A stretch of DNA of 64,000 bases from Mustelus asterias (Eukaryota). Made by a program: the position numbers and the translations under genes. Under the pieces are notes generated by a model. The model did not search any database and was not told where the DNA came from. It saw only the letters and a program-made list of their open reading frames with translations. The number at the start of each line of letters is the position of its first letter. Position 1 is the stretch's first letter. The DNA is taken from NCBI RefSeq assembly GCF_964213995.1, contig NC_135810.1, positions 87,110,001-87,174,000 on the forward strand, in the 5' to 3' direction. Below are positions 1 to 64,000 of this stretch, in pieces.

Positions 1-246
1 CTCCCCTTATAGTTGAATGTGAAAAAGTTAGTATTTGCCATGAGGGTGCTCTCTTTAAGATGATTCATTACGTTCCATCACTTCAGATTGGATGATCCAT
101 ATCGTCTATTTTGATTAATTAATTATGAGGAAAGAATGTTATGTTCTTGGAGTGTACTAAAGAGTGATGCCACATAACCTATTTTTCTTAGTTCTGTCAA
201 TACAGGGAGTCATTAATACATTATCATGTTCTAAATCAGCAACGTT

Positions 247-2006
247 GGGTGGAATTCTGTGTTGAATTCGCGGGAAAACTGGAGTAATTCACACTGGCTG
301 GGGGTGATTCTCCCATCTCGCTGTGCTAATTTTCCTGTGCAGCTAGATTTCCAGAGCTGTCAGTTCCATGCAGGAAACTGGTGGGAAGAAGGGTAAATAA
401 TTTGAATCTTTATTTAAATATAACTTCAATGTAATTAGCGGGCCCAGGACTGACTTCTCCGGGACCGCTCGCATCTTCCACCCCATCAGAGTGTTTCACT
501 CCAGCCGTGTTTACAGTAGCCCCCCACCTTCGGGGAACTCGTGGCCTGACCCAGCTGGAGTGAAGTGGGCAATCAGGGCCCCACACGGGGTCAGGTGCTG
601 GGGGGGTGGTGCCCTGTGGGCAAAGGCACCCTGGCAGTGCCAGCCTGTGCCCTGGCACTGCCCAGGGGACAAAGTGCCAATGCCTAGGGGGCACCTTGGC
701 ACTGCTCATTGGGCAAGGGACACTGCCATGGGGTGGGGCCTATGGGGGAGCGGGGCCTATGGGGCGATCGATGTGAGTAGGGGGTCCCACTGCCACTCTG
801 CCATTGGGATCGATGGGGCAGGAGGGAGGCCAGCAATTGGGGCTGGCTGGGGGATGTCAACTGGGGGTGGAGGTCTGCGGAGGGGGTCAGCTGGGGATAG
901 GGAAGGCTGCCTGCTGGGGAGGATCAGCATTGCCGGGCGGTGGGGTGAAGGGGAGTTGTTTTGGGGGGGGGCTGGAGACCGGTGTGAGTTGGGAGTGGGG
1001 GTGGTCAGGGGGGCGGGGGGCTGTCAGGGAGTCAAAGAGGCAGCATTGTGGGAGTCCCGGGTTGGCCAATAATCTGGCTGGCCAGCAAATTGGAGGCTGA
1101 TAGTTTGGGGCCACTCTGTACACATGCCGAGGCCCGCTGGTTTCAGCCTCTCCCGGGTGGGATTAGGGCCCGTTCCTGAAATGAATGATATTCATGCTGG
1201 GGAGGGCCTGTGCAGTGCACAATGTGTGGGAGAATCTAGTCTGAAATCCCACTGAAAAAAGCCAGCGGGAATTACTCCAGTTTTCTCACAAATTCAACAG
1301 GCCATTTTTTTCACCCTTGCAGGCAGACAACGCCAGCACCCCCCTTCCTCCCCCCCCAACTCCCAGACTGCCCAAATCACTGGCCTCCTTCCTGCCCCCA
1401 TCAATCTCAATGGCAGAGTGGCAGCGGGACTCGCCGCCCCACCGATCGTCCCCTAGGCCCTGCCCCCCCCATATGATCTGCCCTTTTGACGTTGCCCTAT
1501 GCCCGGTGGGCAGTGCCAAGGTGCCCCCTAGGCTGGGGCACTTTGCTCCTTGAACAGTGCCAGGGGGCACAGGCTGGCAGCGTGGGGTGCCCAAACCCAA
1601 GGGGCACCACTTTCACACTGCCTGACCCCCTGGGGGGGACTCCGATTGCCCCCCTTCACTCCAGCAGGGTCGGGCCACTAGCTCCCTGTTGGTGGGGAGT
1701 TAGTGTAGTCCCCGCTGGAGTGAAACACTCTGACTGGGTGGGAGATACTAGTGGGCCCGGAGAATTCAGGCCCGGAGAATTCAGGCCCGGGCCGCTAATA
1801 GCATTTAAATAGTATGCTAAATATGATTTAAATGCTGACCCCACCTCTCAGCCGATTTCCGGCACGGAGCAGATGTGCCGAGAATCCGGTGCTGGGTGAT
1901 GCAAGGACGGTGCGAACGCTCGCGGGAACTGCAAATCGGTCGACGCATGATTTTCCCGGCTCGCTGTGCTAAAAATTTAGCACAGCAGGATGGGAGAATC
2001 GCGGCT
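247..2006 (+). mobile_element. GC-rich PIF/Harbinger-type MITE (outer copy, internally deleted, carries a nested inverted copy)
   Basis: Ends gggtggaattct... / ...gggagaatcgcggct with GTT on both flanks (244-246, 2007-2009); internal blocks shared with 49747-50872 and 53042-54153. Confidence 0.7.
301..1316 (-). mobile_element. Same-family GC-rich MITE nested in reverse orientation
   Basis: Start ggggtgattctcccatctcgctgtgctaa resembles the reverse complement of the 1970-2005 terminus; flanks CTG/TTG. Confidence 0.65.
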
Positions 2007-2357
2007 GTTATGTTGCAAAACACATCTTTGAATCTACTGCAATAATCTAACATGCTGAGTAAACTTTACACAGTGAACCTGTTTCTGTTCATTGTAGAAC
2101 TGGGTTTCTGACACCATCTTCTGCACCCTTTAGAGTGTCTCACTTAAGAGTGGCTCTTAGAATTCTACACACTAAATGAATCATATTGATAAATGGCAGT
2201 TCTACTTGAACCAATTTTCAAAACTTGAGTTTCTTTTTTTTTCAGTGCAGCATTTTAGCTCCAGAAATTAACCCCAAAATGGACAGATATAGAAGTATCT
2301 GGACACCTTGATGATGTTGTTGATAAATACCCAACTCGGGCCTCAAAATGGAATTAG

Positions 2358-2681
2358 ATCATAGAATCCCTACAGTACAGAAGGAGGCCATTCGGTCCAT
2401 TGAGTCTGTACCGAGCACAATCTCACCAAGGCCCTATCCCTGTAACCCCACATATTTACCCTAGCTAGTCCCCCTGACACTAAGGGGCAGTTTATCATGG
2501 CCAATCAGCCTAACCCACACATCTTTGGAGTGTGGGAGGAAACCGGAGCACCCGGAGGAAACCCACATAGACACTGGGAGAATGTGCAAACTCCACACAG
2601 ACAGTAACCCAAGCCGGGAATTGAACCCAGGTCCCTGGAGCTGTGAGGCAGCAGTGCTAACCACTGTGCCACCATGCCACC
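2358..2681 (-). mobile_element. HE1-type V-SINE, full length, CR1-type tail
   Basis: tRNA-like head (TGGCACAGTGG A-box, GGTTCAATTCC B-box), V-domain core, tail ...CTGTAGGGATTCTATGAT. Confidence 0.95.
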
Positions 2682-2958
2682 TGGGGTTTTCATATGGTTT
2701 TCTCTTCATTGATTTCAACCACACCATGGTATGGTACAGGTAGCCTTCATTTTGTGTGAGATTAGTTGACTTTGTCCATGGTGCCAATTAATTAACAAAA
2801 AGCAACCTCAACCTCAGGAGGAAGGTTGAGGCAAGCTTCCTTGGACCTGATGGGTATCGGTGATCCATTCTGGAATTTGCACAGATTGATATTGGGGTGA
2901 GGATAAGTTCAAATCTGATGGTGAGCGTGCCGTGGTCACAAAGCGTCCTAATACTCAC

Positions 2959-3048
2959 TGTGAAGAGTGAGAGCAGGTTGTTCACTTGAAGAATGGCCAC
3001 AGGGACAACATGGAATTGGAGGATCACTGGAACCGTTGAACCATATTC
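2959..3048 (-). other. Possible 90-bp exon, product unknown
   Basis: Pyrimidine tract plus ctag acceptor and CA|GTGAGT donor; two open frames; no recognised protein. Confidence 0.2.
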
Positions 3049-3345
3049 CTAGCAGGAGCCCAAAAGAAAACAAAACTCCTTAAAGCACAGTGCAGACGCC
3101 CACCTGCTCACTTGAAAAGTGATGAGACTGTGTTTCTTTATTCTCACTCTTGGCTTTAACTGCAGAATTTTCCAACTATTTTTGCAATCTCATGCTTTTG
3201 TTAGTGTTTTCTCACAGAAGTCTGTACTTGTTGTTTATTTCCCTCTGGGTGTCTTTGCTGACAATACGCGCGCATGCTCAGTAGCTATCATTAGAATTAA
3301 CCCTTTACACTACCTGTTCCCCACACTGCTCTCATCAGAGTCTTA

Positions 3346-3998
3346 GGCTCGGATGCTCCCAAAATAATTCTAAGTCCCCGACTTGTGGGAAAATGGGAGG
3401 AATTTCTGCTAGGCTTTTAGGGTGATTTTGAAACTGAATCTCCCAAACTCTGTGCATCACCGAGTGCCCTGACAGGATTCCCTCTGGAAATCTGGGGGTG
3501 GGCCCTATTTCCGCTCGAGAGGCCAGCAGCATAGTGCTAAGTGGGCCACTGTGCATGTGCTAATCTGTCAGAGTGGAGATCCGCGCATGTGCAGTGGCCC
3601 TGCATTGCTGCCCTTCTGATTGCTGGCCAGCCCTGCAACACCCCTATTGCTGGCCTTCTGACCACCCCCCCCCAACTCTTGATCAATGGCCTTCTGGACC
3701 TCCCCAGGTCAACCCCTATGTTCCTATTCCCCCCTTTCCCTGGCCAATCTCCCTGAACTGAAGCCCCCCGCCCCCCCTCCCCCCCGACAACCCGATCTCT
3801 CTGACGACCATAGTGACGCTAGCAGGCCCTGAGACTACAGTGCCACGCCCTCTAATGAAATGGAAATCCAGATTTCCATGTTGTAATCAGCTCTGCACGG
3901 AACTGATTATACTGGAAATCCTAGTCTGCGAGACTCGCGGAGGTCATGGCGCCCAGCAGGAAGCCCGCGAAATGGCCTGCATTGAAGTCTCCCAGCCC
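3346..3998 (+). mobile_element. GC-rich Harbinger-type MITE, partial
   Basis: Left part homologous to 49750-50000 (aattctaag...gaatctccca...ctgtgca...gcgcatgtgcagtggccc). Confidence 0.65.
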
Positions 3999-4299
3999 CT
4001 TTATTCCCATACTATTGTACACATATTCTCCTAGACCTCCCCATCGTCAACTACACCTCCCCACAAAGTCTCTTCTCTTAAAAGAAAAGTCTGGTTGATG
4101 GTCTCACCTGCCTTCCTGCGTGAGTGTGGAGCTCCTTCTGAGTTAGATGGGAAACCCGTTGCTCTGAGGTCAGTGCATGGAGATTATCACCCCTAGTTTC
4201 CCTCATTTGTGACTCTGTAGCTGTGACATTCCATTTATAGCTCTGTCTATCCTGAAAATGGTTTCCTGTCCATTGAAATTAGGGCAGACTTTTTCCTCA

Positions 4300-4765
4300 G
4301 AATGGTGCCTGACATAGTCTTGACCAGATATTATCTTGGCTGCTGTATCTTCTCATTACTATACCGGCATGGTTCCAGTCTCTGACCCATATTCTCTTTC
4401 CTCTTCCAAGAATCAGAAGGTTGTGAGTGCCATGCCTTTGATTAAATGTATGAACTTGACTCACCTGATAGACTTCTTCCTTCTTCCTAGCTCCATCATG
4501 GTCTTTCACCATGGTAGCAAGGTATGGGACAGGTGAGGAAGTTGGGTCTTTAGCTTGTAGTCTATGAGAAGCTCACCTGGGACAAGCCCGTTATGTAATG
4601 GTGTGGGTGATGAATAAGCAGAGCAAGTTCAAAGTTGTCATTCTTCTTCATTAGGGTTTTTATAGTGCATATTTCTCACTCAACTCCCCTGTTGTACTGA
4701 GGGTATTTTGGGAAGTTTGTGGTATGCACTCACTACCAAATTCTGGTCCATTATCTGTTTTGCCA
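4300..4765 (-). pseudogene. Gypsy/Ty3 LTR-retrotransposon integrase C-terminal remnant
   Basis: Frameshifted minus-strand translation DNGPEF..HTTNFPKYPQYN..TIKTLMKKNDNFELALL..TPLHNGLVPGELL..KLKTQLP, matching the Gypsy integrase pattern SDNGPQF/HITSSPxYPQSNG/TPLxNGLSPAELL. Confidence 0.7.
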
Positions 4766-4767
4766 TT

Positions 4768-5220
4768 GTTAGGAAACAATGGTAGGTTTAAGTGTATTTG
4801 TATTGTTAAATAATGTAGAGATTTAACTGGGTTTAGTTTAATGTTCTATGTAGGAAAGGGTGCAATTCGAGTTCGAAATGTGTAAAACAAAGGTGTTTGT
4901 ATGTATGGGGGTTTTTGGTTCCAGTTCAAGCAATGTTTCTATTGTGCTGAGGAAGGGTTTACATTGGGAAAAATAAACACTAGCTTGAAGAAAGAATGAA
5001 ATGTTGCTTAGCAACCAAGGGCACCTTTAGGATAGAAAGACTTTTGAGTGGATTTTAAACTGAAGTTACAGGCAATTGTAGATAGGAAGCTAGAGAAGGA
5101 ACAGCTCTTAGCTCTGCTAGAAGCAGGAAAGCTACACAATGGAGTAATGGGCACAAAAGCAAGCTGTACTTTGCTGTACTTTCCTGAGCAAGACCTCCAA
5201 GATGTGGTTAATCTGGTTAA
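4768..5220 (+). mobile_element. Partial LTR-like segment
   Basis: Starts TGTTAGG abruptly at the end of the integrase remnant; composition like the LTR at 34415-35433; right end not seen. Confidence 0.4.
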
Positions 5221-5272
5221 TGTTCCTCCATTCAGCTGATAATTCTTCACTTACCATTGATAGTCAAACAGT

Positions 5273-5620
5273 GGGGTGGCACAGTGGCAAAGTGGTTAGC
5301 ACTGCTGCCTCACAGCACCATGGACCCGGCCTAGGGTGACTGCCTAAGTGGAGTTTGCACATTCTCCCCGTGTCTGCATACGTTTCCTTGGGTGCTTTGG
5401 TTGCCTCCCACAGTCCAAAGATGTGCAGGTTCGGAGGATTGGCCAAGTTAAATTGCCCTTTAGTGTCCCAAGATGTATAGGTTGAATGGATTAACCATGA
5501 TAAATGTGTGGGGTTATAGGACGGGAGAGAGGGCCTGCGTAAGATGCTCTGTCAGAGAGTCAGGGCAGACTCGATGGGCCGAATGGCCTCTTCTGCACTG
5601 TGGAGATTCTACGCTTTTAT
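5273..5620 (+). mobile_element. HE1-type V-SINE
   Basis: Head, V-domain and tail gactcgatgggccgaatggcctc...gattct. Confidence 0.9.
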
Positions 5621-6294
5621 GAGTTTCTCCCTTTCAGGGCCATTTAAATGTAACCAGTTGGTGAGGAGAAGCCAACCAGCTTGCAGAACTGCCTCTCTGA
5701 ACATGCTTTCCTTGGGCTGATGCCTATAGCCCAGCTAGTGGGTGGGACATTTAGCAGAAGACAGATCCCTGTGTATTATTCAAATGACCTTTCCTCATAA
5801 CCATTCCCCCTTGCACTAAGATAAAGGTTGATCAGGGCTAGAAATGTTATTCTTTTTATTATGTTACAAATCCTGTTTTGGGTTAAGGATAAAATAAATA
5901 TATTATGGAAAACTGAGTCGAGGGTTGGAACATTTTGCGTAGCTGCGTAGTTACCTCTGAATCTGTACAGTTACAAAATTGTGATTCATTATGTTTATTT
6001 TAGTCAATCGAAAAGTGTGATGCCAGAGAGTGTGACATGAAGTTGTGATGTTAGCAGCTGTTGTAGGAAGTGCAGAGGCAGAGTGTTAGGGAATAAGATC
6101 TGACATCAAAACACTTTTAACACAATAGATGGTAGATTAATAGATAGATAATAACTTGTTTCAATATCACAGTGGAGCCTAAAAATAAAAAAAAATCCAC
6201 ATCTGCTTACTTTTACTATTGTCCCATATAATATATATTCTGCCATTATCTTAATCCAAGCTATTCTATATTACTTTAAAGTTGATTGTTAGAA

Positions 6295-6770
6295 TAACAT
6301 AGGAGCATAGGAACTAGGAGCAGAGGTAGGCAAATTCAGCCCTTCAAACCTGCTCCACCATTCAATCAGATCATGGCTGATCTCCCCCGGTCTCAAATCC
6401 ACCTCCCCACCTGTTCCCCATATCCCTTTATCCCTTTTTTAATTAGAAATATATCTATCTCCTTCTTGAAACCATTCAACGATTCAGACTCCACCGCGCT
6501 ATGGGGCAGCAAGTTCCTCAAATTCACCACCCTCTGTGAGAAGTAGTTCCTCCTCATCTCAATTTTGTATCCACCACCTCTCAACCTGAACCTGTGACCT
6601 CTTGTTCGAAATTGCCCCATAAAAGGAAACATTTGATCTACATTTACTTTATCAATCCCTTTTAAAATGTTATATACCTCGATCAGATCCCCTCTCATCC
6701 TTCTAAACTCCAGTGAGTATAAGCCCAAATCTCTCCTCAAACATCAACCCTTTCATCCCCTGGAATCCGC
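6295..6770 (-). mobile_element. CR1 LINE 3' end
   Basis: ORF 6393-6740 LYSLEFRRMRGDLIEVY..TRGH..FSQRVVNL is the CR1 ORF2 C-terminus; 3' UTR with short-repeat tail. Confidence 0.92.
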
Positions 6771-7198
6771 GAACAACTTATAATTAAATATGAGGGCTCA
6801 GTATAGCTCCAACATTGGAAAACACCAAAACACTGACTTGGAAAATCTAAATTTAAAAGTCTAAATCTTTGCTTATCAGCAAAGCTCAAAGCTGACAACA
6901 CCAACTGTCAGAGACAGCGGGCTCAAAGTTTTTCCAATACATTACAGTATGATCCTGTCTAAACTTTCGAGACATACAGCTTCATTGGCAAAATAGACAG
7001 TCTATCAAGCACTCCAGCTGGTAACTACAGGGAAGAGAATTGCACTCTATCAAGCTCACAGGTGTCTCCGTAAAAGAATGATCACAGTCTTGCTGTGCAG
7101 GGAAGATTTTATTTTGGAACAAGATGCTAATCACTTAAGAAGTAATACCTTCCTAAAGAAGTAATCTCTACAGTCGTGAAGCAGCCAAAATAAATATT

Positions 7199-7303
7199 GA
7201 GTTCTGAAGAAGAGTCATATGGACTCAAGACGTTAACTCTGTTTCTCCCTCCACAGATACTGCCAGACCTGCTGAGCTTTTTCAGCGTTTTCTGTTTTTA
7301 TTT
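7199..7303 (+). mobile_element. Penelope-like terminus, family B single arm, degenerate hammerhead motif
   Basis: gagtt-CTGAAGA-A-GAGTC-atatg-GACTC-aaga-CGTT-aactc followed by ...ccacagatactgccagacctgctgag. Confidence 0.75.
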
Positions 7304-7698
7304 AATATAAGTGTTTTGCGCTATGATAAACAAAACAAAAGAACACTAATCTGCATGTAGCACATTCAGTTCATTCTCAATAAAACTGATCATTCCCTTC
7401 TCATTAATGTTCGTGGTTGGAATGTGCCTCTGTGCTGACTTAGCCTTTTCTCGTCGATTATTTACTTAGATTATATTTTATATGGTATCCCAGAGCAACT
7501 TAAGAGTTAAGTTTCAGGTTTTTAAATTGAACATCTTCGGCAGTCTTCGATATGTGAAAATTAACGTGATTTTGATTGTATTTATTTCTATCAATGTTTT
7601 CCCACAGGCCAGGATACCTACTCATAGAATATTTAAATCAATTACTATAAAACTACCTCCGTGCTGAGTCAGGGAATATACTAGAGTCTGAAGGGCTG

Positions 7699-8462
7699 GG
7701 TGGAATCTTGTCGCTTGCAGTGAGTTTGGAGGTGGAGCCATTTAATCAGGTGGAAGGGTAGCAGGTGGTGGACCAATCATCTTTCTGTCTCCATCCCGAT
7801 TAATTCCGTGATGGGAAGGGCTGTGGATAGTCTTCCGGCCCAGCCACCAAGTGAGGCATTTGAGTGGCCAATTGATCCCCTTTTAATGGTCTTATCTCAT
7901 TGTTGCTGGTATTACTCCAATGGGGAGCAGGGGGCTGGCTCATCATGTGGCATGCAGGGCAAGCAAACCTTGGCATGTTTGCTAGCTAGTTCAGAGCTGG
8001 GGTGGTGGGGTCCCTTGTTCAAAGGCACTCAGTGCCTGATAGAGAGATCCAACGTCGGGAGGTGGGGAGCTGCTAAGAGCCACTGCCTTTTCAGCCAATT
8101 CCCCTACATAGTGTCCTCCTAAACCCCCACCCCGCCACCCCACCAGAACACACCCGTGTCCTAGGCCTCAGCATGTTGCCATTCCGGCAGCAGTTACCAC
8201 CATCTCAGTGGTGCTGACATTTTAAAGAGCTGTTGGCCTCTGATAGGCTGGCAAATTTTGGTAAGCAGCACTCCCGCCCCCCTCACCCCCTCCACACACC
8301 CCTCCTCAAGGGTCCTGATTCTGGGGAGAGGTCCACTGTTGCCTGTCAACTGCCTGATTGATACGTGCTACTGGTGGGCTTTCTCGGAGTGAACATTAAG
8401 TGGGGGTCTCGCCAGCTTTTGAGCCGGGGCCAAGACCAACTTCACTGCTGCAAGATTCTCCC
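7699..8462. mobile_element. Harbinger-type MITE
   Basis: TIRs ggtggaatcttg / caagattctccc; flanks CTG/ATG. Confidence 0.6.
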
Positions 8463-8494
8463 ATGATGGCTAGAGTGTGACAAGCAAGTTTGAC

Positions 8495-8800
8495 ACACAG
8501 TGGCACAGTGGTTAGCATTATTGCCTCACAGCGTCAGGGATCCGGGTTCAATTCCCGGCTCGGGTCACTGTCTGTGTGGAGTTTGCACATTCTCCCCATG
8601 TCTGTGTGGGTTTCCTCTGGATGCTCCAATTTCCTTCCACAGCCCCAAAGACATGCTGGTTTGGTGAATTGGCCCTGCTAAATTCTCCCTCAGTGTACCC
8701 GAACAGATGCCGGAGTGTGGCAACTAGGGAAATTTCACAGTAACCTCATTGCAGTGTTAACGTAAGACTACTTGTGGCTAATAAATAAACTTTAAACTTT
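8495..8800 (+). mobile_element. V-SINE, alternative-tail subfamily
   Basis: HE1 head and V-domain, then ...ggagtgtggcaactaggg..tttcacagtaac..tacttgtgg..aataaataaacttt. Confidence 0.9.
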
Positions 8801-8924
8801 AGTTTCTTGGGATCTCCTGCCCCAGGAAGTGTTTCTGTTCCATTTCCCTATAGCCCTCACACCAAGGGAGCCCAGGGTAGCATCGAGAATGGTCTCACAT
8901 GCAACGAAAGGACGTGGAAGGTCA

Positions 8925-9237
8925 GGTAAAAGACTATTTCCTCGGGTGGATGGAGCTATTACAAGGGGGCATAACTATAGGGTTCGTGGTGGGAGATACA
9001 GGAAGGATATCAGAGGTAGGTTCTTTACGCAGAGAGTGGTTGGGGTGTGGAATGGACTGCCTGCAGTGATAGTGGAGTCAGACACTTTAGGAACATTTAA
9101 GCGGTTATTGGATAGGCACATGGAGCACACCAGGATGATAGGGAGTGGGATAGCTTGATCTTGGTTTCAGATAAAGCTCGGCACAACATCGTGGGCCGAA
9201 GGGCCTGTTCTGTGCTGTACTGTTCTATGTTCTATGT
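8925..9237 (+). mobile_element. CR1 LINE 3' end, young subfamily
   Basis: LFPRVDGAITRGHNYRVRGG..FFTQRVVGVWNGLP; (gttctat)n tail; last 140 bp match 38418-38557 with 1 mismatch. Confidence 0.92.
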
Positions 9238-9388
9238 AAGTCATATATCATCTAAAGGTTTTGCTCTCGGTCAACAACTTCAGTCATCACACTGGTGCAG
9301 ACTTCTGAGATTCCAAACCTCTTTAATTCCATCAGAGAATGAGCCCTGACCGAGAAAACTGGATTGGGGTCATGGAGTGCATGAATAT

Positions 9389-9426
9389 AGTAAGAGTTTT
9401 AACAACACCAGGTTAATATGCACCAC
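9389..9426. mobile_element. 38-bp Penelope family A micro-insertion
   Basis: agtaagagttttaacaacaccaggttaa matches the family A arm; perfect 12-bp TSD gtgcatgaatat (9377-9388, 9427-9438). Confidence 0.75.
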
Positions 9427-9659
9427 GTGCATGAATATGGCAGTGTGACTCTGCAGGGGCGAGATTTAGATAAACCAACTCTTTACCACCAGCAGACTTC
9501 CTGTGGTGTCTAATAAACAGGGGTAGGCTTTGTGACCGACTGTCACTTATACACGGAATGGAGAATCAAGTACAATGTTTAATGGGCAGCTGATCGGATA
9601 ATGTCAGCTTTGCAACACGACCAAAAGTGAAAGCCTACCCACTGTTTATAATGATAGGA

Positions 9660-10515
9660 TGTGACGATACTGTGCCTTTAAAAAATGTACTTTCATCATA
9701 TTTCTCTGCAAGTTTTTCAAACAGGCCCAAGTATTTTATTGTTGCCCAAACGTCTGTAAGTGGTGACCTCTAATTGTTGCTGAAACAATATAACGGCCTT
9801 CATATTTGTTTTTAATCTGGACGAATGCAGTGTCCTGGCAGTTTTATGATCCTTTTGGAATCATTGGTACAGAATGATTGGCAGGTCAGGTGATGTCTGG
9901 GGGACAGTTGTTTTGCACAGAAAGGTCCAAGGCTTTAGTTTCATTTTGGACCAGAAGCTGTTTGGACTTGAGGCTGAAAGCAGTGTTTCTTGTTTCCCTC
10001 TGCCTGGAGTTGGAAATTCTGTTGTCTGTGAGTTGCTTCCGAGAAGCTGGTGGAGGCTGGCAGCATCTCTGTCTCTCTCTCTCCAGAGGTGTGCTGAAAG
10101 TTCCAGGACTAGGAAGCCTCAGGGTTTTAATCCTAGATTCCAAAGGACCAATTCACAGCAGGTGTTACAAAGCTGCAAAATCCGACACCATGTGAGCATA
10201 CTAGTTTTTGTGCCAAGTCTAGGAAGGGGTGTATGTTTATGGGGCATTGTTTGACTTGCTATATGATAGTTAGATGTTAAGGTTCATATTATATCACAGT
10301 TGATTCTTGTAAGTGGTAAAAGTAATGCCAGTTTTTCTTGGTACATGTTAACTATGTTCTTAAATAAAGTTTGTTTGATAAAGTTTCCTAGTGGTCACCT
10401 GAATCGTACCTGGAGTGAAACATCTTATGCTCACCCATGCCAAAATCAAATGTAAAACTTAGAGTCTAGGCTAACTTTGTAAAACACCTTAAAGAGTTTC
10501 CGGCCTGAGTAAATA
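9660..10515 (+). mobile_element. Solo LTR
   Basis: TGTGA start, AATAAA near 10363; both ends homologous to the inverted copy at 19414-20261. Confidence 0.7.
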
Positions 10516-10746
10516 ATGACTTCAATCAAACCATTGAAGTTGGCCTATTGGAGTATGAACTCCCTGATTAAGGATCCAATTGATGGGCCAATCAGGGAGT
10601 CTTTGCCTTGTACTTAACTGGGAGTGTCAGTTCCTCTGATACCCCCGGAGATAGACTGCTAACTATTAGCACTCTGTGTACTGCTGTTAGAGTTGTAAAT
10701 AAAGGGATTTTGGTGAAGGGACTTCTGCCTCCGAAGACTTATTGCA
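10516..10746 (+). mobile_element. Short LTR-like element
   Basis: TG...CA bounded, ccaatcagggag box, AATAAA about 45 bp before the end. Confidence 0.5.
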
Positions 10747-10764
10747 GTAATAACAAGGGTTATA

Positions 10765-10955
10765 GGATGACATGGTGGCACAGTGGATGGCACTGTTGCC
10801 TCACAATGCCAAGGACCCTGGTTCAATTACAGCCTTGGATGGCTATCTGTGTGGAGTTTGCCATGTTCTCCCTGAGTCTGTGTGGGTTTCCTCTGGGTGC
10901 TCAGGTTTCCTCCCACACTCCAAACATGGATTGGCCATGCTAAATTACCCTTTAG
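10765..10955 (+). mobile_element. V-SINE, 3'-truncated
   Basis: Diverged head and V-domain ending at gccatgctaaattaccc. Confidence 0.85.
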
Positions 10956-11675
10956 TTTTCCATTCCCCCCACCCCTCCATCTCTCCCCACACCCACTGAA
11001 GTTTTAACTGGAGAAGGCTGAGCGGGCACGGGGACCATGGCCTCATAATACTGCCTGGAACAAACTATTGAGGTCACACTGAAGAATCCATTGGGATTTG
11101 TGATGTCGGAATTGAATGGATTCTAAACTTGTACTTGGCAACATTTCACTATCTATCTGACAAAGTGAAAAATATCAGCCATTCCTGTAATCTTGGTACC
11201 ATTTTCATTTTGTACACTGCAGACTGTAATAAGTAGTGAATAAATTATAAGTGCATATGAAACAGAAGAAAAAACATTTTGAAAAAAACTAAGATTTGTT
11301 TGTTTTGTTGCTTATAACACACTGTTGATAAACAATTGCTGCAACCAAGTTTTTTGAAGATAACTGATAATTTGGACAGAAGAAAATATATTTACATCAC
11401 CGCAATATGTTTTAAAACTCATGATAGATCAGATCTAGTCTGAAGCCTCTCAAAAAGCTACACAATATTTCCTTTCTGCTGGTACTGTAATCAGAAATAT
11501 AATAACTTATCAATATATAATTAAGTAGTTAATGATTTATGTAAGTTTATAATCTCATGATTATAATTTCTCTATTAGGGCTCTCTATGAGAGCTCCATT
11601 AAATTGTTGGTAGACTATTTTTTTCATCTTCACATGGCTCCTGAGATCTGTCCCTGTTGCATTTTGAATTAGTTA

Positions 11676-11785
11676 GACCAGCCTTTATTGCCCATCTCTA
11701 ATTGCCCTTGAGAAGGTGATGGTGAGCTATCTTCTTGAACTGTTGCCCTCCATGTGCTGTAGGAACACCCACAGTGGTGTTGTGC
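11676..11785 (-). mobile_element. CR1/L2-group LINE 3' fragment, tail shared with the second tRNA-SINE family
   Basis: ccagcctttattgcccatctctaattgcccttgagaagg...; its first 30 bp match the tail of the SINEs at 37090 and 58390. Confidence 0.6.
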
Positions 11786-12099
11786 TGTTTATATGCAGTT
11801 TAACCATGAACTTAAACTGCATCTATTTACATAATACTGTAAATAGTGAAAGCCAGATATGGAAGGGAAATATTTGATGGGCCTCAGACCTGTTACCTTT
11901 GGATTAGCAAAGTGCCATTGTTCCCTAACTAGGTGAAGATCTCCACCTTTTTTTCTGTTACTTAATCCAAATTAAGCATCACCTGAGTTTTCACTTCTGA
12001 CTCTCTAAACGGACTTATTTTCCTTTCAGTACGACCTTATGTGTTTGCAGGTTATGCTCTTTCACAATCTATTTGACTGTCCAGCCAAAAATTAATTGC

Positions 12100-12162
12100 A
12101 TTCTGACGAGAGAGAAATAGTTGTTGTTGCTTCGAGTCCGATACGACTCTTCTTTCGAACAG
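12100..12162 (-). mobile_element. Penelope family B fragment
   Basis: Reverse complement ..aagaAGAGTCgtatcgGACTCGAAgc is a stem-II hairpin remnant. Confidence 0.5.
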
Positions 12163-13070
12163 TATTATTTATTAACTCACCCATCACAATCCAACATTAA
12201 TAACCTTTTCTCATCACATGGTGTATGCCTGGTATCATAAGAAAGGACTTAGTTTCAGCTCAAAACCATTTCAGCTCCTCAGCTAAAATGGAAAATGATT
12301 TTTAGTCAGCACTCACACTGTGGAAGTGGAGGATTTCGTACCAAAGAGCTGCGTTGACAGATAAGTTACTTTGCTTATAACAACAATGAGAGGATTTATT
12401 TTTCTTGTTTCTGGTTCAATAGAAGCAAGAAAAACTTTTTTTTTTAGCTGACTTTCAAAATGAAGAGGCTGCAGAATTAGTGCTAATGATACGAGGAATT
12501 ATTTTGCTTTTGTGGTCCAGTACTGTTCATTATCAGCCTTTATATTTTTGCTCATTTTGCAGTACAAAGATACAGAGGGAACTTTACAAACTTATTGGTA
12601 AAGAGTGAAGGATCTGGGTTGAGACTTGCCGAACAGTTTCCTTTGGCAGGAATTAATCTAGATGAAAAATAAAGACACCTGCTCAAGAAAGCAAATGTGC
12701 TGACTTTGATATTTCACTTCCGTTTTAAACCTAGCTGCACAAGGCTCCATTTCAGTAACGTGCAGTCAAACTGCAAATTTAAATTTTTGCACAAAGTGGG
12801 CTCACTGAATCTCCTCAACGATCGAACCTGTCACCTTCCCTGGTCTGGCCAGTGTGCACCTCCAAGCAATAAATGTATACTGTTGCTCACAACCCACGAA
12901 AAATAAAGAAGTCCGCTGTGGAAATTCAGTCACTTGATGGTTACCAGCTACGGAAGTCCGTTAGTGTGAGAGATTCTTTTCAGCAGTCTTCATAAAAATG
13001 TGAGGGGGTTTGTGGACAAAAAAAGACACAGTTGCTGGGTTTTTGAAACAAACAAGAAAGATTTTTGTAC

Positions 13071-13154
13071 CTCGTAGCCATGGTGACAACAGTTTGGTCA
13101 ACCTGGTGAATGTAACAGGTGTGCATGATTTGCCTCATTCCCATTAACCAGCCT
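13071..13154 (-). other. Possible 84-bp exon, product unknown
   Basis: Strong acceptor ttctcattttcttccctcag, donor GAG|GTACAA, one open frame; no recognised protein. Confidence 0.2.
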
Positions 13155-13432
13155 CTGAGGGAAGAAAATGAGAACAACTCTCCAATGGAACACCAACATT
13201 TAACAATTCCTCTGATTACTGTTGTCAACTTATCACCACTTGACGTTGTTTAGTGGCCAGAAGGCCCTGCAGCCAGGCACAAGTGAGGCTACAAATCTCA
13301 TTGACCCAAAGTAAGCCGAGAGACCACACTGATAGATGTATCCAAAGGCACCTAAGTTGCTCTTCTCAAACCCTTTCCTTCCTTCATGTATTTAGTGTGC
13401 CTACTATTAGCTGTTAAATATCAGCATTTAAT

Positions 13433-13735
13433 ATTCCCAGGGTAGAAATGTCAATTACTGGAGGACATAGGTTTAAGGTAAAAAGGGGAAAGTTTAAAGG
13501 TGATGTGAGAATCAGGGACTTTACACGGAGGGTGGTAAGTGCCTGGAATGCCCTGCCAGTGGAAATACAATAGCAACGTTTAAGAGGCATCATGACAGAC
13601 ACATGAATGGAGAGGGAATAGAGTGATATGGACCACATAGAGGCAAAAGATCTTGAGGTTTGAAAGACATCAGGTGTCGGCGCAGGCTTGGTGGGCTGAA
13701 GAGCTTGTTCCTGTGCTGTACTGTTCTTTGTTCTA
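13433..13735 (+). mobile_element. CR1 LINE 3' end
   Basis: ggacataggtttaagg..agggtggtaagtgcctggaatgccctgcc..ctgtgctgtactgttctttgttct. Confidence 0.88.
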
Positions 13736-14127
13736 AAATGCTATTGACCAGGTTAAAATGCAAAATGTGATCTGGAAAGATAGACCATGTTGTTGTGGAT
13801 CGCATGTTTTTGGAGGTGCATCTTCAATAGTTTTCCTGTAATCTTTGATGCAATTGGCAATAGTAAGATCAATATAAAATGACGATGATTATTCCTCAGG
13901 TTGCATTAATATTTCGGCACAAGTGCAGCCTTTCAACTTGGAGGGATAATACAAGTCTTAAAAAATTGATCCGTAAGAACAGTGCAAACTCGCTGTGAGT
14001 TTTCTTGTCCGGTGTAATATTGAAAATATAACTCAATATGTTATTAGAACAGAAACATTCCAGCAGACCAATTAGAATTCAATTGTATAAAAGCAAAATA
14101 CTGCAGATGCTGGAAATCTGAAACAAA

Positions 14128-14335
14128 GGGTGAGGCTCTCCAGCCCCCCAGCCGCATGTTTCCCGGTGGCGGGAGATGGCTGGCTGTTTGCTAGCAGCGG
14201 ATTCTCCAGTCCTGCCGCTGTGAATGAGATTTCCCATTGATGTCAACCCATGCCGTCGTGCAAGCCATGGGCAGGGCTGCACTGCTGGCGGGACCAGAGA
14301 ATCCTACCGGCGTGAACAGTGGAAGACTTCCAACC
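14128..14335. mobile_element. Small Harbinger-type MITE
   Basis: Splits the host element at aaacaaa|aaaata; AAA TSD. Confidence 0.7.
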
Positions 14336-14448
14336 AAAATATAGGAAATCCTGGAAAAACTCAGCAGGTCTGGCAGCATCTGTGGAGGGAGAAACAGAGT
14401 TAATGTTTTGAGTCCATAAGATTGTGTGCACTGAAGAAGAGTCATATG

Positions 14449-14574
14449 GGACGGAATTTTCCCGTCCTGCCCGCCATGGGAGTTGTAGTGGGCCATTGGT
14501 GGACCGTGCAAAGGTCCATCGACCTCGGGCAGAAATTTCCAGTCTGGGGGCAGCACGGCTGAAAAATCCTGCCC
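14449..14574. mobile_element. About 125-bp Harbinger-type MITE
   Basis: TIRs ggacggaattttc / gaaaaatcctgccc; splits host gagtcatatg|gactc (intact at 7212-7226); TSD ATG/CTG. Confidence 0.8.
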
Positions 14575-14695
14575 CTGGACTCAAAACGTTAACTCTCCTC
14601 TCTGCACACTTGCTGCCCGAGACCAGCTGAATTTTTGCAGCATTTCCAGTTTTTATTTTAGAACTCAGTTGTCACTTGAAGATTGAAAAATCATT

Positions 14696-14925
14696 GGGTG
14701 GGACTTTTCATTCCCTCTTGCAGCAGATGTCATGGCGGGTGGAAGTGGAAGATATCACGGGAGCGAAGAAATCAGGTTCCTGTTGGAGCAAGAAGAGATC
14801 GAGATCGTCTGCTCCAGAACTCAATGGCAGCATTCATTTTTCCACCGCACCATCTTGTCAAAGCCATTTAAATACACTTGAATGTCATGATTCCTCATTG
14901 TAAAGGAGGCTCACCAGAATCAACC
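14696..14925 (+). mobile_element. Harbinger element terminal region
   Basis: Homologous to the reverse complement of 46525-46745; each lies upstream of a transposase remnant. Confidence 0.65.
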
Positions 14926-15959
14926 CCTCCATCCTCACTCTGCCACTACCATCACAATGGGATTAAGGATTCTTGGGGAGGACCGAGAGTTAGTGGAAGG
15001 AGGGAAACCTGAACACTATGTTCTTCTAGGACAATGGGAGGAGTTTCCATAGTCACATAAGGAGTGTCAAAGTTGGGCTGGTTGTAAAACCTCAGCACCA
15101 CCAACTTGAAAACTGAAGCGATGGCGCAGTAGAGAATAACATTGAGAAAAACTCTTTTGGGGAAGTGCTCTGAGGGTCTCAGGGAGGAGTGCCATACTGC
15201 ACTGGGGGGCCAATTAAAAGGACACACAAACTATGTATCATGAAATGATGAGAGGTGCATATCTGAAAAATGGGAGCCTTTCAATGAAACTGCAGGGAAT
15301 CAGGAGAGCTAAGCAATCAAGTTAATTGGTACTGGACGACTCTTGAATCCTGCCACTAATCATTCTCCTTGTAATAATGGTGTGGAAATTTCCGAGGCAT
15401 AATAAAGTCAAGAGCAAGTGGGTGAATGGAAAAGCTACACATACTTGGTAAAAGGAGGAGCTCAGAATCTTGACACTGGCATGTTTGCATGTGGGAACCC
15501 TCAGCCCTCCTGAAATAATCTCACTCCCTCACAAAACATTTACCCTCACCTGTTTTCAAAAGAGTGTCACCTTATAAGCTGCCCACCCAAGTGTGTGGCC
15601 GAAGCAATCTCATTGTAGTCAGCCATGTGAAGGAAGAGAGAGGAAATATAGTGAAATTCTTGAAATGGACATTGTGCTGGTTAAGATTTCATGGCAAGTA
15701 GGTATCAACACTGGCTCCAAGAGCTTAAACCCACAGTTACTGACTTAGTATCGACAGAAATAGGAACTTCGGAGGCTGATGCTTATTCATGTCTTCTGCA
15801 GAGAGACCATCAGGAAGGTGGAAGCTGCATTTATTGCAACATGCATAATTGCATACAGGCAGGAAAGAGGGCAGAGAAGTTTGCATTGCCGGTGCCAGGC
15901 TCACCAAATAGCGGAGCTTCACCCTGATGAAGAACGGGCAACAGAGCTAATCCAGGGTG

Positions 15960-16410
15960 CAGACAATGAGCCTTACTGAATATTGCGCTTAGGTGGCTCC
16001 CAAGGCTGAGGGTCTACAGAACACGCATGTCTTTTCTGCAGATGAGTGAGAGACAGTGTCACTGATGCCTTGACATGTCCAAGGATCTGGTGACTCATGT
16101 CTGCAAAATTCTCCAGGAGTTGACACCACAGGGATTGGGAGGACGTCCATTGCCAATGGCTCTGAAAGTAACCACCACGCTTAACTTCCATGTGAGTGGC
16201 TGTTTCAAGGGCTCCACTGTAGGATTTTCCAAACGTCCATGCACAAGTCCATACAGGAAGTAGAAGATGCTCCTTTTGCCAAGGACCGCATTTCCTTGCA
16301 CATTACTAAAGATCAAGCTAGCCAGGACACCAGAGCACTGGGCTTTGCTGCTATATCCAAATGCCCACAAATTCAAGGTGCTATCAACCGCACTCATGTG
16401 GCTATAAATC
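15960..16410 (+). pseudogene. Harbinger (HARBI1-like DDE) transposase remnant, N-terminal half
   Basis: MSKDLVTHVCKILQELTPQGLGGRPLPMALKVTTTLNF..SG.F and DQASQDTRALGFAAISKCPQIQGAINRTHVAI (GAIDCTHV motif), in different frames. Confidence 0.85.
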
Positions 16411-16989
16411 TCCTCTCTGATGCCTTCACATCCTTCCTCACCATTGTGACCAAATCTGGACCTCCAGATGAGGTTACTGATCTTCCATCACCTTACTGAT
16501 GATTGAGAGTGGACTGATGGGGCGGTAATTGGCCAGGTAGAGGTGAAAATGACTTGACTGAATTTCACATTTCCTGCTGGAGAGGAGGTATTGAGGTTCA
16601 GTGACATGTACGTGTTCGTTCTGCCTGCAAAGAACAGGGATCCGTGTATTAATATGTGTAGTGTCAAGTACTTCCAGAGCTCATTTAACGCTTCAAAAAT
16701 TCTTAAACCTACTACTGCAAAATATAGAGGTTGAAATTCCTCTCGTGTGGAGGTGCGTAACTGCTGCTATCAGAGAGGACACCCTTATCACAGCATTTGA
16801 GATTTAATTCCATTGACGACAAAGAAATTGTACATTGGGTGCGGAATATAAATCCAATCTGAAACCATTCATTTTGTGCCACGTTCCAAGCCTACAGTCT
16901 ACCCCAGACTCTCCCCATTCTTTGTGAATTTTGGCAGGTGTGTTGGGGGGTGGGAGGGGTGGGGGTGGTGGAGGGGGTGGTGTTTGAGT

Positions 16990-17876
16990 GGGGGGGGGGG
17001 GATTTCTAACCACATAAAATGAGTGGGTTTGGGTGAGGTGAGAAGTAAAAATGTAAAGAAAATCTAAAACCTGCACCCAAACCCACTCAAAACCATCCAC
17101 ACATGGTTTTACCAGAAGCAGGATGAGGGGAAAACAATGAGCAACTCAGTCCCTGGAGATGGGTTCCTCACTTTAGAGTGTTTTATTCAGGCTGCATGTC
17201 TCAGAACCTTTCTCTGTTGCAGCTTTAATGTGGGTGAACTGAGTTTTCTGATCCCAGGGAAACCCAGCAGCTAGGTGGGGGGGTGAGGAGTGCTGCAGAG
17301 AAGGTGTAAATAATTTTCCAGTGCTGTTTGTGAGCTAGGAGGAGGAGGAGGAGATGTTTCCTCCCACACCAACCTGCTTACATCCTCAGTGACTGAAGCA
17401 CTCCTCTCCAGCCTCACTCCAGATGAACTCCACGCCCTGCAATCTTCCCGTCTGTTCCATCAATATCTGCCACCCCCACCAATTCTCAATCTGGCTGCCC
17501 TTCCCATCAATATCTCTCGGCTGCCAATCACAGCGGCTTTCCTTTCAATATCCCTCGCAACCCATAATCCCTCCTGCACATCCTCTCGGCCTTGATGCCA
17601 CCTGCTGCTACCACCCCCTCCCCCGCAGCACCCATCAATCTCTCCTCCATTATCCCCGATTGCTTCATCCCTTCTCTCTAACCCTTGGTTGCTGCCTGGT
17701 GCAAAGGTCTCCCCACCCAGTAGCCAACCAGCCATTCTCCCGATCTACCCTGTCATTATTGGATTCTGATCCTGCCTTTACACTCGACAGGACCTGAGAT
17801 TAATCTGTCTGTGCAGGTATCCCAACTGCAAAAGTGGCCCATTGCCCCCTCCTTGCCTCCCTGTTAATATCGGGGC
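16990..17876. mobile_element. Old DNA-transposon/MITE-like segment
   Basis: GC-skewed interior and ggggatt.. / ..aatatcggggc ends similar to other MITEs here; weak. Confidence 0.35.
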
Positions 17877-17920
17877 TTTCATTTCGCCAGCTGTGCAATT
17901 AAGCTGCTACATCATTGGGT

Positions 17921-18237
17921 ATAGAATCACAGAATCCCTACAGTGCAGAAGGAGGCCATTTGGCCCTTCGAGACTGTACCGACCACAATCTCACCCTATT
18001 CCCGTAACCCTCACTTACCCTGCTAATCCCCTGACACTAGGGTCAATTTAGCACGGCCAATCAATCTAACCCACACATCTTTGGACTGTGGGAGGAAACT
18101 GGAGCACCCGGAGGAAACCCAGGCAGACACGGGGAGAACGTGCAAACTCCACACAGACAATGACCCGAGGCTGGAATTGAACCTGGGATCCTGGCGATGT
18201 GAGGCACTGTGTTAACCACTGTGCCACCACGCCGCCC
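17921..18237 (-). mobile_element. HE1-type V-SINE, full length
   Basis: Complete head, V-domain and CR1-type tail. Confidence 0.95.
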
Positions 18238-18332
18238 TTTGTATGCTTTGTCTGTATAGCGTGCAAGAAACAATATTTTTCACTGTATACGAATATATGT
18301 GACAAATATAAATCAAATCAAACCAGATCAAA
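18238..18332 (+). mobile_element. Rex1/Babar LINE 3' tail
   Basis: Matches 59492-59573, including ttcactgta..tgtgaca and (aaatc)n. Confidence 0.8.
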
Positions 18333-18354
18333 ATCTTAAGATCATTTTCATTTC

Positions 18355-18760
18355 GGGGCCATGATGGTTCACTGGACGACGAATCCAAAGGTCCAATTTA
18401 ATGTGCAGAGGTTTAAATCCCATCACAGCAGCTCATGGAATTTTAATATAATTAGTTATTATTAAATAATTACTGAAAAATCGAGAATTGAAAGCTATTT
18501 AGTAATGATGCCATGAAATGATAATTGATTGTTGTAAAAACCTATCTGGTTGACTAATGTCGTTCAGGGAAGGAAATCCGCCGAGTTTACCCAGTCTGGC
18601 CTACATGTAAAATGGTTTTACTCTTAACTACCCTCTGAGATGGCCTATTGGCCCGATAATGATATGCTATCTAGAACGATATAGATTAAGGGCATTTAGG
18701 GATGGGCCACAAATGCTGGCCCAGTCAGCGATGCCCACATCTGAAAAATGAATAAGAAAT
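18355..18760 (+). mobile_element. Second tRNA-derived SINE family, diverged copy
   Basis: aaaacctatctggttgactaatgtc..agggaaggaaat..gatgggccacaaatgctggccc; homologous to 37090-37440. Confidence 0.75.
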
Positions 18761-19413
18761 AATCTTCCACTGCATTCTCATTGTAGTTAAACATCTTTGC
18801 GTCCCATATGTGATGCTGTTAGATTTTAGCTTTCAAGGAAAAAAAACAAAGTGAATTGTAGAATGTGAACCCAAAGCATCCTGAAGTTCAGTGCAATAAC
18901 AATATTGTTCAATCACCTTGAAACTGCAGCCTAGGTCAAAGGTAATGCCAGAGCTAACTTTGGTTCATTGGAGCTTGGCCATTGAACTTGAGATTTGGGT
19001 AAGATGGTGGGACGGTGACTGAGCTGGGAACTGGCAAATGCCGACATACCTTATAGCAACGGTCAAGCTGGGGATCGCAATAAATTGTAGGTCAAACCAG
19101 AAGGTCATAGACAGTTGACAGAGATTCCTGTGAATGAGCGATAGCTCTCCAAGGCCATAGTGGCCAACCTCAAAAATGATTGAATGGGCTTATGGCTTTT
19201 CTTGATCACCCCTCCCTCCCACTGGCTCTGCAGCTTGTTATAGGCCTTATAAGGACTCTATTTTAGTTTTTGTTCTTGCTATTTTTTCTGAAAGGCTGTG
19301 TTAGGTTTGTTCAATTTGGTAGGTTGTGCTGTTATGAGGAAGTGATCAATGTGCACATTGTACTTGAGGTGTCTTTGGATGACAGATGATGTCCAGTCAC
19401 AAAGTGTTCCCGA

Positions 19414-20261
19414 TCTTATGGTTCAGGTTAGAAACTCCAAAGTGTTTTATGAAACCCGCCTGAATCATAAGTTTTGCATCTTGAATTTAGCTAGGATCGG
19501 CACAAAATGTTCCACTTCAGGTGTGATTCAAAAGACCCACGAGGGAGCTTTTATCAAACAAAGTTTACTTAAGAACATAGTTAAAACATATAGTAAGCAA
19601 ATTAGCAAGAATTTTTATCAATTGCAAACAAGAAACAAACAATCATGATAATGTTTAACCCTTAACAAAGACACCCACAATGTTCCAATCAAACAAATCC
19701 CTTTTTACAGCTTTAACACAGCACAGTCCAATACTGGGAATTGAGTCCTTTGGTTGAAGTGTGCAGTTCTCTGGATTCACTCCGAACAGTTTGAAGACAA
19801 GACAGCTTCCCAAAATACCATAGAGACTCTGATCCAGCCCCCAACAACAACAAAATTTCATCCTTCAGCAAAACAAGAGAACTTCCAAAGAAAAAAAACA
19901 GGGAGGGAGGGAAAACACTTAGTTTTAGCTTGCTGTCCCTTCCAAAACCATAACTCAAACTTGCAGCTCCAAGGCCGAATGGCCTCCTCCTGCACTGTCG
20001 GGATTCTATGAAACTGAAAATGAAAACAAAAGCTATCCAAAAGCATATGACCATTCTCCTAGCAATGCAAGATCGTAAAACTAATCCCAGAGTAAACACA
20101 AACAACCCCATTTAAGCCACTTAAGTAGCAATAAAAGGACTCATCATAGTCAGCCCAGTGAAAATGACACTGAGGCTGTGAGCTAAGGAACCACTGAAGC
20201 TGTGAGAGTTGCAGAAATCATGTTTAAAACCAACCTTTCTTAACAGTACACTAACATCACA
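19414..20261 (-). mobile_element. Solo LTR, same family as 9660-10515, with an HE1/CR1 tail fragment at 19972-20010
   Basis: Reverse-complement homology at both ends; flanks ccga/ccta. Confidence 0.72.
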
Positions 20262-21331
20262 CCTAACCATCCAAATTATTATGTAATTATGAGTTTACAC
20301 AGGTTCACCTCTGAAATTAGGTAGTGGGATGGGGAAATAAGGTAAAAACCAACAGAGACCTTCTGCCACATTCCCATCCTGCCATCAATTTTCTTTCCTC
20401 TGTCAGGATGGCCTTTGGCTGCACAGCCTAAATGTTCTCTGTGGGCCTTAATTGGAGTTACCAAATCAGATTGTCAACTGTTTCAGTCAGTGCCCGGTGT
20501 GACTCAGAGCAGCTGGACTCACTTTCATTTGAGGTGCTTTGCGGAGTCAGTTGTGCCTGGGAGATCACGCCTCCATTTTGGATCCCATTTTGTCCATTTG
20601 AATTCTTGAAGAACAGGTGCCCTGATCCAATTTCTTCCCCAGCATTTCTTAACAAAGGTGGTGGTTAAAGGTATGCTGCTGTCTAGGCAATGCCTCAGTC
20701 GGGCAATTTGTTATGCTGCTCAGCCAATTCCAAAAGCAAAAGAGAAAAAAAAACAAAATTCTGAAAGATTCAAGGTTAGACTAAGGAAGACTTGATTAAT
20801 GGGCAAATGTTTTCCAGACAATCAACATGTTTACACGGATCACTTCCACTGAGCAGGTCAACCATGAGAAGGCTACACTTCATTTATCTGCGGGTAAGTT
20901 ACATTAATGGTGTCTAATGGAGCCATAAATGAGAGGAATTTTGACACCTTACACCATGCGCGTCATTTGCATGTGCTTGTGATGAAGGGGTGGATAACCA
21001 TGGTGGATTTAGTCACCAGGACTAGAAGGCTCAATCAGGAGTGCATCATTAATAGAAGTGGGCCCTACTCAAAGTGACAAAACTTTGATGGGTTGCATCC
21101 TCTCTCCGACACCAGTGCAGACTTTCAGCGCTCTGGTCTATTGCTATATTTGTTTAATAATTGTAAGGATCGCCACGCTGTTCCGGAAGAGGAATGTGGG
21201 AAAACTCGTCATTTTTCTCCAGCATCTTGCAATTCCAGCCAACAAGAAAAAAAAAGACTTACATTTATAAAGCAACCCTGGGACAGCGCAAAGTGTTTTG
21301 CAGCCAAAAGTACTTTTGAAGTGTACTCAAT

Positions 21332-21458
21332 GGCCAGGATTTTATGGCCCCGCCATGATGTGTCTCCCGTCAATGGGTGCAAGGACCATTTAAAGTGTCA
21401 TTTACTTTGGCGGGACCACAATGTTCCGCTAGGCAGGAGGGGCCGTAAATCCTGGTCC
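21332..21458. mobile_element. About 125-bp MITE inserted in a Deu-SINE/L2-type tail
   Basis: TIRs ggccaggatttt / aaatcctggtcc; TSD AAT/ACT; host resumes gtgtactca|actttgtaa. Confidence 0.75.
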
Positions 21459-21944
21459 ACTTTGTAACAGGCCTTCTCCCATTGTAGGAATCTCTCTCTG
21501 AGAGGATGAAACATTCTACAGTTAGTCAACCTTCCCTCGGAAGGAACATTCCAGTTGACTTCTGGACACATGTAAAACTGTTTTTTGTATTTTTATTGTG
21601 GTTGTGTCCCGAACCCTCTTCCATTTTCCTTCACCCCCCCTTTATTGTGAGAATGTGAAGGGATGGACGTTGAGGAGTTGTATGTGTAAAATTAAACCAT
21701 TAAACTTGGGTTTTCTGTGCAAGTCATTAATAGAGGATTGGAATCTTTCCAACTTTAAGAGTTGGGAGAAATATGCCACTATTTATAAAGGAGGAAATCA
21801 GGTAGAAAATACCTTTCTGTTTATGAATGTGTAGCGAGTGGGGAAATGAGGGCTGTTTAAATTGACCCCCCTCCTGTCCATGACATAGTCATTGGTTGAG
21901 ATATTCAGAACCCATTTTGTTTTGGGTGGGTTTGGTGATTTGAG

Positions 21945-22420
21945 AAGAAAATCTGGCGAGAGGCTCAAATCTCCTTTTACTGCGATGTAAAAGTGCGACG
22001 CGTTTGTTCGTCCCCCTGCCAGTGATGTCATTTCCTTACATTAGCATATCATTATCAGGCCTCGAAGCCTGAATCATCCCCTACCCATCCCCAACTCTGT
22101 AAAAAAGTCCATTCATGTCAGAGGGTACACCGGCATGAAATCTGACTGGTCTGCCAAGGCGTGCACCTGGTGAGGAGACCTTCATTACTCAGAGGAGCTC
22201 AGCTGGGTGCATCGCTGAGGGAGGAGAGAGAGAGGGTCATGCCCGGGCAATGCTCCCCGGTACTGCAGTGCCAGGACACAGTGCCTGGCCCGGGAGGGGG
22301 AGAGGCGGTGAGGATTGCATAACGGAGGGGGTATTGTGCCAGGTTGGTGTTTGTGGTTAAACTTTGTGCATTGGGATGACTTTAAAAATGGCAGCCCGAT
22401 CTTCAAAAATCAGCGTAACA
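21945..22420. mobile_element. Harbinger-type terminal/MITE fragment
   Basis: Shares gatgtaaaa, catatcatta and gcagtgccagg blocks with 26336-27177 and 46525-46745. Confidence 0.45.
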
Positions 22421-22422
22421 TT

Positions 22423-23000
22423 GGGCCTGATTTTACCAAAACCTTGCGCCCGTTTTCGGGCGCAGAATCGCGGTAAAGTTGGGCATTGGGCCTATACCAT
22501 GATCTGCACCCGAATCCGATCAGATCACGGCTTTACCGACACCTGAGTCGGGCGCGGGTCCAGCGCGCGCCCGAATCGGGCGGCCCGATGATTTTAATGC
22601 ATTTGCATGCATTTAAATCGACTTAATGAACCGCGTGCCCAACTCTACCACCAAATCCCACTTTACCGTCTTCTGGCCCGATCCGTGTCCGCGCTGTTAC
22701 CGGCCTGCAAAATAAAAGTCTGAAGTCGCCGCTGCAGCCTCCGAAGAGCGGGGTCAGAGACTGCAACGGCTCCCTGACCCAGGTCATCCTGGGGCGGGAG
22801 GCATGTGGGAGGAGGAGGAGAGGGGGTGTGACGTCTCATCCCCTGGGGGCGGGGGGAGGGGTGTGATGTTTCACCCTCTGTTGGGGTGTGGGAGGGGAGG
22901 GGGTGTGACCTCTCATCCTCTGGGGGTGGGGGAGGAGAGGGGGTGTGACCGATCATCCCCTGGTCGGGGGGTTCCGCTGCCTGTCTGTGGCCGATCCCTC
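22423..23000. mobile_element. CpG-rich Harbinger-type MITE, one end
   Basis: gggcctgattttacca terminus homologous to the reverse complement of the 48012 end; internal G-rich repeats of about 34 bp. Confidence 0.7.
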
Positions 23001-23069
23001 CTGACACCATCACTGGTACACTACCAGCCACAGCCATCTCTCTCGCACCTGCACGGAAGAGTAATCTGT

Positions 23070-23263
23070 GATTTCCTTCTCCAAAGGACATGAGTGAACC
23101 AGATAATTTTTCTGACAACCGACAATGGTTTCACGGTCATCAGTAGATCCTTAATTCCAGGTTTTTTTTATTGAATTCAAATTCCACCATCTGCCCTGGC
23201 GGGATTCGAGCCCGGGTCCCCAGAACATTAGCTGAGTTTCTGGATTAATAGTCTGGCGATAAT
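23070..23263 (-). mobile_element. Second tRNA-SINE family, partial
   Basis: ttgaattcaaattccaccatctgcc..gggattcgagcccgggtccccagaacattagc. Confidence 0.85.
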
Positions 23264-23783
23264 ATAAATATATTAAGAAAAAGAGAGTGATAAAGGGGAA
23301 TGCAGACCCATTACAGATGAATGCAGGCAAAACTACAATGGGTATTAAGGTCATGGGGAGCCTTATTGGTATCCAGTTTGACAGTGGATGGGGTAAAGAA
23401 CAATCCCTTGGAAAAATAGCAATTGCAGTCATTAATATTTTGCATGTTATCAAACTTCTGATGCCATCTTGCCGCCAACCTTGACCTGTGCAACAGTTTC
23501 TGCTTCTCCATAATGTGCAGTTCCTTCCCTGTACGTGTCTTCAACGATTTCAACAGTGCTACTTTTCCCCATTTAGGTTTATATTATACTGATTGCAGGC
23601 AATGTTTTTTCTTTGAGGAGACAAGGGTACGTGAAGGGCACTAAAATGTTCTGCTTATGAATTAATGCATCTCATGACGATAACTTGTGGAGATACATTA
23701 TGCTTTAACAAAGTGTCAAAGACTCACATTCGCTTTTGTGGCAGGCAATGTGAGTTGGCAGTCTCTTGAGCGTTTGCAGAGGT

Positions 23784-24060
23784 GGGCGGCATGGTGGCAC
23801 CTGGGACCCGGGTTCGATTCCCAGTTGGGTTGCTGTCTATGCGGAGTCTGCACATTCTCCCCGTGTCTGGGTGGATTTCCTCCGGGTGCTCCGATTTCCC
23901 CCCACAGTCCGAAAGATGTGCTGGTTAGGCGCATCGGCCATGCTAAATTCTCCCTCAGTGTACCCGAACAGGCGCCAGAGTGTGGCGACTAGGGGATTTT
24001 CACAGTAACTTAATTGCAGTGTAAATGTAAGTCTATTTGTGACACTATTAAATAAACTTT
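23784..24060 (+). mobile_element. V-SINE, alternative tail, with a deletion in the head
   Basis: ggtggcac joined directly to ctgggacccgggttcg; alternative tail ends aataaacttt. Confidence 0.9.
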
Positions 24061-24209
24061 CCCTTTGCAAAAGTGAAAATCTTTGATACACAAATACTAA
24101 GAGATTATGACGCCAGGAGGTGAGTAAATGATAGGGATGACAGGAGTGCCTAGATGCACCTGAGCTATCCTTGCAAACGGACAGTCCACTTTATCAGCCC
24201 TTTCACTGC

Positions 24210-24425
24210 AACGTTCCAAAGCATTTGGTGTACTTTTGAAATGTAGCAATGCAGCAGCCAATTTCCACACAGCAAGGACCCCCAATCACTAATAAGATAA
24301 TAAATGGATAATCTAATTTCTAATGATTTTGGGTGAAAAAAGAGTGTTGCCCAGGACTGTTCTTCACAAAGTATCGCTGAATATTTTCTGTACAACTGAG
24401 GGGGCAGATGGGCCTTGGTTTTCTT
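24210..24425 (-). mobile_element. Deu-domain SINE remnant
   Basis: gcagccaatttccacacagcaagg..gttgcccaggac..ctgagggggcagatgggccttggttt. Confidence 0.65.
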
Positions 24426-24577
24426 GCCACTGGGAGACTGACGTGATTCAGTGAGCCCTGCCACCATGATAGATTACTTTTAATCCACCTCAACATTTCA
24501 GACTTTTTTCATCATCTTTTACCTATGCTACTTAATTGTATTAATTTATTTGTGAGAAGACTCACAAATTACTGTTC

Positions 24578-24730
24578 TGAAGCACAGTCCTGGGCAACAC
24601 TTCTCCTTCACCCAACACCATTAGAAATTAGATTATCCATTCATTATCTTATTAATGGGACCTTGCTGTGTGGAAATTGGCTCCTTTTAAAAAAATTTCT
24701 ATAAAAAAAGTGGTGCCATTTCTATTGGAC
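24578..24730 (+). mobile_element. Deu-domain SINE remnant, inverted partner of the previous copy
   Basis: gtcctgggcaaca..gattatc..ccttgctgtgtggaaattggct. Confidence 0.65.
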
Positions 24731-25779
24731 ACTGCGATACTATAATGAGAGACGGAGGGCCAGTGGACCCATCTTATATTGGTGGCTTCACCTTCCATTT
24801 TATGGCCAGGGAAAATCGAGGACTCACTGGAATGCAAATAGCAGTTACACGTTCAAAGACTAAAAGGCCAGTTTGCAATTTACTAAGATAACAAAACAAC
24901 ACGAAGGTGACTGGGCAACTTCAGATTTGTGCCACTGGTTTGTAATGCAGATAATGTAATGAAGCTGTAACATCAGGCAATCTCCCTGAAGCAATCTCAC
25001 ATGCTCTGCATGTGGCGTTCACGCCATAATTACGGTATGCGGATTGTATCAGGAACAAAAGCAACACTACACCACCTCGGCACAAATCATGTAGTGTGAC
25101 TAGAATTATTAATTCCACTGTTAAAAGATCAACAAGCCATTGCCTCTTTATAGCACACTTATATATTCACATTGGGTGGAATTAATTGAATCTGTTCACA
25201 CAACAGGTTATATTTCGCTGTAGAATGAATCACCGCTGTTCTAGTTGTGCTTGAAATTGTGTTTATTACTCTGTGCTGAATTGCTCTAAGTGGGGTTAAA
25301 GAATGCAAATGGCTAACGTTTAGCGGTAAACATGACTGCGTTCTAACCATAACCCTTCCTACATTTATTTTGGATGGAATAAATTCATCCTTCACTGTGT
25401 AAAGTGTGTTTCACTTTGGCTGAAGAACTGCATGCCATCTATAATTGAAGAAGTAATTCAAATTATATGTACAGTAACATTCATGCATTGTCTAAATTCC
25501 TCCCTCTATCCTCCCTCTGAAATGTACTGATGATATACAGGGCACACTGGCACTACATCATAGTCAAGGGCTAAAAGCGTTGAATATTAGACAAACAAGC
25601 ACCAGCTGAGATTAACAGGGTACCCAGTTCATGAACCAGATGTTGAGCCGATTCTCTGGTTGTTATTAAATAAGATTAGTTCATATGAGTATGGCAATTA
25701 TACCTCTATTGGCACAGTCCATTGGATCTGGAAAACAGAGCTTGTTCAACATTAAGTAGCAAGGACATTTATTACACTC

Positions 25780-25948
25780 TGCACCTCGCTTTCTGCCCTT
25801 AAGAGACTGAGAATACAAACCTACCTTTTTGACCAAGCTTTTAGTCAGCTTGCCTCCATCTCCTGTGTGTTTTATAATTCTCCTGTCAAGCACTTTGGGA
25901 TGTTTCATGAGTTGAAATGGCTATACAAATGTAAATTGTGGTTGTTGG
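25780..25948 (+). mobile_element. L2-type LINE 3' tail
   Basis: aaacctacctttttgaccaagctttt..ctcctgtcaagcactttgggatgttt..ctatacaaatgtaaattgtggttgttg. Confidence 0.6.
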
Positions 25949-26164
25949 TGGTTCCCAGCTGCAAACGTTGCCAGTTTAAGTGTGTATATATCAGTTTCTC
26001 TTCAACTGCAGTGAAGGGGGACATTTTGCCTCTGCTGAAGAAAAATCAGCCACAATGGCTGTGAAAACTGGCCAGCTCTTATCCTGACATTTATGCCAGA
26101 GTCATGCACTCATCAAGGAAGAACACCACTCACGAACAGGGAAACAGGGTTAAACCATTTAGCA

Positions 26165-26333
26165 GAACAATGCTGGAAAACCTCAGCAGGTCTGACAGCA
26201 GAGCCAACATTTCGAGTCTAGTTGACCCTTCATCAGAGCTGAGAGGTCATCTAGACTCGAAACGTTGACTCTATTCTCTCTGCACAGATGCTGTCAGACC
26301 TGCTGAGATTTTCCAGCATTTTTCTGTTTTTGT
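26165..26333. mobile_element. Penelope family B fold-back element
   Basis: Palindromic arms tgctggaaaacctcagcaggtctgacagca / tgctgtcagacctgctgagattttccagca around a centre at about 26238. Confidence 0.8.
26201..26240 (-). ncRNA. Minimal hammerhead ribozyme motif
   Basis: Minus strand agcu-CUGAUGA-A-GGGUC-aacua-GACUC-GAAA-UG-UU-ggcu: core intact, stems I and II pair. Confidence 0.65.
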
Positions 26334-26335
26334 TG

Positions 26336-27177
26336 GGGGTGATCTTGAGCCTGCATTCTCCATCTGCGGGAATGGCGGTGGCGAAACCCGGGAATCATGA
26401 ATCCCATAACGGGCATGAACCTGATTTTAATGCATTTAAGCAAAGCTACATATCATTAAAAAAAAACCCTCGCCACATAACGCCCCCCCCCCCCTCCCCC
26501 CCCGCCATATTTTCAAACCTCATCGTTGTGACGCCACGTCAGCACGGTTTGCAACAGGCTCACCCAGGCTTGAACCTGTCATCGGGATCCCCCTGGGGGC
26601 ACAAAGATTGGTATAGCCCCCCAGGGAGAGGGGCATGACCAGGCAGTGCCTTGTCAATGCCCCCAGCACTGAACCTGGCACAGGTTGACACTGGAAGGTT
26701 GGAACCATGCCAACCTGGCAATGCCTCCTGTGCTTGGGGGCAGTGCCAGGGGTGGACCCTAGTGGGAGCCTCAAGTGGAGGGAATAATTTCTACATAGTG
26801 GTGGGGTGGGGATGCCACCGATGGCTGTTTTGGGGGGGGGGGGGGGGTCCAATGCTGGCGATACTCAGGGGAAGGAGGGTGGGTGCCAGCATTGACTATT
26901 GAGGGGGTGCGGGGGTAGAGAGAGGGTAATGCTGCCATTGATCGCTGAGGGAGGGAACCTGGCTTTGATTGAGGGTGGGGGTGAGAGGGGGTGAGGCAGT
27001 AAGGGGAGCTCCTGAGACCTCAGTGGTGAGGTGGGGAACGTTATTTGTTTCCTCTGATCCGTGCGCTGTTCTCTGTGCAGTGAAACACGCCCCCTGTTTT
27101 TTTATGACAAAGTGTCTTACGATCTCGAGAGAAAACAGGCTTGTTTCTCTGGAAAGAAACACACTGGTTTTCAGTCA
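26336..27177. mobile_element. Harbinger-type MITE or terminal region
   Basis: ggggtgatctt start, GC-rich gcagtgccaggg blocks as in the other MITEs; cut by CR1 at 27177. Confidence 0.6.
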
Positions 27178-27445
27178 GAACAAAGAACAAAGAGCAAAGA
27201 AAATTACAGCACAGGAACAGGCCCTTCGGCCCCCCAAGTCTGCACTAGCCATGCTACCCGTGTGAACTAAAACCCCCTACCCTTCCGGGGACCATATCCC
27301 TCTATTCCCATCCTATTCATATATTTGTCCAGATACCCCTTAAAAGTCACTATTGTATCTGCTTCCACTACCTCTCCAGACAGCTAGTTCCAGGCACCCA
27401 CCACCCTCTGTGTAAAAAATTTGCCTCGTACATCTTCTCTAAACC
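27177..27445 (-). mobile_element. CR1 LINE 3' end
   Basis: (agaacaa)n tail; FREDVRGKFFTQRVVGAWN. Confidence 0.9.
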
Positions 27446-28399
27446 CTGTCAGACCCTGGCACTCTGCCATTCTTCCACAGTGTATTGCACTGAGACCATT
27501 CCATGTGGACTCGCAGCAGGCGGTCATTATTGAACTAACCATACTTACACCTCCCAAACAGTGAGGGCAGCAGAGAGGGCAATATAACAACCTGCTCATA
27601 TCATGCAATATGCTCCACTCTCTCCCCACCTAAGAAAACATATCGATCGCTACTTTCATGGTCAGGGCGTGGAAGCGGTATGATCAGACAATGCTGGAGA
27701 GTGATGACGACTTACAGTGAGGACACAACAATGCTCCTCTTATCCTCAGAGACTGTCGGACTCCTGCCTGACAGAGAGCTGAACGCGCCCTGTCACTGAA
27801 TAGGGTGATGAGAGGCTGAATGACATATCTCAGCTGCTATTGCCTCCCCCAAGGTCAGGGGTCACGGTGTGTGTCTCTCGCTACTGAGGAGGTGGACAGA
27901 CTTTCACGAGCTTTCAACCAATGTCTTCTTCCTGGTGAAAGGAAGCTGGGAGATCTGAGAGGCCTGAGCGATGCTCGGGGGTGGGGTGGGGTGAGGTGGG
28001 TGGGTAGTGTTGGTGGTTGGCAGCGGGCAGTGCCAGGATCATCTCGGGTTTACAGCATCGCCACAGTGGGAGGGAGGTGAGCCATTGAGATGGATGATAT
28101 GCGTTGTTGTGCGGAGCTTTCCAGAGAATGACACAATGAGGGCGAGGAGGCACTTTATAGATGATCAATGTGACGCTTGTTACATTTGATCGTTCCAACA
28201 CTCGTGATTTATCTCTACTCGTGCCTAAGTTCACCCGTACCCACAATATCACTAACTTTCCTTTGCCTTCCTCACCCTCCCACTACATCTGGTTTTATCT
28301 CCAGAATCCACAGCTGGGGGATGAGGCGGCCAGCTGACTGCCAAGCTGGTGAGGCTCCAGGCCTGTTTTCGGGCAGCACGGGTCTTGCATGGCTGCCTT

Positions 28400-29895
28400 C
28401 CCCCCTGTGTGCAGGACTGGAGGTGTGTCGCTCACACGGAGCGGAGTGACAGATGGGCTGGACATCCCAGGTCCTCCTGGATGGAAGGCCCTGGGCCGTG
28501 CGCCTGCCAATCCTCCTCCCTTTGGGTACCCTAGGGCCTCTGAGCTCCTCCATGAAATAGTGTGGCAGCTGGAGTGAGGTCCAGAAGCCCTGCCATCCTC
28601 TGACACCTGTGGATTCCCACAAGTTCTTGAACCATGAAGTCAAAGCTGTGCACCATGGAGCTCATGCACTCCGCCATGGAGTGCATGTCATACACCAAGG
28701 TCTCTACTTCAGATGCCAACCACGCAGTGTTGGTCCGATTGCCTCAGAGTGCCAGTAACATCTCCTCAGACTGAAGGTGATGGGGCTCCCCCAGACAGCC
28801 TCGCAATCCAAGGAGGGATGATGACCTCCCTTCCTGATACTCGTGACTCTGTCTTTGCAGCTCCAGCAGCTGGATGTATTGAGAGTTTGCACTTTTGTCT
28901 CTTGCCCCCACCTCACCCTCTGCACAGGTGAAATCCTGCTCCTTGCCAGCCAACTCAAGGGCTCTTTCCTCAAACAGGGTGAGGATTTTGACTTGGGCAT
29001 CACTCCAGCATCCTGTGCCCATTCACGTTGGTTTTGCTCGAGTTTGTCATGCAGTGAGACAGATGGGGAGAGTGCAGGCAGGAGTTGTGCCGTGCCAGAT
29101 GGTGATGAAGTCTGGCATGCATGGGAGGTGAGTGGGAGCAGGGATGTGAGGAGCAGAAGAACTACTGGGGGTGGGGGGGGGGGGGGGGGGGGAGGGGGCG
29201 GTGAGTAATGGGGTTTGGGTGGATGAGGGGTGGGAGGGCAGCGTGACAAGTGTTGGGACCCTGTAAGGTGACTGGGTGAGAACTCCCCAAGGAGGCATGA
29301 TTGGTGTGTTAAGGGATGCAGCAGGAGACATGAAGAGGCACAGTGGCACAGTGGTTAGCACAGCTGCCTCACAGCGCCAGGGACCAGAGTTCAATTCCGT
29401 CCTCGGATCACTGTCTGTGTGGAGTTTGCACGTTCTCCCCATGTCTGCGTGGGTTTCCTCCAGGTGCTCTGGTTTCCTCCCACTGTCCAAAGATGTGTGG
29501 GTTAGGTTGATTGTCCATGCTAAATTAACCCTAGTGTCAGGGAGATTAGCAGAGTAAATATGTAGGGCTATGGGAATAGGGCCTGGTGGGATTGTGGTTG
29601 ATGCAGACTCGATGGGCCAAATGGCCTCCTTCTGCACTGTAGGGATTCTATGATTCTATAATTCTACTTACCCTGGCTGCATGAAGAAGGTCATCCATCT
29701 TCTTCCAGCACTGTGGCCCCATTGTCTTATAGAGTGAGCAGACACTCACTATGGAGGCCACATTCTCCCAGGCAGGACTGGTCACTTTGCTGGTTGGATG
29801 TCTGCCTGACTGCGAATGCAGGTTGTCATGCTGGACACCATCTAGAAGGTGAAGGCTCCCCGTGTGAAACATAGTGCTGACTTCCTGGCAGCCAT
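28400..29895 (-). pseudogene. Harbinger partner gene (Myb/SANT-like DNA-binding protein), spliced and decayed
   Basis: Exon 29895-29672 MAARKS..LLDGV..AWENVASIVS....QCWKKMDDLLHAAR followed by GTAAGT; next exon about 29050-28900 DKLEQNQRE..LTLFEERALELAG; helical tail ETLVYDMHSMAECMSSM. Confidence 0.8.
29335..29665 (+). mobile_element. HE1-type V-SINE inside intron 1 of the Myb/SANT remnant
   Basis: Full head, V-domain and (gattctat)n tail abutting the splice donor. Confidence 0.95.
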
Positions 29896-30974
29896 TCCCC
29901 CGACTGGACTTGGAACAAGTGCTGGGAAGGTGTTTAAAAGGAGCGGCCCACTGATTGCAGAGGTTCTACAGGGCAAGCCAATCAGAGGCAGGCTACCATG
30001 GGTGCAGTATGAGACTTGTGAAAATTGTTTTCCCCAGAAGTTGCTGTGTATATGATGATTTTCTTGGCTGTTTGCTGCTACAGGCTTCTCTCCAGGTCTC
30101 TCGCTGAGACCAAGACTTAGAAAAGGAATTGGAAAATTCCACACATCGTCTAAGGTGGAGTTTTATACTTTCAGATTTTTCAAACATTTAAAAATTGATT
30201 AAGATAATTTGAGATAACTTTCTTTACCCATTTATCAGTCTATTTTATTATCTTTCTTGCCCTCTCTTTTCTTTGCTCTTTGTACCTGATCTGACATTGA
30301 ATTCACTGGTGCAGACTCTCTGTACTGCTCATTAGCAAATCTGATTGGGGAATTGTTAAGTTAAAACTGCACGTTTTCAATATTTGGTTGACAGGACCTT
30401 CCTGAGTTATAAACCGATGGCGAGTCTATGGGAAAAGTGCAAAAGCAATGAATGGCCAGTACCACTCATTCCTGCATTCCATTCACAAAATCCGACAAAT
30501 TATCAATCAGCCAAACCTATCTCAGTGATGTATAATTTACAAAGCATTTGTGATCTATAGTTACACAGCAAATGGTGCTTGATTGATTTGTAATAATGAA
30601 AATGGGTGTTCATCAATAATCCATCATCATATAACAGAGTTGCATCAATGTTCTCGAATCATACAGCAGGAAGACATCAATTATCTTTTGTTATATCGCA
30701 TTGCATGTAACAATGATCTATATCCATACATCAGGGAGATAACTATTATAACAAATTTCAGTGTTGCAATGTCTGGTCCAGCAATGTCTCATATTAAAAA
30801 GTATTATCCTAAGGTTCAATTCCCTCCATGGCACTACCTCTCCCAATCTCTGTAATCCCTATCTCTGTAATCTCCTTAGCCTGACAACCCTCCAAGCATT
30901 TGGCTTCCTCCAGTTCTGGGCCTCCTGTATATCTTGATTTAAGTAGCTCACTATCAGTGGTCATGCCTATTATG

Positions 30975-31092
30975 GTGGAGATGCCGGCATTGGACTGGGG
31001 TGGGCACGTTAAAGTCCATAAAGGAGCGCTCCGAAAGCTCGTGATTCCAAATAACCCGTTGGACTTTAACCTGGTGTTGTGAAACTTCTTAC
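30975..31092. mobile_element. Penelope family A short insertion inside an L2-type remnant
   Basis: gtggagatgccggcattggactgggg..ggagcgctccgaaagctcgtga..aacctggtgttgtga; 13-bp TSD catgcctattatg / catgcttattatg. Confidence 0.8.
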
Positions 31093-31103
31093 CATGCTTA
31101 TTA

Positions 31104-31304
31104 TGTTTGAGGTCTGATATTGAAGACTAATAAGAAGGTCTGTAGGAATAAATTAACGGGACAGTCCGAACAGTTTATTACACGCCTCATACAGTCAGCA
31201 CCAGTCTGCCCTGGCAAGTCCCATCCTGGGTGGGGCTTGAGTACTGGGTCACCTGACTCTTACTCTTAAAGGGGCATGCCCCAATATACAAGACATACAT
31301 AACA
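31104..31304 (-). mobile_element. Short solo LTR-like element
   Basis: TGTT...AACA ends; AATAAA on the minus strand (tttatt near 31174). Confidence 0.5.
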
Positions 31305-31388
31305 ATGTCCTTAGCTATCTATTTTCTTTTCGACATGAAAGGCGCGATTTAAAAACACTTGCTGTTGTTGTTATTTGTATAAGATATT

Positions 31389-31502
31389 GGGCGGGATTTT
31401 CCAGCCATGCTCACCCCATAACCGGAAAAGCCCGCCTGAGGTCAATGGACCTTTCCATGGTCCACCCCTCACCCGCTACGGCAGAATGAGGAAATTTGCC
31501 CC
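31389..31502. mobile_element. About 115-bp MITE
   Basis: TIRs gggcgggattttcc / ggaaatttgcccc; perfect ATT TSD. Confidence 0.8.
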
Positions 31503-32214
31503 ATTCTCTTGGGTTTGGCATCATTCCCTAAATGAATTTGCACCTCCTGCAATTTTACTGCTGGGGTTATGTAGATGGAGTTTAATCATACAGTGGGGAG
31601 AGGGGTGGATGAATGCTTTCTGATGACCTGTCATAGGAATGTACCACTGTTCTATAGTGATTTAGTGTAATAGGGTGGCATGAACCTTCTGTAGTTCATA
31701 ATGAAGGGGTTACAACATTAATCTGAAATAACGTAATGGGAGAATGATTAAAAAAATCAGGAACCAAAATCAGAAAAAGATCAGAAAAAGCAGGGATTAC
31801 GCAAATGATCTTCAATCATGTAGGAGGGAATGCATCAAGATCCATAACCATATGTCAGGGATTACATTTATAGTGTGTGTACAACGAGGGATGTACCAGT
31901 GATTTATAATCATAAGGCAGGGATGTACTGTCTAATTTTTGCCAGACCTGACCTTTCCATCTTTTTCTCTGCTTAGTTTGCTACTTTTCCCTCAACATTT
32001 TGGGTCTTCTGGCCCAGTCCTAGAAATATTTTTGTTGTTAAAAGTTTGCCTCTCCCTTTCTCTCCATCTTGTTTTTGTGCTGCCTATCCCGGCCATTGTC
32101 ACCAATCCAGCATCTCCCCTTTATTGCTGACAATGACTCACTGTCACTTCTCCCTTCCAGCCCCTCTCCCGTGTCACTGAGCCTGGCCACCACCAGCCCT
32201 CTTCCCCCTGAGTG

Positions 32215-32668
32215 CATACAAGGACCCCAGTCACCCCGGAGATACTGGCCGGAATTTTACCGGCACGCCCGCCCCGAATCCGGGAGCGGGTGAGGCTCGG
32301 AGAACAGCATTCTCCGTTGACCTTGGATGGGATCATACAAACCTCGGGCGGACGTGCCGATAAAATTCCATCCACTTCCTTCCGTCCATCCTTCTTCCGT
32401 TGGGAAAAAGATACAAAGTCTGAGGTCACGTACCAGCCGACTCAAGAACAGTTTCTTCCCTGCTGCCATCAGACTTTTGAATGGACCTACTTTGCGCTAA
32501 GCTGGTCCTTCTCTACACCCTAGCTATGACTGTAACACTACATTCTGCACTATCTCCTTTCCTTCTCTATGAACGGTACGCTTTGTCCATATAGCGTGTA
32601 AGAAACAATACTTTTCACTGTATGCTAATACATGTGACAATAAACAAAATCAAATCAAATCCAATCAA
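32215..32668 (+). mobile_element. Rex1/Babar LINE 3' end interrupted by a MITE
   Basis: KDPSHPG...RTSRLKNSFFPAAIRLLN; collinear with 59265-59573; (aaatc)n tail. Confidence 0.85.
32247..32373. mobile_element. 127-bp MITE
   Basis: TIRs of about 30 bp, ggccggaattttaccggcacgcccgccc / gggcggacgtgccgataaaattccatcc; perfect ACT TSD. Confidence 0.88.
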
Positions 32669-33214
32669 ACAACTCACAGCATACTGAGCATCAGGCAGTT
32701 CATCTACCATGGAATTGTTGTATACATCATATCCGTACACCACTCAATACATTCAAAAATGGATATCTCAGGGAGAAATACATGCACACTGCTCTATTAC
32801 CTGGGTATCTACTGCACAACTATGGACAATTAAAAAAGAACAAAATGTCAAGTGTCCATAATTCCATTTACCTCTTATGCCATATTTATCAACTTTTGTG
32901 GGGCAATTCTGAAGGGATGGTCAACACCTATTTCCTCAAAGATAGGAAGTGGAGGTAATGTGATTGCACAGAGCGGAAGGGGACCTCTCCAATTGTGTTG
33001 ATAGATGTGAATTGAGTTGGCCTGCTGAAATTGTTCAGAGTCAGACAAAAGAAAGTCTGTTTTTTTTGTGGTTTAATTTCTTCAGGTTATCTTGTTCATT
33101 TTAATCTCTATGTAGTGAATGTAGCTTCATTACAGTGGCAGCTGCTACTGGTCACTCTTTGGTGTACAATGGTTGGGAAAATCTAACGTAATGTCTCAGG
33201 ACTACACAAATCTT

Positions 33215-33700
33215 GGCTGGGATTCACCGGCCCGCTAGCCACTGCCAGGAATCCTGGCGGCCCGTTGAACCAAATGTCGGACCTAAAACGGGATTCCCAC
33301 CAGGTGGCAAGCCCATTGTGACTCACCTGGCCCGCCTCGCCCGGCCGACCACAATGAGGTTTCCGCCTGGAGCGAGCGAGAACTGATGAATACGCAGCAA
33401 TCCTAATATCCATGTAATTAGTGGGCTGGAAGCCCAATTCAATGTCCTCCCATGTTGCACCTCTCCCCCAAGTGGGAAGTTCACCAGGCATGCTTTGGTG
33501 CAGGTCCTGACAAATGTGGACCTGGCACCTTGTACGCTGAGGGGTGAGGCAAGGAAGGGGCAAAGAAGTTATGGTGTGCCCATGTTTCCCTCTGTCACTT
33601 CAGGCTGCAGAGAGAGTGTCCTGCAAGGGCCCTGGGATTGGATGGGCTCGGGGTGGGGGAAAGGTCTTGACCTCAGGACTCTCACCCGGGATGGGAATCT
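33215..33700. mobile_element. Harbinger-type terminal fragment
   Basis: ggctgggattcaccggc start and CpG-rich subterminal region; other end not found. Confidence 0.45.
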
Positions 33701-34414
33701 CATGGCTGCACTTGCTCTTATTGCCCTGTCCAGTTTCAGGATGGTGAATTCTGGGGTAAGATATTTATTATTGCCTCTGTCTTCTGAAACCTTTGTAGTG
33801 CCCTGCTCACTTTGACATCCATGTCCCTTGGACACCTGCAAGCCTACAAAATCGCTGCAGCATTCCATTATAGGGATTGGCCCTGGTGTTAAATGCCCTC
33901 TTTAAACTGCTCTTGTAGAAATGATCTGTCAGGATTACCTGGGAGAACCCCTTGCTTTCTCTCATAACCAACAGCTGCTTTGAAACCCCTTTGAAGTGCT
34001 TTGATGGTCAGTTTCACCGGAGAGTTCCCTTTTAACATTGGAAGGTTAGAATCTGGTGACGGCATCTTTTAAAGTGGTTTGATTGGCAAGTATGGATTAC
34101 TTACCCACTAGCAAAGAGCCTTGTTTGTTTTTCTTACCCTTCACACTTGATTTCATATTGAGTGCTTTGTAAACATTGCAGTTAGAAAAGAGGAAGTTAA
34201 AACTTGTAAAAGATCTAACACTCTGGTTTTCCTGCTGATGGGAGCACTTAGAGTACAAACAGGAGAATTGTGCACCTTGTCTCTCTTTGTGTAATGCCCT
34301 AGTTGATTAACCATGATTATATAACAGGGAAACAAATCAATGAACTATTGTAATACAATGAAGAACTGCATCAATAACTATTGTTGTACAATTGAGAATG
34401 TCATGACTTCTGAC

Positions 34415-35433
34415 TGTTGTAATTGTGAGGTGTATAAGATTGTTCTGTTTTGGGAACTGTCTTTAATTAAAGGTAGAGTGGGTAATGTGACCAGTTCTGA
34501 AGTCTGCTTGACAGCAAGCCTGGGTAGTTTTATTTTCAGAGATCAAAGGGGAGCCAGGTTGTTTTAGTGGGAAGAAGGCACAAGGTATTTAGGCTTGGAG
34601 ACAGTGGCGACAGCCTGTGTGCTAACAGTTGGTAGGCTGCAAGTCTCCAGAGCTCTGAAAAGTATTGAGAATTTTGGATAGTAGGCAGTTGTGCTTTAAA
34701 ATGTCAATTTTGTTCCAAGATAAAAAGGTTTGTTTCTCACAATGATTAATCAGCATATCTACCAGGATAGAAGGCCCATGTGATTCACATTATCATGGTA
34801 ATGGGCTCTGCAATGAGAAGTGTACAGAGGGAGGCATTGTGATATTGGGTTATAAGTTTTCCTAAAATATCGCTGTATATCACAGACTGGTTAGTCTGGA
34901 GAGAGAGAGTGCAGGTAGAAACCAGAAGTCTCTATGGTTCACCAGGCTGGAATGTGGGTGGAAACTCACTCTCAGATTGAAAAGACCAATTTGTTAGGAG
35001 TTAAAATTAAGCTGCAAGATTTGCATAGTGTGCATTAGAAGCATGATGCCCAGAATGACTTTCAATGTGAAGGACTGTTCTGGGGTTAGAAATTACCAGA
35101 CTAAAAAAGGAAAGTAACAGAAGTAAACTCTCCGGAGCTAAAAGCCAGTTTGGATTGATTCTGGGAGAATTGAATGACTACTTAAAGGACAGTGCAACGT
35201 ACACCTGTAAAATGTGTTTTTTTGCTTGGGTTAAGAATAAGAAAGGGGGTATTCTGTTTTGTGGTTTAAACTATAAGTTGCCTCCAAAAATAGTGTTTAA
35301 CCAATAATGCATTTAATCTTTTGTTACAGTAAACATCTTAAAACATGAAATCACGTCCTGTCAGCCATTCAGTTATTAACTGGATGTTCAAATTTATTTT
35401 TAAAAGTTATCCTTCTCTATGGAAATTGTAACA
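34415..35433 (+). mobile_element. Solo LTR of about 1 kb inserted in the minisatellite
   Basis: TGTT...AACA termini; flanks tgac/agac; minisatellite units resume on both sides. Confidence 0.7.
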
Positions 35434-37089
35434 AGACCATCATACAGTGGAGAATCTATTAAAAATAAATTGTCATAGTGTATTATTTATCAATGATGTA
35501 TCACTATATTGCGGTGGGGTGTCTAATTATTCAGTGAGAGATCCATTAAGGATCAATAATGATAGAATGTGGGGACACATCAGTAATTTGTCATTATGTG
35601 GTGAATAGAACCATCGGACCATAATCATACAGCAGAGATGCTTCTGTTATCTACGGCCATATAGCTGATATGCATTAATTATCCATAAGTGTGTTAGATT
35701 GCAACAAAAATTTGTAATCATATAGAAGGGACATACTTATATAATGCATAATCATATAGTAGTTTATCAATTATCTATGAACATAATGAATTGGTATTCA
35801 CATTTTATAGCCATATTGTCTCACTACTTGTCTATAACCACAATGTAGGAAAATGCATCAGTGACCTAGAATTGCCTCATGGCAGATACTTAAAAGATCT
35901 ATAACCATATAGCAGACATCATATAGGTGTATTACAATCACATAATGATGTATTTTCCAGTATTTAGAGGAAGTTATCAATGATATTTTGATATATATAT
36001 CAGGCAGATGCAAAAAATGATCTAGAATCATGTTGCACAGGATGCATAATGATTTACAATTAAAAATCTGAGGTATGTATCAATGACCTTATAATCTCAC
36101 AGCAAAAAGGTTATCAATAATACATTATCAGATGAGTAAATCGATGATCCATAGTGCAGAAGAATGCACCAATGTGTTATAACCACATGGTGAGGGAATG
36201 TATCCATGATTTATGCCATTGGGCGAGAGAATGTATCAATGATCTGTGGCCATATTGTGAAGGAATATGTCGGTGACCTATATCCATCTGGTGAGGGAAT
36301 ATCAATGATCTGCATAGATACGCTAAGTGAACGAATGCATCAATGATCTATCACCACAGAGCAGGGATCCACAGTCACACAGTCTGTGCTTGCAAAGTGG
36401 GGTTTGTAACTGTGATTTAGTGATTCAAACACTGTAAAATCCACCTCAGTGTCACTGATTAATGAAGTGAATCTGGAAAAGTTGCAAAATTGCAAACATG
36501 AAGTTGGGAAAATCACAAAAAAAACGACACAGTGCTCTTTAGGCTGTGCAGCTTCTCCCCCACAACAGCACCTGTGTCATTTAGAGATTGCAATAGGCCT
36601 GTTTCATTTTACCAACTGTCAAATTTAACACCCACCATGCAATGCGAGATTACTTAATACAACAGTGTGGGTGGCCCGAATTTGAAGGCTTTTTTTAAAT
36701 TAAGGAATGTCTTCCCTGCAAAGTGAAAAATATAAACAATATTTAATCTTATGTTTGTTGGAAGTATATACAGTGACTAGGGTAATGTGCTTAAGGTAAC
36801 TGGCTGGGATGTGGGGAAATGAGAGTCCAGCTTTTGAAGTAGATCAGTAGCAAATGCCATCTTCTGGACTTGTGCATGTAACACACTCAAGGAAGGATAC
36901 ATACCCACAACTCAGGGAGACACATTTTAACTATACTGAAGGAACTTACAAGAATTTCAAGGATGGTTGGTCTAAAGTTGTTGCATACGAAACTGAAAGC
37001 AGATCCAATTCATGATGCAAAATTGAAATATTATTATTTAATATTATAAATATTAGGATTGCACCAATAATGGCAAGATCATATTCATA

Positions 37090-37440
37090 CTTTTTTTATT
37101 CATTCATGGGCCAGCATTTATTGCCCACCCCCAATGTTGCCCTTGTTTAGAGGGCAGTTGAGAGTCAACCACATTGCTGTGAGCCTGGAGTCACATGTAG
37201 GCCAGACCAGGTAAAAATGACAAATTTCCTTCCCTGAAGGACATTAGTGAATCAGATGGGTTTTTCCGACAATCGACAATGGTTTCATGGCCATCAGTAG
37301 ATTCTTAATTCCAGATATTTTTTGTTGAATTCAAATTCCACCATCTGCCGTGGCGGGATTCGAACCCAGGTCCCCAGAATATTAGTTGAGTTTCTGGATT
37401 AATAAACTAGCGACAATACTACTAGACCATTGCCTCCCCC
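37090..37440 (-). mobile_element. Second tRNA-derived SINE family, full length
   Basis: Head ggggaggcaatggtctagt..GGTTCGAATCC; tail gggcaataaatgctggccc..gaatgaataaaaaaa. Confidence 0.9.
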
Positions 37441-38338
37441 TGAAATGATATTGTATCATTTAGGTTTGGCCTGGTAGCTTACAAGGGGGACAAAGGTTTC
37501 TATTTGCATTCATGCTGCTAATGTAAATATTCCACGTTTATTTCTCACTGTCCAGAGTAGAAAGTTGATGAGCTACAAAGTGAGCTTTTAAACAGTTGTA
37601 TTAGAACTTCCATAGGGCGCTACAGTGGCTGTTTGGAAAAAAACTGCAAGTTGGCTAAAATAGCCACTTCCATTATTTATTCAGGGTTACTGCTGATTTT
37701 CCACAAATGTTACAGCCATAGATTGGGAGAACTCCAGGAACATCTCAGCATTGTTTTTTGCTGATAGGTTTACCAGTGGTGGTGGCAGGAGTGTCTGAGC
37801 AATGGTGCATATGCACCCATTGACCCAGAGTTCAGTAGCTGCATCCGGTCTGGTTGTCAGCTGAGATTTAGATCTGAGTTCCCTATCTTGGTCATAGTGG
37901 TCGATAGAAACGAGGTGAAACCTCACAGAGAGAGAACAAGCATCTGAAGAATTACTCTACAATATTCTGGCACACCACCTGGTGGCATTGGCCGTCTTCT
38001 GCAAGTGTGTCCCATTTCCATCTTGTAGGTACAGGAAATAGTGACACTGAGATTAATGAGAAAGAAGAGGGTTTAAAAAAAACAATGGATTTTTGTCTGT
38101 GTGTTCTAATGTTTATTGATGGTGGCAGTGGTGTGTGCACCCAGAGATTCTACTTATACAACAGAACCTGCTCTAGTGTTACATCATGAGCTGGTTATAT
38201 TTCCTAACGACCTGGGAAGCTTCATGGGTTTGCATGTGATCAGACTGGCTTGCTCTGGCTTCCTCTGGCTTGCTTTAGTGAGTAACTAACTTAATTTCCT
38301 CAGAATCCTGAGGAAATAGCATCCTAAAGAAATATACA

Positions 38339-38590
38339 CCACAGAATCACAGAATTGTTACAGTGCAGAAAGAGGCCATTCAGCCCGTCACGTCTGCGCT
38401 GGTTCTCCAAACGTGAATTAAGCGGTTATTGGATAGGCACATGGAGCACACCAGGATGATAGGGAGTGGGATAGCTTGATCTTGGTTTCAGATAAAGCTT
38501 GGCACAACATCGTGGGCCGAAGGGCCTGTTCTGTGCTGTACTGTTCTATGTTCTATGATTTAGTGCCATTCTCCTGCCTTTTCACCTTCA
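38339..38590 (-). mobile_element. Old CR1 3' tail carrying a young plus-strand CR1 tail (38418-38557)
   Basis: cacagaatcacagaattgttacagtgcagaaagaggccattcagccc, as at 52040; the insert matches 9097-9236. Confidence 0.8.
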
Positions 38591-38945
38591 GCTCTCAGCT
38601 CAGTTGACAACACTTTTGTCTTTAAGTCACAAGGTTCTGGGTCAAGTCCATGTCCAGGGTTTGAGCATAAAAATCAGCTGCTGTGCAGGATGAAACATTA
38701 AACTGATGCCCCAATCTGCCCTGGCATGATTTTGAAAAAGAGCAGAGTGGGCATCTCTGCTGTCCTGGCCAATATTTATCCCGCAATCTGCATGGCTGTT
38801 TTTGGGAGCTTGCCGTGTCCAAACCTGTTGCCACGTTTCCGACATTGCCACACTGCCACACTTCAAAATTTGCTTCATTGGCTGTGGAGCGCTTTGCGAC
38901 ATCCACTGATTGTGAAAGGTGCTGGGCAAAAGCAAGTCTTTCTTT
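38591..38945 (+). mobile_element. Deu-domain SINE (SacSINE1/AmnSINE1-like), near full length
   Basis: tRNA-like head, gtcctggccaatatttatccc Deu core, L2-type tail cttcattggctgtggagcgctttg..tgaaaggtgct. Confidence 0.7.
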
Positions 38946-38975
38946 TTCTTTACTTGCACCTTATAATGAAATATA

Positions 38976-39111
38976 GGCCGAAATTCTCCCGTCTTGCTCG
39001 CTGCGGGAATCATAGTGGACAAAACAGAAAACTCGATGGACCATTTAAAGGTCTGTTGAGGTCGGGCAGAATTTCCAGCCTTGGGGCACGCACAGCCAGA
39101 GAATCCCGCCC
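38976..39111. mobile_element. 136-bp MITE
   Basis: TIRs ggccgaaattctc / gagaatcccgccc; perfect ATA TSD; same family as 14449 and 47075. Confidence 0.82.
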
Positions 39112-39240
39112 ATAACCCCTTCCGAAGCAACATGCCAGTGATTGATTACTGCCGTAACCATCAAAAGTGTCTCATGTTCAGAGGCAGAATAACGTAACTA
39201 GATGACAGTTCTATTATGATCTATTCCTTGAGTTATCAGA

Positions 39241-39458
39241 GTAAGAAGTCTCACAACACCAGGTTAACGTCCAACAGGTTGATTTGGAATCACAAACTTT
39301 TGGAATGCTGCTCCTTCATCAGGTGATCATCATCACTCACCTGATGAAGGAGCAGCACTCCGAAAGCTCGTGCGTCCAAACAAACCTGTTAGACTATAAC
39401 CTGGTGCTGTGAGACTTCTTACTGTTCCCAACCCAGTCCAACGCCGGCATCTCCACAT
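39241..39458. mobile_element. Penelope family A fold-back element
   Basis: Inverted arms of about 86 bp (39241-39326 / 39337-39422) plus tail; 14-bp TSD cttgagttatcaga / cttgagttttcaga. Confidence 0.88.
39338..39372 (+). ncRNA. Minimal hammerhead ribozyme motif
   Basis: cac-CUGAUGA-A-GGAG-cagca-CUCC-GAAA-GC-UC-gug; predicted cleavage after C39369. Confidence 0.7.
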
Positions 39459-40022
39459 CTTGAGTTTTCAGAAAATGTTTGCCTGCAAGCGTTATAATGC
39501 TGTATTAATGAGAGCCGCAGAATCTTTAAACACTTCAAAATACTGCTACAATGACATTTCTAGTTACCTGTAACTCAAAATGAAGGTGGTATGTACTTTG
39601 TAACAAAATTCTAAGCTTGAGTGCTCCAATATTTACATAGTCACTTACCCAGAAAGAAGTATTACAAAATAATGAACTATGCATGCCCATTTGTGGGTTA
39701 GAGATTGGGCGGGACTAATGCCTAACCATTTGACTCCACAGCTACCATGCTGCAGATCCTTCCTGGGCTTTCGTTAAGGTGGTTTTGTACAGGTAGGTTT
39801 ACTGGTGCTGGGATACTTGCAAAGGTGGTCACTGCAGCTAACTGAAGGACTGGGATGTTTCAGGAGAGCAACAGACAATGGGGGCCGAACCATGTTGTGA
39901 GAGTTCACAGGATTTTCCAGATTCTTGTGTGCAGCTGTGAACTTCCTTTGAACAGCCCTGAGGGCCAAAGCATTGAGACTGTTGAGCAGAGTGCTGGGAA
40001 CCCCATTGTTTAGACTCTAAGT

Positions 40023-41055
40023 CAGTGATGGGCAACTTAGGCTGGTGAGTGGGTCTCATGAGCTGTCTTCCTTCATGTAAGTGGGCCACAAGATTGAAAT
40101 CAGGCTTGTTCATTAACCATGGCTCCATGAATAAGGTTAAATACATTTAATGCACACCGAATATTTCATAACAAGTTAGAAACATAGAAACATAGAAAAA
40201 CTACAGCACAAAACAGGCCCTTCGGCCCCACACGTTGTGCCGAACATATCTCTACCTTTTAGGCCTACCTATAACCCTCCATCCTATTAAGTCCCATGTA
40301 CTCATCCAGGAGTCTCTTAAAAGACCCTATTGAGCTTGCCTCCACCACCACTGACGGCAGCCGATTCCACTCGCCCACCACCCTCTGTGTGAAAAACTTC
40401 CCCCTAACATTTCCCCTGTACCTACCCCCCAGCACCTTAAACCTGTGTCCTCTCGTAGCAGCCATTTCCACCCTGGGAAAAAGCCTCTGAGAGTCCACCC
40501 AATCTATGCCTCTCAACATCTTATATACCTCTATTAGGTCTCCTCTCATCCTACGTCTCTCCAAGGAGAAAAGATTGAGCTCCCTCAGCCTATCCTCATA
40601 AGGCATGCCACTCAATCCAGGCAACATCTTTGTAAATCTCCTCTGCACCCTTTCAATCTTTTCCACATCCTTCCTGTAATGAGGTGACCAGAACTGAGCA
40701 CAGTACTCCAAGTGGGAGTTATAGAAAATGCTAAATCATTTATATATTACTTGAACTATTATCAACTTCAAATGGTAAAAACACAAAATAAATATTTGTA
40801 CTTTGGGCACAGACAGAGCGCACGGCTCTCACAGTCAATGTTGTGAGTAATCAGCATGCACCTCACTTCACTTGCTCTTGTCTTATGTGCATATTAATTC
40901 AGTCATACCGGTCGGAAAAAAAACTACACGGATGGAAATCAGTGGAATGTGGCAACTTTGCGCATGGGCTATGGTCAACAAAATGTCTCGTGAGCTGCAT
41001 TCAGAACTGAGATGAGGCCGCATGTGGCCCCTGGGCTGCAGGTCATCCACCACTG
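40023..41055. mobile_element. hAT (Charlie-like) non-autonomous DNA transposon
   Basis: TIRs cagtgatgggcaactt / aggtcatccaccactg; 8-bp TSD ctctaagt / ctctcagt; ggccgcatgtggccc subterminal motif. Confidence 0.82.
40179..40717 (-). mobile_element. CR1 LINE 3' end nested in the hAT element
   Basis: Uninterrupted frame EYCAQFWSPHYRKDV..RGDLIEVYK..FFTQRVVGEWNRLP; (agaaacat)n tail; possible agtta TSD. Confidence 0.95.
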
Positions 41056-42366
41056 CTCTCAGTAGAGGAGTGGCAAAAGCTATCAAGGTGACACTAAATT
41101 TGCTGATAAAGCCTTCATTCAACTCCTTATCTCTCATACTCACTCTTCCTGTCAGCACCTTGAGAAGCTCAACTGTGCAAAGGATAATTCACTCAGGAAT
41201 TATCCAAACTCACACTTCTGTCAACTCACAGCCTGCATGAGGGCTCCTGTAGGTCTTCAAGGCATTATTTAAAGAGACGATGCACCTCTCCTCATTATGG
41301 GATGTATGAGGAAATCTCAATGCCATTCAGATGTCTCCCTCCTTCCAAAAGAAACATTTACCCATAATCATTACTTGCGAAATGCAGTGATGGAGGAAGA
41401 TCATCACTGATAACTCTTAGAAGAGGCTTTAGACAGGTGGACAGGAAAGCCAAAAGGTGATGGTAAAATTAGAGACAAGGTGGCAACAGAAGGCTGGCAA
41501 AAGTAGATGAAATGTTGATTTATAAATATAGAGGGTAGTTTTTATGTGCGCACAGTAAAAATGCGGGTAGTGGGCAGAATGGACAGACAACAGAAGTAGT
41601 CAGTGTGTGACCAGTGCAGTTTTCCAGAGTGCTGATTATTAACATGGGGTGGCAGAGCAGACACATAAAACTCCCCAGAGGCAGCTTGTTAACTTGGAGC
41701 CAGAAAGTCAGGCGGTATTTCCACCTCCGGGGGTGTTACAGCAGCTGAAAGGAAAGGCGTGCTTTTATGTTGTTGTAAAGTGAAAAATGGGTAAATGTAC
41801 CCCGACTAACCTTGACCAGTTGGCCGTAAACCTTTTTAACTCCATACAGTCAGCTCATATCTGCCTTCATCATTGCTGACTCTCCGAGTGAAAATCTGCA
41901 TAACCCCCTAATATCAGTGTGCATCATCCCACCTCAATGCTCCTGAGCTATGATCCATACCAACACATTTATATCCTGATGCTCAACATTACAGCATTTA
42001 CCATTAGTGACTTTGCACTCACAAGGCTATTGGGAATGTGTAGTGGTGTAGCACTGGGCCACAGGTTCTGGAATGTGATCCTTCACCTCAACCTTTGGCA
42101 ACTCTGTGATGCGAATTTCATTTGCTGATGTGATGTAGTCATTTGAGCTGTTGAGCCTAATCTCAATGTGCATTTGCTAGCGAGATGGGATGCCAATGCT
42201 GAGGGTGGAATTGGGCTAAGAGTGAATGCTGTTGATGTGTGCTCTTTATTATCGGTGATGCTGAAGCATCAGGACTCCATGATCTGTCTGCATTGCTGGA
42301 ATTGTGTGGGCCGTGGCTGGCCATCAGGGGGAAATGATTGTGTGGAAGAGGAGGCATGTTCCTGTG

Positions 42367-42676
42367 TTTAAAGTTTATTTATTAGTGTCAGAAGTAGGCT
42401 TACATTAACACCGCAATGAAGTTACTGTGAAAATACCTGAGTCGCCACACTCCGGCACCTGTTTGGGTACACCGAGGGAGAATTTAGCATGGCCAGTGCA
42501 CCTAACCAGCATGTCTTTTGGACTGTGGAAGGAAACTGGAGCGCCCAGAGGAAACCCACGCAGACACGGGGAGAATGTGCAGACTCCACACAGACAGTGA
42601 CCCAAGCCGGGAGTCGAAACCTGGATCTCTGGTGCTGTGAAGCAGCAGTGTTAACAACTGTACCACCGTGCTGCCC
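42367..42676 (-). mobile_element. V-SINE, alternative tail
   Basis: Reverse complement of the 8495/23784/61124 type, including the aaagtttatttattag end. Confidence 0.92.
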
Positions 42677-43289
42677 GTGTGTAGCAGGTAGGTGTGTGAA
42701 GATGCTCCTCATGAGGTCTTCCACGCTCGGTGAGAGCTGAGGCTGACTGCAGCACCGCATCCCTCACTGACAGTGCCTGTTTATCAATGTCATGAGGATT
42801 GAAGTAACATTGAGGACTCAGTGCGATTAACAGGCAGGACCACTGAGAGAATGTCCTCAGCTGTCTTGACCCAAATCTCCCTTCACATTGTCAACATCAA
42901 AGCCACATAGAAAGCGTTGCCCCACAGCTAGACATTGCTCTCCTCGAGATGCTTTGTCAAATTGAAGACATACAGCCAGGAGCACACTGAGGATTGTATT
43001 TCAGAATCTGTCTCTTGTAGGCTGCCATAGCAACTGGGATGCTGGAGAGATGCTTGAAGATGCTGCACCATCTGATGTGTGATGCCGAGAAGGCCACCTG
43101 CAGTTAGTACCACATTTTGACAAGGTAACATGCTCTTGAGTGTTCATCATTCTTCAAGGGGTGAGGACATGGTGACCCTAATATCACCCCACATTCTAAG
43201 ATTGAAGTGGATGGTTGAAATGAGTAGCATAGCAATGTAACTGGCAATGTGGGCTCAGCATGGAGTCCAGTGACCCACAAGCATAATCA

Positions 43290-44560
43290 CTGCATCTGTC
43301 ATCGTCCTCCAGGAAGCTGGGGGCTATAAGCACCTCACGTGTACGCCTGCCTCACTTGGTCCATTCTATGGTCTCCAGCCTCAGTTTCTTCACCTCATCG
43401 CTGTCAAACCTCCTGATGTCCTCATCTTCAGAGGAGATGTGCAGCTTGTCTATCTTGTCATCTGGAAAGTCCTGCTCCCTTTGCAGCACCAGGTTATGCA
43501 GGGTGCAGCAAGCTAGGATGATCCATGAGACTCTCTGGGAAATGGTCTGGAGTGCGCTGTCAGATTTGTCGAGACATTGGAATCGCATCTTCGAGATGCC
43601 GATGGTTTGCTGTACCAGTGCTCATATAGCCAATGAGCATTGTTGTACCTTTCCTCAGCTGGTGTTTGCAGCTGCCTGCCAGCTGTCATCAACACATCTT
43701 TTGTGAGTTCCCTTTGTCACTGAGGAGCCAATCTTGGATTTGGTGTAGTGTCTTGAAGATGTTCGGAATCTGCAGTTTATTCAAGATGTAGGAGTTTCAT
43801 AGATTATCATAGAATCCTACAGTGCAGAAGGAGGCCATTCGGCCCATCGAGTCTGCACTGACCACAATCCCACCCAGGCCTTATCCCCATAACCCCATAC
43901 ATTTACCTTAGCTAGTCCCCCTGACACTAAGGGGCAATTTAGCATGGCCAATCCACCTAACGCATACATCTTTGGACTTGGAGTTGATGCAGCTTCCTGG
44001 GTATCTTGCACATACCTGCATGGTGGGATTCTGGTGGGCACAGACCAGCTTCACATTGAGCAAGTGGATGCCTTTCCCCTTATGCATTGCATTGGCTCTT
44101 TCCAGGGAGATCTTAAAGCCACATGAGTGCAGTTGATGGCACTCTGAACCTGTGGGGATTCTGGGACCGCAGCGAATTCCAGTGCTCAGCCTGCCTGGCC
44201 AGTTTGATCTTCAGCGAAATACACTCAATTGTGCACCTTGGCAAGGAGGGCATCCATAACCTCCTGTATGCTCCTGTGAATGGATGCCTCAGCAGTCCCC
44301 AGCAGAACCCTGAACAGTGCCATTCATGTAGAGGTTAAAAGCTGCAGTGACTTTGACAGCTACTGGCAATGGGTGTCTTTCCTTCCCCACAGCATCAACT
44401 CCTGCAGAATGTGACAGATCCCTGGACATACAGAAGCATCAACAACACGGATTAGCACTGTCCTGGAGGAATGTGTCTTCTGTACACCCTCGGCCTTGCA
44501 CTCAATGGATCTGAGAGCTTCACCCTTTTGGTCCGGAGGGGGGCCCTGCTGTCCCTTGAT
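43290..44560 (-). pseudogene. Harbinger (HARBI1-like) transposase pseudogene, near full length
   Basis: AVKVTAAFN..QVQSAINCTHVAL..CARYPGSC..SYIL..QTPAEERYNNAH..MRFQCLDKS..IILACCTLHNL; many frameshifts and a SINE insertion. Confidence 0.9.
43797..43979 (-). mobile_element. 5'-truncated HE1 SINE inside the transposase
   Basis: Tail half only; 6-bp TSD ggagtt (43791-43796, 43980-43985). Confidence 0.9.
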
Positions 44561-44777
44561 GCACCTCCCTTTACCGAGCTTGGCACTGGTGTCACTCTCT
44601 TCTCTGCTGGAGTGAGTGAGCATGAGTCTGCAAAGTCCCTCTGCCCATTGCTGACTCGTGAGTGACTGTGGTTTAAAAGGATTTATTTCAGCTGAGGAAC
44701 ATCATTGCCACAAAAATGGTGCAATGACAGTTCTCAGGATCACAGTCGGCACCTTCCCCCCTCCTTTTGCCATGTAC

Positions 44778-45124
44778 CATAGAATCCCTACAGTGCAGAA
44801 GGAGGGCATTCAGCCCATCGAGTCCGCACTGACTCTCTGAAAGAGCACCTTAGCTAGGCTCACACCCCTCTGCCTCCCCCTCCCCATCCCCGTAACCTCA
44901 TGCATTTATTATGGTTAATTCACCGAAACTATGCATCTTTAAATGAAGGGGCAACCCACCATGACCAATCCATCTAACCTGCACAGCTTTGGACTGTAGG
45001 AGGAAACCAGAGAAAACCCACACAATGTGCAAACCCCACACAGACAGTCACCTAAGACTGAACTGAATCTGGGTTCCTGGTGCTGTGAGGCAGCAGTGCT
45101 AGCCACCGTGCTGCCGTGCCACCC
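44778..45124 (-). mobile_element. HE1-type V-SINE, diverged
   Basis: Head, shortened V-domain and CR1-type tail. Confidence 0.88.
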
Positions 45125-46524
45125 TACTGGTCTAAACTGTGTTCTCCTTCTGGGGCGGGGGGGGGGGGGGGGGGTGGAATTTCTACACTGAGACAAGGGC
45201 TTATTACAAAGAGATCGATTTGTAACATGTAATAGAATTCATAGTGCATGAATGCGCTTTATGAATTAAAGTTCCTGTTTACATCTATTGTGTTATTAAA
45301 ATGTTCCTAATCTGTCTCATCTATGCATCCCTCCTCATTTAGTAATATAGATAATTGGGTGTCCTTTAAGTCAGTTCCCCCGTGCAGTGATCCGCTTCCC
45401 TCAGACATCCAAAGAGCCTTCCCCTGTGTTTTCATTGTTTCATTTTTCTAATGTGCCACAGCTTCAGGTTGCAAGATGGTGGTGCTGATGCTCTACTGCC
45501 ATACCAGCTTCCACCCTCCCTGTGTTACTGTCCCATTGTTTCCCATACCCTCCCATTGTCCTGGAGGTCCATAATGTTCAGGTTCCTCCCTTCCAGTGAC
45601 TCTCTGTCCTCCCCCTGCAATAGTGATCTCATTGTAAGAGTGGTGGATATCCCTGTCTTACCCTCTGAATCATTTGAGGTGGATGTGCCAATGTCCCATG
45701 TTGACATTACCCCTCCTCACCTTGAGGCTTTTTGAACAGGTCCATATAGAGATCGACCCCTCCAGCCCCTTCCATGAGACCATCGAGTGCCTGTCCCTAC
45801 ACTACCTGTTCCCAATCTATAGGCTTCAGATGCCTCCCCTGAATGTGACCCAGTGTGGTCAGAAACCCCCTGAACCAACATGCATGAAGTGGTGACCAGG
45901 CTCTGGCTGGGCACAGCTGACAATGGACATGCCCTCTGCCTCCCTGGACTGGGACAAGGACAGCCTCTACAAGCACAGCAATCTAAACTGAAGCACTTCT
46001 TTACTTGACTCACTTCCTATGCAGGCCCTGACTTGGATTTAGGATTCTGTTCTCGACTCATTTCCTATTCTGGCCACAGGACATTTGCACAACACCCGTG
46101 AGCCCCCATCCCCAATTGTGTCTGAGCGCACCCTCCCCCAGTATTCCCCAATCCCTCCCTGTGAAGCCTTTGCATTCCAACCCTTACCTCACCACTACCC
46201 TATCTTCCCTGACACCCCCTCCCCACCACCCCGCCAATCCAGTCAAGCCCTTTCCCTCCGGCTCATTTCAACTACCACCCACCCCCTCCGACCTTACCGC
46301 TGGTCCAGTACTTAGAACCTTGGCTCTGAAACCACCATGAAATCATTGTTCTGTTGCCTGCACAGCATGGAAAAGAGTTGCTGTGATGTTAGGTAGGCGG
46401 ACATACCTCGAAGTCACGAGTTGAAATACAGTTCGCCAGGTGCGCATCCCTTATATCCATCTGATTGTGAATGATGCCGGTCGAATTAGATGCCGGTGTG
46501 GTCTTTCAATCCAGTGTGGGTGTG

Positions 46525-46745
46525 TGATTCCAGTAAGCTGCCTTTATAATGAGCATTCATGATATTCAAATGTATTCAAATGTCATTCCCGACACAGCGC
46601 AGCGGGAAACACGTGCCGCCATTGAAGTCTGGAGCAGAGGATTGCGATATTTTCATATCGATGTAAAACTGACGTTTGTGCTCCTGTGATATTTTCCTCT
46701 CTCTCACCATCACACCTTCCTCTGACACGAGCAGCAAATCCCACC
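46525..46745 (-). mobile_element. Harbinger element terminal region
   Basis: Reverse complement aligns by eye with 14696-14925 (ggtggga..aatatcac.ggagc..ctgctccaga..caatggc..ctcatt.taaagg.). Confidence 0.65.
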
Positions 46746-46959
46746 GAATATTTTATGAAATGAGCTTACCATCACCATGGAGACACCATCCTGTGACCCA
46801 AGGACGCCTGAAAAATATCCAACCCCAAAATTTGCTTCAGTCATTTTTCTTGGCCTAATTACTGTTCCGGAATCCTTTGCAGAACGTGGATATTGTGGAG
46901 CAGTCGTGAGTATGACTTGCTTGGCAGCTGCACCAGGTTGATGTTGAGGAAGACATATG

Positions 46960-47018
46960 CCAAACACATGCTTGGCACATGTCAAATACATGCTTGGCAC
47001 ATGTCAAATACATGCTTG
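46960..47018. repeat. 22-bp tandem repeat, about 2.7 copies
   Basis: caaatacatgcttggcacatgt repeated. Confidence 0.85.
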
Positions 47019-47074
47019 TCTTCAGGCAGCACAAAAGATTTACTTTTCAAACTAACACATTTTATTAACTTTAT

Positions 47075-47196
47075 GGGCTGAGTTTTCCCATCCCACCCGC
47101 CACAGGAATCGTAGTGAGTGGAACACGGACCATGCGAATGACCGTTGACCTCTGATTTTCCAGTCTTGGGGCGAGCACAGCCAGAACATCCGACCC
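47075..47196. mobile_element. 122-bp MITE
   Basis: Homologous to 14449-14574; flanks TAT/TAC. Confidence 0.78.
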
Positions 47197-47199
47197 TAC

Positions 47200-48012
47200 A
47201 GGCCCTATTTTACCATTTTGATTCTAAGACTTGAAACTGGGAGCGATTCAGATCCGACTTTTAGACCCATTGTCAGGTGCCCCCATACGCATACTGCCTG
47301 AAAAAATATCAGCCATTCCGAATCGCGCTGCACAAGCCTGTGGGCGGGGCTTAACGCGCCCAAACTCCTGCAGCTCCGATCGGCGCCTCCAACTGCACAT
47401 GTGCAGAAAAAAGATAGAATGTGGCTCCACTGCCACATCCCTCCTGGGCCGGATCATGCCTCCCCTTGGCCCCCACAGACATTGCCTCACTGCCACAACA
47501 TTACTGACCCACTGCTCCCCCCTCCCCCCCCTGCCCCCGCCACCCAGACCAATCGCGGGCCCCTCCTCCCCCTCCAGCCCCCACTGATCTCAGGCAGAGT
47601 GGCAGCGGACCCATCTTCCCCCCCCTTCTCCCCCCCCCCCCACCCCCACACTGATCTCAAGCAGAGAGCCGCCAGACACTCGGCACCTACCTCCTCACTA
47701 ACTGGAGCGCCCGAATCGGACTTCTATGGAGCATATCTGTTTCACGCCAATTCTGGATGAGCGAACGCGGTGGTAAAGGGGGAGGTGCCGATAAAGCTGG
47801 GCGTGCAGCCCAGTAAGTCAATTTAAATGTATGCAAATGCATTTAAATGGCTGTCACGCCCGTTTCGGGAGCGGTCCCCATCACTATCATTTTTGGGCCT
47901 TGGTAAAGGGGAAACCAGCGCAGAGGCGGGTGCGGATCGCACTGCTTGCCTCACACCTGACTTTACCAAGTTTTACCTGAAAATTGGCGCAATTTGATGA
48001 TAAAATTGGCCC
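47200..48012. mobile_element. 813-bp CpG-rich Harbinger-type MITE
   Basis: TIRs ggccctattttacca / tgataaaattggccc; flanks TAC/TAT. Confidence 0.82.
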
Positions 48013-49746
48013 TATGTGTCAAACATACCGAAGACATATCAATCGAGCAAATCACATCGCTAAGACTTTAAATTCAGTCAAATTATATAAATGTGCAAAA
48101 AGGTGCTACCGAAATTGACCTATAATTATAAAGACTTGAATGGGAGTCATCAAAAAGCAATCACTAATATGCGCATGCCTCAATAGTACTAAACTAGACT
48201 GTTTTTATTGGCAAATCATGAAGCATTTGATTTTTAATTGAACACTTAAATAATCAAAGGAGTTCATATTGCAAATAAAATTGAAATGTGCAAGAGTTGA
48301 CCCGAAGGAGAACAGTAAATGTGATCAGGGTTATGCCCCGCTGCAAGGAAGTTAATCAGAGGTGGTTAGATAACTAAATAATCCTTTGGGCTGCAAATGC
48401 CCCCTTGACCTACCCCATGCTCCTTCACACTAAGTTGTGTCAGCTCGCAGCCCCTTTACTGGGTCAAACATAAACAGCCCATCTACACAGCTTTTGACAT
48501 TGAACAGTGGTTCTAATCTCTATTTATCTGTGGCAGACTAAATGGTAAATGAAGACAAGTTTAGTTTGACAATTTTGTTAAAAGTCTGAAGTTTAGCGGA
48601 TGGAATGTAACTCGTACATTCTCGAAATTGTATTCAGAACAGAGACAGTTTTAACAGAATTTGTGACCTTAACGTGACATTTAAGTAACTGAAATTGAAA
48701 TGTTTTTAGTATTAACACTCATTCTAATTTGAGTGCAATAAATTTGGGTCCCCAAAATGCCTATGGAAAAATAAGTCCAAATTTATCTTGGAAGAAATCG
48801 GAAACAAAGTCAATTATATTGAAAAGATCTTCCCAAATGTGAAAAAATGAATTGTTTGTAGCTTTGTTTGCAACCTTTGTGAGAGAACTTTCCTTTGAAT
48901 TATCTTGCTGATAAAATGCTTCAAAATTTATCACTAAATTGATTCTCAGCTGAATCTAAAACGCTGAGTTTGTTTCATTAAATTGATATATGTTCTTAAC
49001 AATCATAGTAATGTGTTTCATGTAGGAGTTACAATACAGAAACTTGCCATTCACCCCAACAAGTCCATTTCAGTATTTACCCTCTGTTAAGGACATGGGT
49101 GATGGTAAATGCCGAGTTATTCAAATTCCAGGGGGAAAACTTGAAACAATTATCCTTAAATGTGTTTGCAATCTGTATAGTCCGAGGAGAGGTCTGAAAT
49201 CCAGAAAATTGTGTCCCCGGCTCTTAGTGATGATGTTAATAAATTAAATATTTATTAAGAAATAGGAGAAAAAAATAACTAAATAAGCAGAAGTACACTT
49301 AGCTAAGACAATGACTTTACACAGTATGACTACTTTAAACAGGTCCAAACAATCTCTATTTACTACCTTCAGAGCTAACTCTCTGTTCCACAACACCTTA
49401 TAGGTTTTGAGATCTATAAATATCCAGTAGCTTTTACCACACCATGCTTTTCCGTCTCTTGGGGTGTTGCTGAGGTAAACCAGCAGTACATTTATCAAAC
49501 CTGGCTTCCTTCACACGGTGCTTGTTTGTCCTGTTGTTGACTGAGATCTAAAAGGAACAGGTCCCCTGCATTGGTTTCAGTATCCCCTTAAATATGTTTT
49601 TCCCTTTCATTGTTCCTTTATTTGACCTAATGCCTTTAGAACTGCACTCTTCCAGGTCTAAGTACCTTCCCCTCTTTATTTTAGCTTTTAATGTGAAAAA
49701 GAAAAATGAATTCCCTTCACCCACCTTCCCTATGATATCTTTCCTT

Positions 49747-50221
49747 CACACAAAAAATTCTAAGCGTCGGAATTTGTGTAAAAACTAGAGTAAATCCCGC
49801 TGTTTTTTTCAGCGGGAGTTTCAAAATGAATCTCCCACACTCTGTGCACTGCAGAGTGCACTCGCGTGAATCTCATTCAAAATCAGTGGGCGGGACCTAT
49901 TCCCGCTGGAAAGTCCGGCACAATAACACTGAGCGAGACATTGTGCATGCGTCGATCTGTCAGCGCCGAGATCAGCGCATGCGCAGTAGCCCGCACTGCC
50001 AGTCTCCCAATCACCGGCCAGCTCGATCACTGGCCAGCCCCGTAAACCCTGTATCGCCAGCCTTCCGGCTCCTCCACGGCCTGATCGCCGGCCCCCCGAA
50101 CATGTCCAGCCAGCCTCAACACCCACTGCCCCCCAAAACCCGGTCCGGCGAGATCTCCACCCCTGCCCCCAACAGCCCCAATCTCCCGATTCCCCTCCCA
50201 CCACCATCGGCAGCCTCGAGC

Positions 50222-50253
<32 letters not shown>

Positions 50254-50872
50254 ACCCCACAGCCCTGACCCCCACAGCAGGCTGGCCAGCCCCGATCGCT
50301 GGCCTCCCTCCCTCTGTCACTCAGCCCAATTGCAGAGTGGCAGCAGGACCTCTTAGCCCCACCGATTGCCCCCCAGAGGTGCTGCCCCCATCAGGCCGTG
50401 CCCCCATTAGGCCCTGCCCCCATGGCACTGCCTGATGACTGTTGGGCAGTGCAAAGATGCCCCCTGGCATTGACACTCTGTCCCTTGAGCAGTGCCAGGT
50501 GACCCAAGCTGGCACTGCCAATGTAGTAATGCCCAGAGGGCACCCCTCTTGGCCGCCAGCTCCCCGCAAGTGGGGAGCTACACTAAGCCCCGCTGGAGTG
50601 AACCACTCCTGGTGGGAGGGAAGACATTTGTGGACCTGGAGATTTCAGTCCTGGGCCCACGAATGATATTTAAATGGTATGGAAATGATAATTTGAATAA
50701 ATTATACAGCTCCGTGCTGATTTCTGGCGCGGAGCTAACGCCACCAGAATCCGGCTGCCGGAAACTTACGGAGGCCGTGGCACCCAACGGGGAACCTGCA
50801 AAATGGCCTCTGTTTGATTCTCCTGACCCGCTGCATTACTAAAGCAGTGCAGCAGGATCGGAGAATCACCCC
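49747..50872 (+). mobile_element. GC-rich Harbinger-type MITE of about 1.1 kb
   Basis: Collinear with 53042-54153 and 247-2006; right end ggagaatcacccc; left TIR eroded. Confidence 0.75.
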
Positions 50873-51179
50873 GCCCCCCCCTTACCCCCTCGCATCTCTT
50901 CCTTTGAATCTTCAACGACCTTTCCTGATCTATTCATGTTCTGCACCCACTTTTATATTGCAACTGTTTGCAGTGTTGCTCGGCTCATTAACATATCCTA
51001 TGCACAGTTACATTCACACTCTGTTCCTGCCTTTATTATCTCACTCACATATACCCACAGTTTAACCAGATCATAACCAACAGAAAATATTCCAATTTCC
51101 TGGATTTCCCTGATATGTTTTCATGACACCTCCAAAGCAGCAAATAATTCCAATCACATTTACCCATCCTGTTCCCATT

Positions 51180-51440
51180 TTCCTTCAGCACACTTTCCTT
51201 TATCCAATCTAACCGTAAATCCTGGTATCATTCCTGCTTGAACCAGTGACCCGGGCCGTAAATCTCACTGTTTCATAACTCTGTGTAAAGATCTTTTTGC
51301 TCCCCTCTGTTCCAAATCTTTTCTATTTACTCGTGTATCTACGGGCCTTTATATTTGAACCTCCAACTATTGGAAACATTCAGCTGATAGCAAGCCCGTT
51401 CCGTAATTTCATAATTTTAAATGTGAATTACATTGCCCCG
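51180..51440 (-). mobile_element. Very old CR1-like 3' remnant
   Basis: ataactctgtgtaaaga..tggaaaca..ttcataattttaaa..cccc pattern typical of antisense CR1 ends; highly diverged. Confidence 0.35.
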
Positions 51441-52039
51441 TAATCTGAAAAGAAAGTATATTGTGATTATGTATAATGCTCATTATAATTAAAGGCCACC
51501 TACCACAAGGCATAACATTGGGAACCATTCTAGATTAATTTCTTTAGGCCGGCGATGATGGCATGCCAATTTTCTTGTCGTTAATGGAGGCATTAATCTG
51601 CTTATGATGAATGGTTTAACACCTCCAATAAAATGGCAAAGAAAACAATGTCACATAAATGCATTAAATGCTCAAACATAATCAGTGACAATGTTTCTAG
51701 CCTAATATGTGAGGAATGTATTTATCTGAAATGTTGCCTTCTTATTCTTGTTACAAACAGCCTTGGATCAATATTGATCGATATCTTTTGAGATCTATTG
51801 ATCAAAATAAGAGAATAACTCACCAGAAAGTGTTTAAATGTTGAGTACTAGGGTAAGAAAACCTGAAAATGAGCAACTGTAGCAGACATTTTCCATTCTC
51901 ACAATCCATTGCAAGTGTGGGATCGATCTGGAAAATCAGGGTTAAGTATTAATCTCCCAAAATATACGATGAGTTCACTGTCCATTACTTTTTAACTGAC
52001 TAGCACCGGGAATCATCAGAATTGATGAGAATGATCGGG

Positions 52040-54292
52040 ATCACAGAATTGCTACAGTGCAGAATGAGGCTATTCAGCCCATCGTGCTGCACCGGTTCTC
52101 TGAATGAGAAACTCACCTGGTACTATTCTCCACCTTCTCCCCACAACCCTGCCCATTCTTCCATATCACAAACAGTCTAATTCCCTTTTGATTACCAGAA
52201 TTGAATCTGCCTCCACCTCAGTCCTCAGGCAGTGCATTCCAAACCCTAATCACCTGCTGTATAAAAAAGCTTTTCCTCACATCACTTCTGCTTCTCTTAC
52301 TAATTACTGATTACTTTAAAGCTCTCTCCTCTCATTCTTGATCATTTCACACGTGGGAAGTTTCTCCTTCCTACTCTGTCCAGACCCCTCATGGTTTTGT
52401 ATATCTCCATCAAATTTTCTCTCAACCTTATTTTCTCAAAGGAAAACTATCCTAATTCTCCAATCTATCTTTTCAGCACCTTATCTAATGCCTCCACAGC
52501 CTTCCGAAAGTGTAGCATCGAGAACTGGATGAAATACTCCAGCTCAGGTCAGATTAAATCCTATTAATAAAGTGCAGAAGACTACCTGCTTTATTAATCA
52601 CTCTTGCAACATGTCCTGCTACCTTTAATGATTTATGCACATATATACCCAAATTCCTCTGCTCCAGCACCCCCTTTAGAGTTGTGCCCTTTATATTATA
52701 TTGTCTTTCCACATTCTTCCGAACACAATTATTTACTTCACATTTCTCTGCATTTAACTTAATCTGCCACCTATTTGCCCGGTCCACCTCTATGTCCCTT
52801 AGATATTCCACATAATCCTCTTCACAGTTCACAATGCTTCCAAGTTTTGTATCATTCACAAACTTTGAAATTGTGCCCTGTACATCAGGGTCATTAGGTC
52901 ACTAATATACATATAACGAAAAGCAAGGGTCCCAACACTGACACGTGGGGAACTCGACTACAAGCATTCCCCCACCATGAAAAAACATCTATTAACCTTT
53001 ACTGTTTCCTGTCACTCAGCCAATTCTTATATTGTTACTATGGGTGCAATTCTCCCAAAAGTGCTGAATTGGACGGGAAATTGTTCTCGATCACGACTGT
53101 TTTTTCAGTGTAGCTTCACACTCGAATTTCCCCACTCTGTGGACTGCAAAGGTCCCAGTCGGGAATCTCATTAAAACCCGGGGGATGGGGCCTATTCACA
53201 CCGGGGTCTGACACTTCTGGAACTCTGCGCATGCGCAGTGGCCCAGATCTGTCAATCTCCCTGTTTGCTGACCAGCTCGATCGCTCACCAGCCCGGGACC
53301 TCCAAAGTGCTGCCACTCCAGCCACCCCCCCCCCCCCCCCCCCGTCCTTCCCCCGTGACCCGATTGCGATCCCCACAACAATTCCGGACCGTCCCCGCCC
53401 CGGAACGCCCCAATGTCCAGCCCACCCCACCCCACCCCCAGCAGAGATGATCCCCCCACCCCCCTCACCCTGGCTGCCCCCCCCCCCCCCACCCCGCTGA
53501 CCCCCCCCCCAACCGGGGTCAGACCCCCCCCGGGAGGCAGACTCTCCCCGGCAGACCACCACCCCCCACAGCCCAGACCGATCGCAGCAGAGCCTCCCAC
53601 CACCCCCGATCACCCCTAGGCCCCACCCACAATAGGCCCCACCCCCTTGGCACTGCCCAATGCCCAGTGGGCAGTGACAAGGAGCCCCCTGGGCATGGGC
53701 ACTTTGCCCCTTGGGCAGTGCCAGGGACACAGGCTGGCACTATCAGGGTGCCCATGCCCATGCAGCACCACTCCCCTGCTGCCCGACCGCCTGGGGGGCC
53801 CTGATTGCTCCCTTCATTTCGACGGGTCTCCTACCATTTCCCCGAATGTGGGGAGCTACTCTAAACCCCGCTGGAATGAAGTACTCCTGGTGGGGTGGGA
53901 GATTCTATCAGGACCGGCAAGTTCCCGATAATGACATGCAAAACATATTTAAAACACATTAAAAAAAGATTCAAATCACTTACCTCTCTTCCTGCCAGTT
54001 TCCAGCGTGGTCTGGACTGCGACTGTTCTCTGGCTCTGGGAAATGCGCATGCATTCCTGGCGCTTGCACATACCCTGGAAAAAGGCCGGCGACGCGATTC
54101 TCCGCACTGGACCCACCAGAAAAGTTGCGGGTCGCAATGGGAGAATCGGGCCCTATGTTTCTTTCATTCCACGAGCTATAACTATGTTCAGAAGTCTGTC
54201 GTGCGACACTATATGCTGTAGATGAAGTTCATGTGTCCTTTTGAACTTCCATGTACACCATATCAACAGCTTTGCCCTGGTCACCTTCTCTG
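52040..54292 (-). mobile_element. Old CR1 LINE (part of RT to 3' end) interrupted by a MITE
   Basis: VPHVSVLGPLLF (GVPQGSVLGP), DTKLG..WQIKLNAEKCEV; 3' UTR tail at 52040. Confidence 0.85.
53042..54153 (+). mobile_element. Complete 1112-bp GC-rich Harbinger-type MITE
   Basis: TIRs gggtgcaattctccca / tgggagaatcgggccc; perfect TAT TSD; CR1 host resumes on both sides. Confidence 0.88.
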
Positions 54293-54911
54293 CTTTGTAA
54301 GGGCTAAGGCCTCACCCTGTATATTGTATATAAAATATATAGAGCTTATACGCATTGCAATTTAGAAACAAATTAAATAGGGGACAATAACCCTTAAAAT
54401 GACTGAATATATGTCTGTCTATGACTGCCGAACAAAAGAAGCTACTGGGCAGTATTTGGGAAACTCCCACATCGTTATCACTGAGGAGTCACTAATGACC
54501 CCCTGTGGGCTCTGGAGGCCAAAATTCAAAGAGAACAATACAAAGGCCATCAACATTTCATAACCCAGGCTGGCCAACAGGAATGTATTTGTCCGCTAAC
54601 ACAAAGGGCTCCACAACCTTCCTTTCAGTTCTAATGATTGTGACATTTAACAATCTCAGGGACCCAGAGAAGGGATGCGCATCCCTTGTCAAAGTTAGTG
54701 TGGAGAGGTGGGAGTCATGTGACATGGGCCTCTGGATTATGGGACCAGTAATATTGCCTTGCTGAACTGAAAACTCAGTCTGCTGTTAACCATCTGATCT
54801 CACAAAAAAGGAGCTCTGGCCCTATGGCCCTGGCTTCATCTACACCCTGCTTCTGCTGAAGGTTCTGTACATTTGCCTACAAGACTGATTCATCTCTGTG
54901 TGCCTGTCTCA

Positions 54912-54978
54912 TTGATTTGATTTTGATTTGATTTATTATTGTCACATGTATTAACGTACAGTGAAAAGTATAGTTTCT
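54912..54978 (-). mobile_element. Rex1/Babar extreme 3' tail
   Basis: (gattt)n-attattgtcacatgtattaacgtacagtgaaaagta matches the reverse complement of 59520-59573. Confidence 0.8.
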
Positions 54979-55011
54979 TCATTGTGTGAAGTATGGAAAA
55001 TATTAGTGTTG

Positions 55012-56192
55012 TTTATTCTTTCATGCAATGTGGGAATCCATGGCAAGGCCAGCGTTTGTTGTCTATCCCTGTGTTGGAGCTTTTCAGAGACCTAAGTATT
55101 ATGCTGGCTTTTATGCAGGAGATTTCTCTTTGTTAAAAACAGCTCAGCAAATACAAAGAACTCCCAACGACAGTAATTCTGGTTGAAGACGTGCTTTATT
55201 TGCCCAGGCCTGGTCCACATGTGCGGGAGAATTGTTATGGGGCAGCCCAAGCAATTCTAAATTACACGGGAATCAACATTGCAGTTATACATTTTCCAGA
55301 AATCATTTGCCCGCCTACTTTGTTCATCCTAACCGGGTAAGCCAATCATTTTAGTATGAGTCATTTACCTTGGCCGATGACATTCCACCTTCAGGCAACA
55401 TGAGAATACATAGGTCCGTAAAGTCCAGACATTCTTGCTCATCGTCTCCTCGCAGCTTAAATACATAAATCCATAGAATTCAAAAGTTTCCTTTCTCATT
55501 GTCTTACGATGTGTACTAGACAATTCTTATCTGGTGTACTGTAAGACCTATTCATTCGCTTGTCTGAGAACTCCAGGACTACCTAGAGTCCATATTGATA
55601 AAGACTGTGCTCTGTAGCTGTATTATTCTTAAAGAATGTGGTTCATTTTACTCAGCTTTATCCCATTATTCTTGGGGCAGTCTGTAGTTGGCCAAGGTGT
55701 ACATTTCAGTATGGGATATTCAAAAATACATGTGTAAATTCTCTCACAATGTGTTTCTACACAAGCAGTGCCTTTGTAACTTCAGGTACCTGCCCCTTTA
55801 CTATACCATATTAACTCTAAATTAGTTTATCATAATCTATTAGTCTTTTAATCCCAGGTTATCCTAAATTCCCCTAACACCCTGATTGCCCTCTTACTGA
55901 ATTGTTTGTTAAGCCATTTCAGAGGGCAACCTCATTGCTGTGGATTCACACATAGGCTGGACCAGGTAAGGAAGATAGATTGTCTTCCCCAAAGGGCATT
56001 CATGGACCAAATGGGTTTTAACACAATCAGTAATGGTTTCATGCTCACCATTACTGAAACCAGGTTTTAATTCCAGATTTATTAGTTGAATTTCCACGAG
56101 CTGCCATGGTGAGATTTGAACCCATGTTCCTCAAGCATTAACCTGGGTCGCTGGATTACTAGTCCAGTGATGTTACCACTACACCACCACCT
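55012..56192 (-). mobile_element. Second tRNA-SINE family, older copy split by a solo LTR
   Basis: Tail 55012-55071 and body/head 55880-56192 rejoin as ..atccctgattgccct.. Confidence 0.78.
55072..55879 (-). mobile_element. 808-bp solo LTR
   Basis: TGTT...AACA termini; perfect 5-bp TSD CCCTG; minus-strand AATAAA at 55195-55200. Confidence 0.85.
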
Positions 56193-56574
56193 TCCCTTAG
56201 TTATACAGCATCGATTTTCAGCAAACAGACCTCTGTGAAGGAATACCTCATTGAGCTTTAATTTTGGACTCTGGAACCAATATTTATTTTCTCTAATACT
56301 CATCTTTATTTATTACTCGTTGCTTAGTTACTCAGCAAGTTTTCCTTTTCATATCTGTTTTTCTTGAAATTCATGTTTATTTTAGTGCCAAACTTTAACT
56401 TTCCAAACTTTGCTCATTGGCCACTTGAGTGAGAATAACTTTGAAATGTGCCCCCCACAGAAAGGGTGGACAAGCCTACTCTAGGAACTCATGCACGTCT
56501 CTGCCTTTTACACTAATGCAATCCAGTCTGTACTTGGATAATTAAAGTCTCTCATTTGAACCACCCTGAGGAAG

Positions 56575-57098
56575 AATGTTCACTCTCGAGGGAGTGCAGC
56601 GAAGGTTTGCCAGGCTGATTTCGGGGATGGCAAGACTGATGTATGAGGAGATATTGACTAGATTAGGATTGTTTTTGCTGGAGTTCAGACAAATGAGGGG
56701 AGATCTCATAGAGACTTATAAAATTCTAACAGGACTAGACAGGGTGGATGTAGGGAGGATATTCCCGATGATGGGGGAGTCCAGAACCAGAGGTCACAGT
56801 CTGAGGATTCGGGGAGACCATTTAGGACGGAGGTGAGGAGACATTTCTTCACCCAAAGAGTGGTGAGCCTGTGGAATTCATTACCACAGGAAGTAGTTGA
56901 TGCCAAAACATTGAATGTATTCAAGAGGCGGCTGGATGTAGCACTTGGGGCGAATGGAATCAAAAGTTATAGGGAGAAAGCAGGATTAGGCTATTGAGTT
57001 GGCTGATCAACCATGATCGTAATGAATGACGGAGCAGGCTCGAAGGGCCAAATGGCCTCCTCCTGCTCCTATCTTGTATATTTCTATGTTTCTATGTT
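56575..57098 (+). mobile_element. CR1 LINE 3' end
   Basis: [32 protein letters not shown]; (tttctatg)n tail. Confidence 0.93.
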
Positions 57099-57100
57099 TA

Positions 57101-57192
57101 ATGTGCAGACTCTGCACAGCGACCCAAGGCTGGAATTGAACCCAGGTCCCTGGCGCTGTGAGGCAGCAATACTGTGCCACTGTGCCTCCCAC
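57101..57192 (-). mobile_element. HE1 SINE head fragment
   Basis: ggaattgaacccaggtccctggcgctgtgaggcagc. Confidence 0.8.
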
Positions 57193-57700
57193 TTGTCTTG
57201 TAACTGGCTGAGGTAAAACTTGCAGGAGATGCAATATGCAATTTAAGATTTACCAAGTTGTATGAGGACTTGCCATGATTGAGTAATAAGTATGTGCAAG
57301 TTGACAGGCAACACTGAGATCTGGACTCTTAGGCCACATACAGGATATGTGGTAGAGTTGCATAGATTCCTTCCTTGGCCAGACTCCTTCAGCAAGCCAC
57401 CTTAAGCATCTGTTCCGCAGTACTATATACATGGCATTGAGGCAAGTCACAAACCCCTGCCAGAGATAGTACACTGTCCATAAGGAGGAATGTTCTCAAG
57501 TGCCAAATATGGCAACATTCCCCACGTTCACACATATCAGTTCATGTCCATTTTGCCAATTATCAAACAGCGGGTTGACTGTTGTACTATTCCAAGCCGA
57601 ATCTGTTCTTGTGCCTTCATATTAGATTTCCTTCTAGTTTCTCTATGCTGGCCACTTCTCCCGCACTCCAGTTCCACATTCCAACATTGATCAAGGCTTG

Positions 57701-57935
57701 TTTTTAATTTGTATGGCAGTATAAACAGCAATAGTTTGATGTTGAGGTTAACAGTCCATTGAATGGCTTCTGCTGATGTAGTGTGAATGGTTGCGATGCC
57801 ACCAGGAATGGATCTCTCAGGGCAGAAGTTCAGTATGTGGGTGATCACCTGACTTGAATGGCCACAGTTATAATTTGAGCCGTTCCTCATGTTCCACTTG
57901 TGGAGAAAGCCACAGCAACTTCCTTTGCCCATTGG
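57701..57935 (-). mobile_element. Vingi/Ingi-clade LINE 3' end
   Basis: GSCCGFLHKWNM..NCGHSSQVITHILNFCPERSIPGG..IH..AEAIQW..NL, a CCHC-type C-terminus, followed by ccatac-A-rich end. Confidence 0.7.
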
Positions 57936-58221
57936 ATCAATACTGATAACAAAAATACATTTTGTTGCTTGGATTGAAATTATCATTTGTCCCCATGCGC
58001 AGGTACTTATCTTTTAGACAGCTTGCACTTCCAGATCAGATATTCTACGTCCCCGATTTTTTAGCTTCTTGTAAGTGGTCAAAAGTTACACAGGCTGTTC
58101 ACAATAATTATCAAAATGAACTGAGGTGGAAAATTGTGGACATGCAGTCGACTGCACTGTTGACGAGCTTTCTACATAGGCCTCTGCAGAAGTGGCGATA
58201 TCCCATGCTTTGGTCAACAAG

Positions 58222-58364
58222 ACGTGGAGATGCCAGCATTGGACTGGGGTAAACACAGTAAGAAGTTTAACAACACCAGGTTAAAGTCCAACAGGTTTAT
58301 TTGGTAGCAAAAGCCACTAGCTTTCAGAACAGGCTGTCCCTTCGTCAGTGGGTGGGAGTTCTTG
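58222..58364 (-). mobile_element. Penelope family A single-arm insertion with hammerhead-like core
   Basis: Minus strand CUGACGA-A-GGGACA-gcc-UGUUCU-GAAA-GC-UA; perfect 12-bp TSD ttggtcaacaag (58210-58221, 58365-58376). Confidence 0.85.
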
Positions 58365-58389
58365 TTGGTCAACAAGCACAGCCCTTAAC

Positions 58390-58755
58390 TTTTTTTTCAT
58401 TCACTCGTGGGACATGGGCATCGCTGGCTGGCCAGCATTTATTGCCCATCCCTAGTTGTCCTTGGAGGGCAATTGAGAGTCAACCACATTGCTGTAGCTC
58501 TGGAATCACATGTCGGCCAGACCATGTAAGGATGCCAGATTTCCTTCTCTCAAGGATATGAATGAACCAGATGGGTTTTGTCGACAATCGATAATGATTT
58601 CATGGTCATCAGTAGATTCATAATTCCAGATTTTGTTTCATTGAATTCAAATTCCACCATTTGCTGTGGTGGGATTCGAACCCGGGTCCCCAGAACATTA
58701 GCTGAGTTTCTGGATTAATAGTCTACCGATAATACCACTAGGTAATCACCTCCCA
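58390..58755 (-). mobile_element. Second tRNA-derived SINE family, full length
   Basis: Collinear with 37090-37440; B-box GGTTCGAATCC. Confidence 0.9.
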
Positions 58756-58959
58756 TAAAACCTCCAACCGATAAAATAAGTCATTTGTGTCAGATGTACA
58801 TCAGCATTACCAATGCTGAGCATTGCCCTTATCAACCTCATAATAAAAGTTGCTTGATTGTGCACATCACCTAAGTTCCATTTCATTATTCTTTCCTCAA
58901 GGTCTTTTTCTCAAGTTAATGTATCTTGGTTCATTCACTGCTAGGGTTGTAGGAAGATG

Positions 58960-59573
58960 ATAGTCTCCAACAACCTATCCTGGTCCCCCCATGCCGACAC
59001 CATAATTAAGAAAGCCCACTAGCGCCTCCACTTTCTCAGAAGACTAAGGAAATTTGGCATGTCAGCTACGACTCTCACCAACTTTTACAGATGCACCATA
59101 GAAAGCATTCTTTCTGGTTGTATCACAGCTTGGTATGGCTCCTGCTCTGTCCAAGACCGCAAGAACTACAAAGAGTCGTGAATGTAGCCCAATCCATCAT
59201 GCAAACCAGCCTCCCATCCATTGACTCTGTCTACACTTCCCACTGCCTCGGCAAAGCAGCCAGCATAATTAACGACCCCATGTACCCAGACATTCGCTCT
59301 TCCATCTTCTTCCATCGGGAAAAAGATATAAAAGCCCGAGGTCACATACCAACCGACTCAAGAACAGCTTCTTCCCTGCTGCTGTCAGACTTTTGAATGG
59401 ACTTACCTTGCACTAATTTGATCTTTCTCTACACCCTAGCTATGACTGTAACACTACATTATGCACTCTCTCATTTCCTTCTCTATGAATGGTATGTTTT
59501 GTCTGTATAGCGTGCAAGAAACAATACTTTTCACTGTATGTTAATACATGTGACAAAAATAAATCAAATCAAA
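58960..59573 (+). mobile_element. Rex1/Babar LINE 3' end
   Basis: NNLSWSPH..KKAH*RLHFLRRLRKFGMS..LTNFYRCTIESILSGCITAWYG is the Rex1/Babar RT C-terminus; (aaatc)n tail. Confidence 0.92.
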
Positions 59574-60619
59574 AAATGACTCTTTGGTGCAGATGAATTG
59601 AGTGGATAGAAAGATAGATAAGCGCGTTACACTATTACATAGACCATGCTCTACTTTCCTGGGACTTTGATGTTGTCTTGCCATTTCCCTCACCGAGAAA
59701 GTTGAGCACCCGGTTTTCATAGCTTTCCCCTGTTAAGATCAATGGCGGAATCAAGTTTGCTGAGTTAATCCCATTGCACTCACTCCTGCTACTTAGACCA
59801 TTATACCTCAGCAAATATGAAATTAAAAAATCTACAAATAGTTTAGTTCATCTGTCTTTATTGAAATGTTGAAGAACATTTTGTTCTGCATCAAATCTTG
59901 ACACCTTTGTGTTTACTGGATGTTAACCGTGTCATTTCTGACTCACCATTATGGTCACTGTAACCTATTCTAATCAGTTCACCAACAGATTTTGGCACAA
60001 GTTCACATTGGGGCACATTTTGCTCGAACTTACACTGTTCCAGGAAATTTGTTGTGGCTGATGGGAAGGAGTTAATAGATTGGCCATGCTTTTGGCAAGA
60101 CCTGATTGAATGTGTTCATTTTGCCAGTGCAAATAGGAGGCTGATAGCTTTAATGTCAAGATGCTTAATAAAAAGAAACAGGAATAAAACACAATTAGCC
60201 ACTTGAAGAACTGGCAATGCCAAATGTCATTTGTAAAATGCGCTGGAGGCAATGGTATAATACAAAGTTAAATAATTAAAGAGATGAAAGTCTTGAGTAT
60301 AAACAAATGCCAGTTCTGCCAGAATAGATTGAAAGCTCGTGCTAATGCTGGCAACCTGGTCTGGACTCAGTCCAAGCATTCATCCTTCCAACACCCAATG
60401 GAGTTCAGCCGAGGACAGTATTAATATGGGGAAAACCGTTCAGGCAGTGTGGAGATCCAGCTGCTTTAACTGCAACGTGGGTCAGACCTATCCTTGAGGA
60501 TCAGGAGTGCAAGATCCCAAGGCTTTGTTCTTCCTTGTGAGACCATTAATGATTTCTAAGTGTCTATCAGCAGTGGCTGTTGTTCAAGGGCCTGCTCTCA
60601 AAGGGTGTACTTTTTGCAT

Positions 60620-60756
60620 AAAAATAAAATACTGCAGAAGCTGGAAATCTGAAATAAAAAACAGAAAATGCTAGAAAAATGCACAAGGTCTGGTGGCATT
60701 TGCAAAGACAGAAACAGGATTAACATTTCAAGTCCAATGTGATTCTTCTTCGGAAT
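60620..60756 (-). mobile_element. Penelope family B single arm, diverged
   Basis: aaaatactgcagaagctggaaatctgaaa..ggtctggtggcat..ttaacatttcaagtcc..ttcttcttc. Confidence 0.7.
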
Positions 60757-61123
60757 GCATGGTTTCTTTTTTTGCATCTATTTTTCCCCTCATAAATAAT
60801 ATTTCACAGTAAAATGCAAGACAATGTGGGGTAGATTTTCACTTTAACCCCCTCTGGTTGAGCAAATTGCCTGCCCATTATAGAACTCATATGGCTTCCA
60901 ATGCAATGGAACTTAGACAGGTTCTATAATGGCTGACTGACCTACTCCAACATCCCACTGCCTCAGTGAAGCAATGGAAACCTACTCTCTGGGGTTCAAA
61001 ATGTTAATATCTTGAAGAAGACTTTTGATAAATGAACTGTGTGGATGTTCTGCAGAGCAGGAAGCTTCCAACTCCAGCCATTGGCCTGTCCCACGTTACC
61101 TGATCCCATCAAAGGTCACAAGT

Positions 61124-61416
61124 GGGCAGCATGTTGACACAGTGGTTAGCACTGCTGCCCCACAGTGCCAAGGACCCAGGTTCGATTCCCAGCTTGGGTC
61201 ACTATCTGTGCAGAGTCTGCATGTCCTCCCGTGTCTGCATGGGTTTCCTCTGGGTGCTCCAGTTTTATCTCACAGTCCGAAAGACGTGCTGGTTAGGTGC
61301 ATAGGGTCATGCTAAGTTCTTCCTCAGTGTACCCGAACAGGTGCCGGAGTGTGGTGACTAGGGGATTTCATTGCAGTGTTAATGTAAGCCTACTTGTGAC
61401 ACTGATAAATAAACTT
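61124..61416 (+). mobile_element. V-SINE, alternative tail
   Basis: Head, V-domain and tail ggagtgtggtgactagggg..gtaagcctacttgtgacactgataaataaactt, with a small deletion. Confidence 0.9.
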
Positions 61417-62229
61417 AAAATTTAATGAACATTATAATTGACTTCAATATCCCAGGGATATGCAGGGAGACAAGTGTCAGTTAGGGTTCCTGCACAGGAT
61501 TGCCTGCCACTGTTGGAAAGAAGTTTGACAATGTATGTGGTTTGGTCAGGATTAGGAATGGCTGTGATCCTACCAAAGTTGAGAGGTCTACAATGACTCA
61601 TGATGTGGGCTAATACAAGGAAAATGACCAGTTGGACAAGACACAATTGGTCGTGGCATCATATGTCAGAATGAGTCAGTACCTTCATGAGATGAAAGGA
61701 GGAAATTGGGGCAAGGGAAAGCTTTTTTTTGCTGCTCAGTGAATCTTAAGCATAATAAAGAAACTCTCCACCTGAAAAATGGACATTGACAGGCAACTGA
61801 AAATCCCAAAATATTGGTCTTATGTACCTTATATAGCAATAATCTGGGAAGGGAAACTGAAGTCAGGTACAATGGATCACATAGTCTTAACTTGGACCAT
61901 GAGAAAGGAATTAGTGTTACTCAACTGTGCAACAAAGCAAAGTCTTGGGGAAGACCTTGACCCTTGAACATTCTGCAAGTTGATCAGGAGGGCTGAGAAT
62001 TAGAACATGGGAAATGGAGGTCCCAGTGTATTGCTCGGTTCAAATGACATGACTAGATTGCTCAACAGGCAGGGTTATAGTTAGAAAATAGAATTGAGAC
62101 GTCCAGACCCTACTCACAAAAAACAGCTTTCGAAACTGTGCCAAAGCCTGGCTTCACCTAATCCACTGGTTCTCTTCCAGTCATGATCCTGTCAACATTT
62201 AAAGTCACAAATGGTAGGAGGCAGGGAGT

Positions 62230-62680
62230 TAATTTCCCAGAATGTTGCCAAGGGTCAAACTATGAATGGGGATTACGCAAAGTACAGTTGTATTCCCTGG
62301 AATTTAGAAGCTTAAGGGGTAATTTGATAGAAGTTTGCAAGATATTAAGAAGAATTAATAAGGTAGATAGAAACTACTTGCACATGTTGGAAAATCTAAG
62401 ACAAGGCGGCATGGTCTAAAAATTAGAGTGAAATTAGGAAACACTTCTATTGCAAAGAGTGGTAAAAATTTGAACTCTATTCCACAAATGGCAATCGATG
62501 CCAGGTAATTGTTAATTTTAAATCTTACTTTTGTTAAGCGAAGGATATGGGGCAAGGGGGGGGGGGGGCGGGGGTGGGTATATAGAATTAGGCAGCAGAT
62601 TAGCCATAATCTAATTGAATGGCATCACAAGCTGAGGGGAAGGGCTAAATGTTTCAACTCTTGTTCCTATATTCCTGTGT
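62230..62680 (+). mobile_element. Old CR1 LINE 3' end
   Basis: LYSLEFRSLRGNLIEVCKILRRINKVD; 3' UTR ..cagattagccataatctaattgaatggc. Confidence 0.8.
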
Positions 62681-63074
62681 AAAATGAAAAGAAATATGTC
62701 ATTAAAAATTCATACTGTCCAAGACCAAAACACAATGTGAGGATAAACCTCTCCCCCACCACACATTACAGCAGTATTATTTCAACATTTTATATCATGC
62801 ACATTTTATTAATGCTCTGGCCTCCCTTTTGATCTGTCAGCCTGGCCTTCAGCAGTGCTCCCACTAGTCTCACACTCTTCCATTGGATTGGGCCTTGATG
62901 TCCTGCTGCTGGAACCAGTCCACCATTACTAATTGGACAGCAATGCAGAAGTGGTCTACAAGGGTTTGCCCTTTGGCACCACCATTAGTCATATCACAGA
63001 CAAGGTAAAGGATTGGTTTATTGATTGTACCAACTCCAAAAAAGCTAGTAACTTCACGAAAAAAAGAAAAAGAA

Positions 63075-63282
63075 TGAATATTGTTTATATAGCACTTTAT
63101 CACATTTCTCAGGAATGTCCCGAAGCTTTTCACATCTAATAAACTGCTTTGAAGTGCAGGAACATGTTTTGTCGGGAAACACGGCGATGATTTTGCACGC
63201 TGCAAGGTCCAACAAACAGTAATGGGACCAATGGCCAGTTAATCTGTTTTATTAGTATTAGTCAAGGAAAGAATGTTGGCTT
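63075..63282 (-). mobile_element. Deu-SINE/L2-type 3' remnant
   Basis: tttatatagcacttt..gtcccgaagctttt..tttgaagtg..aatctgtttt..atgttggc. Confidence 0.6.
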
Positions 63283-63689
63283 TGATTCATGTACATGGCC
63301 AAAGTGTTTTAACCCAGGAAGGCATGTGTGAACAGAAGTTTTGCCAAGGACATCAAGAACATGTCAAAAAACTTTTTTCTAAGGTCCAGATTCACCAGAA
63401 AAGCTCAATAAAGTTTTATTATAGTAAAAATGTATGTAATGAGATCAGTGGAATAAAACAAGTGATTTACTGCCGGCTGTTGTATTATTTGTAATCAAAC
63501 TATTCCCATGGTGACAATACATTCTTATCTACGCTGTCAGCACTCTGTTGGATCTATCAAATAGAATTATGAATACCAATGTCATACAACGCTCATGAAA
63601 CAATGATTAATTAATGACTATTTAAGTTTGCTAATAATTGTTTTTTAACTTATATTTTACTGTGATTTCAATGATATTGTTGTGCGGGG

Positions 63690-63985
63690 TGATTGGTGGT
63701 ATAATGGTTATCTTCCTGGCCTAGTCATCCAGAGGCAGGAGCTAATGATCTAGATATAAATGGTTAAACCCCCAACATGGCAGCGGGGGCATTTAAATTC
63801 AGTTGATAAATACACCTGGAATAAAAAGCCAGCATCAGCAATTGGGACCATTTAACTACCAGATTGTTGTGAATTAAAATCTCTGGTTCACTAATATCCT
63901 TTAGGGATGATTTGAGCAGTGCAATTGATCATTAATTGCCCTCTGATTGGCCAGGAACTGGGGTGGCAATAAATGTTGGCGTTTT
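63690..63985 (+). mobile_element. Second tRNA-SINE family, old deleted copy
   Basis: ctggttcactaatatcctttaggga..ggcaataaatgttggc. Confidence 0.7.
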
Positions 63986-64000
63986 CAGACTTCATTTTCA

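Follow-up and report, generated by a model that had tools for sequence, protein, structure and literature searches.

EN+ Penelope-like elements (PLEs), as described in parts of PMC8557442 and PMC3846280, carry pLTRs and a single ORF with RT, a CX2-5CxxC linker and a C-terminal endonuclease, are heavily 5' truncated, and lie beside an inverted truncated copy with a one-sided tail of 30 to 40 bp and a target-site duplication (TSD). The minimal hammerhead ribozymes of metazoan pLTRs, in the portion of PMC4209133 drawn on here, combine the core with an unpaired base before stem II, G10.1-C11.1, a palindrome replacing helix III and covarying stems. Pairs of such motifs on opposite strands, 100 to 700 bp apart, are known, and most motifs have been ascribed to truncated PLEs; that portion covers fishes, coelacanth, frog and reptiles, with no shark, and holds no breakpoint analysis. 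Priming of both target strands in vitro is documented, in the excerpts of PMC11167929 used, for the Anolis element alone, Poseidon of Anolis carolinensis (PAc); its cleavage is protein-assisted and dispensable in vitro, and in the excerpts none of its reads end at the cut. Non-LTR retrozymes, already known from one chondrichthyan genome, are short, non-coding and PLE related and carry a type I hammerhead (sections of PMC7229834 and of bioRxiv 10.64898/2026.07.22.740005). In the literature searched, with most subscription journals outside its scope, neither a shark PLE with a hammerhead nor the term "twin priming" for PLEs was found.

A 64-kb stretch of the Mustelus asterias genome (hereafter the window) contains a 218-bp insert (39241-39458) that is almost certainly a truncated PLE insertion. 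It shares the features listed above for EN+ PLEs and for minimal pLTR hammerheads: pLTRs, an inverted 5'-truncated copy, a one-sided 35-nt tail and a TSD are all present (Table 1). An earlier reading of the sequence alone had described inverted arms of about 86 bp, a 14-bp TSD, a full hammerhead core in the right arm and an antisense copy in the left arm with GAAA decayed to AAAA, and the sequence bore this out. The arms (39240-39326 and 39337-39423) are 87 nt long and 86% complementary, ranking second by length among the inverted pairs of the window, while the two TSD copies match at 13 of 14 positions. The tail is found on the right arm only. Stem II has 4 bp, against 5 bp in most sister copies, and the predicted cut falls after position 39369. 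Slipped synthesis is the likely source of the filler at the junction, judging by its sequence. The RNA of the insert is predicted to fold into one long hairpin (-121 kcal/mol) in which the ribozyme is paired with its antisense copy. An Rfam scan of the insert gave no match to the hammerhead models, which do not cover the minimal form, and returned only the hairpin models mir-875 and mir-216 far below gathering scores, so that a miRNA was rejected. A MITE was also rejected, given an RT-encoding parent and outer ends made unequal by the 35-nt tail. The insert was likewise not assigned to the non-LTR retrozymes, which are head-to-tail tandems with canonical hammerheads and expressed circles, whereas here the arms are head to head, the single complete core is minimal, and there is no fixed unit length or junction.

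Table 1. Positions in the window of the 218-bp insert, its relatives and other repeats
Feature	Position	Strand	Remarks
Left target-site duplication	39227..39240		Last base doubles as outer base of the inverted arm
Inverted pLTR arm without tail	39241..39326	-	Runs from the tail-less end and stops 4 nt before hammerhead C3
Junction filler, 7 nt	39327..39333		Repeats neighboring TCATCA
Direct pLTR arm	39334..39459	+	Begins 6-7 nt upstream of C3, the subfamily hotspot and putative start site
Minimal type I hammerhead	39338..39372	+	Stem I 3 bp, CUGAUGA, stem II 4 bp, GAAA, AGCU palindrome
Hammerhead parts	CAC 39338-40, CUGAUGA 39341-47, A, GGAG/CUCC 39349-52/39358-61	+	Right arm sequence
Hammerhead parts, 3' half	GAAA 39362-65, GCUC 39366-69, GUG 39370-72	+	Right arm sequence
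One-sided tail, 35 nt	39425..39459	+	Typical of Penelope-like elements (parts of PMC8557442, PMC11167929)
Right target-site duplication	39459..39472		First base doubles as last base of the tail
Stub, 38 bp	9389..9426	-	28 nt of tail-less end, 12-bp TSD, no hammerhead
Two-armed stub, 118 bp	30975..31092		42-nt tail arm and an arm beginning inside stem II; incomplete hammerhead
Single-arm stub, 143 bp	58222..58364	-	Sister subfamily, 12-bp TSD, hammerhead core present
Family B stubs	7201-7305, 14337-14421, 14576-14658, 26163-26334, 60652-60755		Minimal hammerhead
Dispersed SINE-like repeats	2358-2681, 17920-18237, 29337-29660, 8496-8799		300-330 bp
Dispersed SINE-like repeats	42366-42676, 61124-61423, 37109-37438, 58430-58754		300-330 bp

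The three relatives of the insert in the window had been read as fold-backs with hammerheads, each with its own TSD. The TSDs stood, but the hammerhead is incomplete or absent in two of the three, and one is single armed, leaving one of the four family A pieces with both a complete core and a fold-back. The 118-bp stub, with a 13-bp TSD containing one mismatch, begins 13 nt inside the ribozyme and CUGAUGA is absent. The 143-bp stub has no fold-back and has lost one C just 5' of the core, beside stem I; its stem II differs but does pair (GGGACA/UGUUCU), as had been claimed. Using tblastn, no coding sequence of the family (RT or GIY-YIG) was found in the 64-kb window (best E value, 6.9), in agreement with the earlier reading.

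A search of the genome with the right arm returned 2,094 first-look candidates, the best 40 of which were scored, and two of these loci extend into RT or endonuclease sequence. That RT piece, used as a query in turn, returned 18,018 first-look candidates, of which the best 150 were scored. One locus, L061, contains an uninterrupted 892-amino-acid ORF with an RT match (RVT_1; E value, 7.6e-10), a CX4CxxC linker (CHSNLCKTC at 754), and the motifs NVVY and YIGET. By features its C terminus resembles GIY-YIG clusters (score, 0.97; the family is found on 31% of members); the Pfam GIY-YIG model gave no score for this ORF, and PDB sequences gave no match at an E value of 1. By the linker definition given in the consulted part of PMC8557442, the sequence places this parent among the EN+ PLEs of the Neptune/Nematis type. 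L061 spans 5 kb and consists of an inverted, tail-less full copy and a direct 1-kb arm bearing the tail, flanked by a TSD; the arms are 99% identical and the ends are those of the 218-bp insert. The autonomous RT and GIY-YIG element that the sequence-only reading had asked for is therefore present in the same genome with the same ends and layout. The Penelope origin and minimal hammerhead proposed there are supported. The tail of L061 ends one base before the ATG of the ORF, and the 3' end of the direct arm of the insert (39459) is the base just 5' of that ATG; the short arm is thus copied from the leader of the RNA.

Set against the EN+ PLEs described in the same parts of PMC8557442 and PMC3846280, the Mustelus family has a TSD mode of 13 to 14 bp rather than the 8 to 10 bp of the rotifer examples, a tail directly 5' of the ATG rather than inside the ORF, and a very high share of leader-only stubs. 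The ORF of PAc begins inside stem II, whereas the Mustelus ribozyme lies wholly in the leader (excerpts of PMC11167929). Very often the tail is followed by AT, ATG or ATGAC, which match the start of the ORF, a pattern that suggests short target-template pairing at priming. Several insertions (L061, L216, L173 and L179 among them) lie inside LINE-like RT sequence, and L061 and L173 have the common flanking target AATGGAAGAA, which hints that the endonuclease may prefer certain sequences.

Exact matches to the tail numbered 75,285 genome-wide (control, 0). An unselected sample was assembled from 54 stretches at round coordinates, 90 loci picked by their tails, all within the first 3.4 Mb of one contig (3 listed places omitted), and the window. 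It held 136 tail ends not selected for length, of which 91 had an inverted arm, 2 lay at an edge and 43 were scored as solo, although some of the long solo-scored ends may be chaining failures. Inverted arms finished near the tail-less end in 84 of the 91 two-armed copies, and a TSD of at least 10 bp was found in 64 of them, with a mode of 13 to 14. Direct arms (n = 134) ranged from 23 bp to more than 1 kb, with 26 of 100 bp or less, 50 of 101 to 150 bp, 43 of 151 to 500 bp and 15 above 500 bp, and arms overall formed a continuum from about 30 bp to 3 kb. The lengths of the two arms correlate (rho = 0.77), 38 of 84 pairs lying within 12 nt of each other against 10.7 in permutations; among pairs with an arm longer than 170 bp the correlation was weak (rho = 0.34; n = 32; P = 0.06). 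Either arm can be the longer: of the 84 pairs, 27 have an inverted arm that exceeds the direct arm by more than 12 nt, and 19 show the opposite. Both arms were of a common subfamily type in 50 of 55 pairs. The remaining 5 pairs and the locus G000:C1:1272469-1272539 seem to join arms of differing subfamilies, some of which may be typing errors; a fold-back with arms of two subfamilies requires two RNAs.

Counted by landmark spacing across the genome, fold-backs numbered 8,629 at spacings of 70 to 100 and 5,753 at 10 to 40, the pattern being its own reverse complement so that each was counted once per strand. Among the 50 fold-backs listed at spacings of 70 to 100, the junctions are nearly all different by eye, with one pair sharing a complex junction. 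This pair, L211 and L212 (G000:C1, near 5.83 and 7.01 Mb), has different TSDs and one common complex central junction, to which that of L213 is related; no derived changes shared by L211 and L212 were seen by eye, and the three may belong to a small branch that was amplified whole. The sequence-only reading had offered two options, extreme truncation or a self-processing family, and had proposed to separate them by the recurrence of breakpoints. Unique breakpoints and truncation largely prevail. Breakpoints do cluster, but at positions of the parent RNA, with separate TSDs and on either arm. A parent in the same layout, the continuum of arm lengths and the mostly unique junctions thus favor truncation.

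Arms break most often just before the ribozyme core. Between 20 nt upstream and 9 nt downstream of C3 the break rate is 0.0134 per bp, compared with 0.0018 to 0.0052 elsewhere (2.6 to 7 times), and this interval holds the stops of 32 of the 54 arms in the subfamily of the insert. For this subfamily in the unselected sample, starts are spread from -8 to 0 relative to C3 in 20 of 32 arms, with none exactly at -6; the peak at -6/-7 (15 of 39) comes from right-arm-search loci chosen for full-length matches. Long copies contain TATATAT at -39, which places a TATA-like box 33 nt upstream of the start position, and a CCACTCA whose A lies at -6; the two resemble the consensus sequences of a TATA box and an initiator. 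At -7, where the template has C, 1,239 matches have a non-template base. Among the 100 of these listed, it was G in 68, T in 19 and A in 13 (by eye), and among 30 fetched loci, about 23 of which are tail-less arms, it was G in 24. With point changes and loci directly abutting the partner arm excluded, G remained in 20 of 26. At other breaks, taken as a control for the excess at -7, G made up 38 of 128 non-C letters (Fisher P = 1.3e-8). The direct arm of the insert itself starts at -7/-6 without the extra G.

In L1 and SVA insertions, an untemplated G at the 5' end has been ascribed to copying of the cap, in the part of PMC3287187 consulted; there it marks full-length insertions, whereas the Penelope G marks a 125-nt leader copy centered in a two-armed insertion. 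The extra G marks the end of the template more firmly than it marks a cap, since untemplated addition of C at any run-off could yield G. That -6 is a capped start of pLTR transcription is, on these sequence features, a reasonably probable reading.

A second peak was sought at the predicted cut site using genome-wide patterns that required two non-template letters before a given position. The predicted cut is the starting point of 1,332 arms in the GUGUGG subfamily, compared with 307 for the position two bases upstream (4.3-fold) and 329 for +4 (4.0-fold, although the +4 control pools more subfamilies). The 37 fetched loci came from the first 39 rows listed, one of the other two having been sampled already and one being a second arm. 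Their flanks differ and most show a TSD; the arm that stops at the cut usually bears the tail, and at other loci it is tail-less. This peak rather likely reflects true hammerhead cleavage of the template RNA, as far as genomic break positions can indicate. PAc gave no reads at the cut, in contrast to this 4-fold genomic peak (excerpts of PMC11167929). In the unselected sample no cut-site peak was seen, 6 of 235 arms lying within 1 nt of the site. The ATGG subfamily was set aside as support, the signal being weak (319 arms against 325 and 271; 1.5- and 1.8-fold after correction for letter sets) and confounded by a CATG palindrome that offers microhomology, with about 31 of the 100 matches listed being CCATGG palindromes by eye.

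Ribozyme conservation was examined across 226 copies with a complete core. CUGANGA and GAAA, a palindrome at 15.2-16.2 and H at position 17 identify a minimal type I hammerhead; AGCU hardly varies, and U, A or C occupies position 17, the bases after GAAA being GCTT in 94, GCTA in 57 and GCTC in 56 copies. The first pair of stem I is C-G in 150 and U-A in 50, pairs 1 to 3 of stem I are paired in 91 to 96% and pairs 1 to 4 of stem II in 96 to 100%, with three types of stem II, all these figures being copy counts rather than independent events. Retention of the stems fits a motif under selection in active sources, as read from sequence. Unconstrained cofolding did not yield the dimeric helix III.

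The best explanation of the insert, which we consider very probable, is that an autonomous Neptune/Nematis-type PLE inserted in 5'-truncated, head-to-head form, built from two leader cDNAs at a staggered cut with run-off at a putative capped start. A staggered cut of 13 to 14 nt would open the target, and both ends would prime on the leader of the element RNA. Two short cDNAs, presumably from one RNA or one RNP, would run off the likely capped start of the template or stop early, and would be joined through 0 to 2 nt of microhomology in one event. In the GUGUGG subfamily run-off would often occur at the predicted scissile bond, probably because the template RNA had been cleaved there. On this account the hammerhead is a passenger of the parent's leader, with the antisense arm predicted to mask the ribozyme in the insert. 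This account resembles that of PAc, in which the tail lies between two RT start sites, each target strand is cut and extended, a dimer is predicted and the hammerhead is upstream of the RT start (excerpts of PMC11167929).

Assembly of the head-to-head insertions from two cDNAs is probable, given the shared outer ends, the common subfamily of the arms, their correlated lengths and the fact that either arm may be the longer. Self-priming, in which one cDNA folds back and the stops reflect RT stalling on the hammerhead structure rather than RNA ends, has been proposed for PLE palindromes (part of PMC3846280) and agrees with the many near-perfect palindromic junctions with 1 to 2 nt of microhomology and with the correlation of arm lengths. 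A cDNA without a tail could not gain one by copying itself, but in the 27 pairs noted above it is the tail-less arm that exceeds its partner by more than 12 nt, and at several loci a cut-ended arm is tail-less beside a tail-bearing partner; stalling, moreover, predicts neither an extra G at one position nor a one-base peak at the scissile bond. We consider self-priming unlikely as the general route, and hairpin self-priming may still apply to symmetric short copies. Long perfect palindromes are unstable, and correlated arm lengths would also follow if long palindromic insertions had lost their centers by deletion or repair after insertion, leaving symmetric stubs. The kilobase arms of L061 persist at 99% identity, however, single-arm copies stop in the same region, and DNA deletion is blind to a ribozyme cut site and adds no G, making such collapse the least probable of the readings weighed here.

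The other option of the sequence-only reading, a non-autonomous retrozyme-like family in which the fold-back is transcribed, processed by the hammerhead and reinserted whole by the parent's RT, would account for the abundance of short copies (the two fold-back classes counted above), the clustering of breakpoints and the complex junction common to L211 and L212 and related in L213; non-autonomous PLE derivatives are known as well (parts of PMC8557442 and bioRxiv 10.64898/2026.07.22.740005). It is very improbable. Nearly every junction among the 50 listed is distinct, lengths are continuous up to full length, and one short junction is found with the tail on one arm in L216 and L250 and on the other in L227 and L230, a pattern that a copied unit would not show. 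There are no same-sense tandem hammerheads; with the hammerheads opposed, two cuts cannot free a unit, and the RNA is predicted to form one hairpin that buries the ribozyme.

Returning to assembly from two leader cDNAs, the positions at which arms pile up likely record the natural ends of the copied RNA, namely, a capped start and, in one subfamily, the hammerhead cut. We give about even chances to the broader proposition that the stubs form a fossil map of the 5' ends of germline template RNA, with a capped start marked by G, a second peak at the ribozyme cut in the subfamily whose stem II is longest, and both arms arising from one staggered cut on one RNA. If so, the PLE hammerhead would cleave RNA already bound for insertion, and two-strand priming on one RNA would resemble a retroviral strong-stop product caught in a chromosome. 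The insert itself is ordinary, its value lying in the family-wide record of RNA ends: with tens of thousands of stubs, template ends can be located to the base and subfamilies compared by the length of the ribozyme stem. The stub family thereby bears on whether the minimal hammerheads of PLEs cut in living cells and on how head-to-head insertions arise.

A second family of stubs in the window, family B, has an ACGU palindrome and a stem II of 5 bp; its copies end at either of two 3' positions about 36 nt apart and include fold-backs. It gave 21 matches in the 54 random stretches. No coding copy was found among the fetched loci, where L161 has one weak EN-like match upstream of the family B end (E value, 0.046). 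In many family B copies (L118, L147, L166, L175 and L197 among others) UUGACAA replaces CUGANGA, a U3-A8 core covariant known from Cercyon elements (portion of PMC4209133). Elsewhere in the window, a GC-rich MITE-like element at 444-1775 has inverted ends of about 410 bp with 76% identity, and related pieces lie near 50285-50704 and 53603-54010. The dispersed repeat families of 300 to 330 bp listed in Table 1 share 78 to 88% identity and are SINE-like by size.
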